Part shown: positions 1-64,000 of the stretch, one piece after another
Layout: every line of letters begins with the position of its first letter
How positions within the stretch are numbered: the first letter of the stretch is position 1
NCBI GenBank assembly: GCA_965227295.1
Contig: OZ245742.1
Coordinates: 4,384,001-4,448,000, forward strand
Source: Leptonemataceae bacterium
GTDB lineage: Bacteria; Spirochaetota; Leptospiria; Leptospirales; Leptonemataceae
DNA length: 64,000 bases
Reading direction: 5' to 3'
Notes under the pieces: model-generated
What the model was told of the DNA's origin: nothing
The model's input: the letters and a program-made list of their open reading frames with translations, nothing else
Databases searched by the model: none
Program-made: the position numbers and the translations under genes

Positions 1-1263
1 CAACACCGAGGCCATGGCGATGCCGCTCTGATAGAGCGAGTGCACGACGACCAGGTTGACGCAGAGATTCACCACGGCGACCACGACCATCAACCGCAGC
101 GGCGTGGCCGTGTCCTGGTGCGCAAAAAACGCCGACGTTAACACCCGATTCAGCGAAAAAAACGGAACGCCCCAGCAATAAAACAACAACGCCTGTAACG
201 TAACATCAGTGGAACGTAAGTCCCAGTTGCCGCCGAAGTAGATGAGGTTGATGATGTGCTCGCCCAGGACGAAGAGTCCCAGCCCCGCCGGTACCGTAAC
301 GAACAACGCGAAGCCCAATGCCCCTTCCAGTTCCCGACTGTGCTCGTCCCGCCGCCCCGGATCACGCAGTCCGCGCGCCAACGCCGGCAGGATCGCCGTC
401 GACAACGCCACGCCGATGACTCCGGTGGGCAGTTGGATCAAACGCTGGGCAAAGCGCAACGCGGGGATCGCCTCCTGATCGTCCGGAATAAAATAACTCG
501 CGAGCACAATGTCCGTGAGTTGATTCAACTGAAAGATGCCCGCGCCCAACACGGCCGGGGCCATCAGCAGAAAAATTTTCTTTAACGCTGGATCACTGAA
601 TGTTAGCCGGAGCTTCGGCGTCCAGCCGTTCGCCAGGTTGTAGCCGACCTGGACGGCCAACTGCGTAAAACCGCCGACGACAACGATGATCGCGAGCAGG
701 CGCGCGTTGTCCGCGGGGGCGTGGGCCTGTAAATCCAGCACGAAGAAGAAGCCGCACAGAAAAATCAAGTTCAGCACGATGGGCGACATGGCCGGCACCG
801 AGAAGTGACTGTGGGTATTCGCCATGCCGGCGAAGATCGCGGTGAGTGACGCCGTCATGATGAACACGAACATCACACTGGCGAGGTCCACGAGCAGCTC
901 GCCCTCCTCCCCGCTGACGTCGGCAACATACGGCAGCACGTACGGAAAAGCGGCGGTCGCGGCGAGCACGAGCAGCAACAAAAAGAAAAACAGAAACGTG
1001 AGGATCACCCCGGCGACCCGGCGCGCTTCTTCTTCGGAGCGATCCAGGGCTTCGCTGTACACCGGGATGAACGATTGCGCCAGAATACCGTCCGCCAGCA
1101 GATTGCGCAGCATGTTCGGCAGGAGATAGGCGATTTCCCAGGCGGCGGCCACGGCGCCGGTGCCGAAAAACACGGCCTGAAAGTGATCCCGGACGACACC
1201 GAGCAATCGGGACGCGATGGTGAACGCGGAGAGTTTGAGGGAATTCCGGGCGGCGCTGCTCAC
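1..1263 (-). CDS. murJ: Lipid II flippase MurJ/MviN (3' end runs off the window)
   Basis: Manual translation from GTG at 1263 (overlapping the upstream TGA): MSSAARNSLKLSAFTIASRLLGVVRD...AWEIAYLLPNMLRNLLADG..QSFIPVY, the typical MurJ N-terminus, followed by many TM segments. Missing from the ORF track because it has no stop codon in the window. Confidence 0.92.
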   Translation of the reverse strand, partial: MSSAARNSLKLSAFTIASRLLGVVRDHFQAVFFGTGAVAAAWEIAYLLPNMLRNLLADGILAQSFIPVYSEALDRSEEEARRVAGVILTFLFFFLLLLVLAATAAFPYVLPYVADVSGEEGELLVDLASVMFVFIMTASLTAIFAGMANTHSHFSVPAMSPIVLNLIFLCGFFFVLDLQAHAPADNARLLAIIVVVGGFTQLAVQVGYNLANGWTPKLRLTFSDPALKKIFLLMAPAVLGAGIFQLNQLTDIVLASYFIPDDQEAIPALRFAQRLIQLPTGVIGVALSTAILPALARGLRDPGRRDEHSRELEGALGFALFVTVPAGLGLFVLGEHIINLIYFGGNWDLRSTDVTLQALLFYCWGVPFFSLNRVLTSAFFAHQDTATPLRLMVVVAVVNLCVNLVVVHSLYQSGIAMASVL

Positions 1264-2276
1264 AGTTTCTCGTAAAACGAGATTCCGCCGTCACGTTTGA
1301 CGTCAAACTCAATCCCGCAGCCCGGGCACATGTGCATGCCGGTTCGATAGACCCGCAAAATGAGTTCGCACTGTTCGCACGTTACGATGCGCGGTTCGGA
1401 AAAACCGTGGCCGCCTTCGCCTTCTCGCCTGGCTTCCGACATAGTATCCGCCTCGCCCGTAAATTCACCGGGATCCGCATCGCCGGCGTACTCGTCGAAT
1501 TCAAGACCGTGTCCCCTTTTGCCGGAGGCCGGCTCCTCGTCCAGGTCCGGCAACGCGGCTTCCCTTTGCGGCTCCGGTTCCGGTTCCGGGGCCGATCTGC
1601 GCTCCGGTTCCACCCGGCGTTCCGGTTCCCTTCGCGGCGCTTCGTGCTTCGTTTCCGGTTGCGGAGAAGCGATGGGCGAACGTTCCGCCGGCGAGGGCTC
1701 CCCCCGCGGACGTTCGCGACGGAGCTCCGGCTTGCGTTCCGGAATCAAGCGCGAACGGGGCTGCGTCTCGTCGTCGACAACCGTGGCCGTAACCTCCGGA
1801 TCGCGATCACGATCTTCCGGAAAACTTTCGCGACGGGTCGGCATCTTCTCTTTGCGATGCGGATGGATGCGCGTGCGTAACACTCGCTCGCGTTCGATTT
1901 CCAGGGAGTAGTCCGTTTGCGAAATGGCCTGCTTGAGATGCTCCTGCGCGCTCGTCCGATCGGCGAAGGCCGGCAGAATATCGGAGAGGCCGAAGAACTC
2001 TAAGAGCATGCTGATCTCATCCGAGGGCTGCACGAGGACCGCGCCGCCGCCCATGCCCTTCAGCCGGCGCGTGAATCGAATCAACGAACCGATGCCCGCG
2101 CTGGAGACGTACTCCAGGTGCACGGCCTGTAGAATAAAAAAACGATTTCCGGAACGAATGAGTTCGTCGAAGAACTCGTCAAATTCGCGCGCGCTGAGCG
2201 CATCGATGCGCCCGCGCAGATTGATCACCAGGATCCGCGCCTCGAAGGTACGATCTGTAGCTATATCGAGCACCAC
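1260..2276 (-). CDS. STAS (anti-sigma-factor antagonist) protein with a long Pro/Glu/Arg-rich linker and C-terminal zinc ribbon
   Basis: N-terminal LRGRIDA...LEYVSSAGIGSL STAS motif; C-terminal CEQC...CPGC. Confidence 0.8.
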   Translation of the reverse strand: MVLDIATDRTFEARILVINLRGRIDALSAREFDEFFDELIRSGNRFFILQAVHLEYVSSAGIGSLIRFTRRLKGMGGGAVLVQPSDEISMLLEFFGLSDILPAFADRTSAQEHLKQAISQTDYSLEIERERVLRTRIHPHRKEKMPTRRESFPEDRDRDPEVTATVVDDETQPRSRLIPERKPELRRERPRGEPSPAERSPIASPQPETKHEAPRREPERRVEPERRSAPEPEPEPQREAALPDLDEEPASGKRGHGLEFDEYAGDADPGEFTGEADTMSEARREGEGGHGFSEPRIVTCEQCELILRVYRTGMHMCPGCGIEFDVKRDGGISFYEKL

Positions 2277-2312
2277 GTTTTATCATCGGGAAGATCGGCC
2301 GAAGCCGGAAGA

Positions 2313-3518
2313 TTATTTCATCTTGCTGCGGGACATGCGATCCAGGGGGATCGCGTCCATGATGCGCTCCGCCGAACGATACGAACGCGCCGTAGCATGA
2401 TCGCTGTCACCGGCGTACGGCGATGCATCGTACTCCGTCTGCCCGCGGTCATCGATGAAGCCGTCGTCACGGTGCGCCGCCACCACCGGCGGCTCTTCTT
2501 CGAGAAAGAGATCGTCCGCGCTTTCTTCGTAGACGACGTCTTCCGATTGCGCGTGCGACGCGTGCGCGGCGAATTCTTCGCCGGGCCCTTCATCGAAAAT
2601 GGGATCCATCTCCGGCTCCGGAAGTACCGCGGCGCGGCCTCCGGAAGCTCGCGACGGACGACGTGCCGTCTGCACGGGTTCGTGTTTCGGCGCCAGGATG
2701 CCCTCGTCGCCCTCGTCCTCTTCGTCAAGCACGGCCCGGCGGGCGGCGGGCGGCGAGCGGCGACGCTGCACTTCCCCGGTATCGCGGAACGTAAGGTTCA
2801 TGAGAAAGAACATTATGAATGCGATGAAGAAAACGAAACCGGCCACCATCATGAGCGTGTTCACACTGTAATGACGCAGCGCGGTGACGTACTCGTTCAT
2901 GGTGTTCACGGTGACGAACATATGAACGGCTCCCGCCGGAAGTTCCTGGTCCACCGGAAACACGGCCGCGCCGACATGGTACTCCGTCGTCACCTTCGCG
3001 GGAAAGGTCTTCTTGAGCATGGCGCCCAGTTCTTCAGAGAGGCTCCCGACGGCGTGAAAGAGCGGGATGGGTTCGATGTCTTTTTCCTTCAGCACGCGAA
3101 TGCGCGCGGGGGAGCGCTTCGACAGCGATAAGATACGCTCGAAATCTTCGCCGCCGTACGGATTCTGCGCTTCGTCCGCCAGCAGTGCGACGTTGCTGTG
3201 CGCGATGAGCCGGCCCTCGATGTCCGTCATGAAGATCTCGTTGACGACGAAGTCTTCGAAGCGCGACTCCGAAACCTCGACCACGCGGCCCATCACCGAC
3301 GAGAGTTTCACCGAGGCCTCGCCCTCAAAGCGTTCACCGGCCAACTGCGCAATCGCCAGTCCGACCTCCATGCCCCGGGAGCGCGCCAGATCTTTGGCCT
3401 CTTTGAGACCTATGCTGCCCACCGTGAAGAAGACGTAACCGGTGGACGTCAGCAGGGCCGCCGTCACCAGGATCGCCAGGATCATACTGTTTAAAAAACT
3501 GCGTGCGATTACGTTCAT
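2313..3518 (-). CDS. Membrane protein: two TM helices flanking a Cache-like periplasmic domain, with an acidic low-complexity tail
   Basis: ATG at 3518 (MNVIARSF); IFMTDIEGRLIAHS is a Cache-like motif; the tail is D/E-rich. Confidence 0.6.
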   Translation of the reverse strand: MNVIARSFLNSMILAILVTAALLTSTGYVFFTVGSIGLKEAKDLARSRGMEVGLAIAQLAGERFEGEASVKLSSVMGRVVEVSESRFEDFVVNEIFMTDIEGRLIAHSNVALLADEAQNPYGGEDFERILSLSKRSPARIRVLKEKDIEPIPLFHAVGSLSEELGAMLKKTFPAKVTTEYHVGAAVFPVDQELPAGAVHMFVTVNTMNEYVTALRHYSVNTLMMVAGFVFFIAFIMFFLMNLTFRDTGEVQRRRSPPAARRAVLDEEDEGDEGILAPKHEPVQTARRPSRASGGRAAVLPEPEMDPIFDEGPGEEFAAHASHAQSEDVVYEESADDLFLEEEPPVVAAHRDDGFIDDRGQTEYDASPYAGDSDHATARSYRSAERIMDAIPLDRMSRSKMK

Positions 3519-3690
3519 AGAACTCTCACAATCATGCTTACCGGCACTGTAGTTTATTGTCGGCCGCCGGAGGGAGCATCTGCACAAAGATTGTCCGGGA
3601 AAAGGCAGGATTCACGCCTTAGAATTGGTTGTCAGCAGAGTTCAAAGGAGAGACAAGCCAAATGACTCAAAAAAGTCCGGAATTTTGCAG

Positions 3691-4647
3691 ATGTACAGCC
3701 GCCAGGAAAGATTTCGAAGCTGGATCCCGCACGGGTTTGACTATCTTACGCCCGCCGGAACCGAAAAACAGCTTCTATTAAAAGATCGCGTGCGCAAGCA
3801 GTTCCGCGCCGCCGGTTACGCCGAAATCACTCCGCCGGCCATCGACTTCGCGCCCACCTTTTCCCTGACGGCACGCAGCGACAGCCCCTCCCCGGTTTTT
3901 TCCATGCGCGCCGGCGAAGGCGAACTTTTGGCCGTGCGGTCCGATCTTACCGTACAGGTCATCAAGGCCGTGGCCAATCGCCGTCTGGGCGAAGGTTTCC
4001 CGGTTCGTTTTTCGTACATCCAGCCGGTCTTCCAGGACCGCCCCTGGGGCTCCGGTCACAAGCGGGAGTTCCTCCAGGCCGGCGTCGAGTTGATCGGCGA
4101 GCACGGGGACAACCGCGTGGGCGAACTCCTGGACCTGGCGCGGCGCTGCCTGGAATTCTGTAAGGAGAAACCGCGCATTCTCTACGGCGACGCACGCTTC
4201 GTGGGCCGCCTGCTGGAGCTGGCGCCGGAAGCCAGTCGATCGGAATTGTCCCTGGCGTTTTACAACAAAGACAGCGCGAACATCGCCGCCATCTGCAAGG
4301 CCCGCGGCGTCGACGCGGAGGTCGCCCGCATTGCCGCCGAGGTTCCGCTGACCTTCGGCGGCCCCGAGGCCATGGAGCGCCTGCTGGACATCTGTCGCCA
4401 TCGCCCGCGCCTGCTCGAGATTCTGGAAGAAGGCCGCCGGCACGCCGACGTCATCTACGACTTCAGCCTGGTTCGCGAGCTTTCGTACTACACCGGCCCG
4501 GTCTTCGAGGCCTATCTCCCCGGCTCAGGCGAACAGATCTTCACCGGCGGCGTGTACGACGACCTCTACGCCGAGTTCGGCGGCGAGCACCGAACCGCCT
4601 GCGGCTTTGCGCTGAACCTGTCGATTCTGGTCGACAATGATTTATGA
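3691..4647 (+). CDS. hisZ: ATP phosphoribosyltransferase regulatory subunit HisZ
   Basis: IPHGFDY, LAVRSDLT, REFLQAGVELIG, YYTGPVF, GGVYDDL, GFAL motifs; HisRS-like without an anticodon domain; adjacent to purA. Confidence 0.88.
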   Translation: MYSRQERFRSWIPHGFDYLTPAGTEKQLLLKDRVRKQFRAAGYAEITPPAIDFAPTFSLTARSDSPSPVFSMRAGEGELLAVRSDLTVQVIKAVANRRLGEGFPVRFSYIQPVFQDRPWGSGHKREFLQAGVELIGEHGDNRVGELLDLARRCLEFCKEKPRILYGDARFVGRLLELAPEASRSELSLAFYNKDSANIAAICKARGVDAEVARIAAEVPLTFGGPEAMERLLDICRHRPRLLEILEEGRRHADVIYDFSLVRELSYYTGPVFEAYLPGSGEQIFTGGVYDDLYAEFGGEHRTACGFALNLSILVDNDL

Positions 4648-4697
4648 AACTCTGACGGGGGCCGCTGCCGCCGCTAACTGCTGCACAGGATATACTT

Positions 4698-5972
4698 ATG
4701 ACCGCAAAACTCGTTGTCGGAACTCAGTGGGGCGATGAAGGCAAAGCCAAATTCATCGACTACCTCTCCAGTAAGATCGACTACATCGTACGTTACCAGG
4801 GCGGAGCGAACGCCGGCCACACGGTAGAGGTCGGCGGCGAGAAGTACGTCTTTCATCTGATCCCGAGCGGCATCCTGTATCCGGAGACCACCTGCGTCAT
4901 CGCCAACGGCGTCGTCCTGGATCCGGTGGAATTTCTGAAAGAGGCCGAGTACCTGAACGAACGCGGCATCGACGTTCTTTCGCGCACGCTGCTCTCGGAC
5001 GCCTGTCACATCGTACTGCCCCTGCATCGCGTCATCGACGGCGCCCGGGAAGAACGCGCCGGGGCCAATCAAATCGGCACGACCAAGCGCGGCATCGGCG
5101 TGTGTTACGGCGACAAGGTCATGCGCATCGGTCTGCGCATGGGCGACCTGCTGGACGAGAAACGCCTGGAAAACCGGCTGCGACACCTCCTCGACATTAA
5201 GAACCCCGTGTTGAAAGACATCTACGGCAAGGACCAGGTGGAGATGCAGCCCATCTTCGACGAACTGGCGGCATTCGGCGACAGGGTGCGCGGCAGCGTC
5301 GTGAACACTTCGGTGGAACTGAATAAGGCCTTAGCTTCCGGTAAATCGGTGTTACTGGAAGGCGCCCAGGGCACCGGCCTCGACATCGACTTCGGCACGT
5401 ATCCCTACGTCACGTCCTCGAACCCGACGACCGGCGGGGCCCTCGCCGGCAGCGGCATTTCGTTTCAGTACTTAAAAGAAGCCATCGGCATCTGCAAGGC
5501 CTACATCTCGCGCGTGGGCGAAGGTCCCTTCCCCACGGAACTGTTCGGCGACGAGGGCGAACGGCTGCGCAAGCTCGGCAACGAATTCGGCGCCACCACC
5601 GGCCGGCCCCGGCGTTGCGGCTGGTTCGACACGGAGTTGATTCGTCACGCGGTGCGCGTGAACGGCCTCACCGGCATCGCGCTGACGAAGATCGACATCC
5701 TGGCGGACTACGACGAGATTCCGGTGGGCCTTGCCTACCATCGCAACGGCGAAAAACTCGCGGCCTTCCCGACGGACGGCAACTTCGACGGCATCGAGGT
5801 GGAGTACGAAACGCATCCGGGCTGGAAATCGGACATCAGCAAGGCCCGCAGCCTCGGCGATCTGCCGAAAAACTGCCGCGCCTACATCGACCGCCTGCAG
5901 GAACTCAGCGGCGTGCCGATTCAGTTCATCTCGGTGGGCCCGGGAAGAGAAGATACGATCGTGGTGGAGTGA
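4698..5972 (+). CDS. purA: Adenylosuccinate synthetase
   Basis: GTQWGDEGK, QGGANAGHT, EGAQG, GTYPYVTSS, TTGRPRRCGW. Confidence 0.98.
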   Translation: MTAKLVVGTQWGDEGKAKFIDYLSSKIDYIVRYQGGANAGHTVEVGGEKYVFHLIPSGILYPETTCVIANGVVLDPVEFLKEAEYLNERGIDVLSRTLLSDACHIVLPLHRVIDGAREERAGANQIGTTKRGIGVCYGDKVMRIGLRMGDLLDEKRLENRLRHLLDIKNPVLKDIYGKDQVEMQPIFDELAAFGDRVRGSVVNTSVELNKALASGKSVLLEGAQGTGLDIDFGTYPYVTSSNPTTGGALAGSGISFQYLKEAIGICKAYISRVGEGPFPTELFGDEGERLRKLGNEFGATTGRPRRCGWFDTELIRHAVRVNGLTGIALTKIDILADYDEIPVGLAYHRNGEKLAAFPTDGNFDGIEVEYETHPGWKSDISKARSLGDLPKNCRAYIDRLQELSGVPIQFISVGPGREDTIVVE

Positions 5973-6056
5973 GCCCGGCCGATTCCGGCGCGGAAGAGAA
6001 CGCCCGAACTAAATTCTACCTGACCGTAAGTTAGTCTCACGAACGTCACCGGAATT

Positions 6057-7343
6057 TCATCCGAACGGATAAAACAACAACGCCACCCCGCCCAGAAAGA
6101 CCGCGCCGAAGTACGGCAGCATGTAGAGGCCGAGTTTCTTGCCGCCGATCGTAAACACGATCAACCACTTGAACACCAGGTTCGAAAGCGAAGCCGTTAA
6201 GATCGTACGCGCGGCAGCCCCCGCTTCCACCGCACCGTTCTGCACCAGGCGCGACGTCGATAGCGTAATCGCGTCCACGTCGGTGAGCCCGGAGATCACC
6301 GCGACGATGTACATGCCCGCTTCGCCGAAACGATCCTGGGCGAACTCGACGGCCAGCAAGACCACGGCATACAACAGGCCGAATACAAAAGCCGCTTTGA
6401 GCTGAGCGGGGTTGTCCATCTCCGGCAGGCCGTCGCCGTCCTGCGTGCGGGCCGCCCCGCGCATACGCAGATAACCGATCAACGCGACGACGGCCGTGAG
6501 CGCGAGCATCAACACGAGCGGAGGAGCGACCTCCAGCACGCGCCCCGGAGCCACGACACCGATCTCCACCAGGATGCGCCCGTAGACAACGGCGCCGGCG
6601 ATCAACACCACGAAGGTGGTGAGGCGCAGGGCCGCCTGCCCGGCTCCGGGCAAAGCCGCGCGGCGAGAGTAACTTACAGTCGTGGCCGTGCTCGAAATCA
6701 GTCCGCCCAGAATACCGCCGAGAACGGCGCCGGCCTCGGGACCGACGATCTTATACGTAAGATATCCGCCCAGACTGATGCCGACGATGAACACGACCAA
6801 TAACCAGATCTCGAACGGATTCCAGACATCGTACGGACCGTAGTTCGCGTTCGGCAGCACCGGCAGAATGACCAGGGCCAGCACGATGAACTGCATGACC
6901 GCGAGCAGATCCTTCTCGCCGATGCGGGCGACGAAGTCGTGCAACGGCTTCTTGAACTGGAGCAGCACGGCGGTAACCGCGCCGATGGCAATGCCCGTGA
7001 CCACGTCCCCGTCGGCCAGATAGACGCCGAGGCCGTAGACCAATAACATCGCGAACTCCGTGGTCAGTCCCGGCGTCCGGCCCCGGCCCTCGCCGGCCTC
7101 CGCATCCTCGTCGTGGTGGCGGAAGAAACTCAGCCCGCCAAGGAAGCCCGTGACCAGCAACCCCGCAACGGCAATCCAGACACTGTACTTCGCGGCCAGC
7201 ATGCCGCACAGGGTTCCCGACAGGGCGATCAGGGCAAAGGTGCGAATGCCGGCCGGGCCGTCGTGACTGCGCTCGCGCTGCATTCCCACGAGCAAGCCGA
7301 TGCCGAGGGAGATTCCGAGACGGACATAGAGTGAAGCTTCCAT
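6057..7343 (-). CDS. MgtC/SapB-DUF4010 family membrane protein
   Basis: GLLVGMQRE..AGIRTF, GLTTE, GGLISSTATT, SGLTDVDAIT; highly hydrophobic. Confidence 0.85.
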   Translation of the reverse strand: MEASLYVRLGISLGIGLLVGMQRERSHDGPAGIRTFALIALSGTLCGMLAAKYSVWIAVAGLLVTGFLGGLSFFRHHDEDAEAGEGRGRTPGLTTEFAMLLVYGLGVYLADGDVVTGIAIGAVTAVLLQFKKPLHDFVARIGEKDLLAVMQFIVLALVILPVLPNANYGPYDVWNPFEIWLLVVFIVGISLGGYLTYKIVGPEAGAVLGGILGGLISSTATTVSYSRRAALPGAGQAALRLTTFVVLIAGAVVYGRILVEIGVVAPGRVLEVAPPLVLMLALTAVVALIGYLRMRGAARTQDGDGLPEMDNPAQLKAAFVFGLLYAVVLLAVEFAQDRFGEAGMYIVAVISGLTDVDAITLSTSRLVQNGAVEAGAAARTILTASLSNLVFKWLIVFTIGGKKLGLYMLPYFGAVFLGGVALLFYPFG

Positions 7344-7349
7344 ACTTCT

Positions 7350-8624
7350 TTATTCGGCGCGTTCACGAAAGTACTCCCGCGTTTTCACCAGCGCATCTAC
7401 CAGGCGATCCATTTCCTCGTCCGAGAACGTCGCGTTGACCATGATGCGCAGCGACGGTTGCGCCACGAACCAGACCGGCGTCGCCCAGACTCCGTGCTCG
7501 TGAATCATATGCTCCGTGAACTTTTCCGGAAAGACTTCCACCCGCACCGAGATGATGTGACTCGCTCCCGGAAGATCGAAGGCGTTTTCGTTCAGGCGCC
7601 GGCGCAGATAGGCCGTGTTGCGATGCAGCCGTTGCACCAGCTCCGGTTCGCGTTGCAGGATTTCGATGCTCTTCTGAGCCGCCGCGGCCTGGGGCGCTCC
7701 GAGGGAGGCCGTGCCCGAACTTGTGCGCGCCGTGTCGAGAAGATCGATGAGTTCTTTCGAAAAGCTGCTGATCGCCGCGCCGATGGAGCCCGCGAATTTC
7801 GAAAACGTACTCAGGATGACCGGATGCACGCCCTGCTCGTGCACGCTCAGCGGTTCGATGCCGAAGTGATCGTAGACCCCGCCGCCGTGCGGACCAATGG
7901 CCCCGCTGGCGTGGGCTTCGTCCACCAGCAAGACCGTGCCCGGATGTTCCTTGAGCACGTCAATGAGGCCGGGCAGATCGCAGACGGCACCGGACATAGA
8001 GAACACCGAGTCGGTCATGACAACGACATTCGTCCCGGCATCGGCAAATCGTTTGAGCCGGCTGGCGAGACTCTGCATGTCGTTGTGACGATACGCCTTC
8101 ACCTGCACCGAATGTTCCTGATTCGGAAAATACTGACCGGCAATGCCGCCGCGGGTATTGAGCGCCGCCGCCTGCAAACAGGAATGATTCTCCTGATCGA
8201 GCAAAAAGAGCGTCTTGAGTTTCGTGGGATAGCCCGGCAAACGCATGCTCAAATGCGCAAAGGTATCGGTGAAGGCCTGCAATGCCATCCAGGCGTTTAA
8301 GAATAAATGCGTATGCGGGACCTTTTTGAATTCCGAAACGCTGCGCTCCAGTTCGATGTGCGAACTCACGCGGCCGCAGTAGATGCTGCAACTGGAGTTA
8401 CCGGCACCGAAGCGTTCCGTGGCGGCGATGGCGGCGGCTTTAACTTCCGGATGTTGACCGAGGCCGAGCACGTCATTGCTGCAAAAGTTCAAAACGTTCA
8501 GGACGTCTTCGGAACCCGGGGCGCGAACGCTCCAGGTATTGCCCCGTTTCGCGAGGACGTCGTAACGTCGGGGATAAAAACCGAGTTCTTTGCCTTTGTT
8601 GAGGTACGCCGCGATATGTTGCAC
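7350..8624 (-). CDS. PLP-dependent alpha-oxoamine synthase family enzyme (BioF/Kbl/SPT-like), divergent
   Basis: NFCSNDVLGL, YRHND, DSVFSM, VDEAHASG and the PLP-lysine motif STFSK. Confidence 0.8.
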   Translation of the reverse strand: MQHIAAYLNKGKELGFYPRRYDVLAKRGNTWSVRAPGSEDVLNVLNFCSNDVLGLGQHPEVKAAAIAATERFGAGNSSCSIYCGRVSSHIELERSVSEFKKVPHTHLFLNAWMALQAFTDTFAHLSMRLPGYPTKLKTLFLLDQENHSCLQAAALNTRGGIAGQYFPNQEHSVQVKAYRHNDMQSLASRLKRFADAGTNVVVMTDSVFSMSGAVCDLPGLIDVLKEHPGTVLLVDEAHASGAIGPHGGGVYDHFGIEPLSVHEQGVHPVILSTFSKFAGSIGAAISSFSKELIDLLDTARTSSGTASLGAPQAAAAQKSIEILQREPELVQRLHRNTAYLRRRLNENAFDLPGASHIISVRVEVFPEKFTEHMIHEHGVWATPVWFVAQPSLRIMVNATFSDEEMDRLVDALVKTREYFRERAE

Positions 8625-8728
8625 GGCGCAGTTTCAAAAGCACTAAGTAAAGATCAAATTATATTTAGAAAAACTTACAACCGGAATGAACATTGTTTCC
8701 CGAACTTCACTATCACGTAACGGGAACG

Positions 8729-9502
8729 TTAGCGGAGCGCCGCCCATAAGAAGTATTCGACGTTGCCCTTCGCCCCGCGCAACTCCGATGCCAGAACCGC
8801 GCGCACAACGTATCCCAGTTCCCGCGCGTGTTCGACGACCCCGGCGACGATCTCCGTACGCATTGCCGCATCTTCCAGCACGCCGTCCACCGTCGCCTCC
8901 GACGCTTCGAACTGAGGCTTGATCAACAACAGACAGTCCAGGTTAACGACAGATTTTCGAAACTTAACGAGCGCTTCCAGAATCCGGCGAATCGAAATAA
9001 AGGAAAGGTCCCCCGCCACGAACCAGCCGCGCGGATCGGCGAGATCGGCGGTGTCGAACCACTCCGCCGTGATGTTGCGCGCGTTGCGTTTTTCCAGCGG
9101 CACCACGCGTTCGTCCCGGCGGAGGGCGTAGTCGAGGATGCCGTAGGCCACGTCCACGGCGTAGACCCGCCGCGCCCCGCGTTCGAGCAGGACCTGGGTG
9201 AATCCGCCGTGGGACGCCCCGAGGTCCACACACACGCGATCCCGGGGGCCGTGTTCGGAGGCCATGTCGCGCAACTCTTCGGAATCCAGGGCGCCGAGCA
9301 ATTTGTATGCGCCGCGCCCGGCGTACTCGCGACCGGGTGTCACGCTGATCTGTGCGTCTTCCGCCACGGCAACGTTGGCACGCGATTCCACCGCGCCGTT
9401 GACTTTCACCCGACCGGCCAGGATCAACGAGCGCGCGGTGTCGATATCGTATCCGCGGGCCGCGACCAGATCGACCAGGGGACTTTTCTTCAGTGCACTC
9501 AT
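8729..9502 (-). CDS. tlyA: TlyA family rRNA methyltransferase (S4 + FtsJ domains)
   Basis: S4-like N-terminus; GRGAYKL, DLGASHGGFT, DLSFIS, LIKPQFE, GAKGNVEY. Confidence 0.92.
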   Translation of the reverse strand: MSALKKSPLVDLVAARGYDIDTARSLILAGRVKVNGAVESRANVAVAEDAQISVTPGREYAGRGAYKLLGALDSEELRDMASEHGPRDRVCVDLGASHGGFTQVLLERGARRVYAVDVAYGILDYALRRDERVVPLEKRNARNITAEWFDTADLADPRGWFVAGDLSFISIRRILEALVKFRKSVVNLDCLLLIKPQFEASEATVDGVLEDAAMRTEIVAGVVEHARELGYVVRAVLASELRGAKGNVEYFLWAALR

Positions 9503-9517
9503 TTCTGGCTAGCGGCC

Positions 9518-9680
9518 GCGTGACCGAGTCGCGAACCGACGTCCGGGTCGAAGGCTGCATTCTTAACAAAACGAAAATCCACAACTCTTAAGGTGCCGTA
9601 GCCATATAAACCCCTTAAGTGTTTTGCAACTTACGTTATGTTTCTCACGGCCCACACCACGAACCACAATCCCCGGATCA
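9518..9680 (-). repeat. Dispersed partial copy of the ~330-bp repeat at 33407-34139
   Basis: The reverse complement contains TGGCTACGGC...GAGTTGTGGATTTTCGTTTTG.TAAGAA......TTCGACCCGGACG, as in the tandem units. Confidence 0.9.
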
Positions 9681-10637
9681 TCACCGCCCCCGCTTTAACA
9701 CAAAGTCCGGTAGTTCACGGAAGGCAGTTTGCAACTCCCGATCCGCCGGCGCGCCGTCTTTGCCAAGCTGTTCCGCCAGTTGCACAACATCCCCGCGCAG
9801 TTTCTCGGCCACCTGTGCGGCGACTTCGGCACCGAACACGGACGGATACGTGAGCTTGCCCCGGCCGGCGTCCTTGCCCGCGGCCTTGCCCATCACGGCG
9901 GCGTCCCCGTGCACGTCCAGCAGATCGTCCGAAATCTGAAACAACAAGCCGAGCTTCGCACCGTACTCTTCCCAGCGGGCGCAGGTCGTAGAATCCGCTG
10001 CAACGCCGGAAAGAATGACGCCCAGCTCGATGCTCGCGCGGATCAACGCGGCGGTTTTGTTTGTATGAATGCGACTCAGCAACTCCGCGTCGTCCGCGAT
10101 GCCCTGTACGCTGCCGGTTTTTTCCCGCGCGAGGTCTAACGCCTGGCCGTCCACCATGCGCGCGGCGCCGTCGGAGAGCGCCGACAGCAGACGCCCGGTG
10201 ACGGCAGGATCTTCGGCTTCGGCGCCGGCCAATCCCACTAACTCAAACGCAAATGAATTTAAGGCGTCGCCGGCCAGGATGGCGGCCCATTCGGAAAACT
10301 GCTTGTGGCACGCGGGCCGACCGCGACGCAGGTCGTCGTCGTCCATGGCGGGCAGATCGTCGTGAATCAGCGAGTAGGTGTGAATCGCCTCGACGGCGGC
10401 GGCGGCGAAGAAGGCCGCGCGGGTGTGGGTCGGTGAGGCCGGCGGCAGAACAATGCCGGCGGCCCAGAGGCAGAGCGCCGGACGCAGACGTTTGCCCGGC
10501 GCGTCGTAGCTATAAATGACGGGATCGGCGACTTCCGCGACCGAACGCTCCCGAATGTACGGGAAGACGTCGGAGCGGAGGAAGTCGTTGAATGCTTCGG
10601 CGTAACGAGCGAGGAACCGCTCCGGGCCGCCGGTCAT
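9681..10637 (-). CDS. ispA: Farnesyl/geranylgeranyl diphosphate synthase
   Basis: [51 protein letters not shown] at 10637. Confidence 0.93.
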
Positions 10638-11050
10638 CCCGTCAGTTCCGAATCCTGGAAGTGGAACTTGATTTCCCGCGCGGCGCTCTCGTCGGAGTCC
10701 GAGCCGTGCACGGCGTTCGCTTCTTTGCTTTCCGCGTAGAGCTTGCGGATGGTGCCTTCGGCGGCCTGGGCGGGATCGGTGGCGCCGATCATGTCGCGCC
10801 ATTTTTTCACGGCGCCGGGGGCCGCGAGGGCCGCGACGACCACGGGACCGCCGGTCATGTAATTGCAGAGGTCGTCGTAGAACGGACGTTCGGCGTGCTC
10901 TTTGTAGAATTCCTGCGCTTCTTGTTTCGTGAGTTGTTTGTACTTCATGCCGAGGATCGTGAAGCCTTCTTCCTCGATGCGCGTGATGATGTGACCGACG
11001 TGCTTGTTCTTCACCGCGTCGGGCTTGATGATGATCAGGGTTTTTTCCAT
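10634..11050 (-). CDS. ndk: Nucleoside diphosphate kinase
   Basis: [27 protein letters not shown]. Confidence 0.97.
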
Positions 11051-11117
11051 ACTAACGCGGCAGAGAATCGGCGCAGCGTACTGAGTCAACGGAAAAGCGC
11101 AGAGAAACGAGACTCTT

Positions 11118-11180
11118 TCGCGCTACGCGCTCCGGAATTGCGCCTGACGGCGCACCCTCCGTGTCCCTCACGCGAAGAGC
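11118..11180 (-). repeat. Partial copy of the multi-hairpin intergenic element (family A)
   Basis: The reverse complement GCTCTTCGCGTGAGGGACACGGAGGGTGCGCC..GGCGCAATTCCGGAGCGCG matches the 5' half of 56988-57121. Confidence 0.8.
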
Positions 11181-11690
11181 TCAATAGCCGAGCAATCGCA
11201 ACAGGCCGCGCGCGCCCTGCCAGTCGAGACGTCGTTCCATCAGCACGATCGCGAGCGGTGACTGCGGGTCCACGCTGATCCACACGATCCGCACAATCGC
11301 GAACACAATCAGCGCCACGGCCAGCACGCCCATGGCAAACGCCGTGTGATGTTTGTAACGTTCGAACAGACGCCCCGGCGCGCGCCACACGGCGGTGAGC
11401 GTGAAGAACACGGCTCCGAGCGCGCCGAAGAATCCGAGCGGATGGTACATCAACGCATGCCCCGGCTGCAAATGCACGAAGCTGTGCAACGAACGGCTGA
11501 GGCCGCAGCCGGGACACGGGAGGCCCGTCATGTTGTAAAAGACACAGATGGAAACGTCGACTGCGCCGAGCGGCAAAAGCAGCGCAACGCCGAGAGCGAT
11601 GATCGACAGCCACTGCCAGGTCCGCAGTTCCCGCGACGTATCGTCCGCGAAGAGAGGGAGCCCGCGGAGTCGATCAAGGAAGTCCGGCAT
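11181..11690 (-). CDS. DUF2752 family membrane protein
   Basis: CVFYNMTGLPCPGCGLSRS..HPL motif. Confidence 0.85.
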   Translation of the reverse strand: MPDFLDRLRGLPLFADDTSRELRTWQWLSIIALGVALLLPLGAVDVSICVFYNMTGLPCPGCGLSRSLHSFVHLQPGHALMYHPLGFFGALGAVFFTLTAVWRAPGRLFERYKHHTAFAMGVLAVALIVFAIVRIVWISVDPQSPLAIVLMERRLDWQGARGLLRLLGY

Positions 11691-11714
11691 ATGCTAACAT
11701 GCGCCCGGCACGCC

Positions 11715-12224
11715 TTAGAAGTTACGATAGCGTTCGCGCAGTTCTTTGTACTTCTTCGGAATGTTCAGGATCATCTCTTCTTCGGCCTCGCTGATCTCGC
11801 GCACGACCTTCGCCGGTGAACCCATGGCCACCATGCGCGGCGGGATCTCTTTGCCCGGCGGGAGCAGACTGCCGGCGGCCAGGAACGACATTTCGCCGAG
11901 CTTGCAGTCGTCGAGGATCGTCGCGCCGATGCCGACGAAGGCGTAGTCGCTTAATGTACAGCCGTGTACGGTTACGCGATGGCCCAGCGTACAATTGTTG
12001 CCGATCTTCAGCGGAAACTTGCCGCCGGTGACGTGCAGCATGGACATGTCCTGGACGTTCGTGTTCTCACCGATCTCGATCCAGTGCACGTCGCCGCGCA
12101 CCACGCAACCGAACCACACGCCGCTGCCGGCCCCGATCTTTACGTTGCCGATGACCTGCGCGTCCGGGGCCACCCAGACGTCCGGGGCCAGGTCGGGTTT
12201 CAGTTCGCCGAGTTCGTGGATCAT
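11715..12224 (-). CDS. Gamma carbonic anhydrase family (YrdA-like) hexapeptide-repeat protein
   Basis: VVRGD, IGENTNVQD..LH, GHRVTVHGC. Confidence 0.92.
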   Translation of the reverse strand: MIHELGELKPDLAPDVWVAPDAQVIGNVKIGAGSGVWFGCVVRGDVHWIEIGENTNVQDMSMLHVTGGKFPLKIGNNCTLGHRVTVHGCTLSDYAFVGIGATILDDCKLGEMSFLAAGSLLPPGKEIPPRMVAMGSPAKVVREISEAEEEMILNIPKKYKELRERYRNF

Positions 12225-12240
12225 ACCGCCAGTGTACTGC

Positions 12241-13341
12241 CTAAACGTTGAATCGAAAATACATGATGTCGCCGTCCTGCACGATGTACTCTTTGCCTTC
12301 GAGGCGCATCTTGCCGGCGTCTTTGGCCGCGTTCATGGAACCCGCGGCGAGAAAATCTTCGTACGACGTAACCTCCGCGCGAATGAAACCACGCTCAATG
12401 TCCGTGTGAATCTCCGACGCGGCTCGCGGTGCCGGCGTGCCGCGCCGCACGGTCCAGGCCCGGGCTTCCTGTTCGCCGGCCGTAAAAAACGTAATGAGGT
12501 CGAGCAAATTGTAGGACTCGCGGATCATGCGATTGAGTCCCGGTTCGGCGAGACCGATCGTTTCGAGGTACTCGATCTGTTCGGCCTCGTCCAGCGTGGC
12601 GATCTCTTCTTCAATGCGTCCGCAGATGCGTACGACGGGCACTCCGCCCTCGACATCGTTCGCGTACTGCTCGACTTCTTTCGTGAGATCGTTGCCGCCT
12701 TCGACGGCGTCCTCGTCGACGTTCGTGACGTAGAGCATGGGCCGCGCCGTGACGAGTTGAAAGCGATGCGTAATCGCGCGCTCTTCATCGTCCAGGTCCA
12801 GGCCGCGAATGGGTTTCTCGTCTTCCAGGCGGGCCTTCAGTTTCTCGCCGACCTCGACCTGTTGCTTCGACTCTTTGTCCCCGGAGCGCGCTTTTTTCAC
12901 GAGCTTTTCCAGCTGACGTTCGAGGGAATCCATGTCCGCCAGGATCAGTTCCAGGTTGATGATGCCGATGTCATCGAGCGGCGAGACCTTGCCGCGCACA
13001 TGCACGACGTTTTCATCTTCGAAGCAACGGACCACGTGCGCCACGGCCTGGGTCTCGCGAATGTGTGAGAGGAACTGATTGCCCAGGCCCTCGCCCTTGC
13101 TCGCGCCCTCCACCAGGCCGGCGATGTCCACGAATTCCGTAAACGTCGGTACCGTGGCCTTCGGTTTGACGATCGCGGAGATCTTATCCAACCGTTCGTC
13201 CGGTACATCCACGCGCCCGACGTTCGGTTCAATGGTGCAAAACGGATAGTTCGCCGACTGCGCGCCGGCCTTCGTGATCGCGTTGAAGATGGTGGACTTG
13301 CCGACGTTGGGCAGACCCACGATACCACATCTCAGTGCCAT
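12241..13341 (-). CDS. ychF: Redox-regulated ATPase YchF
   Basis: GIVGLPNVGKST, ANYPFCTIEPN, DIAGLV, IHTD..RGFIRAE, FRFNV. Confidence 0.98.
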   Translation of the reverse strand: MALRCGIVGLPNVGKSTIFNAITKAGAQSANYPFCTIEPNVGRVDVPDERLDKISAIVKPKATVPTFTEFVDIAGLVEGASKGEGLGNQFLSHIRETQAVAHVVRCFEDENVVHVRGKVSPLDDIGIINLELILADMDSLERQLEKLVKKARSGDKESKQQVEVGEKLKARLEDEKPIRGLDLDDEERAITHRFQLVTARPMLYVTNVDEDAVEGGNDLTKEVEQYANDVEGGVPVVRICGRIEEEIATLDEAEQIEYLETIGLAEPGLNRMIRESYNLLDLITFFTAGEQEARAWTVRRGTPAPRAASEIHTDIERGFIRAEVTSYEDFLAAGSMNAAKDAGKMRLEGKEYIVQDGDIMYFRFNV

Positions 13342-13389
13342 CCTGCCGGGATTTCACGCCGGCCGGGGGCGAACAGCGAAATTTCGGCG

Positions 13390-13405
13390 TGTAGGAGTTC
13401 CTACA
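13390..13405. repeat. 16-bp palindrome TGTAGGA-GT-TCCTACA
   Basis: Exact reverse complement of 34360-34375. Confidence 0.7.
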
Positions 13406-13410
13406 ATGGA

Positions 13411-13702
13411 GCTCTTCGCGTCAGCGATACGGAGGGTCGCGCCGTAGGCGCGAGTCCGGAGCCGAAGGCGGAGGACCGAAGCGATAGCGGAGCCCGGAGT
13501 AGCGCGGTCCCGGCCGCCTGGGCCTGGCGGCCGGGAGACGCCCAAAGAAAAATCATCTCACACTGGTTTTGATCCTTTTTTTGGCGTTCCCCTCGCTGCG
13601 CTCGGGTCGCGCTCCTCCGGGCTCCGCTTCGCTGCGGTCTCAGCCGCTTCGCGTCTGAGACTGGCGCTTCGCGCCACCCTGCGGATCGCTAACGCGGAAG
13701 AG
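13411..13702. repeat. Tail-to-tail pair of family A elements (13411-13544 +, 13581-13702 -)
   Basis: Both start CTCTT(C)CGCGTYAGCGAT and end GGGRRACGCC; several short hairpins; the first is closely similar to 56988-57121. Confidence 0.88.
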
Positions 13703-13760
13703 TTTTGCATCCCGGGTTCTGCTTGACTCATCCCGTTGCGGTCCCGATATCTATTTATAG

Positions 13761-14723
13761 ATGAAAGTGAAATTCTGGGGAGTCCGGGGTTCCATCGGAA
13801 CGCCGATCAAAGGCGCGGCCGTGCGGGACAAGGTCCGCAAGATTTTGACGTACGCCTCCCCCGGCGACGTCCTCGATGAACCGGCCGTGGACCGTTTCCT
13901 CGATTCGCTGCCGTTCTCGCTTCTGCATACCTACGGCGGAAACACGACCTGCCTGGAACTGCGCTCGAAGGACGACGGCATCATCATCGTCGACGCCGGC
14001 ACCGGCCTGCGGGAACTCGGGAACAAGCTGCTCACGAACGACGGCTTCCTCCAGGGCCGCGGCGAATGCCACATGCTCTTCACCCACTCGCACTGGGACC
14101 ACATCCAGGGCCTGCCCTTCTTCGGCCCCATCTACATCCCGGGAAACAAGTTCCACATTCACGCGATCTCCGAAGAAATGGAGGACCGGCTCCGTTACCA
14201 ACAGGACAGCGAACGCCACTTCCCGGTACCCTTTGACGGCCTGCTTTCTTCCAAAGAGTTCATCCAACATGAAGAGAAAGACAACTGGTCCATCGGTGGC
14301 GTCAAAATTCGTCAGAAGGCCCTGAAACACCCCGGCACATCGTACTCGTACCGCTTCGAAGAGGACGGCAAGGTCCTGATCTTCGGCACCGACGCGGAGT
14401 TCAAACTGGACGACATGGATACCATCGATGAGTACCTCGAGTACTTTCGCGACGCGGATGTACTGATCTTCGATACGCAGTACACTTTCGAAGAACAACT
14501 GCAGCGCATCGACTGGGGCCACTCTTCCGCTTCGATTGCGACGGACATCGCACTCAAAGCCCGCGTGAAGAAGCTCGTGCTCTTCCATCACGACCCCTCC
14601 TACGACGACGAAAAACTCGACGAGGTCTACCTGCGCGCCGTCCGCTACAAAGAGATGATGGACATGGGTGATACCAGCCTTGAGATCGTGATGGCCTACG
14701 AGGGCCTGGAAATCGAACTTTAA
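13761..14723 (+). CDS. MBL-fold metallo-hydrolase (RNase Z/phosphodiesterase-like)
   Basis: FWGVRGS, YGGNTTC, DAGTG, THSHWDHIQG, WGHS, LFHHDP. Confidence 0.9.
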   Translation: MKVKFWGVRGSIGTPIKGAAVRDKVRKILTYASPGDVLDEPAVDRFLDSLPFSLLHTYGGNTTCLELRSKDDGIIIVDAGTGLRELGNKLLTNDGFLQGRGECHMLFTHSHWDHIQGLPFFGPIYIPGNKFHIHAISEEMEDRLRYQQDSERHFPVPFDGLLSSKEFIQHEEKDNWSIGGVKIRQKALKHPGTSYSYRFEEDGKVLIFGTDAEFKLDDMDTIDEYLEYFRDADVLIFDTQYTFEEQLQRIDWGHSSASIATDIALKARVKKLVLFHHDPSYDDEKLDEVYLRAVRYKEMMDMGDTSLEIVMAYEGLEIEL

Positions 14724-14803
14724 GAATCGAGGCCCGCAACCTGCCGGCTGTGGAGTTTTCCGTGTCTTTCGGGCGATATTAGTCCGAGATCGGACAAAAA
14801 CGC

Positions 14804-14832
14804 TTGCCTGGATTCCGAAAGAAAGGTATAAG
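14804..14832 (+). promoter_or_regulatory. Candidate sigma70 promoter TTGCCT-N17-TATAAG
   Basis: Consensus-like hexamers with a 17-bp spacer upstream of ORF 14916. Confidence 0.55.
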
Positions 14833-14915
14833 CGGTACTTTTTGCAGTTTCAGCAACGTGGGCGCGTCCCCGCGTGCGTTCCTGAAAAAACTCAAACACA
14901 GAAGGTTTCTATAAT

Positions 14916-15521
14916 ATGGATGACAAACTGTCAATTGCGGACGTAATTCAGAACGGCATTCAGATCGCTCTGAAAAACTTTGTTCCGCTGCTCGTGAACG
15001 CCATTCTCGGCGGTCTCGCTATGATCGTTCCCTACTTGAACGTGGGCGTACTCATCGGCCTGATCACCCTGCCGGCAAAGATGGCAAAAGACGAACCGAT
15101 CGGCATGACCGAGGTCTTCGATCCCAAGTACCGCAAGTACATGGGTGAGTTCTTTCTGACCTATGCGTTCCTCTTCTTCGGAGTTCTCGTGGCTACACTC
15201 TTCATGGTAATCCCGGGCTATGTCCTCGGTATCGCCTGGAGCCTGGCGCTGCTCCTCGTCGTCGACAAAGGCTACGGATCCATCGACGCTCTCAAGAAGT
15301 CGAACGACCTCACCTACGGCCACAAGTGGACCATCTTCCTGTCCTACCTGGCCTTCGGCGTCGCCCTCGGCGTCGCCGTCGGTATCCTGCTGGCCCTGGG
15401 CCGCATCCCGTACATCGGCTGGATCTTCTACCTGGTGATCCTCGCCATCTACATCGGCGCCGGTCCGATCGTCATGGGCATCAACGCCTACATCTACAAA
15501 AAGCTCGCCATCAACGCGTAA
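14916..15521 (+). CDS. Integral membrane protein of unknown function
   Basis: 201-aa hydrophobic ORF with GC3-biased codons, a candidate promoter and a terminator. Confidence 0.8.
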   Translation: MDDKLSIADVIQNGIQIALKNFVPLLVNAILGGLAMIVPYLNVGVLIGLITLPAKMAKDEPIGMTEVFDPKYRKYMGEFFLTYAFLFFGVLVATLFMVIPGYVLGIAWSLALLLVVDKGYGSIDALKKSNDLTYGHKWTIFLSYLAFGVALGVAVGILLALGRIPYIGWIFYLVILAIYIGAGPIVMGINAYIYKKLAINA

Positions 15522-15542
15522 GCGAAGACGGACCTCAACACG

Positions 15543-15574
15543 AAAGCGGCCGCGCAACACCGGCCGCTTTTTTT
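15543..15574 (+). terminator. Intrinsic terminator
   Basis: AAAGCGGCCG-loop-CGGCCGC followed by a T run. Confidence 0.85.
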
Positions 15575-15600
15575 GTGTACGCTTGCCTGGAAGAAGGTCT

Positions 15601-15730
15601 ACTCCGAGGAACGAGGGACCGAGGTAAAGAATTAGAGTAAGAATTTATTTTTAGAAAGCGATCATGCGCTGATTGCGTTCAGGCTAAGACTACTCTCCTA
15701 TCTTCACCTCGGTCCCTCGGTCCTCGGAGT
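15601..15730. repeat. Family B inverted-repeat element
   Basis: ACTCCGAGGAACGAGGGACCGAGGT ... ACCTCGGTCCCTCGGTCCTCGGAGT arms around a unique core. Confidence 0.85.
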
Positions 15731-15789
15731 CCATCTTCCCACACGAAAAATGACTGGATCACTGCGCCGATTATTGCGCAGTTGCTCCC

Positions 15790-17283
15790 ATGGGAAAACC
15801 GTTCGTCATCGCCATCGACCAGGGAACCACGGGCTCGCGCGTGTTTTGTTTCGACGCCCAGGGCAAGGTCCTCTCCAGCGCCTACCGGGAATTCACTCAA
15901 CACTTTCCGAAACCCGGCTGGGTCGAGCACGATGCGAACGAAATCTGGAACGGCGTCCGCGACCTGTTAAAAGAGGCCATCGACAAAGGCCGCCTCAATG
16001 CCGCGGACGCGGCGGGCATCGGCATCACCAACCAGCGCGAGACCGCGGTCATCTGGGACCGGAAAACCGGCGAGCCCATCCACCATGCCATCGTCTGGCA
16101 GTGCCGGCGCACCGCGAAGCGCTGCAACGAACTCAAGTCGCAGGGCCACGAAGATCTCGTGCGCAAGAAAACCGGTCTCGTCATCGACGCCTACTTCTCC
16201 GGCACGAAGTTCGAATGGTTGCTGAACAACGTGGACGGCGCCCGTGCGCGCGCCGAGAACGGCGAGCTGGCCGCCGGCACCATCGACGCCTGGCTGCTTT
16301 TTAAACTTACCGGCAAACACGCCACCGACTACACCAACGCTTCGCGCACAATGCTCTACAACATCGAAACGAAGCAGTGGGACGACGAGCTGTGCAAAAT
16401 CGTCGGCGTTCCAAAGGGCATCTTACCGGAAGTTAAGGCGTCGCGCTCGCAGTTCGGCACGACACAGGGTGTCGGCACCATTCCCGACGGCACGCCGGTG
16501 CTGGCCCTCATCGGCGACCAGCAGGCCGCGCTGTTCGGCCAACTCCGCGTGAACCCGGGCGAGGCCAAGAACACCTACGGTACCGGTTGTTTCCTGTTGT
16601 TCAACACGGGTCCGCAGTTCCTGGTCAGCGGTTCGGGACTCATCACCACTCTCGCCTGCGATGCAAAGGGCCAGGTATGTTATTGTCTGGAAGGCGCGGT
16701 GTTCATCGGCGGTGCGGTCATCCAATGGCTCCGGGACTTCATGAAGTTTTTCGGCCAGGCCCCGGAGTCCGAAAAGCTCGTGCAAAATCTTTCCGACGAG
16801 CACGATGAGGTGGTCTTCGTTCCCGCCTTTGCCGGACTCGGTGCGCCCTACTGGGACCAGGACGCGCGCGGCGCCATCTTCGGCCTTACGCGCGATACGG
16901 ATCCGGCCCGCATCACCCGCGCCGCGCTTCAGAGCATCGCGTTGCAATCCTACGATCTTGTGCAGGCCATGGAAAAAGACACGGGCAAGAAGATGGATCT
17001 GCTCCGCGTCGACGGCGGCGCCACGGCCAACGAATATCTTCTACAATACCAGGCGGACATTCTCAACACGCCGGTGGAACGCCCGGCCAACGTCGATACG
17101 ACGGCGCTCGGCTCGGCATACCTGGCGGGACTCGAGGCCGGCGTCTGGGGCAGCGTGGACGATCTGCGCAAACTGCAGTCCGGCACATCCCGCTTCGAAC
17201 CGAAAATGGACGACGCCGGCCGCGACCACGAGATCCGCTACTGGCACAAGGCCGTGGCACGCGTAAAGAACTGGTCGGAGTAG
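15790..17283 (+). CDS. glpK: Glycerol kinase
   Basis: AIDQGTTGSR, ITNQRET, YFSGTK, TDYTNASRT, GDQQAA, KNTYGTG, VDGGA. Confidence 0.98.
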   Translation: MGKPFVIAIDQGTTGSRVFCFDAQGKVLSSAYREFTQHFPKPGWVEHDANEIWNGVRDLLKEAIDKGRLNAADAAGIGITNQRETAVIWDRKTGEPIHHAIVWQCRRTAKRCNELKSQGHEDLVRKKTGLVIDAYFSGTKFEWLLNNVDGARARAENGELAAGTIDAWLLFKLTGKHATDYTNASRTMLYNIETKQWDDELCKIVGVPKGILPEVKASRSQFGTTQGVGTIPDGTPVLALIGDQQAALFGQLRVNPGEAKNTYGTGCFLLFNTGPQFLVSGSGLITTLACDAKGQVCYCLEGAVFIGGAVIQWLRDFMKFFGQAPESEKLVQNLSDEHDEVVFVPAFAGLGAPYWDQDARGAIFGLTRDTDPARITRAALQSIALQSYDLVQAMEKDTGKKMDLLRVDGGATANEYLLQYQADILNTPVERPANVDTTALGSAYLAGLEAGVWGSVDDLRKLQSGTSRFEPKMDDAGRDHEIRYWHKAVARVKNWSE

Positions 17284-17300
17284 ATTTGGAAGAAGATTTT

Positions 17301-17334
17301 CCTCTCGGTCCCTCGGTAACTCGGTCCTCGGAGT
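17301..17334. repeat. Isolated right arm of a family B element
   Basis: CTCGGTCCCTCGGTAACTCGGTCCTCGGAGT. Confidence 0.7.
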
Positions 17335-17510
17335 AACAATTCTTTTCCTCGACACCTCCGAACACGATCGTTATCCTCAAACCATGTCTTGCATCGTATC
17401 CAGTTCTCTTTTACCGGAGCTCACCCTCATCCTCGTCGCGGGCTTCGCGCTCTACTACGCCATGCGCGCGCTCACACCGCGGCCGCGCGTCGCTCCCGTT
17501 GTCTCGCGCC

Positions 17511-18032
17511 CTACTTCGCAGAATCGCGTTCGATGAGTTCCTGTAGCTCGCCCGCGTTCTCCGCGTATTCAACCGACCCGACCTTGAACACCGGCAGGCC
17601 CTCCCCCGCGCCGGACTGCGCCGCCTGAATGCGCATGACCGTGATCTTGCCCTGGGCTCGTGGATACACCGCGCCCGGTCCTTCTTCCTCAATCAGTCGG
17701 ATGGTATAGCTGTAATCGCGCATGCGCGGTTTTGCGATCAGCGTGCTGATGATGCCCGGCATCCGATGAATGTCGGCTACGAATACGGCCCGGTGGCGAT
17801 TCAGATAATCGTCCCCCAGGGGCTCGAGCAGTTCGTGCAGGAACTCACTGGCATCCATGTCGGCGGCGAAGAGCAGCGTGCGCGTATCCGGAGGGATCGT
17901 CTGCGCGGTGCCGTGCTGATCCGTAAACTCCGGGGCCTCGAACGTGGAACCGGCCTTGAGGACGGGCGAGTTTGCAAGCAACGGCAACGTTAACATGGCC
18001 AGCGTCAATGTTAGTGTGAATAATCTTTGCAT
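17511..18032 (-). CDS. Secreted hypothetical protein (possibly thioredoxin-like fold)
   Basis: Signal peptide MQRLFTLTLTLAMLTLPLLA; FTDQHG, ADIHRMPGII motifs. Confidence 0.65.
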   Translation of the reverse strand: MQRLFTLTLTLAMLTLPLLANSPVLKAGSTFEAPEFTDQHGTAQTIPPDTRTLLFAADMDASEFLHELLEPLGDDYLNRHRAVFVADIHRMPGIISTLIAKPRMRDYSYTIRLIEEEGPGAVYPRAQGKITVMRIQAAQSGAGEGLPVFKVGSVEYAENAGELQELIERDSAK

Positions 18033-18081
18033 AATGGTTGTTCCCTCAAATATACGAACTTCTACTCCGGGGGGCCAGGAG

Positions 18082-19689
18082 TTAATCTTGCTCTTCATCC
18101 CCCGCACGCCGGATCGGCAGCGTCACTGTAAACGCGGTCCCCTTGCCGACCTCACTCTCCACCTCGATCTTACCCTGGTGTTTGTCAATGATGCCTTTCA
18201 CAATGCCCAGACCCAGGCCCGAGCCCTCGCCCTGGTCCTTCGTCGTAAAAAACGGATCCCAGATCTTCGACAGCACATCCTCCGGCATGCCGGGACCGTT
18301 GTCGGCCATGATCACCGCGACCGCCTCCGCATCCCGCAGTGTCGCCGGCTTCGTCGCGATCCTCAGCTCCGCCCCGCTTTGTCCTTTCATGGCCTGGAAC
18401 GCGTTCGTCAAGAGGTTCGTCCAGACCTGATTCATCTCGTCCGGATTGCAGACGACGTTGGGAATATCCGCGAAGTCGCGTTGAATATCCACGGCGTGTT
18501 TGTTCACGCTACCGAGAATGATCAGCGTGTTCTCAATGCCTTCGATTAAGTCCGCCTCGCTCATGCCGCCCTGGTCCAGGTGCGAGTAGGATTTCAGCGC
18601 CCGCACAATGCGCACGATGTTTCGAATGCCGTCGCGAATGTTGCGCAGATTGCGTGCCGTGTTGCCGGCTTCGCTGGCAAAGCGCAGGACGAACTTCGCG
18701 AGATCCTCACCGGACGCATCACCGACAGCGAGCATCTTGCGAAAGGATTGGACGATCTCGGATTCGGCAAAGCGCGCGGGGTCCGGTTCCGCATCGTCGG
18801 GGGCCGGATAAAAACCGTTCTCCACGAAGAAGGCGGCCACGTCCCGGGCGGCGGGGAAGCGGTTCTGCTCTAAATATTCACTGAGTTCACGTTTGCGCCG
18901 GAACGCGTCCCGCACCCGGGGCGGGTTTTCATCCAACAGACCGCCGCCGACATCTTCCAGGAAACGAAAGATCTGCGTCTCGGCCTCCGGGAATCGTTCC
19001 CGGGCCTCGCTTAAGTTCGAGAAAAAGAACTTCAGGTTCTTCGCCAGATTGTCCGCCCCGCCCTGAATCGCCGCGGAGGGCGTGTTGATTTCGTGGGCGA
19101 TGCCGGCCACCATCACACCGAGCATGGCCATCTTTTCCGATTGCACCAATTGCGACTGGGCGTTTTCCAGTTCCCGCGTTCGTTCTTTGACTTTCTCCTC
19201 TAAGTGTTCGAGGATGCCTTCCAGGCGCGCGTACAGGATCGAGTTCGACAGCGCCATCACCGCGAGCTGGCGAATCTCGCCGATGGTATTGCGCACTTCG
19301 GGGGAGTCCGGATCCACGCCGGTCTCACCCACGAAGATGATGCCCACCAACGACTGGTTCAACACCAGCGGGATGACGATGTCCGCGCGGGTATCGTCGA
19401 AGAAACGTTGCGCATCCTCGGCGATGGATTCGGGTACGTCCGGATGCGAGCGAAAGTAGACACGATCGTCCTCGGTGACGTGCAGCAAGAACGGATCGAA
19501 GACCATGAATCGCTCGATGACGTCCCGGCGCGGCGGCCAGATCTGAAACGAACCGACTTCCTCGGACCACAGATAGATGCCGGAATGGGCCGCATGCAGG
19601 GCTTCCGTCAAAAATCCCAGCACCAGGCGACAGACCTGATCCGTCGGCCGCAGGCGAATCAAGGCCCCTTTGAGTTCTTCAATGGTCAC
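18082..19689 (-). CDS. GAF-like domain sensor histidine kinase
   Basis: QSEKMAMLG..AGIAHEINTP H-box, NLLTNA, DNGPG, DPFFTTK, GSGLGL. Confidence 0.92.
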   Translation of the reverse strand: MTIEELKGALIRLRPTDQVCRLVLGFLTEALHAAHSGIYLWSEEVGSFQIWPPRRDVIERFMVFDPFLLHVTEDDRVYFRSHPDVPESIAEDAQRFFDDTRADIVIPLVLNQSLVGIIFVGETGVDPDSPEVRNTIGEIRQLAVMALSNSILYARLEGILEHLEEKVKERTRELENAQSQLVQSEKMAMLGVMVAGIAHEINTPSAAIQGGADNLAKNLKFFFSNLSEARERFPEAETQIFRFLEDVGGGLLDENPPRVRDAFRRKRELSEYLEQNRFPAARDVAAFFVENGFYPAPDDAEPDPARFAESEIVQSFRKMLAVGDASGEDLAKFVLRFASEAGNTARNLRNIRDGIRNIVRIVRALKSYSHLDQGGMSEADLIEGIENTLIILGSVNKHAVDIQRDFADIPNVVCNPDEMNQVWTNLLTNAFQAMKGQSGAELRIATKPATLRDAEAVAVIMADNGPGMPEDVLSKIWDPFFTTKDQGEGSGLGLGIVKGIIDKHQGKIEVESEVGKGTAFTVTLPIRRAGDEEQD

Positions 19690-19737
19690 GCTTTTTCTGA
19701 TTTACAACCTTCGCCGCGCACGGCAACAAACAAACAT

Positions 19738-20187
19738 ATGATCAGACTCGGTCGCATCCTTCTGACGACGGGACTCCTGCTCCTTCTGAGCCAGGCCGCG
19801 GCCTGTGTCACCGAGCGCGTGCGGCCGGCCGTCATCATTACCGGCGACCGCGTGGTTCCGCCCCGGGAGTTTCTGGGCCGCTGGGGCAGCGCCGGCCACG
19901 GGGAGTTTCACTTTGAAGGTCCGCCGGTTCCGGCGGTGATCTATGTTTCCGCGGTGGTCGTCACTTCGTCGTCGAACGGCACCCGGGCGCGGAGTACCGG
20001 TTTCGACATCAAACGCATCGCTCAGTATCCGGACGGGCGCGTGACGTTCTTACTGCAACCCATGAACGGTGGCCCGGCGGAAGAACGCACTTTTCGATTG
20101 TACGAGCAGGACGGCGAAGAGTGGCTCGTCGAAGAATACAACGACGCGCAGCGGAAATTTTTTCGCCTGGAAGAATCGGCGCCGTAA
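19738..20187 (+). CDS. Putative lipoprotein
   Basis: MIRLGRILLTTGLLLLLSQAAAC: signal peptide ending in Cys. Confidence 0.6.
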   Translation: MIRLGRILLTTGLLLLLSQAAACVTERVRPAVIITGDRVVPPREFLGRWGSAGHGEFHFEGPPVPAVIYVSAVVVTSSSNGTRARSTGFDIKRIAQYPDGRVTFLLQPMNGGPAEERTFRLYEQDGEEWLVEEYNDAQRKFFRLEESAP

Positions 20188-20215
20188 CATCTAACGACTG
20201 GCCCTTAGCCGCAGC

Positions 20216-21400
20216 ATGTCTCGCAAAAAGAACAAACAGTCCGACGCATCCGCCCGAAACAGCAAACACCGGCGCGCCGTGGTGAGCCGCATCTTCGGCG
20301 CCTACTACGATCTGTTGCCCCTGCCCGAACTGGAACCGGAACTGCGCGGGCGCCTGCGCGGGCGTCTGCGTCTGGAAGATCGGAGCGAAGACACCTCGTC
20401 CCGCCGCCCGGGCGAAGACGCCATGCGCCGTCGGCACCTGCTCATCGTCGGCGACCACGTCGATTACAGCCTCGATGCAAAACAGGAGCACGGCGCTATC
20501 GTCGAAGAACTGTGCGAACGCGAAAACGTCGTCTATCGCGCGCAGGGCCACGAGCTGCACAGCCTGGGAGCGAACCTGGATCGAGCGGTGGCGGTCATCA
20601 GTCTCGCCCGGCCGGCGCCGCGCTGGGGTTTCCTGGATCGATTTCTCGCGTCGTGCGCCGGTGGCGGCGTGGAGGCGCACATCGTCTTCAGCAAGATCGA
20701 CGCCGTCGCCGAAGAAGACCTGCCGGACATCGAACGCATGATCGATCTCTATCGGCGCCTGGGCTACGGCGTGTATGTACTGAATCTACTCGCGCCGGAG
20801 CAACACAACGGGGAAGTCGCCCGCATCACGGCCATCACGCGCAAAGGGGTGACGATGCTCGCGGGTCAGTCCGGTACCGGAAAGTCCACGCTGCTCAATC
20901 TCCTGCTGGGCACCGAGGTCCAGGAGACCGGCGAGGTCAGCGACAGCACCGGCAAGGGCCGGCACACCACGACAAACTCGCGCCTGTTCGTGCATACGAA
21001 TCGCACGGCGCTGTTCATCGACACGCCGGGCGTGAAGGATTGGGGCGTGCAGCACATCGGTCGAGAAGATTTGCTCGCCGGTTATCCCGAACTGCAACCG
21101 GCATTCGAAGACTGCGAGTTCCGCGACTGCCTGCACGAATCCGACTCCCGCGGCTGCGCCGTGCAGGCCGTGTTGCAGAAATCCCGAGAATTCTACCGTG
21201 AGTACTACGAGAAGATCGAAGACATCGAGGACGATCCCAACATCGCCGTGCCCGCCCACGAACCGGGCACGGTGCATCCGGAACGTCTCCGTAGCCTCGA
21301 AGCCATGATCGATTCGCTGAAATACTCTTTGAAAGTCCGCACGGGAGATTATATCAAAGCCACGGGACGTGTCCGCACCGGCAGGATCCCCGGGAATTGA
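20216..21400 (+). CDS. rsgA: Ribosome small subunit-dependent GTPase RsgA
   Basis: Circularly permuted GTPase (SKID, GQSGTGKST, GRHTTT, DTPG) plus CEFRDCLH..GC zinc finger. Confidence 0.95.
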   Translation: MSRKKNKQSDASARNSKHRRAVVSRIFGAYYDLLPLPELEPELRGRLRGRLRLEDRSEDTSSRRPGEDAMRRRHLLIVGDHVDYSLDAKQEHGAIVEELCERENVVYRAQGHELHSLGANLDRAVAVISLARPAPRWGFLDRFLASCAGGGVEAHIVFSKIDAVAEEDLPDIERMIDLYRRLGYGVYVLNLLAPEQHNGEVARITAITRKGVTMLAGQSGTGKSTLLNLLLGTEVQETGEVSDSTGKGRHTTTNSRLFVHTNRTALFIDTPGVKDWGVQHIGREDLLAGYPELQPAFEDCEFRDCLHESDSRGCAVQAVLQKSREFYREYYEKIEDIEDDPNIAVPAHEPGTVHPERLRSLEAMIDSLKYSLKVRTGDYIKATGRVRTGRIPGN

Positions 21401-21430
21401 ATTCCCGGGTCGCCGCGGTCGATATTTAAG

Positions 21431-23419
21431 ATGGTGCGCTTTCGAATCTTCACGTATGCCCTCGCCGCCGGAATCGCCGGCGTGCTGTTCCTTGTGCCCG
21501 GCCAGGTCTTCGCGGACTGCCCCGACGCCTTTCTGATCAACTCCGGTCGTCTCGACTCCGTGGATCTTTCCGGACGCTGGCGCTACCAGGCCCTGCCCGC
21601 GGCTCAGGCGGCCAACCCGGCGCCGGCCCGGCCGGACTTCGGTGACGACGGCTGGGGCCAGACGGCGGTGCCGGGAACCGTCGAAGCCATCATCCCGCGC
21701 ACGCAGTTTCGCAACAACGACTGGATCGTCTGGTATCGCTGCAACATCACCCTGCAGGGCGCGCCGCCGAAAGGCTACGGCCTCTATCTGGGATTGATGC
21801 GCCACGCGGACGCGGTCTACTTCAACGGACGCCGGGTCGGCCAGACCGGCGAGGTCGGCGGCAGCGCCATCGACATTGAAAAGCGACGGCTGTACTCTTT
21901 GCCGGCCTCGTTCTGGCAGCAGGGTCAGAACGTCATCGCCGTCCAGCTCCGGGCGGTTACACCGTACGGCGGTTTGTATGATGCGCCGGCGATCGTGGAA
22001 GAGCAGTCCGTGCGACGCTCGTTGATCTTGAGCGACGTGCCGAACATCGTCTTCTGTTCCATCTACATCCTGGTGGCGGCCTTCTTCGGGGTCTTCTACG
22101 TCTTCTTCTGGCACCAGTTGGAGAACCTGTTCTTCGCGCTGTTCTCGCTCTTCCTGGGCCTCTACAATCTCATCCGCACCGGGCTGCGCTACTGGTTCTT
22201 CAGCGACTTCGAGTTTTCCTGGCAGATGGAGCTGTTGCTGCTCTTCACATTGCCCTTTCTGTTCCTGGAATTCCTCACGCACCTGGTAAACGGGCGCCGC
22301 GGCGTGGTGCAGAAGATGATCTACGCCGGCTACGCCGTCCTCCTGCTCGCAACACTGGTCTTCGGGCAGAACCCCGACGCCTGGTACCCGCTGGTCTACA
22401 CGAACCTGGCGTTCCTGGTCGTCGTCATCGTCCTGGTATACGTCATTTTCCGGCGCAACTATGCCGAGCACCGGGACAAGCTGCGCTACCTGCTCATGGG
22501 ATTTCTGTCGATCATCCCGTTCATGATTCACGACATCCTGGACACCCTGGAACTCATCGAGTCCCCGCGCATCGTGGTCTTCGGATTCGTGATCTTCTTA
22601 GGTTTCGCCGCGATGCAGTTATCGAACTCCATCCTGGATTTGTATCGCGACATGAAAGAACAGGAACTGGGTCTGCGGCAGCTCGAAAAATCCAAGGCGC
22701 GCTCGATCTTCAACATCTCCACGGAATTCCAGCGCATCCTCCTGGGTTTTCGCGACGGACTGGGCGGCCTCCGCGGCGACGGCGGCAAACGCGCAAAGCC
22801 GGCACGCAAGAAGAAGGACGGGCGCAGCGTGCGGGGCGGCGACGGTACGGATCAGCAAATCCGCACGTCCACCATCAACCTGGAAAACCTGGTCAACGAC
22901 AGCAATCTACTGTACTTACTCGAAGCGGACGAGTACAACGAACGTCGCGTGCGTTTCAGCCTGCGGCGCCTGTGTGAGCAGGTCCTGGAACGCGCCGTCA
23001 TCGCCACGACACAAACGAAGAAACGCGTGCATGCCGAACTGCCGCCGGAAGAAGAAGAGATCACCGGTGACCCGGACCTCATCGCCACGGCACTCTATCA
23101 TCTTGTAGAAAACGCCCTGCTCTATTCTCTCGGCAAAGTCGAGGTGGGCGTCGAAAACCGCCGCGGCGAATTGCGTATGATCGTCCGCGACGAGGGTCCC
23201 GGCCTGCCCGGCGACCAACAACACGCCGTATTTCAAAAGTTCGTCCGCGGCCCGGACGCGGAGGATTCCGGCATCGCCGGCAGCGGCATCGGCCTGGCCA
23301 TCGTGGAGCTGATCGCCGGGTACCTGGACGGCAACGTGCGCCTGGAAGGCGGGGCCGGTTTCTTCTCGACCTTCGTATTCAGCGTGCCCCTGGCCGCAGC
23401 TCGGGAGGTCGGCGCTTAA
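21431..23419 (+). CDS. Galactose-binding-like + 7TM + HisKA-like (His->Thr) + HATPase sensor protein
   Basis: DLSGRW, WYR, FNGRRVG, NVIAV sugar-binding motifs; about 7 TM; H-box reads NISTEFQR; N/G1/G2 boxes present (LVENA, DEGPG, GSGIGL). Confidence 0.8.
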   Translation: MVRFRIFTYALAAGIAGVLFLVPGQVFADCPDAFLINSGRLDSVDLSGRWRYQALPAAQAANPAPARPDFGDDGWGQTAVPGTVEAIIPRTQFRNNDWIVWYRCNITLQGAPPKGYGLYLGLMRHADAVYFNGRRVGQTGEVGGSAIDIEKRRLYSLPASFWQQGQNVIAVQLRAVTPYGGLYDAPAIVEEQSVRRSLILSDVPNIVFCSIYILVAAFFGVFYVFFWHQLENLFFALFSLFLGLYNLIRTGLRYWFFSDFEFSWQMELLLLFTLPFLFLEFLTHLVNGRRGVVQKMIYAGYAVLLLATLVFGQNPDAWYPLVYTNLAFLVVVIVLVYVIFRRNYAEHRDKLRYLLMGFLSIIPFMIHDILDTLELIESPRIVVFGFVIFLGFAAMQLSNSILDLYRDMKEQELGLRQLEKSKARSIFNISTEFQRILLGFRDGLGGLRGDGGKRAKPARKKKDGRSVRGGDGTDQQIRTSTINLENLVNDSNLLYLLEADEYNERRVRFSLRRLCEQVLERAVIATTQTKKRVHAELPPEEEEITGDPDLIATALYHLVENALLYSLGKVEVGVENRRGELRMIVRDEGPGLPGDQQHAVFQKFVRGPDAEDSGIAGSGIGLAIVELIAGYLDGNVRLEGGAGFFSTFVFSVPLAAAREVGA

Positions 23420-25509
23420 TGTTCACACAGCTTAGCTTACGTTCCGCAAAAGTCTGCGCCGGCTTGATCCTCGGCCTGCTGCTGACTCCCGTCGGCCTGC
23501 TGCACGCGCAGATCCAGGACAACACCTGGCGTTACTCGTTCATCGACGACCCATACAACGCCCTGCCCGAGCAGACCGATGCGAACTGGAAGAGCGTCGA
23601 GTTACCGGCCAACCTGGCCTTGCTCGGCGCGCAGCCCGGCCGCGCGGTGTGGCTGCGCAAGTCCGTGTCGCTCAGCCGTTCCTCCGACGGGCGGACCCTG
23701 GCCCTGCGCCTGGGCGCCGTCTACGACCACGATCGCGTCTACATAAACGGCGAACTGATCGGCCGGGACGGCACGCGCTCGCTGCCCGTCAACGGCTACG
23801 GCCGCCCGCGCATCTATCCCATCCCCGACACCTTGCTCCGCAACGGCGAAAACCTCATCGCGATCCGCATTACGGGGGATTTCGTCAATCACATCGGCAT
23901 TACAAAAGGACCGGTGAGCATCCAGTTCTTGAACGAAGCGGAGTCCGGGCTGTGGGCGCGGGAACTGCGGCACCTGGTCTTCGCGGCACTCTACATCGCG
24001 TCCGGTATATTTTTTCTGATTCTCTTTCAACGCCTGCGCAACCGGCCGGAGTACTTCTGGTTCGGCCTGTTCGCGCTAACGTTCGGCCTGCAACAGTTTC
24101 TCGTAAACGAGATCCGCTTTGCGATTCTGGACTGGTTCTTCGTCTATAAATTGTTTGAGCAGCTCACGTACATTGCAATCCCCACCATCTACTTTTACTT
24201 TCACGCCGCCTTCTTCCAGGCCGAGCACCTCGAGTTGGGCCGCGGGCGACGACTCAATTTAAAGAGCGTCGGAATGATTTACGTCGCCGTGAACGCGCTG
24301 ACGGCCCTGGCAATCATCGTCACCATGTCGCCGTTGCTCTGGGACCGCATCATGACGTTCTGGTTCCCGATCAACCTGCCGTTCTTTCTCTACTTCCTGA
24401 TCTATACGTTCCGCCGGGCCGTGAACGAGGGCGAACGCGATGCCATTATCCTGGCCGTCGGCATCTCGCTCATGCTGCTCTCCACGTTGCAGTACTACGG
24501 CGTGGAGCGCGGGTTGATCTCCCCGCCCCACTACTTCACCGCCGGCGTCCTGATGTTCAATCTGACGCTGGCCTTCGCGTTGATCTACCGGCTCATCGAA
24601 CTTCAACTGGAAGTGGAACAACGCAGCCGGCGCCTGGATTCGGTCAACGTTCTGCGCGACCGCGTCTTTCATTACCTGAACACCTTCGTGCGCAAACCCG
24701 TGGAAAACATCAGCAGCCTGTCCGGCAGCCTGCTCGAGCATCGCAGCAACACCGCCGTCGCGGCGAACGGGACGCAGCAATCCTACGTCCGCGATCTCGA
24801 GGACGAGCTCGAACAATTGCAAACGAACCTGGACGACATCCTGGAACTCTCACGCCTGGAAGTCATCAGCGAGGCCGAGTACGTCGAGCAGGTGAACTTC
24901 CACGATTTTATTACGGCGGTCATTCCGCGCGGCGTCATTACGCATCACATCACGGTGAACCCGAACATCATACTGAACACGTCGCTCGAACTCGTGAACT
25001 CGCTGGTGATCCGCCTCATCGACTTCCCGGCCTTTCGTGAGTTTAAACACATCGACTTAATCATCACGTCGGATCTCAAAGGACACGTGCACTTCCGTTT
25101 CTTGATGTTCCACAACAACGTGCGCAAGACCCGCCAGCTCTACGAACTGCTTACCGGTCTGAATCCGGAGCGCGGCAGCCTGTGGGTTAAGTGGGCCATT
25201 GTGCGTGAAATCATTCGCATTCTCGAAGGGCATCTGGACATCAGCATCATCAATCGTAAGTTTCTGCGCATTGACATTGAACTGGCCGGTGAACTTCCGC
25301 AGAGCGGCGAACGTCGCCGTGGCGGCGCGGAACGCATCGCCATCGAAACCGTGGCGTCGTCGCATACGGCCGGGGCCGTGGACGGCGAAGCCCTGACCGA
25401 ACCGCTGCCCGTCGTGACCGCCGAGGCCCCGCCGCTGCCGAAGCTGCATCCGAACATGACGGTCGGCGAACTCGTGGAATACCTGAAAGCCAGGCTCCGA
25501 AGAAGGTGA
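23419..25509 (+). CDS. Galactose-binding-like + 7TM receptor with a degenerate kinase core
   Basis: WLRK, YINGELIG, PRIYPIP, GENLIAIR; about 7 TM; YLNTFVRKP...LDDILELSRLE HisKA remnant; no recognisable G boxes. Confidence 0.75.
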   Translation: MFTQLSLRSAKVCAGLILGLLLTPVGLLHAQIQDNTWRYSFIDDPYNALPEQTDANWKSVELPANLALLGAQPGRAVWLRKSVSLSRSSDGRTLALRLGAVYDHDRVYINGELIGRDGTRSLPVNGYGRPRIYPIPDTLLRNGENLIAIRITGDFVNHIGITKGPVSIQFLNEAESGLWARELRHLVFAALYIASGIFFLILFQRLRNRPEYFWFGLFALTFGLQQFLVNEIRFAILDWFFVYKLFEQLTYIAIPTIYFYFHAAFFQAEHLELGRGRRLNLKSVGMIYVAVNALTALAIIVTMSPLLWDRIMTFWFPINLPFFLYFLIYTFRRAVNEGERDAIILAVGISLMLLSTLQYYGVERGLISPPHYFTAGVLMFNLTLAFALIYRLIELQLEVEQRSRRLDSVNVLRDRVFHYLNTFVRKPVENISSLSGSLLEHRSNTAVAANGTQQSYVRDLEDELEQLQTNLDDILELSRLEVISEAEYVEQVNFHDFITAVIPRGVITHHITVNPNIILNTSLELVNSLVIRLIDFPAFREFKHIDLIITSDLKGHVHFRFLMFHNNVRKTRQLYELLTGLNPERGSLWVKWAIVREIIRILEGHLDISIINRKFLRIDIELAGELPQSGERRRGGAERIAIETVASSHTAGAVDGEALTEPLPVVTAEAPPLPKLHPNMTVGELVEYLKARLRRR

Positions 25510-25540
25510 AGAGTAAATATAAAATCAAGTTAAGTTAGTA

Positions 25541-25660
25541 TGGGCGCGTCGGCGCTACGCGCCGACCGGGCTTTCCAGGGCTCCGCCTTCGGCTGCGGTC
25601 CTCCGCTTCGCTCCGGACTTGCGGCTACGCCGCAACCCTTCCAATCCCTCGCGCGAAGAA
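25541..25660 (-). repeat. Family A element
   Basis: The reverse complement begins TTCTTCGCGCGAGGGATTGGAAGGGTTGCGG and ends ACGCGCCCA. Confidence 0.8.
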
Positions 25661-25744
25661 GAAGAGTCGCGAATTCTCGGTTCGAGCGACCACGAGTCAT
25701 AGAAAAGACTTGCGTCCACGCCGACGGCAAAGGCATCTACAAAT

Positions 25745-27028
25745 ATGGCGAACGCGAAACTGGAAATCAACGGACAGAACTACGAGTTGCCCATCGTCGA
25801 AGGGACTGACGGACAACAGGCCCTGGACGTCACCGAACTGAAAGAAAAGACCGGCTTCTTTACCTACGATCCGACGCTCAACAACACCGCGGTCGCCCGC
25901 AGCGAAATCACGCGCATCGATTCTAAGAACGGCAAGCTGCTGTATCGCGGCTACGACGTGGAGGACCTGGTGGACCAGTCCACGTTCGTCGAGACCTCGT
26001 ACCTGTTGTTTAACGGCGAACTGCCCGGCCAGGAAGAGTACAAGAATTACTCGGCCCTGTTAAGCAATCACAGCATGGTGCACGAGTCCATGCGCAACGT
26101 CTTCGACGCCTTCCCGGGCAACGCGCACCCCCTCGCCATTCTTGCGACCATGGTCACGGCCCTGTCCAGTTACTATCCGGAGACCTTCGAGGACAACATC
26201 CGTATGGGCGTCGACCAACGCACGCGCTTGCTCGCCAAGGTCCGCACGCTCGCCGCCTGGGCCTACAAAAAGTCCATCGGCCATCCGGTCATCTATCCCC
26301 GGGACGAGCTGCCGTACTGTCACAACCTTTTGAACATGATGTTCGCCGTTCCGGCGGAGCCGTACACGGTACCCGACGACGACGCCAAGTTACTGAACCA
26401 GATCTTCATCCTCTACAGCGATCACGAACAGAACTCGGCCACGTCCACCGTGCGCTTCATCTCCAGTACGAAAGCGAACCTCTTCGTCTGCATCAATGCC
26501 GGCATCAGCACGCTCTGGGGGGCGCGGGAAGCCGCTTACACCGTGCACACCATTCCCATGCTGGAAACCATGCACAACAACGGCCTCACCGCGGAGCAGT
26601 TCTTCGCCGAGTTCATCAACGGCGAGAAGAAACTCAAGTCCCCGGCTTTCGGTCACCGCAAGTACGCCACCGTCGACCCGCGCGCGGCCATCTCCCGGCG
26701 CCTCTTCCACGACTATCTAAAAAACCATCCAAGCGGCCGCGACAATCCGCTCGTGCGCAAGGGCCTGGAAGTCGAAGAGTTCATGCTCGGTCATCCGTTC
26801 TTTAAGGAATTCGGGCTGTATCCGAACCTGGATTTTTACTCGGCGCTGTCGTTCATGACCATGGGCATCCCGCGCAGTATGTACAACGTCATGCGCGTCA
26901 TCGGCAAAATGGCCGGCTGGCTCGCCCACTGGGAAGAGGAACGCCGCATTACGCCGAAGCCCGTGCGCCCGCAGCAAATCTACGCGGGGGTGCCGAACCG
27001 GGAATACGTGCCTCTGGAAAAAAGATGA
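25745..27028 (+). CDS. Type II citrate synthase homologue lacking the GPxHGGA catalytic His
   Basis: LLYRGY, SDHEQN, FGHRKY..DPRA and YPNLDFYS are present; LWGAREAAY replaces LWGPAHGGA. Confidence 0.88.
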   Translation: MANAKLEINGQNYELPIVEGTDGQQALDVTELKEKTGFFTYDPTLNNTAVARSEITRIDSKNGKLLYRGYDVEDLVDQSTFVETSYLLFNGELPGQEEYKNYSALLSNHSMVHESMRNVFDAFPGNAHPLAILATMVTALSSYYPETFEDNIRMGVDQRTRLLAKVRTLAAWAYKKSIGHPVIYPRDELPYCHNLLNMMFAVPAEPYTVPDDDAKLLNQIFILYSDHEQNSATSTVRFISSTKANLFVCINAGISTLWGAREAAYTVHTIPMLETMHNNGLTAEQFFAEFINGEKKLKSPAFGHRKYATVDPRAAISRRLFHDYLKNHPSGRDNPLVRKGLEVEEFMLGHPFFKEFGLYPNLDFYSALSFMTMGIPRSMYNVMRVIGKMAGWLAHWEEERRITPKPVRPQQIYAGVPNREYVPLEKR

Positions 27029-27174
27029 CTCCGAGGACCGAGGTATCGAGGAGACTACGACGAGGGCGCTCGTAAGCGCCAGGCACGCAGGCTGAGCATG
27101 CATGCCTGGCCAGGAAGCCTCTCACAATACGACCATCCTCCCGAAAAACCTCGGAACCTCGGTCCTCGGAGTCA
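27026..27174. repeat. Family B element with perfect 19-bp terminal inverted repeats
   Basis: TGACTCCGAGGACCGAGGT (27026-27044) / ACCTCGGTCCTCGGAGTCA (27156-27174). Confidence 0.9.
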
Positions 27175-27489
27175 CTTCTTCTTAAGCGCCTTCGACTTCC
27201 CGCGCCGCCCCATGAACCAGTCGATGATCGGCTGCAAAAACGGGATGCGCACGCGCAACTTCGCGAGCGCCGTGAACAGCAACGCCGCGGCGGCACCCTC
27301 GTCCAACCAACCGATGATCGGCACGGCGTCCGTAAATTCCGGGATGACGATCCACACCGCGCAGAGTACCGCCACGATGATCCACACGATCCGCTGAAAC
27401 AACGTCAGCGGCACGTCCTCGTCCTGACCGTCGCGGACGATCTCGGGTTCGATGACCTTGCGTTCTTCGATGTCCTGTTTATCCGGCAT
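27172..27489 (-). CDS. DUF1232/YkvA-like small membrane protein
   Basis: IVIPEFTDAVPIIGWLDE motif. Confidence 0.65.
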   Translation of the reverse strand: MPDKQDIEERKVIEPEIVRDGQDEDVPLTLFQRIVWIIVAVLCAVWIVIPEFTDAVPIIGWLDEGAAAALLFTALAKLRVRIPFLQPIIDWFMGRRGKSKALKKK

Positions 27490-28009
27490 ATGATTCCCCG
27501 TCTTCTTCGTCGGTGTACAGGCGCCGGAGCGCCTGCTCGGTTTGTTCAAAGTTGAAGCCCCGGTACTGGAGCGCGGAACGCAGCGACTTTTCCGGATCGT
27601 CCTTGCTCGCGGCCCCGCGCTCTTTCTTGCGCAGCGTCACCAGTGCGGCCTCGATCCACTCCTCGCGTTCCACCTCGTCCAGGACCAGATCCACCACGTC
27701 GCGCGGAACCGAACGCTGCATAAGATCCTGGCGGATGTACATGGGCCCGTAGCCGTCCAGCATGCGATGTTCGGTGCGATTGCGGGCGAAGCGCTCGTCG
27801 TCGATCCAGCCTTCGTCGCTCAGAATCTCGAGCACCGTGTCGAAGTCCTCGGCGAAACAGAGCTGCTTTTTCTTGAGCTGCTCAATCACCTCGCCACTGG
27901 ACCGATCCCGCGCCGACAGAAACCGGCCGAGCGCCGGCACCACGTCGCGCATGAGCTCGGTGCGTCGTTCATCAAACAAGTTTCCCATAATTACAACTTT
28001 GCGGCTCAT
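27479..28009 (-). CDS. recX: Regulatory protein RecX
   Basis: LSARDRS..E, WIDDERFA, GYGPMYIRQDL, LQYRGF. Confidence 0.88.
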   Translation of the reverse strand: MSRKVVIMGNLFDERRTELMRDVVPALGRFLSARDRSSGEVIEQLKKKQLCFAEDFDTVLEILSDEGWIDDERFARNRTEHRMLDGYGPMYIRQDLMQRSVPRDVVDLVLDEVEREEWIEAALVTLRKKERGAASKDDPEKSLRSALQYRGFNFEQTEQALRRLYTDEEDGESYAG

Positions 28010-28045
28010 GCCGATAAAGACCCGTACATCGGCGATTCGTGTACC

Positions 28046-28870
28046 TTAAGCCGACTTGCGAAAGTGCAGGTTCCACAGATTGTCCTTCGGCCGCGCCTCC
28101 CGGACCGTGTAGTCGCCCTCGACGGCAATCGTTTCCAGCCCGGCTTCTTTCGCAAAGGCCTGCACCTCGGCGATCTCATAGTAACGCTGCACGTGCCGCT
28201 CGGCCTGCACGATCTGTTCTCCGGCGCGCCGATCCGCCGCACGAAATTCCAGGACCGAGAGCATCTCTTTCGTCCGGCGATCGTAGGAGTTACTCCAGAC
28301 CAGACGATACGGGCCCAGGCGTGCCACCGTGGTCTTGCCGTCGAAGTTTCCCAGGATGTTGCTCAACGACACGAAGTCTACCGAGTACAGGCCGCCCGGG
28401 CTCAGGATGCGCGCGGCTTCCCGGAAGTGACGCCGCAAATCGTCCGGGTTGGTAAGATAGTTCAGACTATCGTGCGTGCAAACCAGAAACGAGCGGCTCC
28501 GCTCCCGCAGCGGCATGCGTTCCAGGCGAGAACGATAGAAGCGCACCCCGGGCAGGGCTTCCCGCGCACGATCCAGCATGGCCCCGGAACGGTCCAGGCC
28601 CTCCCGGCGCAGTTTCGCGGGGAAATGCCCGAGCAAACTCCCGGTCCCGCAGGCCAGGTCCAGGACCGCCGTCGCCTCCGTGCCGGTGAGCCGGCGATGG
28701 GCGCGGCGCAGATAACCGGCCCACTCCCCGTACGGGACGTGCTCCATGTAGCGATCGTAGACCCGGGCGAAGATCTCGTAGTTGTCCGGCTCGCCCGCCG
28801 CGGCGGGGGCCGGGGGCGCCAGGCCGGCCTGAACATCGGCGGCGAGAGATTTGCGTTTTTTGCCCGTCAT
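28046..28870 (-). CDS. Class I SAM-dependent methyltransferase
   Basis: FARVYD, VLDLACGTG, DSLNYL, LSPGG. Confidence 0.88.
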   Translation of the reverse strand: MTGKKRKSLAADVQAGLAPPAPAAAGEPDNYEIFARVYDRYMEHVPYGEWAGYLRRAHRRLTGTEATAVLDLACGTGSLLGHFPAKLRREGLDRSGAMLDRAREALPGVRFYRSRLERMPLRERSRSFLVCTHDSLNYLTNPDDLRRHFREAARILSPGGLYSVDFVSLSNILGNFDGKTTVARLGPYRLVWSNSYDRRTKEMLSVLEFRAADRRAGEQIVQAERHVQRYYEIAEVQAFAKEAGLETIAVEGDYTVREARPKDNLWNLHFRKSA

Positions 28871-28995
28871 TTATGAGATTTTACTTGTCTTCTACGACTT
28901 TAAAGAAGAAAGCTGTAGCTTTTAATGCGACATAATCCGGGATCACATTCACCCCGATTGGGCGGCGCCTTCCTCTATCTGTTCGGAGAATCCGC

Positions 28996-31900
28996 ATGTA
29001 TCTGTTCTTGATTGCAATCAGTTTTCTGGGCTCCATTGCCTTCAGTCTGTTCCTGCGCCGCATGGAACGGCCGGCGGCCCGGGAGACTCAGCTCAAACGC
29101 CTGGCCGAGATGCAGGAAAACCGCCTGGAGAACCTGGCCGGCCGGCATATTCAAAGCATCCAGGACGCCATCCTCGACTACGATCTCCTGCTCCGCCAGT
29201 CCCACAGCGTCCGCGAGGAACTGGGCCAGGGCATCGAGGCGTATCGGGAGAGCATGGCCGAGATCCGCAAGGAGCGCGAGCTCATCGACGACATCTCCAA
29301 CGAACTCGCCGAGATCGCCGGCAGTGCGCGTTCCGTCGGCGATCAGGTGGAGCGCCTGGATCGCGGCCTGGAACGGTTGTCCCTCGCCGAGAACGAAATG
29401 GCCGAAATCCACGAACGCCTGGGGGAACTGGGCGCCACGGTGGAAAAACGCGGCCAGGAATCCGAGGCGACCCTGGCGGACGTCATCTCCCGTTTGATTC
29501 GCGAGACCGAAGAACGCACGCGCAGCCTCACCGAAAACGCTCGTTCCTCGTTTCAAATCTTACAGGACGAGTACAAAGAACTCGAAACGCGCCTGGACGA
29601 TCAGTCCCGGGACAGCGAGATCCTGGGCGAACGCGTCGGGGCCATTGCCAATCGCTTCGAAGAAAAGTGGCTCAGCGAAACGAATCGCATCGAAGAGCGC
29701 CTGGGTGCGGCGGAGCGTAAGTTTACGGAACGCCTCTCCAGCATGGAAGATGGCCTGGCCGGCATCCGCAACAACGCCGTGGAATCCCTGCAGAGCGAAA
29801 TCAAACGCATGCGCGACGACCTTGAAGACTTCAACCTCGAAGCCGTCAGCCGCCGGGACGAAATTCTGAACGAGACCCGCCGCATGGCCGAGGGCATGCA
29901 GGATCAGGTCAAGGCCTTCCAGGAGAACTACCTCTCCGCGGAGAATCGGCTCATCAAAGACGCCGAGCACTACAATCGTCAGTTGCTGGAGAAACACGAG
30001 GCCTTCGAAAATCAGTGGAACGACAGCCAGAATCATCTCCTGCGCACATTCGAAGAACGCGCCGCGGAACTCGAGGAACAGATCGGCGGCCTGCAAAACC
30101 AGGAGCACGATCGCCTGTCCGACGAGGCCGCACGCCTGCGCGAAGAGTTCAAGGAACTCGCCGGCGACGCCACCGAACGCATCGACCGCCAGGTCAATCA
30201 GGGCCAGGAACGTCTGCGGGAATTCCAGCGCGAAGAAGAACGCGATCTGCAAAACGCTCGCGACGAACTCTCGGGTCTCCGCGACAACCTGAACATGCTC
30301 GGCCACGAGATGAAGGCGTCCCTGCGCAGTGAGATGGAACACAGCATCGCCCTCATCAAAGACGCGCGCAAGACCGAAGAAGAACAGTTCACCCGCAGTC
30401 GGGCCGAGCTGGAAGGCTTCCGCCAGGAACTGAACGATCGCATTGACCGCGTGGAGGAACAGTTCCGTGAGGTCTCGCGCATCCGCGGGAAGCTCGAAGA
30501 GTACGGCGACAAACTCCGCGACGAACTGCAGGAGATCAGCGCGGCCCAGGAAAACTATTTCCGCAAAAAAAGCGAGGAGATGCTCGGCGAACAGAGCGAG
30601 GTACTCGCGAATCTCAAAGAGAAATTCCGCCACGAGGTCGAAGGCCGCATCGACGAACTCGAAGGCAACGTCGGTGAAGCCGCGGAACACGTCGAGGATC
30701 GCCTGCGCGAGTTCGAGAAGAGTCGCAAGGGTCTCGACGCCGACATCGAACGCTTCCGCAGTGAACTGGACAAACGCCAGGCCGGCCTGCACGGCGAACA
30801 GCAAATGCTGCACGAGGAACTGCGCAGCACCGCACGGCACTTCCAGGAAGAACTGGAATCCCAATCCGAAGAACTGCGCGGCGAACAGGAACAAATCCGC
30901 GAGCACATGGACACCCTGCTCGCTCGCGCCGAGACGGAACTCGACAAACGCCTGCAACGCGGCTTCGAATCGCGCATGGCCGAGTACGAAGAGAGCGTCA
31001 AAGAAATCCAGCGCATCAAGGACCGCGTGGAAGATCACGTGGAGCGCGTGCGCAAAGAAATTCTGGAAGCCCGGGACGGCAGCGTCGAACAACTGGAAAA
31101 ACGCGCCGCGAAGTTCCTGGACGAGCAGGACGAAAAACTCGCCCGGCTCTCCGAGGACATCGACGAGAAGATCTCCGAACAACTCATGTCTCTCGCCGAC
31201 CAGGGCCAACTGCAACTGGCCGAACTGGAAAAACGTACGCACAAGACCATCGAGGCTTCGGTGGAACGTCTCGAAGGCGACCTGGAAGCGGCCGGCCGCG
31301 AGTTCCATCAACTCCGCGAGGACATTGCCGCGGAAATGCAGCAGGCTCGCGCGCTGAAAGACGAGGTCATCGGTGAGATCGAACGTGACGGTGTCCGTCT
31401 GCAGAAGTTCCGCGAACAACTGGAGATGGTGGACACGGCCGAGGACCTGATCAATCGCCTGGACGAAACCCTGGAAGTCCTCACCGGTCGCCTGGACCTG
31501 GCGCGCGAGGAAAACGCGAAGCTCGACGAGTACGTGCGCAACTTCGAAGAGGTGCGCGTCAATCGCAAAGAGCTCGAAAGCGAACTGCGCATGCTCGAAG
31601 GCCAGCGCGAACGACTGACCCAGGCGGAGCAGTACTTCCACGACGTCGAGAAACAACTGGAAGATCTACACGTGCGGCTGGGCGACATCGACCGGGCGCA
31701 GGACGTGGCCGGCAAAATCGAAAAACGCATTACGCAGTTCAACGAGTTCAAAGAGAGCTTCGAGAAGTACTACGCCGAGCTGGGGGACCGTCGCAAGTTC
31801 ATCGAGAACGCCGTGCGGCACATCGAGAACTCAAAGAACCAGGCCCGGGACGCCGGCGAGACCGCCGAAAAACTCGTACAGAAGGTCGAACGCGCCGAGC

Positions 31901-32421
31901 TGCGCCAGGATCACATGCAGGAGAACATTCAATCCCTGGAGAGCCGCGCCAATCGCCTGAGCGGCCTCGAGAAAGAGATGCAGCGCGTCGAAGCGCGCTT
32001 CGAACAAATGGACGGCCTGCTCATCGATCTCGAAGAAAAACAGAAGCAGATCCACGCCATGGGCAAACGCATCGAGGAGATGCGTGAGAGCGGCGACGAC
32101 GTTCGCCAGGAACTCGAATCCCTGGTGGGCGAGGCGGACGAGAAGATGGACCGGCTCACCGCGTTCTACCAGACCGTCGACGCCCTGCTGGACGAGGCTG
32201 CGCGATTTGACTCGACCGGCGCGGAGTTCTCTGAAAATCTGGCCCCGATTCAGAAAGGACGCGGCAAAGCTGCGAACGGTAAGGCACCGGTACCGGAGCA
32301 CAAACGCAACGGCATCCTGAGTCTGTATTTGAATCACAAGTGGGACGCGGATCTCATCGCCGAACGCATGAAGATTGATCCGTCCGTCGTGCGGGCCGTG
32401 ATTTCCAGTCACAGCAAGTAA
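28996..32421 (+). CDS. Membrane-anchored long coiled-coil protein (SpiroCoCo-like)
   Basis: N-terminal TM helix, over 1000 aa of E/R/L heptads, short C-terminal HTH-like end (WDADLIAERMKIDPSVV). Confidence 0.8.
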   Translation: MYLFLIAISFLGSIAFSLFLRRMERPAARETQLKRLAEMQENRLENLAGRHIQSIQDAILDYDLLLRQSHSVREELGQGIEAYRESMAEIRKERELIDDISNELAEIAGSARSVGDQVERLDRGLERLSLAENEMAEIHERLGELGATVEKRGQESEATLADVISRLIRETEERTRSLTENARSSFQILQDEYKELETRLDDQSRDSEILGERVGAIANRFEEKWLSETNRIEERLGAAERKFTERLSSMEDGLAGIRNNAVESLQSEIKRMRDDLEDFNLEAVSRRDEILNETRRMAEGMQDQVKAFQENYLSAENRLIKDAEHYNRQLLEKHEAFENQWNDSQNHLLRTFEERAAELEEQIGGLQNQEHDRLSDEAARLREEFKELAGDATERIDRQVNQGQERLREFQREEERDLQNARDELSGLRDNLNMLGHEMKASLRSEMEHSIALIKDARKTEEEQFTRSRAELEGFRQELNDRIDRVEEQFREVSRIRGKLEEYGDKLRDELQEISAAQENYFRKKSEEMLGEQSEVLANLKEKFRHEVEGRIDELEGNVGEAAEHVEDRLREFEKSRKGLDADIERFRSELDKRQAGLHGEQQMLHEELRSTARHFQEELESQSEELRGEQEQIREHMDTLLARAETELDKRLQRGFESRMAEYEESVKEIQRIKDRVEDHVERVRKEILEARDGSVEQLEKRAAKFLDEQDEKLARLSEDIDEKISEQLMSLADQGQLQLAELEKRTHKTIEASVERLEGDLEAAGREFHQLREDIAAEMQQARALKDEVIGEIERDGVRLQKFREQLEMVDTAEDLINRLDETLEVLTGRLDLAREENAKLDEYVRNFEEVRVNRKELESELRMLEGQRERLTQAEQYFHDVEKQLEDLHVRLGDIDRAQDVAGKIEKRITQFNEFKESFEKYYAELGDRRKFIENAVRHIENSKNQARDAGETAEKLVQKVERAELRQDHMQENIQSLESRANRLSGLEKEMQRVEARFEQMDGLLIDLEEKQKQIHAMGKRIEEMRESGDDVRQELESLVGEADEKMDRLTAFYQTVDALLDEAARFDSTGAEFSENLAPIQKGRGKAANGKAPVPEHKRNGILSLYLNHKWDADLIAERMKIDPSVVRAVISSHSK

Positions 32422-32448
32422 CAGGAAACTGTCGGACATCAAAGTAAC

Positions 32449-33069
32449 GTGGGAATTCTCGAACGCAAAGAACGAGAGAAGGCCGAGCGCCGTCGTTCCA
32501 TCCTGTCCGCTGCCCGGGAGCTCATCCAGGAAAAGACCTTCGAAGAGATCACCATGGAGGATCTCGCCAAACGCCTGGAGCTGTCCCGGGCCACGCTCTA
32601 CCTCTACTTTCGCAACAAGAGCGAGATCTACACCACCCTGCTCGTCGAAGGCATGGAAGAACTCGAACAGGGCTACGCAAAGGTTCTGGGCAAGAGCGGC
32701 AAAAAACCGCTGGAGAAACTTACCGGTTTCGCCCTGGTCTTCTTTGAGTTCTACAATAAGAACCACCAGTTCTTTGACCTCATCGTCACCAAACGCCACG
32801 AATTGCGCAAGGAGATCGGCGACGAAGTCCTCCAGGAACTGGAGCGCGCCGGCGAGAACGTCATTCGGCCGCTGGTAAACGTCTATGCCGAGGGCGTGGA
32901 GGCCGGCGAGTTCCCGGAGTTTCCGCCGGAAAAAATGGCCTGGATGATGCGCGCCATCGCCATCGGTTTCGCCGTGGGCATTCGGGAAGGAAAGATCAAA
33001 ATGCCCGAGGATCTCCAGATCGCGCAACACCTGCTCCTCTACGGCCTGCACGGGCACAAGCACAAGTAA
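32449..33069 (+). CDS. TetR/AcrR family regulator
   Basis: ILSAARELI...ITMEDLAKRLELSRATLYLYFRNK. Confidence 0.93.
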   Translation: MGILERKEREKAERRRSILSAARELIQEKTFEEITMEDLAKRLELSRATLYLYFRNKSEIYTTLLVEGMEELEQGYAKVLGKSGKKPLEKLTGFALVFFEFYNKNHQFFDLIVTKRHELRKEIGDEVLQELERAGENVIRPLVNVYAEGVEAGEFPEFPPEKMAWMMRAIAIGFAVGIREGKIKMPEDLQIAQHLLLYGLHGHKHK

Positions 33070-33096
33070 ACCGCGCCACGACTCAGCGCTTCCTGC

Positions 33097-33393
33097 ATGC
33101 AGTACTCCATCGGTCAGATCATCCGTCACCGTCGCTACGGCTACCGCGGCGTCGTCTTCGGCCGCGATCATACGTTCCAGCACGACGAGGCCTGGTACTG
33201 GAGCAACCGCACGCAACCGAATCGCGACCAGCCGTGGTATCACGTCCTGGTCGACGGCGCTTCGCACACTACCTACGTTGCCGAAGAAAACCTGGACGTG
33301 GACTCCGAGGACGAACCCGTGGATCATCCGCTCATCCGCCGCTTTTTTGCGGGCCGGCATGCGGGTATGTACTACGCGAACTCACTCAACTGA
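33097..33393 (+). CDS. hspQ: HspQ/YccV hemimethylated-DNA-binding family protein
   Basis: IGQIIRHRRYGYRGV, QPWYHVLV, YVAEENL, HP. Confidence 0.9.
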   Translation: MQYSIGQIIRHRRYGYRGVVFGRDHTFQHDEAWYWSNRTQPNRDQPWYHVLVDGASHTTYVAEENLDVDSEDEPVDHPLIRRFFAGRHAGMYYANSLN

Positions 33394-33406
33394 GACGGCT
33401 GCCGGC

Positions 33407-34139
33407 ACCAGCTGTACCCAAAAAAGTGTTAATGTACACTGGCCGCTACTTACGCCACGACTCGGGGCGTGCTCGAACGAATAAAACTTTCCGGTAATTC
33501 AAGAGCTGCGGTTCACGGCGTTTGTCGTGCGAATCATAAGGTAAGTTGTGAAATATTGCAGGGGTTGATTTGGCTACGGCTTTGCGGGAGTTGTGGATTT
33601 TCGTTTTGATAAGAACACTGAGTTCGACCCGGACGCTGGTTGTGCGCTTCGGCTATCGCGACGTTTCTTGCGACGAAGACGCCGTTCCGGTGCGCCCTAC
33701 CACGTCCCCCGGCATAACCTCCGTTCATCTGCTGGAACCAGCTGTACCCAAAAAAGGGTTAATGTACACTGGCCGCTACTTACGCCACGACTCGGGGCGT
33801 GCTCGAACGAATAAAACTTTCCGGTAGAGCAAGAGCTGCGGTTCGCTGCGTTGACCGGAATGAATATGAAGTATGTTGCAGCATAGTGAAGGGGATCTTT
33901 TGGCTACGGCGAAGCGGGAGTTGTGGATTTTCGTTTTGATAAGAACGCTGCGTTCGACCCGGACGTCGGTTTGTGACTCAGCAACTGTAGCGTCTATTGC
34001 GAAGAAGACGCCGTTCCGGTGCGCCGTACCACATTCCCCGGCATGACCTCCGTGGTCGCCTGGAACCAGCTGTACCCAAAAAAGTGTTAATCCAAACTGG
34101 CCTCAACTTACACCACGATTCGTGGCGTGATCGAACGAA
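33407..34139 (+). repeat. Tandem non-coding direct repeat: about 2.2 units (330 bp, 328 bp, then a partial unit)
   Basis: ACCAGCTGTACCCAAAAAAG begins at 33407, 33737 and 34065. Confidence 0.95.
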
Positions 34140-34273
34140 CCCCGTTGGAAATCGCGACACTCATTTCCAACGCTGAACGCAAGCCCCTCTACAATCTCAT
34201 CAGCAATCCGTCGCTCTCTCATCCGATGTACCAATCGATCCAAAAGACCGATGGCTGCGCCGCCCGGGACCCC

Positions 34274-34356
34274 TGACGCCATGTCATAAAATTTCCCCGC
34301 GCCGCCCATTTTTATTGACACCGCGTCAGTGACGTGCTGTCACTGACGTAGCGTCA
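34274..34356. promoter_or_regulatory. Four TGAC-N5-GTCA operator-like boxes overlapping a TTGACA -35 hexamer upstream of glpD
   Basis: Boxes start at 34274, 34316, 34330 and 34344; TTGACA at 34315-34320. Confidence 0.7.
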
Positions 34357-34359
34357 GAA

Positions 34360-34375
34360 TGTAGGAACTCCTACA
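34360..34375. repeat. 16-bp palindrome TGTAGGA-AC-TCCTACA
   Basis: Second copy at 13390-13405. Confidence 0.7.
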
Positions 34376-34376
34376 C

Positions 34377-36065
34377 ATGGCGCGGGAGACCCGCATGGCC
34401 GCCAGAACCCAATACGCCCGCACTCAATCCCCCCGGCAGTGCCGGAGCCTCAGCCCGCTCCCCGCCACAACCTACGACGTCGTGATCATCGGCGGGGGTA
34501 TCACCGGGGCCTGGACGCTCTGGGACGCCACGCTGCGGGGGCTCAAGGCCCTGCTGGTCGAGCGGAACGACTACGCCTCGGGCACCACCCAGGCCACATC
34601 GAAGCTCATTCACGGCGGCCTGCGCTACCTCAAGAACGGTGAGATCGGACTGGTCCGGGAGTCCCTGCGCGAGCGGCGGACGCTGGCCCGGCTGGCCCCC
34701 CACGCGCTCCGGCCGGAGGCCTTTCTGTTTCCCATCTACCGCAACCGGGGCATCGGCCGCTTCAAGATGGGCGCGGCCCTCACGATCTACGACATCCTGG
34801 GCTACGACCGCAACCGCGGCGTCGACGCCGAGCACCAGCTCCCCGCCGCCCGCCATCTTTCACGCACGGAGACCCTGGCCGAGGAATCGGGTCTGGACTT
34901 CCGTGATCTCAAAGGCTCGTTCGTGTACTACGACTACGCCAACCTGAATCCGGAGCGCCTCTGCGTGGAGATCATCAGCGCCGCCCGGGAACGCGGTGCC
35001 AGGGTACGCAACTATGTAGAAGCCGGGCGCATCGAACGCCAGGCCGACGAAAGCTATGCCGTGGAAATCAACGATCGACTCAGCGGTGAGACAGCTACCG
35101 TCCGCGGTCGCACGGTGGTGAACGCCGGCGGTCCCTGGGCCGACTACCTGGATCGCCGCCTCACCGGCCGCCTGGACTATCAACACAAGACAATCATTCG
35201 TTCGAAGGGCATTCACCTGGTCACGCGGCGCTTTGTGCATGACAAAACCGTCGTCCTCATGAAAGAGGACAACACGCATCTGTTCGTCATCCCCTGGCGC
35301 GGCAAGGCGCTCATCGGCACCACGGACACGCGCTACGACCGTCATCCCGACGACTTCGCCGTCACCACCGAAGACGCACAGTCCGTGCTCGCGGACGTGA
35401 ACCGGCTCTTCCCGGACGCCGATCTCGCGCTCCACGACATCGAGTATTTTTACGGCGGCCTCCGCCCGCTCGTGGACGACGGCGGTTCTTCCTACGACGC
35501 ATCCCGGCGCACCGAGATCGTCCACCACGATGAGAACGGGCACGCCGGTTTCTTCACGGCCCTCGGCGGTAAATATACGACCAGCCGACATTTAGCCGAA
35601 CAGCTCCTGGATCGCATCTGCGAGTACCTGCCGGGTTCCTTCTCAGCCTGCACCACGGAACACACGCCCCTCCCCGGCGGCGACTTCGCGTCACTCACCG
35701 AACTTAGCGAAGATCTTGGCCGGCGATATCCGAACGTGGCGCATCGCAAGTTGCGCATTCTGGCCGGGCGTTACGGCAACGAGGCGTTTCGCATTCTGGA
35801 ACGTGCCGATTCCTCCGGCGAGGTCTGGAAACTCGACAACGGGGAGCTCTACTATCCCGAAGAGATCGACTACCTGGTGGAGCATCACGAAGTGGAAAAC
35901 ATCGGCGATCTTTTGTTCCGTCGCTCCGGCATGGGCACGGTGGGCAGGCTGCCGGAGACCGTGGAACGCAGCCTGGTCCAGCGCCTGGGCCGTCTGCGTG
36001 GTTGGAGCAAACCCGAGCAGGCCGCCGTCCGGCGCAAGTTGCGGAAACGGTACGAGTTGCAGTGA
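34377..36065 (+). CDS. glpD: FAD-dependent glycerol-3-phosphate dehydrogenase/oxidase
   Basis: DVVIIGGGITG, SKLIHGGLRYL, NAGGPWAD, GTTD, GLRPL, GGKYTT; start uncertain. Confidence 0.92.
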   Translation: MARETRMAARTQYARTQSPRQCRSLSPLPATTYDVVIIGGGITGAWTLWDATLRGLKALLVERNDYASGTTQATSKLIHGGLRYLKNGEIGLVRESLRERRTLARLAPHALRPEAFLFPIYRNRGIGRFKMGAALTIYDILGYDRNRGVDAEHQLPAARHLSRTETLAEESGLDFRDLKGSFVYYDYANLNPERLCVEIISAARERGARVRNYVEAGRIERQADESYAVEINDRLSGETATVRGRTVVNAGGPWADYLDRRLTGRLDYQHKTIIRSKGIHLVTRRFVHDKTVVLMKEDNTHLFVIPWRGKALIGTTDTRYDRHPDDFAVTTEDAQSVLADVNRLFPDADLALHDIEYFYGGLRPLVDDGGSSYDASRRTEIVHHDENGHAGFFTALGGKYTTSRHLAEQLLDRICEYLPGSFSACTTEHTPLPGGDFASLTELSEDLGRRYPNVAHRKLRILAGRYGNEAFRILERADSSGEVWKLDNGELYYPEEIDYLVEHHEVENIGDLLFRRSGMGTVGRLPETVERSLVQRLGRLRGWSKPEQAAVRRKLRKRYELQ

Positions 36066-36136
36066 ATCAAGAGCCGCGGCTTCCGGCGTCGACCGTGAGC
36101 AACAAACGTAAGTTGTACCGGGCGTCGGTTAGCAAC

Positions 36137-36454
36137 TCAACCCCCGCAACGAGTTCCGAGACTCAACCCCTTGCAATCGTGCCACACACCGCCGTGGCAG
36201 TTCAGCCGGCATTGGCCTTTCTGACAGCGACCGTGGTAGAAGTCCCATTCTTCGCAGACGCTGCGTCCGGAAAACACGCACATGCCGCGCTGCCCGCTCG
36301 CATCTTCGACGATAACCAGCCGACCGCCGGATTCGGCGCAGTGCACCGAGGCGGGATTCGGCATCTGCGCCTGGCGGGCGTCGCTGTCATTGCAACCGGC
36401 AAAAACAAAAAACAAAAGAACGGTCGCCAGGACCTGGTAACTGAACTTTAGCAT
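36137..36454 (-). CDS. DUF333 putative hemolysin-like lipoprotein
   Basis: Lipobox FAGC; MPNPASVHC..GG...GMCVF..CEEW. Confidence 0.85.
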   Translation of the reverse strand: MLKFSYQVLATVLLFFVFAGCNDSDARQAQMPNPASVHCAESGGRLVIVEDASGQRGMCVFSGRSVCEEWDFYHGRCQKGQCRLNCHGGVWHDCKGLSLGTRCGG

Positions 36455-36471
36455 ACCTTAAGCACCACCGC

Positions 36472-37008
36472 CTACATCTGGCATTTGCTGACGTCGACGT
36501 CGCGCCAGGCCCAGAAGATGAGGCCCTGGGTAATCTCGTTCTCCACTTCCAGCAGCGTAAACTTCTTCACGTCCGGCTTGAGGCGCTCGAAAACCCAACG
36601 AAACTTCATGTCCTTCTTTGAACTGAACTTACCCGAGGAGCAACCCGGAATTCCCGAAAACGAAGTCATGCGATAGCGCCGCCCCTTTTGATCCCGGAGC
36701 AACGTGCCCCCGGGATGCGTGCATGTCGAATCCAGATTACGCGTGCGAAAATAGAATATGGAGCGATTCCCACGATTGCAGATTTGCGTGAGCGTAACCT
36801 TGCCCGGGCCCGAAAGGTACGAAACGCCGACGTGACAGCACGGGCGCTCCTCTTCTTTTTTCTCCGGCGGCTTCGGATTCGTAATCGTGGCGGACAGTGA
36901 CCCGGGCGACAGCCAGTCCGAGGACACCCCGGACGCACCGAACCAGGCCGGCACGGCGGCGAGGCCCAGAAGCACGGCAATGAATCCCGGGACCAGTTTC
37001 CGGATCAT
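36472..37008 (-). CDS. Secreted Cys-containing hypothetical protein
   Basis: Signal-like N-terminus; ATGA overlap with the upstream gene. Confidence 0.6.
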   Translation of the reverse strand: MIRKLVPGFIAVLLGLAAVPAWFGASGVSSDWLSPGSLSATITNPKPPEKKEEERPCCHVGVSYLSGPGKVTLTQICNRGNRSIFYFRTRNLDSTCTHPGGTLLRDQKGRRYRMTSFSGIPGCSSGKFSSKKDMKFRWVFERLKPDVKKFTLLEVENEITQGLIFWAWRDVDVSKCQM

Positions 37009-37475
37009 GGCGATTCGACGGCCTCCGTCGGGCGAAAGATCGCGATATTTGCCGGCCCCTCGTGGATGCGAATCTCCAGAACGCGGCCTTCGTTCGCCCG
37101 GACCGTATCGCGCAGGCCGGCGTAGAACCAGCGGGCGATGTTCTCGGACGTGGGGTTCACGCCCTGAAACTCGGAGAGATCGTTAATGCAGATGTGCTCA
37201 ATCCGTTCGATGAGCCGGTCCAGGCGCTGCCGGGCATCCAGAAAATCGTAGCTGATGCCGTCGGCGCGCGTCCCCCCGCTGGCGTGCGCCAGGAAAACCT
37301 CCACCAGCCAGGAATGGCCGTGGACCGGCTCGTCCCGGCCGTCGGGGAAGTAATTGTAGAGGTAGTGCGAGGACTCGAACCGTCCCTCAATGCGCACCAT
37401 AAAACGCCCGGGGAGATCGAAGAAGCCGGAGACGTCAGCCGCCAGCTCCGGATGGGCGTCGAGTTCCATGTTCAT
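37005..37475 (-). CDS. 6-pyruvoyltetrahydropterin synthase family, PTPS-III type (ExxHGH)
   Basis: FESSHYL...DEPVHGHSW, DF, NPTSENIA, IHEG; no catalytic Cys before HGH. Confidence 0.8.
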   Translation of the reverse strand: MNMELDAHPELAADVSGFFDLPGRFMVRIEGRFESSHYLYNYFPDGRDEPVHGHSWLVEVFLAHASGGTRADGISYDFLDARQRLDRLIERIEHICINDLSEFQGVNPTSENIARWFYAGLRDTVRANEGRVLEIRIHEGPANIAIFRPTEAVESP

Positions 37476-37659
37476 ATACGATGAAAAAGTCCGGCCGCTC
37501 GCCGATGGCAAGTCCAGAATTTGTGTATGATTTTGCCTTGACGCGGGCAGGAAATGCGCTTTCTCTGAAATCGTAGATTCAACCGTCGCAGGTTTCCCGC
37601 TCCGGCTCATTATTCCGGAGGGCGATTTTTCGAAACCACGGACGGCCGGAGAATTCCAA

Positions 37660-37896
37660 ATGTCCGAAGTGCAAACCGAAACAAAAACATCCGAAAAGAA
37701 ATTCGAGCCCGGCATGACCGTCGGCGAAGCCATGAAGCTGCACCCGGAAGCCGCCCTCGTTTTTTCCAGCTATCACCTGGGCGGCTGCTCACACTGCTCC
37801 ATCAACGAAATGGAAACCATTGAGCAGGTCTGCATGGGCTACGGCGTACCCATCGATCAACTGATCGACAGCCTCAATAACCTGCTGGATGATTGA
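37660..37896 (+). CDS. DUF1858 / CxxC small redox-domain protein
   Basis: MTVGEAMKLHP...GCSHC..ETIEQ. Confidence 0.8.
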   Translation: MSEVQTETKTSEKKFEPGMTVGEAMKLHPEAALVFSSYHLGGCSHCSINEMETIEQVCMGYGVPIDQLIDSLNNLLDD

Positions 37897-37936
37897 AACG
37901 AATTTCTAGCGGCGCTGCCGAAACCGGGGCCGCTGT

Positions 37937-39673
37937 TCAGGACCGGCCTTCCGTGCCGAGATCCTCCATCAACTGGTCCATCAATCGAATCCCCCACCCC
38001 GTAGCGCCCTTGCCCTGAGACCCGGATGGTTTGCCACGCCAGGCCGTTCCCGCAATGTCCACGTGCGCCCAGGGAATCTTAGCATCCACGAACTTCGAAA
38101 GAAAACGCATGGCCGTGACGGTCCCCGCCGGACGACCGCCGATGTTGCGCACATCCGCCGTGTCGGATTTCAACGGCGCCGTATAGGTGTCCCAGTGCGG
38201 CAGGCGCCACACCCGATCCAGTGAACGGCGGGACGCGGCTGAGATGCGCGCGTAGAGATCTTCCGACGCCGTCATCACTCCACCGGCCTCGTGGCCCAGG
38301 GCTATAATCGCGGCGCCCGTGAGCGTCGCAAAATCCATGATACACAGCGGATCATACGTCTCGCAGGCGTACGACAACACATCGCCGAGGACCAGACGTC
38401 CTTCGGCATCAGTGTTCTGAACTTCCACGGTGAGTCCATTGTAAGCCGTGTAAACGTCGCCGGGTTTAATAGCCCGGCCGTCCGGCATATTCTCCGCCAC
38501 GCCGATCAGACCAACCACCTCAATGGGCAGCTTGCGCGCGGCGGCCAGGGCCACGGCGTGCACAACCAGGGCGGAACCGCACATATCAAACTTCATCTCG
38601 TGCATCTCACCGGACGGTTTGATCGAGATGCCGCCGGTATCGAAGGTAATGCCTTTGCCCACGAGCACCAGCGGTCGCGCGGAAGCGCTCTTCACGTTCT
38701 TCGGCGGTTTGTACTCGAGGGCGATCATGCGCGGGGGAATCTCAGAGCCCTGGCCGACGGCCAGAATGCCGCCGCAGCCGAGTTTCTCCAGGGCCGGAGC
38801 GTTCCAGACCTGGATCTTCAGACCGTACTGTTTGGCCAGTTGCCGCGCATAAGTTTCGTAGTTCGCCGGATGCAGGTAGTTACCCGGCAGGGATGCAATG
38901 TAGCGCGCACCGTTCAGCAGTTCGGCAACGGCCCGACCGCGCTCGACGGCCGCGCTGAGCTTCTTGTTGTTGCCGGCGTGAAAGGCGACGTCGGTGATCT
39001 TGTTCTTCGTTGCGTCGTCCTTCTTCTGATCCTTCTTCGATTTGAGAACGTGCATGGACTCCGCGCCGATCTCCAGACACACGGCCATCTGTTGGACCAG
39101 GTCCTCTACGGTGTACGGGCCGGAGTAATCCGGAATGCCGTCGTCAGCCTCATCGTCCGCGGACTTGTTGCCCGCCTTCGACACGGCCTTCTTCTTCGAG
39201 GAAGAGGCGCCCTGTGCCGCCGTCTTTGCTCGCGGTTTCTTCTTAAAATCCAGGGCCAGGGCCGGCCCGTCATCCCGCGCGGCGTAATCGTCGATGGCCG
39301 CAGAGAGATCGTCCGGGATGACAACCTCCACAATAATGTTCTGAAAGCGCGCCAGGCGTTCGCCCAACGCCCGGAAAAGCGCCGCGCAGTTCTCCGGATG
39401 AAAACGCCCGCGCTTGCCCAGCCCGCCGAAGAGCACATTGTGTTCGGCGATGTGCAGCAGTTGATGGTCGCCGCCCTTGAATCCGCCGATCCCCCGATGG
39501 GTTTCCAGGATTTTCTTCACCGCCCCGGCGTCGCCATCGGGGAGCAGCGCGGCCATAGCATCCACGTCCTGTTCCCGAAAGACCGGAATCACGCGAATGA
39601 GGTGTTTCTTTTTATCTGCTGCGGCCTGACCGGCCTTAAACTTAAACTTTGCTGCGGGGGATACTAATTCCAT
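37937..39673 (-). CDS. pepA: Leucyl aminopeptidase (M17)
   Basis: VGKGITFDTGG, MKFDMCG, NTDAEGRLVL, ATLTGA. Confidence 0.95.
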   Translation of the reverse strand: MELVSPAAKFKFKAGQAAADKKKHLIRVIPVFREQDVDAMAALLPDGDAGAVKKILETHRGIGGFKGGDHQLLHIAEHNVLFGGLGKRGRFHPENCAALFRALGERLARFQNIIVEVVIPDDLSAAIDDYAARDDGPALALDFKKKPRAKTAAQGASSSKKKAVSKAGNKSADDEADDGIPDYSGPYTVEDLVQQMAVCLEIGAESMHVLKSKKDQKKDDATKNKITDVAFHAGNNKKLSAAVERGRAVAELLNGARYIASLPGNYLHPANYETYARQLAKQYGLKIQVWNAPALEKLGCGGILAVGQGSEIPPRMIALEYKPPKNVKSASARPLVLVGKGITFDTGGISIKPSGEMHEMKFDMCGSALVVHAVALAAARKLPIEVVGLIGVAENMPDGRAIKPGDVYTAYNGLTVEVQNTDAEGRLVLGDVLSYACETYDPLCIMDFATLTGAAIIALGHEAGGVMTASEDLYARISAASRRSLDRVWRLPHWDTYTAPLKSDTADVRNIGGRPAGTVTAMRFLSKFVDAKIPWAHVDIAGTAWRGKPSGSQGKGATGWGIRLMDQLMEDLGTEGRS

Positions 39674-39678
39674 AGTTT

Positions 39679-40149
39679 CTATTTCTTCAGAGCCTTGATG
39701 TCGGCGACGATCTCATCCACGTGGCCGTCGACCTTTACTTTTTCGTAAACGATTCGGACTTTCAACTTCTCGTCCAGGACAAACGTAGAACGGACGACGC
39801 CCATAAAGGTCTTGCCGTACATTTTCTTTTCACCGTAGACGCCGAAGAACTCGACGACCTCGTGGGACTCGTCCGCGATGAGCGGGAAGTTGAGGCCCTG
39901 CTTCTCCGCGAACTTCTGATGGGACTTCACCGAATCCACAGAGACGCCGACGACGCCGTAACCCATGCGCTTGAGCTTCGTATGATTGTCGCGAAAACTG
40001 CACGCCTCTTTCGTACATCCCGGCGTGCTGTCTTTCGGATAAAAATAGACGATCAATCCCTGCTTGCCGGCGAACTCGCTCAACTTTTTCGCGCTGCCGT
40101 CCGTGACGGTGACTTTGAAATCTTTGACCTTCTTGCCTGCTTCAATCAT
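39679..40149 (-). CDS. bcp: Peroxiredoxin Bcp
   Basis: [20 protein letters not shown]. Confidence 0.95.
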
Positions 40150-40339
40150 ATATTCTAATAATAATGGCCGCCGCCGGCGGGACAAATCTTTTCGATCCTC
40201 CCGGCATATTTCCGGCCGTTTTCCCGTGCCGCGCGGGAAAAATCCAGGCGACAGCGCAGGGACGCCTCGCTTCGTTACCAGAGAGGGCTCCGCGCGTCTC
40301 AACGAGACCGAACGCGGTAAATCTGAGAAGGAACAATCC

Positions 40340-41323
40340 ATGAGCGACGAACTAACGAGCAAAATCCATAACGTGGTGATCATCGGCAGTGGACCGGCCG
40401 GGCACACGGCGGCCATCTATGCGGCCCGGGCGAATCTCGCTCCGATCATGTTCGAAGGTTTCATGGCGGGCGGCGTGGCCGCGGGCGGCCAACTGACCAC
40501 AACCACCGATGTGGAAAACTATCCCGGCTTTCCCGAGGGCATCAGCGGCCCGGAAATGATGGATCTGTTTCGCAAACAATCGCAGCGCTTCGGCACGCAG
40601 ATCTTTACCGAGACAATTTCGAAAGTCGATCTTTCCGGGCGACCGTTTCGACTGTGGCGCGAAGGCCTGGAAGACCAGGAACCGGTACGTGCGCATTCTG
40701 TGATTATCGCCACCGGGGCGACGGCAAAGCGATTGAACCTGCCCGGCGAAGACGCTTACTGGCAAAAGGGCATCTCGGCCTGCGCGGTCTGTGACGGTGC
40801 CCTGCCCCTGTTTCGTGACGCTCCGCTCGCCGTCATCGGCGGCGGCGATTCCGCGGCGGAGGAATCCACGTACCTCACGAAGTACGGTTCGAAGGTCTAT
40901 CTCATCCACCGCCGCGACGAACTGCGTGCATCCCAGATCATGCGGGACCGGGTGTTGCAGAATCCGAAGATCGAAGTACTGTGGGATACGCAAACCCTGG
41001 AGGCCGGCGGCGACGACAGGCAGCTCAAGCAGATCAAAATCAAAAACGTAAAGAACGGCGAGACCCGGGAACTCCCGGTGAACGGGTTGTTCTATGCCAT
41101 CGGCCATAAGCCGAACACGGATCCCTTCGTCGGTCAGTTGAATCTCGACGAGGACGGCTACATCATCGTCAAACCGGGGACGACGCAAACGAACATAGAA
41201 GGCGTCTTTGCCGCCGGTGATGTTCAGGACAAGAAATACCGCCAGGCAATCACCGCGGCCGGTAGCGGATGCATGGCCGCCCTCGACGCGGAACACTGGC
41301 TGGTGGCGCAGAACCTCAATTAA
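40340..41323 (+). CDS. trxB: Thioredoxin reductase
   Basis: [42 protein letters not shown]. Confidence 0.97.
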
Positions 41324-41556
41324 ACTCGCGCATACCGAACGAGGCCGCGGCACCGGATTCGCCTAAACAAAGTCCGGGTTGTTTGCGGCCTCGCCCACGT
41401 TTTATCCACCACAAAACGTTCTCCGCTTTTACGGTACGCTTGCCGTACCGTAACGATCCCGGTGTACTTACCGCTCGCCGCGCTCATGTGACATAATGCT
41501 CGTGAGTTCCCGGCGCATAAAAAGAGACATAATCACTCACTGAATTCGTACATCGC

Positions 41557-42960
41557 ATGAACTCAAATTCGACATCCGCGGCCCTCGCGGTACAGGACGA
41601 TGCGCCCCGACAGAACTGGTCGCACATCAAGCAACAACTCAGCGCACGCATGCCCGAGGCGCTCTTCCGCACGTTCATTGAACCCCTGCGCCCGACCGAC
41701 GAAGACGACTCACGGCTCGTGCTGATCGCTCCGTCCGCCGGCTTGAAGCGTCACGTCGAGGTCCGTTACCTGCATCTCATCGAAGAGTGCCTGCGTGATA
41801 CTCCGCTCGCCGATCGCATTGACATTCGCACGCCGGAAGAAGGGGATCAGCCGATCACCGCCCGTGCTCAGGCATCGCTGCGCTCCGGTCCCTTTCACGA
41901 AAGTGAAACGGAAACGAACGCCGTGCGCCCCACACTGCCGGATGCGAAACCGCCCAGCTTTCATTTGCCGGGCCACTATCCGGCCGGCTGCAATCGCCGG
42001 GAACTGGATCTGCTCTGGCGCGGCGAACCACGCTCCGGCGTGTTCACGATCTACGGCCTGCCCGGTTCGGGAAAGACCTCCGTGGTCCGGGCCCTGGTCG
42101 AGGATCGACTGAGCCGTGGTATGAAAGCACGCTACATGACCGCCGAGGATTTCCTGACCGAATTCAGCCTCAGTTGCCGCAAGCAAGACAGCCTCACCTG
42201 GCGCGGTGAGATTCGCTCCCACGAACTCTTAATCATCGACGATTTTCAGTTTATCAAACCCCAGGCAATTCGTTCGCAGGAAGAACTCCAGTACATCGCC
42301 GATGAGTTCCTGGAACAGGGACGACTCCTGGTCCTCTGCCTGGACCGCCGCCCCGATCACGGCGGGGAAGGCAGCGGTCTCAGTCCCGGTCTGGAATCTC
42401 GCATCCGCTCCGGACATCGCCTGGAGCTGGCCTATCCGGAGCAGGCTCAACGCGAGCAGATCCTCCGCGACGCCGCGGGCGAGACCGGTCTCACGGACGA
42501 GCAACTCGCCTATCTCGCGGGCCGCATCCAGCGGGATATGCGCCGCCTGAAAGCCGCGGCACGGCGTCTCCGGCACGGCGTCTCCATGAAAGGCGGCGGC
42601 CCGGGCCTGGCCTGGGATAACGCGGAACTGGACCAACTGTGCCAGGATCTCTACACCAAACGCCCGCGAGTGGACCCGGATCGCCTCCTCCAGGCCGTGG
42701 CCGATTTCTTCCAGCTACAGACCGACGCCATCCGCGGTCCGTCCCGGGATAAAAAACATGCCCTCGCCCGGCACCTCACGGCCTATCTTTGCATTGAATA
42801 TCTTCAAATGAATCTGAAAGACACGGCCACGCTGATCGGTCGGCGGGAGCACGGGACGGTCAGCCATGCTTGCAAAAAGATTACCGGGCTACTGGAACGG
42901 GACCTCTTCTTCCACGGCCAGGTACGCGAGTTGATCGGACGGCTCTTCGCCGATTCCTGA
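41557..42960 (+). CDS. DnaA paralogue (domain I, AAA+, domain IV)
   Basis: WSHIKQQL..FRTFIEPL; GLPGSGKT; LLIIDDFQF; QEEL; LESR; ARHLTAYL...GRREHGTVSHACKKI. No dnaN follows. Confidence 0.85.
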   Translation: MNSNSTSAALAVQDDAPRQNWSHIKQQLSARMPEALFRTFIEPLRPTDEDDSRLVLIAPSAGLKRHVEVRYLHLIEECLRDTPLADRIDIRTPEEGDQPITARAQASLRSGPFHESETETNAVRPTLPDAKPPSFHLPGHYPAGCNRRELDLLWRGEPRSGVFTIYGLPGSGKTSVVRALVEDRLSRGMKARYMTAEDFLTEFSLSCRKQDSLTWRGEIRSHELLIIDDFQFIKPQAIRSQEELQYIADEFLEQGRLLVLCLDRRPDHGGEGSGLSPGLESRIRSGHRLELAYPEQAQREQILRDAAGETGLTDEQLAYLAGRIQRDMRRLKAAARRLRHGVSMKGGGPGLAWDNAELDQLCQDLYTKRPRVDPDRLLQAVADFFQLQTDAIRGPSRDKKHALARHLTAYLCIEYLQMNLKDTATLIGRREHGTVSHACKKITGLLERDLFFHGQVRELIGRLFADS

Positions 42961-43083
42961 AGCGCGACAAACGGCAAAAAACGTCCCGCCGGAGGGAAAT
43001 TCCGTCGAATTTCGGCCCGGATGGGCCATAATTTTTTGCCGGGATATTTACCCGGAGGGCCGAAATTCCGTCATACTATATGT

Positions 43084-43923
43084 ATGGAACATAATCGCCC
43101 TGCCCTCTTTTACTTTCAGACCCGCGCCCTTTCCGCGCTCTTCGGTGGCCTGCTTTTTTTTCACGCCGGCGCTTCCACGATCGCCAGCCAGCCCACGCCG
43201 CCGCGCCAGGTTCCGGCCGACGCACAGTTCGTATCCAACGGCAAGGTCTGGGTCCTCGAGAAAGACAATCGGCAGATCGTTTGGTACCAGGACGGTACGA
43301 AGAAGGCCGAGGGGGAGTACCGCCAGGGGCAGCGTGAGGGCGAGTGGGTTTTCTGGTTTCCCAACGGCAACAAGAAGGGCGAAGGCAAATTCGAAGCCAA
43401 TCTCAAAGAAGGCCCCTGGAAGCTCTATCGCAAGGGCGGCACGGTCTATGCCCAGGGCGAGTACAAACGCAACCGCCGCGAAGGTGTCTGGGAGTTCCTC
43501 TACGGCAACGGCAAGCTGGAGGCGAAGGGGCCGTACAAGGACGGGCAGAAACACGGCGAATGGGTGAACTACTACCAGGACGGTCAGGTCTTCTGGAAAG
43601 GCGCCTACAAGAACGACGACGCCGACGGCCGCTGGACCTACTACTTCGCCAACGGCAAACCGTACCAGCAGGGTAACTTCAAGAACGATCTACGCGTGGG
43701 CGAGTGGACCGTATGCATCCAGCCCGGCGGCCCCTGCGCGAAACAGAACTATCGCAGCGGCGAGACGCCCCGGACCATGCGCATTGATCCCGGTAGCGTC
43801 AGCGGGGATTCGAAGCGCCGTCCCACAGATACGAACGATCCCGGAGCCGTCCTCGATTCCCTGGACAGCGGCCCGGTGCCCGACGAGGTCCCGCCTTCCG
43901 TACGCAAGGGCTGGCAGGAATAA
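43084..43923 (+). CDS. Exported MORN-variant (YwqK-like) repeat protein
   Basis: Repeated G.W..YY.NG....G.Y units after a signal peptide. Confidence 0.85.
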   Translation: MEHNRPALFYFQTRALSALFGGLLFFHAGASTIASQPTPPRQVPADAQFVSNGKVWVLEKDNRQIVWYQDGTKKAEGEYRQGQREGEWVFWFPNGNKKGEGKFEANLKEGPWKLYRKGGTVYAQGEYKRNRREGVWEFLYGNGKLEAKGPYKDGQKHGEWVNYYQDGQVFWKGAYKNDDADGRWTYYFANGKPYQQGNFKNDLRVGEWTVCIQPGGPCAKQNYRSGETPRTMRIDPGSVSGDSKRRPTDTNDPGAVLDSLDSGPVPDEVPPSVRKGWQE

Positions 43924-43926
43924 GCC

Positions 43927-44184
43927 TTACTTCAGGTACTTTATTTCCCACGGGCGGCAGGCATAGGTTCGCACGGGCCGGCCGTCGTCCTCGAACTTCA
44001 GGATCTGCACAAACTGTTCGCCTTTCTTCAAGCACGCCCCGCATAGAAACGGCCGGGGCGTGAGTTCACAAAAACGGGCGTCGTAGATTTCGTAGGGGCG
44101 AACCACGGGCGCGGCGAAGACCAACACCGGCAGGCCGAGCAAGGCAAGCCCCGCGCACAACGGAAAGCTGATTCGCCGGAGCAA
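43927..44184 (-). CDS. Small hypothetical exported protein
   Basis: Signal-like stretch followed by a Cys-containing domain; start uncertain. Confidence 0.45.
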
Positions 44185-44238
44185 AACGCGCTGTTTTTGT
44201 TTGCAGTCATGCCCGCTCCGCCGTACAGGTTTTACGGC

Positions 44239-45186
44239 ATGGATTTCCCCGACTTTCCTCATGTGAACATTCTCGACGCGGATCAGTTTTCTCGTAAGGA
44301 CTTAGAGACCATCCTGGACTATTCGGCCCGCCTGGAACGGCTCCAGAGTTCCGGCGGGGCCTTCGGCCTCCTGGAAGGCCGGGTGCTGGCCTCACTGTTC
44401 TTCGAGTCCTCCACACGCACGCGACTCAGCTTCGAGACGGCCATGAACCGCCTCGGCGGCCGGGTCATCTCTACGGTGGGTTTTCAGTTTTCTTCGATCA
44501 GCAAAGGCGAGACACTCTACGACACCATGAAAATGATCGAAGCCTACTCGGACATTGCAGTCATCCGCCATCCGGTGGAAGGCTCCAGCCGCATCGCCTC
44601 GGCCGCGGTGGATATTCCGGTCATTAACGCCGGTGACGGCAGCGGTCAGCATCCGACCCAGGCCCTTCTCGATCTTTATACGATTTTCAAAGAGCGCGGC
44701 GGTGTAGACGGCCTGCGCGTGGCGTTCATCGGGGATTTGAAGTTCGGCCGCACGATTCACAGCCTCATCAAACTCCTGTACAACTATGACGTGGAACTGG
44801 TACTCATCTCCCCCGTGGACCTGGCCATTCCCGAGGCCTACCGGCGAGAGATGCGCAAGAACGATGTGGACTTCGACGAGACCGAGGATCTCAAAGCGAT
44901 CTGGGACTGCGACGTAGCGTACGTCACGCGCATTCAGGAAGAACGGTTCGTCGATCGCTCGGAGTATGAACGCCTGAAAAATAGCTACGTGGTAAATCGG
45001 GCCTTCGTGCAGGCCTCCCGGAAAGATACATTGATTATGCATCCCCTGCCCCGGGTCAACGAACTGAGCACCGACGTGGACGATCTGCCCAATGCCGCCT
45101 ACTTTCGCATGGCCGGCAACGGTGTCATCGTGCGCATGGCATTGCTCATGCTCTGCATGCAGGTGCCGCTGCCGCCGGCGGCATGA
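44239..45186 (+). CDS. pyrB: Aspartate carbamoyltransferase catalytic subunit
   Basis: [39 protein letters not shown]. Confidence 0.97.
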
Positions 45187-45199
45187 GGGAACAGCAAAT

Positions 45200-46090
45200 T
45201 CACGGGGCGGCGTCTTCGCCCAGCACTCGAATCAAGTCTTCCCGCGGCACCGGTTCACCACGTTGTAGACGCCGCAGCACCTCTTCGCGGCTTAGTCGAC
45301 GTTCATAAACAGTTGACGGCTGCCAGTTATTCGGAACCACCGCGTCCCCGGGTTTCACCGTTCCGCTGAGAACGCTTACCTGGGTGAATCCATCCACAAG
45401 TGCGTTGACCTTCAATCGGGCCCGATCACCGGCACCGCTAAAACCTTCACGCACGGCGTCGGCGACGCTCATGCTCGGGCTGAACGTGGCGAAAACGGCT
45501 TCGCGGCCGTCCGGACTGACATAGAGTACCACGCCCACATCCGTCTCGGCAACGTGCACCGTTTCACCGTTGACTTCGGCCGGCGGCAGCAGGCGGTGCA
45601 AACGATAGTCATCTCCGGCGAGGATGCGCCCGCCGTCCTCAAAACGCAGGAGATCCAGGGTGCTGGTCTCTTCCGCGGAACGGTCCACCTTCTCGGGCTG
45701 GAAATCCTTCACCGGCCAGAATTCCTCGCTTTCCGTATCGCTGTTGTCTCGCCAGCCGTTCGTGAAACGTTCCTGAATGAGCAGAGCCTCGGTCTTTGAG
45801 GTATCTACGTACCCGGTTCGGCGGACAAAGAACATCCGCTTACCGTTTACCAGAAGGTTCCGCCGGTGAAACTGAAAGAGAACGAAACGGTAAGGATAGT
45901 CAGCGTTACCGGGCGAGCTGATATACACCATCCGCCCGCGATCCACGTCTGCCCTGAAGCCCTCGCCGATCCAGAGGCCTTCGATGGGATACTCCGGCAA
46001 TGCCGCCGGGCCGCTCAGTTTCAGAGAACAGGATGAGACCAGGAGGGACAGCGTTCCGACGCTCAGTGCTCCGAGAATTTTTCGCCACAT
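45200..46090 (-). CDS. Putative lipoprotein
   Basis: MWRKILGALSVGTLSLLVSSC lipobox. Confidence 0.7.
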   Translation of the reverse strand: MWRKILGALSVGTLSLLVSSCSLKLSGPAALPEYPIEGLWIGEGFRADVDRGRMVYISSPGNADYPYRFVLFQFHRRNLLVNGKRMFFVRRTGYVDTSKTEALLIQERFTNGWRDNSDTESEEFWPVKDFQPEKVDRSAEETSTLDLLRFEDGGRILAGDDYRLHRLLPPAEVNGETVHVAETDVGVVLYVSPDGREAVFATFSPSMSVADAVREGFSGAGDRARLKVNALVDGFTQVSVLSGTVKPGDAVVPNNWQPSTVYERRLSREEVLRRLQRGEPVPREDLIRVLGEDAAP

Positions 46091-46153
46091 GATTTCCACT
46101 GGTCCGCTCTGGTCAGGAGTTTCGAGCAAGAAACGGCGGAGGGGGAAAAATAA

Positions 46154-46978
46154 TTGACCAACATGCTAATCATGCGATTAGTATGCGCAGTGAAGAAAGA
46201 CTGGAACGGGAAAGAGCCACGCTACAAAATTCTGAACTGCCCGGAAGACGCGGAACTGGAGGAAATCCTGGCCGTCCTGCTGTCCACCGGCTCCGGCCGT
46301 CAGGGTGTCATGGAAGTCGCCCGGGGACTGGCCCGCCTGGCACGGCAAAACGGGGGCTTCATGAACCTGGGCCCCCTGGCTTTGACGTCGGTTCGCGGAG
46401 TGGGCCGGGCCCAGGCGGCAAGAATCCTGGCGGCCATTGAGCTGGCCCGGCGCGAAAATGCGGGGACCATCGTCCCCGGTACCAGGATCAGCCCCCGCCA
46501 GGTCGCCCGCTGGCTTCATTACCAATTAGAAGGCCGGGAGTACGAATTCTTTTTCTTGTTCAGCTTCAATCGTCACTACGGGCTCATCCAGTACCATCGC
46601 CTGGCCCGGGGATCGGCCGATGCAGTCCAGGTCTACTATCGGGACATGCTGCGCACACTACTCAACGATCGAGCCTCGGGGGCCATCATTGCGCACAATC
46701 ACCCGGAGGGCAGTGCACGTCCAGGGCACACCGATCTGGAGAGTATGGACCGCCTGAGCACACTCTTACAGGACGTGGGCATTCGTCTCCTCGATCAATA
46801 CGTGGTCGGGGAAGACGGAGTCTACTCCTGCCGCCTGGACTGCTACGTGCCTCTGGACGAACCGCTCAGCCGCGGAGAAACCGATCTGTTCCAGGCCTGG
46901 GCCACTTTCGCCCCGCAACCGGCCGGTGCGGACACGAAAATTCAATATGCAAATCCCGCGTCCGCGGCAATTCTGTAA
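46154..46978 (+). CDS. radC: RadC family JAB-domain protein
   Basis: EILAVLLSTG, HhH motif GVGRAQA..ILAAIELARR, AHNHPEG..PG..D, LLDQ. Confidence 0.88.
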   Translation: MTNMLIMRLVCAVKKDWNGKEPRYKILNCPEDAELEEILAVLLSTGSGRQGVMEVARGLARLARQNGGFMNLGPLALTSVRGVGRAQAARILAAIELARRENAGTIVPGTRISPRQVARWLHYQLEGREYEFFFLFSFNRHYGLIQYHRLARGSADAVQVYYRDMLRTLLNDRASGAIIAHNHPEGSARPGHTDLESMDRLSTLLQDVGIRLLDQYVVGEDGVYSCRLDCYVPLDEPLSRGETDLFQAWATFAPQPAGADTKIQYANPASAAIL

Positions 46979-47004
46979 CATCCTTTCATTCGCGGGCAGG
47001 AACT

Positions 47005-47922
47005 GTGGCGTACGAGTACCGAACCGGAACCTTTCAAGCACACGACGGACTGGCACTCTTCTTTCAGTGCTGGATCGCCAATCCGGACCAACCGGAGCGC
47101 AGCCTCGTCATACACCACGGACTGGGAGAACACAGTGGTCGCTACCAGCCCGTGGTGGACGCCTTCGACGGCGAAAGCGTGAACATCTTCACCTTCGACG
47201 CGCGGGGCCACGGACGCAGCCCCGGCAAACGCGGCGACATCCGGCGTTTCCTCGACCTGGTCAACGACCTCGAGTGCTTTTTCGAGTTTCTCAAAGATGA
47301 ATTCGGCGTCGTGCGGCCGATTCTCCTCGGGCATTCCATGGGCGGCCTGGTGGCTCTGGGATTTACTGTCCATCACTCGAATCAGTGGCACATCCGGGCC
47401 GTCGTTACCAGCGGAGCAGCTCTGCGCCCGCATCTGGACTTTTCACAGAAAATCAAAACCGAGGTGGGCAAGATTCTGCACGCCTTTTCGCCCGGTCTCA
47501 CCCTGCCCACGGGTCTGCCACCGACGTATCTCAGCCACGACCCCTCGGTCGCCGAGGACTACGACCGCGATCCTCTCACCCACAGCGTCATCAGCATCCG
47601 CATGGCCCTGTCCTTGATGCATGCCGGTGAAGATGTCCTGGCTCGCGCGACAAAACTCAAGATCCCGGTATTTATCACCCATGGCGACGCCGACCCCATC
47701 GTCGACGTCAACGGCTCTTTGGAATTCTATCAGCGCTGTGTCTCAAAGGATCGCGATCTACAGCTCTACCCGGGCCTCTTCCACGAAATCTACAACGAAA
47801 CCCCGGCGGAACGGGAACGGGTCCTGTCGGATCTGCGCCGCTGGGTCGTGGAACACCTCCCCGAAGCGCAGAAAATGCCGGACGAGGCCGCTGTTCTCAC
47901 TGAAACCATGAAAAAATCTTGA
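47005..47922 (+). CDS. Alpha/beta hydrolase (monoacylglycerol lipase/lysophospholipase-like)
   Basis: HGLGEHSGRY, DARGHGRS, GHSMGG, HGDAD, HEI. Confidence 0.9.
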   Translation: MAYEYRTGTFQAHDGLALFFQCWIANPDQPERSLVIHHGLGEHSGRYQPVVDAFDGESVNIFTFDARGHGRSPGKRGDIRRFLDLVNDLECFFEFLKDEFGVVRPILLGHSMGGLVALGFTVHHSNQWHIRAVVTSGAALRPHLDFSQKIKTEVGKILHAFSPGLTLPTGLPPTYLSHDPSVAEDYDRDPLTHSVISIRMALSLMHAGEDVLARATKLKIPVFITHGDADPIVDVNGSLEFYQRCVSKDRDLQLYPGLFHEIYNETPAERERVLSDLRRWVVEHLPEAQKMPDEAAVLTETMKKS

Positions 47923-48027
47923 ATTCGTGGACTTTTTGTGAAAAATCTGAATTCCTTGTTGACGGATTAAGCGGCGCACAAAATCTTAGTGCATCGCACA
48001 AAAAACACCACGCGGAGATGTAACAAC

Positions 48028-48414
48028 ATGGAGAAAGTCCTTCACGATATTCTGAACGCCGGAATCGCACTGTTTCGTGCCGGCGAAGATTCTATGAACA
48101 ACGCTGTAAAAGAAGTACAGCGCACGTTCGACGAACTGAAAGAAAAAGGCGCCGCCGATTCCAGCGAAGCCGCAGTGCAACTGCGCAAAGCTCTGGACGA
48201 CATCGTCCAGCAGGCGAACGAACTCGGCTCGAAAGCCGACACCGCCTACGCGGACAGCCTCAAGCAACTGCAGGGCCTCTACGATCAGGCCATCGATCAG
48301 ATCAAAACGATTGTTCCGGAGGATCGCCTGACCGAACTCAAGGACAAAATCGAAGAACTGCGCAAAGTCATCGACGAGCGCATCAACGAAATTCGTGGCG
48401 GCGCAGCCGGCTGA
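48028..48414 (+). CDS. Phasin-like amphipathic helical protein
   Basis: ILNAGIALF...FDELKEKG pattern; all-helical; has its own terminator. Confidence 0.65.
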   Translation: MEKVLHDILNAGIALFRAGEDSMNNAVKEVQRTFDELKEKGAADSSEAAVQLRKALDDIVQQANELGSKADTAYADSLKQLQGLYDQAIDQIKTIVPEDRLTELKDKIEELRKVIDERINEIRGGAAG

Positions 48415-48437
48415 TTCGCAGCTTCTGTGAGTCGAAC

Positions 48438-48466
48438 AAACCCGGGCAGCCTTGCCCGGGTTTTTT
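48438..48466 (+). terminator. Intrinsic terminator
   Basis: AAACCCGGGCA-loop-TGCCCGGG followed by a T run. Confidence 0.88.
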
Positions 48467-48505
48467 ATTGCGCGCACCGTCGCAGGCGTCGCTTTATTAC
48501 TGCCT

Positions 48506-48931
48506 ATGAACGCTCAGCCCGACAGTTACGATGATCGCCAGGATCACATTCCTTCGCTCTCGTTGCCGGACATCGACGTCTTTCGCAACGTCTATCAGGG
48601 CAGCGACTACCGCGTGGATTTCGAGATCCCCGAATTCACCGCCGTGTGCCCTAAGACCGGCCTGCCCGACTTCGGCATCTTTTACATTTCGTACAAACCC
48701 GATGAATTCTGCCTGGAATTGAAGAGCCTCAAGGAGTACTTCACCGCGTATCGTGGCGTCGGCATCTTTCATGAAAACGTCGTCAATCGCGTGCGGGATG
48801 ATATCGTGCGCGCCTGCGCTCCGCTCTGGTTGCGCATTCATGCCGATTATAATGTACGCGGCGGCATCAAGACGCGGGTGTCCACGGCGTATCATCGCCC
48901 GGCGAGCACCGAACGAAAGCCCTCCACGTAA
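48506..48931 (+). CDS. queF: PreQ0 reductase QueF
   Basis: PEFTAVCPKTGLPDF, ELKSLKEY, FHE, RGGI. Confidence 0.95.
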   Translation: MNAQPDSYDDRQDHIPSLSLPDIDVFRNVYQGSDYRVDFEIPEFTAVCPKTGLPDFGIFYISYKPDEFCLELKSLKEYFTAYRGVGIFHENVVNRVRDDIVRACAPLWLRIHADYNVRGGIKTRVSTAYHRPASTERKPST

Positions 48932-49701
48932 GTCGGGAAACGATACTCGCCGTTCAGCAGATCCTTCGCGTAGAGACTGCGCACCCGACGACCGCTCGCA
49001 GCTTCCTCACGCCAGGGACCGGGCACGGTGATGCCCAATTCGTTTTCGAGGAACGCAAAGACCTCGCGGTTCTCCGTGGGACGTTCGTCGACACCGTGCA
49101 CCACGTCGGGAACTTCGATTGCGGTGTTCTGTAGCTGCACGACCATCGCCAGGAAGAGCCGCACAAGATCGTGTACGTGAATGCGCGAAACCCAGGCGTT
49201 CCCGCTCTGTGTGCGCCGAAAGTTTCCGTCGCGAAATTGCAGGGCCACGCTGCGACCCGGCCCGTAAATACCCGCGGATCGCAGGATGCGGGCCTGCGGA
49301 TACGCTGTACGGATCTTTTCTTCCAGGCGCAGCCGGCGCTCGCCGCGCTCCTGCCCCGGCGCGGGCGGAGATGTTTCATCGTACCACTCTCCTGATTCTC
49401 CGGGCGGGAGGACCGAGGTCGAACTGACATGGACGTACGGGATCGGGCCGTGGCGTTCAAAGAGTTCGCTGATGGCTTCGTGATACGGTACCGGCGCAAG
49501 ATCGCCCGCCTCGTTCACAACTACGGCGGGTACCGTATCGAGGACGGCGGCAGGAGCTTCAACACTGTGCGCATCGTACGCTGGATAACCCGAGCGTTGG
49601 AGTTCCCCGGGACTGCGGCTGAGAAACCGGACTGTGTGTTCCGGAAAATGCGTCGCAAGATAACGCCCCGTAAAGCTTGCTCCCAGGCAGAGGATTTTCA
49701 T
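48892..49701 (-). CDS. Atypical SDR / NAD-dependent epimerase (YeeZ-like)
   Basis: MKILCLGASFTG, VSSTSV, LRSAGIYGPGR, SRIHVHDL, FPTY.EG. Confidence 0.82.
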   Translation of the reverse strand: MKILCLGASFTGRYLATHFPEHTVRFLSRSPGELQRSGYPAYDAHSVEAPAAVLDTVPAVVVNEAGDLAPVPYHEAISELFERHGPIPYVHVSSTSVLPPGESGEWYDETSPPAPGQERGERRLRLEEKIRTAYPQARILRSAGIYGPGRSVALQFRDGNFRRTQSGNAWVSRIHVHDLVRLFLAMVVQLQNTAIEVPDVVHGVDERPTENREVFAFLENELGITVPGPWREEAASGRRVRSLYAKDLLNGEYRFPTYVEGFRSVLAGR

Positions 49702-49710
49702 ACTGACTCC

Positions 49711-50421
49711 ATGCGGTTTGTCCTGCTCTCCGGATTGCCCGTGTTGATCGTCACAGCGCTGTCGCTCTGGCAAAGCACCGCGTTCCGGAACGATCTCGCC
49801 GGCCATATCTTGCGCAGTGGCCGCCTGGTCCTTTCCTCCGGCGACTTCATTCATCATAAAAGCGATCCGCAGCGGAACGGCAACGACGATCACGTGATCG
49901 ACGGCGATCTGGAAAGCGCGGCGGTGCTGCTGTACCCGTCTCCACATCCGCAGGGGACCTGGTTGTTGATCGATCTGGGACTGAGCCACTGGCCGGCGCC
50001 GGAGTCCGATGCAGCGCCGCGGCCGCGGAAACCGGCCTACGTTGAAATTTTTAACGGCCCGTGTACGCGCTGCGACGGGACTCGCTTTCGCAGCCATGGG
50101 CGCTGGAAGTCGGTGCGCGTGGAACTCCTGGCCCGCCGGGCTAACGTGATGGACGAGGAGTATGTGATTCCACCGGAGGAAGTCCTGTGGTCGCGATTGA
50201 TCCGTCTGCCCGACGCCCCGGGACCGGAACGCCTGGATCTCAGTGATGTGCCGCAGGCACCGCCGAGTTCGGGCTGGCCGGAGAACATGAGTTATATTCG
50301 CATTAAGTTTACCGCGCTGGATGTTTATCCGGGTGAACGCTTTGATGATCGCATTGCCCTGAGTGAGATCGTCTACGCGGACGTCGATCCGGAAAGCGGC
50401 GCGATCTTTCGTTGGGAGTGA
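49711..50421 (+). CDS. Exported discoidin/NADase-type glycan-binding-like domain protein
   Basis: Signal anchor; DGDLES, WLLIDL, IFNG, DVYPGERFDD.IALSEI. Confidence 0.6.
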   Translation: MRFVLLSGLPVLIVTALSLWQSTAFRNDLAGHILRSGRLVLSSGDFIHHKSDPQRNGNDDHVIDGDLESAAVLLYPSPHPQGTWLLIDLGLSHWPAPESDAAPRPRKPAYVEIFNGPCTRCDGTRFRSHGRWKSVRVELLARRANVMDEEYVIPPEEVLWSRLIRLPDAPGPERLDLSDVPQAPPSSGWPENMSYIRIKFTALDVYPGERFDDRIALSEIVYADVDPESGAIFRWE

Positions 50422-50425
50422 TGAT

Positions 50426-51259
50426 ATGAGCAGTACCATTCGTGAAGCAGGCCACAGTCCCTTACGTTATCCGAAGGACTGGATCGTTAAACATAAGAGC
50501 GGCGACAAAATCAGCGTGCTCACCGCTTACGATGCGACGATGGCCCGATTGCTCGCGCGTTCCTCCGTGGATGCCCTGCTGGTCGGCGACTCCCTCGGCA
50601 TGGTGGTCCAGGGCCAAACGTCGACGCTCCCGGTCACGCTGGATGAAATGATCTATCACTGTAAGCTGGTCCGCCGGGGCGCACCGGGGCACTTCGTGAT
50701 CGGTGACATGCCCTTCGGCACGTATCAGTCCGGTGTGGACTCAGGGGTCGCGGCGGCCATCCGCGTAATGAAGGAGGCCGGCACCAGCGCCGTAAAGTTC
50801 GAAGGTGCCGATCCGCTCACGCTGGAAATCATACGCCGGCTGACCGCCGCCGGGGTCCCGGTAATGGGTCACACGGGTCTGACCCCGCAGAGTTATTTGA
50901 GTACCGGCGGTTTTCGCGTCCAGGGCAAAGACGAGGCCGGTGCCGGACGACTAAAAGAAGATGCGCGTAAGTTAGAAGAGGCCGGCTGTTTTTCCATGGT
51001 CCTGGAACTCGTGCCGCTGTCGCTGGGAAAAGAGATAACGGCGGCCTCGGGGATCCCCACGATCGGTATCGGGGCGGGCAACGAATGCTCCGGCCAGGTC
51101 CTGGTAATCAACGATCTCCTGGGAATGGATACGGACTTCAAACCCCGCCACGTTAAACAATACGCCGGGATGGGTCAGGCAATCATCGATGCCGCCGAAA
51201 GCTACTGCGAAGAAGTGCGCGATCGCAGCTTTCCGTCCGCGGAAAATTCCTTTCGTTGA
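50426..51259 (+). CDS. panB: 3-methyl-2-oxobutanoate hydroxymethyltransferase
   Basis: LTAYD, LVGDSLG, DMPF, AVKFEG, GHTGLTPQ, GIGAG..CSGQVLV. Confidence 0.97.
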   Translation: MSSTIREAGHSPLRYPKDWIVKHKSGDKISVLTAYDATMARLLARSSVDALLVGDSLGMVVQGQTSTLPVTLDEMIYHCKLVRRGAPGHFVIGDMPFGTYQSGVDSGVAAAIRVMKEAGTSAVKFEGADPLTLEIIRRLTAAGVPVMGHTGLTPQSYLSTGGFRVQGKDEAGAGRLKEDARKLEEAGCFSMVLELVPLSLGKEITAASGIPTIGIGAGNECSGQVLVINDLLGMDTDFKPRHVKQYAGMGQAIIDAAESYCEEVRDRSFPSAENSFR

Positions 51260-51262
51260 AAC

Positions 51263-51880
51263 TCAGGGACGCCAGTCGTTTTCGTTCCAGAGTTGGTCCG
51301 TGGAGATGCTATTCGTATTCGCGTCGTAAGAGCGCGCCGCACGTTCCATGCGCCGCCGTTCTTCCGTGCTCTTCTGGCCGGCTTCTTCCGGCGCAGTGCC
51401 GTCGCTGCGCGATTCCGCCCCCGGTACCGGCGGCATGGAACGCGTGAGCTGTTCGTACATGGCCTTGCCGAGATCAAAACCGTCGCTTTTCGCCACGGAC
51501 TTCGCGTACTCGTCGTAGAGCATATCCTCGAAGACTTCCTGTCGAAAACCACCGTGCAGAAGATTATTCTCCGGCTTCAGGTTCTTGCGCATGGACTTGA
51601 ACATCATGTTGATGAACATGGCCTCGAACTCTTCGGCGGCATCGTAGAGGCGGCGGCGCTGCGGATCGCGTTCCAGTTCGGCTTCGATGTCGACTTCCCG
51701 ACGGACCTGCCCGGAGGCGACAGTGCCCTCTTCCTGTAACACGGGAAAGTATCGTTCCAGTTCCGCGCGCTGCGGCGTGGACGCCGGGCCGACAGCGGCC
51801 TGTCCCTGCCGGGCGATTGCGGGAGGTACGTTAGCACCGGGGATGCGTGCTTTTGCTGCTTCTATGCTCAAGGGATTCAT
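51263..51880 (-). CDS. flgJ: Rod-binding FlgJ (no muramidase domain)
   Basis: LYDAAEEFEAMFINMMFKSMR...FEDMLYDEYA...MYEQL. Confidence 0.88.
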   Translation of the reverse strand: MNPLSIEAAKARIPGANVPPAIARQGQAAVGPASTPQRAELERYFPVLQEEGTVASGQVRREVDIEAELERDPQRRRLYDAAEEFEAMFINMMFKSMRKNLKPENNLLHGGFRQEVFEDMLYDEYAKSVAKSDGFDLGKAMYEQLTRSMPPVPGAESRSDGTAPEEAGQKSTEERRRMERAARSYDANTNSISTDQLWNENDWRP

Positions 51881-51906
51881 TCGTTTTCTCTAATATTTGT
51901 TAATGT

Positions 51907-53049
51907 TCAGTTTACGATCAGTTCCGCGTGCAGGGCACCCGAGTCTCGCAAGGCTTCGAGGATGGCAATAACGTCCTGGACGCTGGCTCCCATCTCGTTC
52001 AGCCCTTTGACGATTTCAGCGACGTTCGTACCGGAAAATTCCTGCGTCACCGGTTTGCGCTCACCGTCACCGCCTTCCTGGCCGGGCAGATGAATTCCCA
52101 AACGCGCATCGCGCATGTCGCCGGTTACGATCAGTTCCATGCCGCCGCGGGTTACCGCCACCGGATCCACGCGAACCTCACCGCCCATCACGATCGTACC
52201 CGTACGTTCGTTGATGACGACGCGCGCGCGGTAGTCCGGCTGGATGCGCATCTGTTCCATACGCGCGATGGTTTCGACGACGTTGGCGCCCTCCGGAATC
52301 GTTACGAGTATCGAACCGCCTTCGATGACGATCTCGGCCCCTTCTAATTCCTGGGCGAGCTTTTTGCTGACGAGATCGAGAGTCGAAAAATCAAACTGCA
52401 AGAGCGACACGCGTACCCGGCGGGCGTCGGGATTCTGCGCCGGATCGTTTTGATTCGGTTCGAGCAGATTCGCCGGCACTTCGCGTTCCACAATCGCACC
52501 GTTCAACACCAGGCCGACCGTCTCACCGGTACGGCTGTAACCGCGTTCCGGACTTTTGCCGCCGGTGGTGACGACTCCCTGGGCGACGGCATAAATACTT
52601 TGATTGCCCGCCACGAGCGGCGTCTGAATCAGCACGCCGCCTTCCAGGGAACGCGCGTCCCCGATGGAAGAAACCGTGGCGTTCAAACGATCGCCCCGGC
52701 CGGCAAAGGGCGGAACCTCCGCCGTCACAATGACCGCGGCGATGTTCCGCGCGTTCAGGCCGGCGTTCTCCAGATTCTGGCCGAGACCGCCCAGTAAATT
52801 GCGAATGGATTCCGATGCGAGCTTCGAGCGCGAATCTCCACTGCCCGGCAGGCCCACCACCAGTCCGTAACCGATCAACTGGTTCGTGCGCACACCCGTG
52901 ATGCGCGCGAGATCCTTGAGACGCACGCCGTCTTTTGCGTTCGCCGGCGTTTCGGCGTTTTCTTGCTCGGGTTGCTGGGCGGCCAGGGGCAGCGCCAGCA
53001 GGGTCAGCACGGTGACTAACATGATATTATTTATAGCTAACGATCTCAC
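51907..53049 (-). CDS. flgI: Flagellar P-ring protein
   Basis: RLKDL..GVRTNQLIGYGLVVGLPGSGD, SSIGDARSLEGG, VINERTGTIV, GALHAEL. Confidence 0.96.
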   Translation of the reverse strand: MRSLAINNIMLVTVLTLLALPLAAQQPEQENAETPANAKDGVRLKDLARITGVRTNQLIGYGLVVGLPGSGDSRSKLASESIRNLLGGLGQNLENAGLNARNIAAVIVTAEVPPFAGRGDRLNATVSSIGDARSLEGGVLIQTPLVAGNQSIYAVAQGVVTTGGKSPERGYSRTGETVGLVLNGAIVEREVPANLLEPNQNDPAQNPDARRVRVSLLQFDFSTLDLVSKKLAQELEGAEIVIEGGSILVTIPEGANVVETIARMEQMRIQPDYRARVVINERTGTIVMGGEVRVDPVAVTRGGMELIVTGDMRDARLGIHLPGQEGGDGERKPVTQEFSGTNVAEIVKGLNEMGASVQDVIAILEALRDSGALHAELIVN

Positions 53050-53720
53050 TGCTCGCCGCCTTCTCCCAGGACACGGTTCAGATACTCCAGCAGGAGTTGC
53101 TGCTGTTCGCGCTCGGACAGTTCCGCCGACGGCACCGCCGGATCGCCGGGGTTTTCACCGGGCACGGTTTTCAGTGGGATGTCCTTGGTCTGCGGGATGG
53201 GCAGGCCCGTAACGGTGATCTGGAGGTCGGCCACGGCCTCGGAGTCGATGCGGCGACCCGGCTGAATGTCGCCGATATGTACACGGCCGCTGACCTGGAA
53301 AAGCTGGCGCGTGCGTCCGTTCTCCTGAGCCAGTAGCTTTGTACCGGTGAATGTTACGGTTTCGTTTTCCACGTCGTCGCTGACCGTGACGGCCATCCGG
53401 AAACGAATGTGGCTGTCGGATTCCACGTCCGCCGTGGTCTTATTCGTGATGCTCTTCGTGCTGTCCGCCGGCGGCAAAAACGGCGTCAGGCTCTGATCCG
53501 GAACGATCTTGATCGTGATGTCCTCGTCGGACATGTTCTCGTATTCGTAGCGAATGCGAACGGGCTCGTCCACGTTCAGTTTCAGGATGGTTCCCTGCCG
53601 CAGATTGCGGTGAGATCCATACGGATTGTGATCCTGCCAGAGATTCTGGGCGAACAGATACGGGACGGACATCACCACTACGATGAAGACCGTCAGGATT
53701 TTGTAGATGAATTCGTTCAT
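53046..53720 (-). CDS. flgH: Divergent FlgH-like protein
   Basis: Position between flgA and flgI; G.ILKLNVDE, GTK, VSGRV..DI...IDS..VADLQI pattern. Confidence 0.7.
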   Translation of the reverse strand: MNEFIYKILTVFIVVVMSVPYLFAQNLWQDHNPYGSHRNLRQGTILKLNVDEPVRIRYEYENMSDEDITIKIVPDQSLTPFLPPADSTKSITNKTTADVESDSHIRFRMAVTVSDDVENETVTFTGTKLLAQENGRTRQLFQVSGRVHIGDIQPGRRIDSEAVADLQITVTGLPIPQTKDIPLKTVPGENPGDPAVPSAELSEREQQQLLLEYLNRVLGEGGEQ

Positions 53721-54760
53721 CGCCCTTCCCCGTGATCGTCGGATTGGTTTTTGCGATCGTAAACGACGGTGCCCTCTCCGATCACAGTGACGGTCAGCGT
53801 TTTGGAATTCCGGCCGGACGGATACAGCACGCGCACCGGAATGCGATCGCCCGGATCGCCGTTGCGAAGGGCTACCGAACGCAGTCGAAACACCATCCCC
53901 GGCCGTTGATACACCAGGCGCAACGATTGGCCGCGGCGAATCACCGGCATAAGCTGAACGTGAGAGGAGGTAAGCTCGGTGCCGGAACGCACGTCGCTCA
54001 TTACACGCCGGCCGCTCAGATCACCGGAGGCGTACTGTGCGTCCTCATGTTCCAGTTCGCGTTCTTCCAGACGATAGTCGTCTTTCGTCAGACGATGGCC
54101 GACGGGCAAATCCCGTGCGGCAACGGGAATCTTGCGTTTCTTTAAGATCGTTACCTGAATCTGGTGCCGGGCAAAGACCACGTTCTTCGACGGACTCTCG
54201 CCGACGTCCTCCGGAACGACGTCCAGGGGAATAATGCGACGCCCCGGGCTGAGCGCACCGGCACGGGAGGGCAGACGATATAGAAGGCGAACCCCCTCGG
54301 ACGGCACCGGGATCTTTACGTTGGGAGCGAGCCGCAGCACGAGGCTACCGTCGCGCTCACCGCCGGACAGCGCGTCGATTTCTTTCAGAAGCATGGCTTC
54401 CAGCGCCTGGTTATCCAGGACTCGCCCCTGCGGCACAACCCAGGTCCCCGCCCCGTAGACACGTTCGAGTTTGCCCGGCCCGTTTCCCAGACCGCGTCGC
54501 AGCTCCGCGGCCTGCACGTAACGCGGTGCGTGCAGATCACGAAAGAGCAGCTTCTCTGCGATCTGCTTCGCATCCGCGGCGGAGGATTCCGCCCCCGCTT
54601 CCACACGACCCAGGTCGCCCAGACGGACCGGCCCGGCCGGTACTTGCACCTGACTCTGGAGATAGACGGAGTACGCAAAGAGCGCCTGCGGCATCATTAA
54701 GAAAAGACCGCAGACGATCAGTACCGGAAGCGCGCGCTTATGTGAACGGGGCAAACTCAA
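53717..54760 (-). CDS. flgA: P-ring chaperone FlgA
   Basis: SAF-like VAARDLPVGH; IRRGQ...ALRNGDPGDRIPVR. Confidence 0.88.
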   Translation of the reverse strand: MSLPRSHKRALPVLIVCGLFLMMPQALFAYSVYLQSQVQVPAGPVRLGDLGRVEAGAESSAADAKQIAEKLLFRDLHAPRYVQAAELRRGLGNGPGKLERVYGAGTWVVPQGRVLDNQALEAMLLKEIDALSGGERDGSLVLRLAPNVKIPVPSEGVRLLYRLPSRAGALSPGRRIIPLDVVPEDVGESPSKNVVFARHQIQVTILKKRKIPVAARDLPVGHRLTKDDYRLEERELEHEDAQYASGDLSGRRVMSDVRSGTELTSSHVQLMPVIRRGQSLRLVYQRPGMVFRLRSVALRNGDPGDRIPVRVLYPSGRNSKTLTVTVIGEGTVVYDRKNQSDDHGEGR

Positions 54761-54770
54761 GGTTCCTCAA

Positions 54771-55568
54771 TTATCGCTTCATTCCGATGGCGGTGCCTAA
54801 CATCGTGTCGCTGGTAGTTACGGCCTTGGAGTTCGATTCGTAGGCGCGCTGGGCGACGATCATGTTCACCATTTCTTCGACGAGCTTTACATTAGAAGTT
54901 TCCAGAAATCCCTGCAACAGACCGCCGAAGCCGTCCAGGCCCGGTGTGCCCTGAATCTCAGGACCGCTGGCCACGGTTTCTTTGAACAGGTTCTTGCCGA
55001 TGGCCTTCAGCCCGGCCGGGTTAACGAAACGATAGGTATCGATCTGCCCGATGCGCGTGGGACGAATCTCGTCGCCGATCTTGACGGAGACTTCGCCGTT
55101 TTCCGTGATCTGGAGCGTGTTGTTGATCGCCCCGGGCGGCAACGTAATGGGCGGCTCTAAGAGATAACCGTTGGAAGTTACGATCTGACGGCGGCTGTCG
55201 ATTTTGAAACTGCCGTCCCGGGTGTAACCGAAGGTGCCGTCCGGTTGCAGGATCTTGAAGAAGCCCACCTCGGAAGTGATGGCGATGTCGAACTTATTGC
55301 CCGTGCCCTGGAGGCTGCCCATCTCGAAGAGCTTTTGCGTCGCAGCGGTTTTCACACCGTGGCCGACGTAGACGCCCGTGGGAATCTCGCTCACCGCCGT
55401 GGCCGGCGTTCCGGCCAGGATCTGCTGCTGATAGACGAGATCCTCAAAGTCCACCCGGTTCTTTTTGAAGCCGTAAGTGTTTACGTTCGCCAGGTTATTG
55501 GAAATCGTATCGATGTTGTACTGCTGTGCCACCATTCCACTGGCGGCGCTCCAGAGCGATCTAAGCAT
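54771..55568 (-). CDS. flgG: Distal rod protein FlgG
   Basis: MLRSLWSAASGM, SNNLANVNT.GFK, YTRDGSF, LETSNV..VEEMVNMI.AQRAYE. Confidence 0.97.
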   Translation of the reverse strand: MLRSLWSAASGMVAQQYNIDTISNNLANVNTYGFKKNRVDFEDLVYQQQILAGTPATAVSEIPTGVYVGHGVKTAATQKLFEMGSLQGTGNKFDIAITSEVGFFKILQPDGTFGYTRDGSFKIDSRRQIVTSNGYLLEPPITLPPGAINNTLQITENGEVSVKIGDEIRPTRIGQIDTYRFVNPAGLKAIGKNLFKETVASGPEIQGTPGLDGFGGLLQGFLETSNVKLVEEMVNMIVAQRAYESNSKAVTTSDTMLGTAIGMKR

Positions 55569-55632
55569 GTTGCCGTTCTCCTGCCGATCCGCATACGACC
55601 GGCGCCGGGACGCACGCGCCCCGTCCTGTACA

Positions 55633-55659
55633 GGATCGGCATTTCCGGAAAAAGAATGA
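55633..55659 (-). promoter_or_regulatory. Candidate sigma28 promoter TCAT-N15-GCCGATCC for the flgG operon
   Basis: Resembles the TAAA-N15-GCCGATAA consensus with the correct spacing. Confidence 0.4.
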
Positions 55660-55679
55660 GTAAATCGAGGGCTGCGGGA

Positions 55680-56987
55680 CTATTTCGGCTGCCGCCGGAC
55701 GACCAGGCAGCGGTTCGTATTCGTGCCTTTTTCGTTGTTTTTAACGTCCCAGCAGTTGGCGAGCTTGGTGAACTTCTGGGTGTTGATGAAGACCTCATCG
55801 GCGACGAGCATATCTCCGCCGGAGAGACGAATCGGCAGGCGCTCCAGCAACAGTTCTTCCAGGTTCGCCACCGCTCCACCGACGACCACTTCGCCGACCT
55901 CGATCACCGCCCGGCCGCCGGGTTTCAGAACCCGGCCGAGCTCCGCCATGACCGCGGCCATAAAATCACACCACTCAACAACGTCCGGGGTGATCGTCAG
56001 TTCCGGCTCCACCCCTTCCCGGCCCAGGAACCAGGCCCGCATCCAGTTGTCGGTGAGATAATCGACCTTATCCAGAAACGGCGGCGAGGTCACCACGAGG
56101 TCCACGCTACGGGGACGCAGACCGCGGAGTTTGCGAGCATCTTCGTTTAAGTAACGATTGCGCGCGGAGACGGATCGATACTGCTCCGGCAGTGCGGTAC
56201 CCAGGTCCGTTTTCATTTTGCGAATGATGCGTTCTTTGATCCCGCGGTACTCCGGGCGTTGATTGCGCCGCACGTTATTGCGCTGCTGGGCCTCGGGTAA
56301 AATCGAAATCTGCGGAAACGAATAAACCGAAAAGAAACCTCCGGAGTGGCCGTGCAGTCGCGAAAGCGCCGTGAGGCCGATGTAGCGCAGGGCATGGTCG
56401 CGCTCTTCGAAGGGCAGCGCTTCGTTCGTCAGGACCAGGGCACGCAGCGCCGCGATTTCTTCGAGCGTCTTCGAATGAAAGAACGGCAGTAACCGTTCGC
56501 GATCGCCTTCCGGCAATTCCGGCGCCCGGCTCAAGTCCAGGGCCTGCACACGTTCGCTGAGTTCGGCCAGGGACGGAATGCGCGAGCGAGCCGATGCCAG
56601 AAAGAGCGAAACGGGGTTCAGGTCATTGTGTACGCCGCGAAAGCCCAGGAGATTCGCCTGGATCACGGTCGTCCCGCGGCCGCCGAAGGGATCCAGCACC
56701 GTCGCCGAACGAACGCCGGCATCCGTAAGATAGCGGCGAATGAAAAAGTCCGGCAGCTCCGGTTTGAACGAGGCGCGATAGCTGACGGTATAGTGGATCG
56801 GATGCATCTGCCGCTGTTTCGCGGTCCAGAGTTCGCCGGCGCTCACGCGCACCTTCGAGGCGCCGATGCGCCGCACGGCGACCTCTAAGTTTCGTTGAGT
56901 GGATGGTTGTACTCTGCTGATTGCGGCCGACATCTTCGAGATTGTCGGCGCAGCACAAGACGCAGGCGGACTTTTTTCGGATTTCAA
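55680..56987 (-). CDS. Orphan amino-DNA methyltransferase (m4C/m6A), motif I before motif IV
   Basis: SYRASFKP, LDPFGGRGTT, DLNP, LVVTSPPF; start uncertain; no adjacent endonuclease. Confidence 0.88.
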   Translation of the reverse strand: MKSEKSPPASCAAPTISKMSAAISRVQPSTQRNLEVAVRRIGASKVRVSAGELWTAKQRQMHPIHYTVSYRASFKPELPDFFIRRYLTDAGVRSATVLDPFGGRGTTVIQANLLGFRGVHNDLNPVSLFLASARSRIPSLAELSERVQALDLSRAPELPEGDRERLLPFFHSKTLEEIAALRALVLTNEALPFEERDHALRYIGLTALSRLHGHSGGFFSVYSFPQISILPEAQQRNNVRRNQRPEYRGIKERIIRKMKTDLGTALPEQYRSVSARNRYLNEDARKLRGLRPRSVDLVVTSPPFLDKVDYLTDNWMRAWFLGREGVEPELTITPDVVEWCDFMAAVMAELGRVLKPGGRAVIEVGEVVVGGAVANLEELLLERLPIRLSGGDMLVADEVFINTQKFTKLANCWDVKNNEKGTNTNRCLVVRRQPK

Positions 56988-57121
56988 CTCTTCGCGTCAG
57001 CGATACGGAGGGTTGCGCCGCCAGGCGCAATTCCGGAGCGCGAAGCGCGGAGGAACGAGCGATTAGCGAGCCCGGAGTAGCGCGGTCCTGGCCGCCTGGG
57101 CCTGGCGGCCAGGAGACGCCC
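56988..57121 (+). repeat. Family A element
   Basis: Closely similar to 13412-13543, with compensatory stem changes. Confidence 0.9.
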
Positions 57122-57296
57122 GGGTCCAATCGCTACCGCAAGAATCTACATCCGATGTGCTGTTTTCTATATATAGTCGCTCTCAGCGGATTTGAATTTT
57201 GGTACGCCCCCGAAAAAAAGTTTCTTCTGCATTTCTCAAGAGACCGATCTTGAATGTGAAGATTCTGCGTTTAGAGGTTCAAGGAGGACACTCGAA

Positions 57297-58145
57297 ATGG
57301 TCATCAATCACAATATAAGCGCGATCAACGCTCATCGTAACTTGAAGTTTAACGACTACGAAATGATGGGCGATATCGAGAAGCTGTCGTCCGGTATGCG
57401 GATCAACCGTGCCGGCGACGACGCCGCGGGTCTCGCGGTATCGGAAAAGATGCGCACCCAGGTCCACGGCCTGCGCCAGGCGACCCGGAACGCCGAAGAC
57501 GGCATTTCGTTCATTCAAACAACGGAAGGCTACTTACAGGAAACGCAGAATATGCTTCAGCGTATCCGTGTTCTGGCCGTCCAGGCCGCGAACGGCATCT
57601 ACACCGCGGAAGACCGCCAGCAAATCCAGGTGGAAATTTCCCAGCTTATCGATGAAATCGATCGCATTGCATCTCAGGCCGAGTTCAATAAGATGAAGAT
57701 GCTCACCGGCGCCTTCGCCCGTCTGAACCCGTCCGCTTCGATGTGGTTTCACATCGGCGCCAACATGCACCAGCGCGAACGTGTCTATGTAAACACCATG
57801 ACCACTGCCGCCCTGGGTCTGCGGAACCCCACCGTGCTCACGTTTATTTCGATCAGCACGCCGGACAAGGCCAACTCCGTCATCGGACTGGCGGACGACG
57901 CCCTCCGCCGCGTAAGCAAGCAACGCGCGGACCTCGGTGCTTACCAGAACCGCCTCGAACACGCGACCAAGGGACTCATGAACGCCTACGAAAACATCCA
58001 GGCGGCGGAATCCCGCATTCGCGACACCGATATGGCCGAACGCATGACGTCGTTCACCCGCTATCAGATTCTCGTGCAGGCCGCCACCGCGATGGTCGCC
58101 CAATCGAACATGCGGACGCAGACGGTCATGCAGCTCCTCCGTTAA
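57297..58145 (+). CDS. flaB: Periplasmic flagellar filament core protein FlaB
   Basis: [68 protein letters not shown]. Confidence 0.97.
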
Positions 58146-58216
58146 GTTTTAGTTTATCGCAGGATCTTTACAGGGAAAAACAATCACAACACACAGAAGT
58201 CACACACGATGACAAC

Positions 58217-58253
58217 AAAAGCCGGCGCAGGAACCTCCCCTCGCCGGCTTTTT
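58217..58253 (+). terminator. Intrinsic terminator after flaB
   Basis: AAAAGCCGGCG ... CGCCGGCTTTTT. Confidence 0.75.
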
Positions 58254-58266
58254 ATTTACCATTCTT

Positions 58267-58464
58267 CTCTTCGCGTTAGCTGCTCCTCTCCGGCGTAGCG
58301 AGGGGGACGCCCCAAAAAAATTATCTGTATTTTCTTTTGGGCGTCTCCCCGCCGCCAGGCCCTGGCGGCGGGGATCGGGCTGCTACAGGCTCCGCTGCGC
58401 TTCGGTCTTCGCTACGCGAAGACTCGCGCTGGCGCGCGACCTTCCGCATCCCTGACGCGAAGAA
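58267..58464. repeat. Tail-to-tail family A pair (internally deleted + copy at 58267-58313; full - copy at 58338-58464)
   Basis: Both carry the TCTTCGCGTYAG 5' end and GGGRGACGCCC 3' end. Confidence 0.82.
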
Positions 58465-58504
58465 TCGTCGATTTAGAAGTTATCTTTAGTAATTTGAGCC
58501 GTCT

Positions 58505-59353
58505 TCAAAACGCGAAGCCGACACCGACCCGGCCGTTGATTTCGCGCAGGTCGCCGTCGAAGCTGTCGCCGCCACTGCTGGAACCGCCGAAGAGCGTATC
58601 GCCGGCGCCGTTGGCTACCGTGCCCTTGATCTCGTTGTTCACCCAGTCGGCTTCCGTTACAACGTAGATGTTGTCCGTGAAAAAGAAACGAAAACCCGCG
58701 CCGATCCCGTACCGTATCACGTCCAGGCGCGACGCCTGGGTCTGGCCGTAACCGGCGATACCCCGAAAGTAGAGATCGATGGCGCCGTCACCGCCGAAGG
58801 GGTGGAACGCGACGTTAAGATCACCTGCCGTAATGCGATCGAAGTCGTTGGCGCTCGTCGTCAAATACGGCCACACGTTTTCCAGGCTGGCAAACGTTCC
58901 GCGCAGCGACGGAATCAACAGGGCCGTACCGAGAAAGCCGAACTCCGCCGCCGCCGGTACGAGGCGCGCGTTCTGCGCTGAGTAGCTTTGATGAGTCGCC
59001 GACAGGCCGATGCCCAGCACGTCAAAGAGCGCGTACTCAAACGTAAGCTGACCGCCGAAGGAAGTTAGATCCGCCTCGGGGGCGTTCTGCCGCGAAATGT
59101 ATTGCAAAGCGGCGGCGCTGGTGTCACCGTTGAGCGCGGTCACCGGACCAATGGGCAAAATGCGGTTCTGATCTTTATAGAGATTGTAAACGTCGCCGCC
59201 GAAGTGGAGACCCCAGCCGGCCTTCAGGTCTAAAAGGAAACGACCTTCTTTGAAGCCCGTGGACTGGGCAAAGAGGGACGCGGGCGCGGACAGGACGGCC
59301 AGGATAACGGCCGCTAACACCAGACGGTTCGACTTTTGGAAAGAACGTAGCAT
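58505..59353 (-). CDS. Outer-membrane beta-barrel protein
   Basis: Signal peptide, alternating beta-strand pattern, C-terminal GVGFAF. Confidence 0.75.
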   Translation of the reverse strand: MLRSFQKSNRLVLAAVILAVLSAPASLFAQSTGFKEGRFLLDLKAGWGLHFGGDVYNLYKDQNRILPIGPVTALNGDTSAAALQYISRQNAPEADLTSFGGQLTFEYALFDVLGIGLSATHQSYSAQNARLVPAAAEFGFLGTALLIPSLRGTFASLENVWPYLTTSANDFDRITAGDLNVAFHPFGGDGAIDLYFRGIAGYGQTQASRLDVIRYGIGAGFRFFFTDNIYVVTEADWVNNEIKGTVANGAGDTLFGGSSSGGDSFDGDLREINGRVGVGFAF

Positions 59354-59547
59354 TGAATCCTCCTGCTCGCCGCGGCGAGCACCGGTTCCAGACCGGTATG
59401 TATGTTTCGCTGGTGTCAGACGAACAGGAGGATTCGCAGGTTCAACCGTTTTAAGGGCCGGCGCCCGTTTCCAGGACATTAGCGATTGACTCGGCTGCGC
59501 CGAGTCCTCATTGTAGGCGTGCGACTCACGCGTCTATAGCCGCCTAC

Positions 59548-60247
59548 GTTAAGCGAAATCCGGTCCTTCTATATGACCTGGTATGCGAGCCAAATATTAG
59601 CCAGTCGAGCAGCACTCCCCGAGCTTCAAAAAGATCCTTACCTCTCGAAAGGCCTCTACCGAATTCCGAAATCCATGCACATCGATGGGCTTTCCCTTTC
59701 AGAAGACTTGCTGGTAGCGAGGGAAGTAGTCTTTGCAGCGGAGACCCACGAATCCAAATGGTACTCTAAAGCCTCTTTGCCGTGGCTCTCCTACTCCTCG
59801 AACTCTCCATCCGAAAGTGTGTCCCGGATCTTAAACAACGCATCAGACTGTTTTGAGGATTCTGAGTCTGAGATTCTGCCCGCCCAGTTCTTGGAGCTAC
59901 TCCAGAATATTGCGTCCAGCAGTAGCTCTACCATCGTCTATTACACCGCTCAAATGTGGGGCGGACTATACGACAAAGAACTGGCGTTCTGCTTCGACAG
60001 TGAACTTCGAGTCTATTGCCGAATGGAAAAGAACCAGATCATAGAAGTCTCACTGGATAAGAGGACAGAAAAGGGCAAGGACAGCTCACCAATTCAGATC
60101 GCGCTGCAATTTCTCGGTCATACTCTGCAATCCAGCTACTGCGAATTTCTAAGCCGTACCTTTCCCTGGAGTACCTTTGATCTAACTGCACGTTAAGCGC
60201 TGCGAGCTCGCTTACGCTCGTGCGCGGTCGCACAACTTCGCTTTAAG
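59548..60247 (+). mobile_element. Probable isolated integron gene cassette with degraded attC ends
   Basis: GTTAAGCGAAAT (GTTRRRY core) 25 bp before the ATG; a near-complement ACTTCGCTTTAAG after the stop; ORF composition differs from its neighbours. Confidence 0.5.
59573..60196 (+). CDS. Hypothetical protein (AT-richer, atypical codon usage)
   Basis: 207-aa ORF with many A/T-ending codons compared with flanking genes. Confidence 0.7.
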   Translation: MTWYASQILASRAALPELQKDPYLSKGLYRIPKSMHIDGLSLSEDLLVAREVVFAAETHESKWYSKASLPWLSYSSNSPSESVSRILNNASDCFEDSESEILPAQFLELLQNIASSSSSTIVYYTAQMWGGLYDKELAFCFDSELRVYCRMEKNQIIEVSLDKRTEKGKDSSPIQIALQFLGHTLQSSYCEFLSRTFPWSTFDLTAR

Positions 60248-60317
60248 ACGTACGCCAGGTGAAATTAGCCAGGGAACCCAATGCAGTACATTCATCAGAG
60301 CGCATGCGGCTGCTCGA

Positions 60318-60624
60318 CTCTTGCGCCAGGGATTGGAAGGGTCGCGAAGCGAGGGCCTGACTAAAAAGGCCGCTCAGGGATGACGGAGCGGCCGCAGACT
60401 ATCAATTCTTGCGTTAGCGATTGGAGGGGTGGGCCGAAGGCCCAGTCTCAGCCGTCTTCGGCTGAGACCGCAGCGAAGCGGAGCCCCGGGCCGCTCTCGG
60501 ACATCCTGTCCTTCGCGGCATAAGGCCATCCATGGCCAAAAAAGCGCGACCAATTCCGCCCCGCTTGTCGGGGCGGAATTCCTTCTCTTCCCCACCGAGC
60601 GCGAAGCGCGGAGGGGAACTCCCA
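60318..60624 (+). repeat. Family A cluster (partial copy plus an expanded copy at 60406-60624)
   Basis: TCTTGCGTTAGCGATTGGAGGGGT...GTCTCAG..CTGAGACCGCAGCGAAGCGGAGCCC...GGGGAACTCCCA, sharing blocks with 13581-13702. Confidence 0.78.
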
Positions 60625-60837
60625 GGCAAGAATTACTTTACTGTAAGTTAACGTTGCGATTTTTGGCTTGAAATAACTATGGAATTAAAGCGAGACTTTT
60701 TGATGGCGACATCGTCTCCCGCGACTTATTGGTCATCCCCCGAAGCCGAAGGCACGGAATCGTCGTAGCCGATTCCTCACCCGAAGACGCGCAAGGCGCG
60801 TCGCTACCTTCAAGCCCTGGAAAGCCCTGCCTGTTAC

Positions 60838-63438
60838 TTATCCCGCTTCCACTTCTTCTTTCAACGCCAGTTGCGCCACGGCGAGCAGTGCGATGGGCAC
60901 GCTGTAGGAACTGCACGAGACATACTGCAAACCGGCGGCCCGGCAGAACTCGATGTTCTCCGGATCGGCGCCGTGCTCGCCGCACAGACCGAGCTTAATG
61001 TCCGGCCGCGTGAGCCGACCGCGGATGCTGCTGATCTTGATGAGTTCTTTCACCGGCACGCCGAGGACCTGGAAGGGATTCGCCGCCAGGAGGTCGTACT
61101 CCGTGTAGGCCGGGAAGAACGAGTTCGAATCGTCGCGGCTGAGGCCGTTGGTGGTCTGGGTAAGATCGTTCGTGCCGTAACTGAAAAACTCGGCGTAGCG
61201 CGCCAGCTCGTCCGAAAGCAGGGCCGCCGCAGGCAGCTCCACCATGGTGCCGATCTTGTACTCGACCGAGGTGCCTTCTTTTTCGAAGACGTCCGCCGCG
61301 ATCTCCGCCGCGCCGCGAACATGCTTGCCCTCGATCTTCTTGCCGTTGCGGATCATGTTCAACTCGGACGGATTCATGATCAGCGGGATCATGATTTCGG
61401 GCACGACGTTGTCGTTGCCTTCTTTCTTGAGCTTGCACGCCGCTTCCAGGATGGCGCGGATCTGCATTTCGTAGATTTCCGGATACGTGATGGCCACGCG
61501 GCAACCGCGGTGACCGAGCATGGGATTGAACTCGTGCAGGCGATCCACCTGGGCGTCGATCTCGGTGGTGTCCGGCGTAATGCCTTTGCCTTTCAGATAC
61601 TCAAGATAGTCGTTCATGACCGACTCGGTGCGCGGCAGGAACTCGTGGAGCGGCGCGTCCAGGAGACGGATGGTCACCGGATGCGGGGCCATGGTGCTGA
61701 AAAGATCGTAGAAGTCCTGGCGCTGCAGCGGCTGCAGATCGTCCAGACACTTGATGCGCGTCTCGGTGTCTTTCGCCAGGATCATTTCGCGGAAACGATT
61801 GATGCGGTCGTCGGCAAAAAACATGTGCTCCGTGCGGCACAGGCCGATGCCGTAAGCGCCCATGGTCTTCGCCACTTTGGCGTCGCGCCCCAGGTCGGCG
61901 TTGGCACGGACCACGAAGTCCGGCTTAATGAACTTCTTGATGACCTCGATGAAGTCGGTCAGCCCGTTCGTGTGGATGTCGGGGTTGATCAGCTCCGCTT
62001 TACCGAGAAAGATCGTCGGCTCCTTGTAGACCGGCACATCGAGAGTTACGTAGTCGCCTTCTTTCACGGTGACGCCGTTGAGCTCGAACTGTTTGTCGCC
62101 GTACTTGATGTCCGTGTTCACCACGCTCACCTTACCCATCGAACGCGCGACCACCGGAGCGTGGGAACTGTATCCGCCTTCCACGGAGATGACGCCCTGC
62201 CCGACCTCGATGGCCTTCACGTCTTCGGCATACGAAGCCTCGACACAGAGGACGAGCCGCGTGTCCTCGCCTTTCTGCAACGCGTCCCGATGGGCTTCCA
62301 TGAGCGCGTCCGCCGAAAAGTAGACGCGCCCCACGGCAGCACCGGGAGAACCCGCAAGACCGCCGCTCACGGACGGAATGGACGTGACCGATTCCGGATC
62401 CACGATGGGGTGCAGCAACGTTGCCAGTTGTCCCGGCGGGATCTGCTCAACGAGCCATTTGTCTTCGACGACGTTTTCTTTCATGAGATCCAGGAGCGTA
62501 CGGATGTGCGCCTGGGTGGACTTCTTGTCCTCGGCGGTCTGGTTGATGATCCAGATGTTGCCCTGCTCGACGATGAACTTCACCTCGCGCAGTTCGCGGA
62601 ACTTGTGCTCCAGCTTGCGGCCGATTTCGTTCATCTCTTTCAGGTAGGTCTCGTCCATGCCGTGAATGTCTTCGCCCTTGTTTTCCAGGGTGTAGGCCTT
62701 GCGCACGAAACTGCCCTGTAACTTAGCGTCGCCGGTGATGATGTTCCGCGTGAAGAACATGCCCACCATATCGTTCTCGCTGAGGTTGCCAAAGACCATG
62801 CCCTGCACCATGACGGAGAGGTTGTCGTCTTCGTCCAGTTCCGGGTCGTAATAACGTTTCGCCGCATGTTTGATGACGGCTTCCAGTTGCGCCATGGGAT
62901 CGTCCGGGATCCTGTCCGGGCCGATGAGCGCCTGCATTTCGTCGGCGCACTTCTGCATGTCCTCGGCAGTGCGTTCGTACTTCTTTTCGATCTCGTCGAA
63001 CTTCCCGGGCTCGATGTCGAAGAGTTTGATGCCGGCGGTACGCAAGAGGTAGCAGTACTCGAACCAGGCCGAGGCCTCCCCGATCATCTTCGCGAAGCCG
63101 GGAATGGTGACCGGAGACAGTCCGACGTTGAACACGGTCGGATAGATGGGCAGCACCAGGTTCGCGCTGCACACGACCTTCACGAGCAGCGGATTTTCCG
63201 AATCGCCGTATTTGCGGCCGATGCCTTTTTCGATGTGCGCCAGTCCCGGCGGAGCGATGCTCTTAACATCGAGGTTTTCGATCTTAGAAACAGTGCGGGA
63301 TTCGAATATGAAGCCGGGCACCACCGGCATCTTCAGTTCGGCAAGTTCCAGTGCTCGCTGCCCCCGTTTTCCGGATCGCTCCCAGACGTCCTGGTCCGAG
63401 GTGCAACCTTCCTGGCTGAACATATGAATTTGTGACAT
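60838..63438 (-). CDS. Pyruvate phosphate dikinase-like protein with a degenerate ATP-grasp domain
   Basis: GGYSSHAPVVAR, GIGLCRTEHMF, IRLLDAPLHEF, NPMLGHRGCR, GTNDLTQ and GLCGEHG are intact; N-terminal ATP motifs are altered. Confidence 0.88.
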   Translation of the reverse strand: MSQIHMFSQEGCTSDQDVWERSGKRGQRALELAELKMPVVPGFIFESRTVSKIENLDVKSIAPPGLAHIEKGIGRKYGDSENPLLVKVVCSANLVLPIYPTVFNVGLSPVTIPGFAKMIGEASAWFEYCYLLRTAGIKLFDIEPGKFDEIEKKYERTAEDMQKCADEMQALIGPDRIPDDPMAQLEAVIKHAAKRYYDPELDEDDNLSVMVQGMVFGNLSENDMVGMFFTRNIITGDAKLQGSFVRKAYTLENKGEDIHGMDETYLKEMNEIGRKLEHKFRELREVKFIVEQGNIWIINQTAEDKKSTQAHIRTLLDLMKENVVEDKWLVEQIPPGQLATLLHPIVDPESVTSIPSVSGGLAGSPGAAVGRVYFSADALMEAHRDALQKGEDTRLVLCVEASYAEDVKAIEVGQGVISVEGGYSSHAPVVARSMGKVSVVNTDIKYGDKQFELNGVTVKEGDYVTLDVPVYKEPTIFLGKAELINPDIHTNGLTDFIEVIKKFIKPDFVVRANADLGRDAKVAKTMGAYGIGLCRTEHMFFADDRINRFREMILAKDTETRIKCLDDLQPLQRQDFYDLFSTMAPHPVTIRLLDAPLHEFLPRTESVMNDYLEYLKGKGITPDTTEIDAQVDRLHEFNPMLGHRGCRVAITYPEIYEMQIRAILEAACKLKKEGNDNVVPEIMIPLIMNPSELNMIRNGKKIEGKHVRGAAEIAADVFEKEGTSVEYKIGTMVELPAAALLSDELARYAEFFSYGTNDLTQTTNGLSRDDSNSFFPAYTEYDLLAANPFQVLGVPVKELIKISSIRGRLTRPDIKLGLCGEHGADPENIEFCRAAGLQYVSCSSYSVPIALLAVAQLALKEEVEAG

Positions 63439-63575
63439 GAGTAATATGACTCCGCTGAGATTTGGATGAGCGCCGTCCGGCGCATGTTTGGTCTACGGCT
63501 GCGCGCAACGGCCTTCTGGAACCGGGAACGCACAGGCGAACTATTGAAACGCACACCCGAATTGTAAACGATTTA

Positions 63576-64000
63576 TTAGGCGTTCTTCTGGTCCGTCGGT
63601 GCCACGCCGGGTTCGTAAATGGAGACGTTGTTGCGCCCGCGGTGCTTGCAGATGTAGAGCGCGTCGTCGGCGAGTTTGACGAAGTCGTCCACCTCGTTGA
63701 TGTACTGCGAGTGCAGTGGATAACTGGACACGCCTATGGATATCGTAATGTGGGCGACCTGATCACCAATGGGGATGGGGCGAGACTCGATGTTCTTACG
63801 AATGAGTTCGCCGACTTCCATGCCGCGGTCCGGGCCGGAATCGGGGAGCAACACCACGAACTCTTCGCCTCCGTAGCGGCCGGCAATGTCGTCGCTCCCG
63901 AGCTTGTGTACGGTCTCTTTGATGACGTGAGCGAGTTCTACCAGGGCCTGGTCGCCGCCCTGGTGGCCGTAGGTATTGTTTACGTTGCGAAAGAGATCAA
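63576..64000 (-). CDS. Diguanylate cyclase, C-terminal GGDEF domain (5' end outside the window)
   Basis: VNNTYGHQGGD..., DIAGRYGGEEFVVLL, ADDALY..K..GRN. Confidence 0.92.
   Translation of the reverse strand, partial: DLFRNVNNTYGHQGGDQALVELAHVIKETVHKLGSDDIAGRYGGEEFVVLLPDSGPDRGMEVGELIRKNIESRPIPIGDQVAHITISIGVSSYPLHSQYINEVDDFVKLADDALYICKHRGRNNVSIYEPGVAPTDQKNA

What the first reader, a model, noticed from the sequence alone, without database searches (positions are those of the whole stretch)
60838..63438. PPDK with a disabled ATP site: a possible PEP-driven, Enzyme-I-like phosphodonor
Seen: the protein is full length. The swivel-domain phospho-His (GGYSSHAP; His codon at 62161-62163) and the PEP/pyruvate-domain motifs (CRTEH, IRLLD, GHRGCR, MVE, GTND, LCGEH) are intact. 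The ATP-grasp motifs are replaced: canonical SVRSGA..SMPGMMDT reads KVVCSANLVLPIYPT, and DxEFT..LQTR reads EVKFI..INQTA. The Thr two residues before the His is Ser. Known: these Arg/Asp/Glu/Gln residues bind ATP-Mg in PPDK, and PTS Enzyme I uses only the PEP-to-His half reaction. Inference: the protein may autophosphorylate from PEP and pass the phosphate to a partner or act as a PEP sensor, with the N-domain kept as a docking or ligand module. It lies directly downstream of a diguanylate cyclase on the same strand.
Basis: partly seen in the sequence, partly recalled or inferred. Interest (0 to 1): 0.72.

Follow-up and report, generated by a model that had tools for sequence, protein, structure and literature searches.

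The report
Filament-linked PPDK paralogue without ATP site
This gene looks like the enzyme pyruvate phosphate dikinase but has lost the usual ATP-binding residues, and across spirochaetes, including the syphilis agent, it is inherited together with the cytoplasmic filament gene.

Summary
Window 60838-63438 (minus strand) encodes an 866-aa full-length PPDK homologue. The phospho-His motif and all PEP/pyruvate-domain motifs are intact. The canonical ATP/Mg residues are replaced: K22R, R92V, D321E, E323K, R337A; only Q335 is kept.

The replaced residues are themselves conserved, so the site is rebuilt, not decayed. The protein belongs to a monophyletic paralogue clade on a long branch from 35 canonical PPDKs. 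In 301 sampled Spirochaetota genomes the clade occurs in 102.

- At least 11 of 18 own-family genomes also carry a canonical PPDK.
- 101 of the 102 also carry cfpA, the cytoplasmic filament gene. In 84 of them cfpA lies upstream on the same strand within 10 kb.
- An unnamed gene X, with a predicted HPr-fold domain (Z 10.0), usually lies between them.
- T. pallidum TP0746 belongs to the clade. That genome shows no pyruvate kinase and no canonical PPDK.
- The diguanylate cyclase link is confined to the own family: 10 of 11 loci there, 0 of 49 elsewhere.

The Enzyme-I-like reading is plausible and untested. This scan noted the same thing earlier on other DNA (e1-5048466).

The parts
60838..63438 (-). 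PPDK-paralogue gene (866 aa, P0001), including the stop codon
   Evidence: ORF list and translation. Full-length alignment to solved PPDKs. AF2 model pLDDT 89.8, pTM 0.84, best Foldseek matches all PPDK.
62404..63438 (-). N-terminal ATP-grasp-fold domain (residues 1-345) with a rebuilt nucleotide cleft: R25, K87, V89, E285, K287, Q300, A302
   Evidence: Pfam PPDK_N is below its cut-off. The model is confident in this region.
61999..62403 (-). Swivelling phospho-His domain (residues 346-480). GGYSSH at 421-426, His426 codon at 62161-62163
   Evidence: PF00391 match at residues 396-467. H426 is invariant in 68 clade members.
60841..61941 (-). PEP/pyruvate-binding TIM-barrel domain (residues about 500-866) with CRTEH, IRLLD, GHRGCR, MVE, GTND and LCGEH intact
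   Evidence: PF02896 E 1.6e-67. Motif positions. Invariant columns.
63576..64000 (-). 3' part of a GAF-GGDEF diguanylate cyclase gene (359 aa in all). It runs past the window end to the window-equivalent position 64655
   Evidence: PF00990 on the window part. Whole protein has GAF plus GGDEF domains. Adjacent to the paralogue in 10 of 11 own-family loci and in 0 of 49 loci of other families.
63540..63568 (-). Promoter-like site in the 137-nt gap between the GGDEF gene and the paralogue
   Evidence: Consensus scan, 9 of 12 matches. 2 sites were found against 1.0 expected, so this is weak.
60552..60580 (+). 12-pair GC-rich hairpin between the convergent gene ends downstream of the paralogue
   Evidence: Terminator-like scan; consensus match only.

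Best explanation
The gene encodes a member of an old, spirochaete-wide paralogue family of pyruvate phosphate dikinase. The family is part of the cytoplasmic-filament gene module cfpA - gene X - PPDK paralogue.

Most likely mechanism, all of it inferred:
1. The intact C-terminal domain takes the phosphoryl group of PEP onto His426 of the swivel domain, releasing pyruvate. This is the step that PPDK and PTS Enzyme I share.
2. The swivel domain carries the phosphoryl group to the N-terminal ATP-grasp-fold domain.
3. That cleft no longer holds the Mg/ATP ligands. It is lined with conserved basic residues (R25, K87, R231, R284, K/R287, K306) and Q300.
4. There the phosphoryl group passes to an acceptor other than AMP/PPi. 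The candidates are a protein of the module (gene X, which has an HPr-fold domain, or CfpA) or a small anion such as orthophosphate.

The enzyme probably works bound to, or beside, the CfpA filament ribbon. In the own family a GAF-GGDEF gene and other genes have been inserted into the module, which may add a c-di-GMP layer locally.
For: Shown by tools:
- Full-length PPDK architecture and fold.
- PEP-domain and His residues invariant in 68 clade members.
- Canonical ATP/Mg residues replaced and the replacements conserved. This holds in 119 clade members against 66 canonical sequences and in 20 of 20 loci from diverse families for R25, K87 and Q300.
- The canonical motifs QGEDVVAG..RTP and RA..YR are lost.
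- The clade is monophyletic (31 of 31, SH support 1.0) on a 0.89 substitutions/site branch from 35 canonical PPDKs, 7 of them spirochaetal.
- The paralogue was found in 18 of 18 own-family genomes. At least 11 of these also hold a canonical PPDK with canonical motifs.
- The own genome has PpsA, PtsI, HPr and pyruvate kinase.
- Phylum sample of 301 genomes: paralogue in 102, cfpA in 107, gene X in 106. All three occur in 100 and none in 193. The 8 partial genomes are 80-97% complete.
- cfpA lies on the same contig within 10 kb in 85 of the 102, and upstream on the same strand in 84. In 83 the gap is 1.1-2.2 kb, which is one gene.
- Gene X residues 73-166 superpose on whole HPr at Z 10.0, rmsd 1.7 A, 81 of 83 residues. 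Unrelated folds for that region score about Z 5.
- N-domain dN/dS is 0.07-0.16.

From papers, read as passages:
- In T. denticola, TDE0842 cfpA, TDE0843 and TDE0844 'PPDK, putative' are repressed together (PMC3914990 Table 5).
Against: - No biochemical data exist for any clade member in the library searched.
- K22R and D321E are conservative changes, and Q335 and the MVFGN hinge are kept, so a nucleotide may still bind.
- In rifampin phosphotransferase the Mg-ligand mutant Glu297Ala stays active (PMC4844700 passages). Loss of one Mg ligand therefore does not prove loss of ATP chemistry.
- Genome G123, whose gene matches published TP0746 positions and residues, has no pyruvate kinase (0 candidates) and no canonical PPDK. 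There the paralogue may have to carry glycolytic PEP-to-pyruvate flux, which fits an energy-conserving dikinase as well.
- X has no conserved His at the HPr His15-equivalent position.
- X shows no sequence signal to HPr: hhalign probability 1-3% and no Pfam match.
- A soluble abundant enzyme can contaminate an envelope fraction.
- Gene order within one phylum is partly inherited, and related genomes are not independent samples.
Confidence: 0.5

Rival explanations
1. It is still a true pyruvate phosphate dikinase (PEP + AMP + PPi <-> pyruvate + ATP + Pi). Its nucleotide site is built from a different residue set, for example K87 and K/R287 standing in for R92 and a metal. The filament neighbourhood is an inherited gene order or a way of placing the enzyme in the cell.
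For: - The whole three-domain machine is kept under purifying selection.
- The ATP-grasp fold is predicted with pLDDT above 90.
- Q335, the MVFGN hinge and R231 are conserved.
- G123 has this paralogue as its only PPDK-family enzyme and no pyruvate kinase.
- The literature treats TP0746 as the glycolytic Ppdk (PMC10013896 and PMC8525777 passages).
- The RPH Glu297Ala mutant is active.
Against: - Residues recalled as essential from C. symbiosum mutagenesis (Ye et al. 2001; recalled, paper not held) are changed: R92 to V/I and E323 to K/R. D321 is variable.
- The Gly-rich loop is shortened, and two further motifs that are invariant in canonical PPDKs are deleted.
- At least 11 of 18 related genomes keep a canonical PPDK beside it.
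- The N-domain evolves faster relative to the C-domain than in canonical PPDK: identity ratio 0.68 against 0.97.
Confidence: 0.25
2. It is mainly a structural or scaffolding component of the cytoplasmic filament ribbon, for example one of the unidentified bridging or anchoring parts. Its enzyme chemistry would be secondary or used only as a metabolic sensor.
For: - Near-perfect co-inheritance and adjacency with cfpA.
- TDE0844 is a major band of the T. denticola envelope fraction together with CfpA.
- A reference list names a tomography paper on 'novel bridging and anchoring components' of the filaments (seen only as a title, in PMC3398590).
- Some distant relatives have also lost PEP-domain motifs: P0099, P0131, P0134, P0139, P0141 and P0143.
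Against: In the clade proper, every catalytic residue of the PEP domain and the His is invariant. A pure scaffold would not need that.
Confidence: 0.12
3. It is a c-di-GMP-linked device. The rebuilt N-domain would bind c-di-GMP or GTP made or used by the upstream GAF-GGDEF enzyme, or the protein would control that cyclase according to the PEP/pyruvate ratio.
For: - A GAF-GGDEF gene lies directly upstream on the same strand in 10 of 11 own-family loci, with gaps of about 40-230 nt.
- Its GAF domain best matches the GAF of the PtsP/EI-Ntr model, E 3.9e-16.
- The cleft is basic.
Against: - 0 of 49 loci outside the family have a GGDEF gene beside the paralogue.
- The rebuilt cleft is the same in lineages without the cyclase, so it did not evolve for this.
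- A promoter-like site sits in the gap (weak).
Confidence: 0.08

Closest known systems
Canonical pyruvate phosphate dikinase (C. symbiosum 1KBL/2R82; TIGR01828)
   Same: Same three-domain order, full-length alignment (E about 1e-158) and same fold. Same phospho-His motif position and the same PEP/pyruvate catalytic residues.
   Different: - ATP/Mg residues are replaced and three canonical N-domain motifs are lost.
- It scores below the TIGR01828 and PPDK_N cut-offs.
- It forms a separate deep clade.
- It coexists with canonical PPDK in relatives.
- It is tied to cfpA.
PTS Enzyme I / EI-Ntr with HPr / NPr
   Same: - A homologous PEP-binding domain and swivel His domain.
- A PEP-to-His half reaction with no ATP.
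- A neighbouring small protein with an HPr-fold domain.
   Different: - The N-terminus is an ATP-grasp fold, not the EIN helical HPr-binding subdomain.
- TIGR01417 scores 101.7 bits against a cut-off of 341.7.
- X lacks a conserved His at the His15-equivalent position and has two further domains.
- True PtsI and HPr exist elsewhere in the genome.
M. tuberculosis VadK (Rv1127c), a PPDK-derived histidine kinase (PMC13400623; abstract and outline read)
   Same: A PPDK descendant that has left central metabolism for a regulatory phospho-His role.
   Different: From my recall of the gene's size, and from model NF004531 matching only residues 31-441 here, VadK keeps the ATP-grasp and His domains and lacks the PEP domain. 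The present protein is the mirror case: it keeps the PEP and His domains and rebuilds the ATP site.
Rifampin phosphotransferase (PMC4844700; passages read)
   Same: An ATP-grasp domain plus a swivel His domain delivering phosphate to a non-standard acceptor bound by a third domain.
   Different: RPH keeps ATP chemistry and replaces the PEP domain. Here the PEP domain is kept and the ATP site is changed. The structural match is weak (TM about 0.18).

Membership tests
Pyruvate phosphate dikinase (EC 2.7.9.1; TIGR01828) | Three domains in the order ATP-grasp, swivel His, PEP/pyruvate barrel, alignable over the full length | tested here: met
   Residues 23-860 align to 2r82/1kbl. Foldseek top 16 rows are all PPDK, E about 1e-68.
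Pyruvate phosphate dikinase (EC 2.7.9.1; TIGR01828) | Score above the curated equivalog cut-off (843.45 bits) and above the Pfam PPDK_N gathering score (27 bits) | tested here: not met
   666.3 bits and 21.9 bits.
Pyruvate phosphate dikinase (EC 2.7.9.1; TIGR01828) | ATP/Mg-site residues K22, R92, D321, E323, Q335, R337 (roles recalled from C. symbiosum mutagenesis; invariance in 66 canonical sequences measured here) | tested here: not met
   They read R, V, E, K, Q, A; only Q335 is kept. The canonical set is 100% K/R/D/E/Q/R at these columns.
Pyruvate phosphate dikinase (EC 2.7.9.1; TIGR01828) | Catalytic His455 and the PEP-domain residues (R561, R617, E745, N768, D769, C831) | tested here: met
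   H426, CRTEH, IRLLD, MVE, GTND and LCGEH are present and invariant in the clade.
Pyruvate phosphate dikinase (EC 2.7.9.1; TIGR01828) | ATP/Pi-dependent dikinase activity | not testable with these tools
PTS Enzyme I (TIGR01417) | Curated score, and an EIN domain with the helical HPr-binding subdomain | tested here: not met
   101.7 bits against a cut-off of 341.7, with matches only in the PEP domain. The N-terminus models as the PPDK nucleotide-binding domain.
PTS Enzyme I (TIGR01417) | Phosphotransfer from PEP through His to an HPr-type carrier | not testable with these tools
   The neighbour X has an HPr-fold domain, but no transfer can be shown. The complex predictor was not available.
PEP synthase (NF005057 / TIGR01418) | Curated equivalog score | tested here: not met
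   107.6 bits against 598, and 99.2 bits against 739.75. A canonical PpsA lies elsewhere in the genome.
cfpA-linked PPDK paralogue clade (unnamed; includes TP0746) | Signature GxRG, LLxKx[VI]xS, [VI][KR]F, Q300 and GG[YF][SA][SA]HA[PS], and placement inside the clade | tested here: met
   The clade HMM A1 includes this protein, so its own score is circular.
cfpA-linked PPDK paralogue clade (unnamed; includes TP0746) | cfpA and gene X upstream on the same strand | tested here: met
   cfpA lies at G000:C1:4455428-4457245 (-), 7990 nt upstream. This is the largest gap among the 85 adjacent cases. X lies at 4454072-4455031 (-).

The most novel reading that the evidence does not exclude
cfpA - X - PPDK paralogue is a previously unrecognised PEP-driven phosphotransfer system attached to the spirochaetal cytoplasmic filament. 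PEP would charge His426, and the rebuilt ATP-grasp cleft would dock the HPr-fold protein X (or CfpA) in place of a nucleotide. Phosphorylation would then tune filament assembly, cell division or chromosome handling to the PEP/pyruvate state.

A bolder metabolic version: the cleft passes the phosphate to orthophosphate, making PPi for the PPi-dependent glycolysis of treponemes. The 'Ppdk' step in models of T. pallidum metabolism would then be wrong.
Probability: 0.25. Interest if true: 0.9.

Novelty: new variant of a known kind. Interest (0 to 1): 0.78.

Why it matters
- The clade includes the gene annotated as the glycolytic Ppdk of the syphilis spirochaete (TP0746) and, by gene order, T. denticola TDE0844. 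Published work takes these to make ATP from PEP, AMP and PPi (PMC10013896 passage). If the ATP site is not functional, energy and PPi budgets of treponemes need revising.
- The tie to cfpA and to an HPr-fold neighbour gives the first genomic partners for the cytoplasmic filament, whose function and accessory proteins are poorly known.
- It warns that cfpA insertion mutants may have polar effects on two downstream genes.
- It offers a natural example of an ATP-grasp cleft turned to another use while the PEP-His machinery is kept.
- In the library searched, I found no paper that notes the altered ATP site or the cfpA link.

Tried and rejected
- **Complex prediction (paralogue with gene X).** It never ran. 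The queue was full, then the tool was declared not available. Binding of X to the paralogue is therefore untested.
- **The search for related loci on genome contigs.** By identity to the query (47-55% against 34-40% for the rest), about 4 of the 80 loci look like paralogue-type genes, and 3 of these carry spirochaete titles. It added nothing.
- **Sequence link of X to HPr.**
  - Pfam at E up to 10 on four C-terminal pieces gave nothing relevant.
  - hhalign of the X N- or C-part against 29 spirochaetal HPr sequences gave probability 1-3%.
  - The HPr likeness is by fold only.
- **T. pallidum two-hybrid supplement (PMC2386257, file 1).**
  - TP0746 has no rows.
  - TP0747 has 5 rows, all with promiscuous preys.
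  - TP0748 has 1 row.
  - This is uninformative.
- **Third paralogue.** Genomes showing '3 matches' to TIGR01828 turned out to have split hits of one canonical gene.
- **PDRP/DUF299 regulator of the Thr/Ser before the His.** It was not found in 5 of 5 genomes checked.
- **Papers not held:** Ye et al. 2001 and the cfpA papers PMC94976, PMC94139 and PMC2519799. Residue roles in C. symbiosum are therefore recalled. They are backed only by PDB entry titles (K22A, R337A, T453A mutants) and by the RPH paper.
- **Minges et al. 2017** gave no residue list in the passages seen.
- **Pocket geometry.** The tools give no coordinates, so a shifted-register ATP site could not be excluded structurally.
Full report
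**1. What is at the coordinates**

The ORF at window 60838-63438 lies on the minus strand and encodes 866 residues from an ATG.

Library matches:
- Pfam finds the PEP-binding domain (E 1.6e-67) and the mobile His domain (E 1.8e-08).
- The nucleotide-binding domain model PPDK_N reaches only 21.9 bits against a cut-off of 27.
- The NCBIfam PPDK equivalog TIGR01828 aligns end to end but scores 666.3 bits against a cut-off of 843.45.

Against solved structures the best matches are the C. symbiosum PPDK entries, at E about 1e-158, aligned over residues 23-860. In that alignment:
- K22 reads R25 and S90 reads K87.
- R92 reads V89 and R95 reads N92.
- G101 of the SMPGMMDT loop is deleted.
- D321 reads E285 and E323 reads K287.
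- Q335 is kept as Q300.
- R337 reads A302.
- T453 reads S424.

That K22, R92, D321, E323 and Q335 are essential and R337 important comes from my recall of Ye et al. 2001, which the library does not hold. Indirect support seen here:
- PDB entries titled K22A, R337A and T453A mutants.
- A passage of the rifampin phosphotransferase paper saying that PPDK Lys22 contacts the gamma-phosphate.

That same paper gives a warning: the Mg-ligand mutant Glu297Ala of that enzyme is still active.

**2. Rebuilt, not decayed**

A word-indexed search with the N-domain found about 100 clusters (P0002-P0102) that share the altered motifs. The source names among them are only Spirochaetia, Leptospiraceae, Leptonema illini, Treponema and the like. 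After these come canonical PPDKs at about 29% identity.

I aligned 119 sequences sorted by the His-motif type GG[YF][SA][SA]HA[PS] with 66 sequences that have canonical motifs.
- Every canonical ATP-site column is 100% conserved in the canonical set.
- It is replaced in the other set by a different, also conserved residue: R25 0.90, K87 0.93, V/I89 0.93, S91 0.92, R284 0.93, K/R287 0.89, K306 0.90, with Q300 kept at 0.95.
- The canonical QGEDVVAG..RTP and RA..YR motifs are absent.
- Sorting by the His motif defines the groups, so this count is not independent of that one motif. The N-domain columns were not used for sorting.

In a curated alignment of 68 clade members, K87 and R231 are invariant in the N-domain. 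H426 and the PEP-domain catalytic residues are invariant too. Twenty loci from many families show the same pattern.

Constraint on the N-domain:
- It is less constrained than in canonical PPDK. The N/C identity ratio is 0.68 against 0.97.
- It is still under purifying selection. dN/dS is 0.07-0.16 against own-genus and family orthologues. dS exceeds 1, so these values are rough.

The AF2 model is confident (pLDDT 89.8, pTM 0.84) and its best matches are all PPDK structures. The tools give no coordinates, so I could not inspect the pocket.

**3. A separate, old paralogue**

A FastTree tree of 31 variant-type, 7 spirochaetal canonical and 28 other canonical sequences puts all 31 in one clade. 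SH support is 1.0, and a branch of 0.89 substitutions per site separates it from all canonical ones. The root is a midpoint root only.

In the own family, 18 of 18 genomes hold the paralogue at 59-80% identity. Eleven fetched second copies have fully canonical motifs. The own genus (G000-G002) and G012 show only the paralogue.

The own genome also encodes:
- a canonical PEP synthase and PtsI;
- HPr;
- pyruvate kinase.

No DUF299 regulator was found. In the sister family, 0 of 45 genomes, nearly all 99% complete, matched PPDK, the paralogue, cfpA or X.

**4. The neighbourhood**

The GAF-GGDEF gene directly upstream is real. It is adjacent to the paralogue in 10 of 11 own-family loci. None of 49 loci from other families has a GGDEF gene beside the paralogue. 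Three have a GAF-only match downstream.

In most other lineages the two genes upstream on the same strand are:
- a protein of about 650-685 aa that NCBIfam names cytoplasmic filament protein CfpA (NF040882: 1227 bits in L074, 876 bits in the own genome);
- an unnamed protein X of about 300-345 aa.

In the own genome the order is cfpA, X, a 239-aa ORF, a VWA protein, an 886-aa ORF, a 156-aa ORF on the other strand, GAF-GGDEF, then the paralogue.

**5. Co-inheritance**

I searched the same evenly drawn sample of 301 Spirochaetota genomes each time.
- The clade HMM scores 1095 bits or more in 102 genomes, and canonical PPDKs score 807 or less.
- cfpA is found in 107 genomes and X in 106.
- All three are found in 100 genomes, at least one in 108, and none in 193.

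The eight partial cases are assemblies of 80-97% completeness. One of them, G102, has a 915-bit hit right beside cfpA.

In 85 of the 102 genomes cfpA is on the same contig within 10 kb. In 84 it is upstream on the same strand. In 83 the gap is 1.1-2.2 kb. In 16 genomes the genes lie on different contigs, and 1 has no cfpA hit.

Related genomes are not independent, so the Fisher value overstates the case. The pattern does vary within families:
- In f17, cfpA, X and the paralogue are each found in the same 10 of 28 genomes, those of genera g37 and g88.
- In f5 they are each found in the same 2 of 8 genomes.

**6. Gene X**

X is a conserved family: 18 sequences with 45% mean column identity and an almost invariant C-terminal 100 residues. 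It has no Pfam or NCBIfam match.

Its AF2 model (pLDDT 80.9) has three parts:
- **Residues 73-166.** These superpose on the whole HPr chain at Z 10.0, rmsd 1.7 A, 81 of 83 residues. Twenty-six HPr or Crh entries reach Z 8.5 or more, NPr reaches 6.9, and unrelated folds on the same region reach about 5. Foldseek E-values for the same hits are weak, 0.04-0.4.
- **The His15-equivalent position.** There is no conserved His there. The invariant histidines are H24 and H234.
- **The C-terminal domain.** It has only middling matches, Z 5-6.6.

Canonical HPr is present in 61 of 61 sampled genomes, whether or not they have the module.

**7. Link to named organisms and experiments**

The paralogue gene of G123 is a 1.14-Mb single-contig genome's gene lying beside cfpA. 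It has Ala at residue 869 and Pro at residue 655, exactly at the genome positions published for TP0746 SNVs (PMC10013896 passages; check). Its motifs are of the variant type. That genome gave no pyruvate kinase candidate, and its only TIGR01828 match is this gene, below the cut-off. The paper states that the enzyme 'most likely' makes pyruvate and ATP from PEP, AMP and diphosphate. I saw no assay.

For T. denticola I read passages only:
- TDE0842 cfpA, TDE0843 and TDE0844 'pyruvate phosphate dikinase, putative' are repressed together in co-culture (PMC3914990 Table 5).

That TDE0844 is the variant copy is inferred from gene order. In the nine g37 genomes the copy next to cfpA is the variant and the canonical copy lies far away.

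**8. Reading**

Shown:
- the altered and conserved cleft;
- the intact PEP-His half;
- the separate clade;
- coexistence with canonical PPDK;
- the cfpA-X-paralogue module.

Inferred:
- autophosphorylation from PEP;
- delivery of the phosphate to a non-nucleotide acceptor at the rebuilt cleft;
- work at the filament.

I put 0.5 on this reading, 0.25 on a still-functional dikinase, 0.12 on a mainly structural role, and 0.08 on a c-di-GMP device, which could only be a local addition.

This scan had already noted the same phenomenon on another genome (e1-5048466). I reached it independently before that look-up, and my counts agree with it.

Noticed in passing
G000:C1:4454072-4455031 (-), which is L094:7069-8049; outside the window, about 7 kb upstream of the gene: The unnamed conserved gene X (326 aa) has a predicted HPr-fold domain at residues 73-166 (Z 10.0). 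It has invariant H24 and H234 and an almost invariant C-terminal 100 residues. It is found in 106 of 301 phylum genomes, nearly always together with cfpA and the paralogue.
   Followed up: partly
L094:576-1655 (-), which is window 63576 to beyond the window end: The GAF domain of the upstream diguanylate cyclase best matches the GAF of the PtsP/EI-Ntr model NF008283 (E 3.9e-16) and of NifA.
   Followed up: no
Proteins P0099, P0131, P0134, P0139, P0141, P0143 (metagenome relatives): These distant relatives keep the variant-type His motif or N-domain, but they have also lost PEP-domain motifs (CRTEH, GTND, CGEH). They look like fully non-catalytic descendants.
   Followed up: no
L082, L083 and the nine rows from G082 to G193: In families f19, f28 and f5 the paralogue ORF is about 965-972 aa. 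The clade HMM matches only from model position 51-142 onward, so the N-terminal part there is longer and more divergent.
   Followed up: no
L090:2330-5254 (+): In G124 the ORF upstream of the paralogue is 975 aa with no Pfam match, and X and cfpA are found on other contigs. This may be a different arrangement or a fusion.
   Followed up: no
Window 51263-58145: A run of ORFs whose translations look like flagellar rod and ring proteins, and a flagellin-like ORF at 57192-58145 (+). These were read by eye only and not searched.
   Followed up: no
Window 55680-56987 (-): A 435-aa ORF with DNA-methyltransferase-like motifs, read by eye. It is conserved beside the flagellar genes in own-family loci. 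It was not searched.
   Followed up: no
T. denticola literature (PMC3398590 passages): The cfpA-interrupted mutant used to define filament function lies upstream, on the same strand, of X and the paralogue. Its pleiotropic defects could therefore include polar effects.
   Followed up: no
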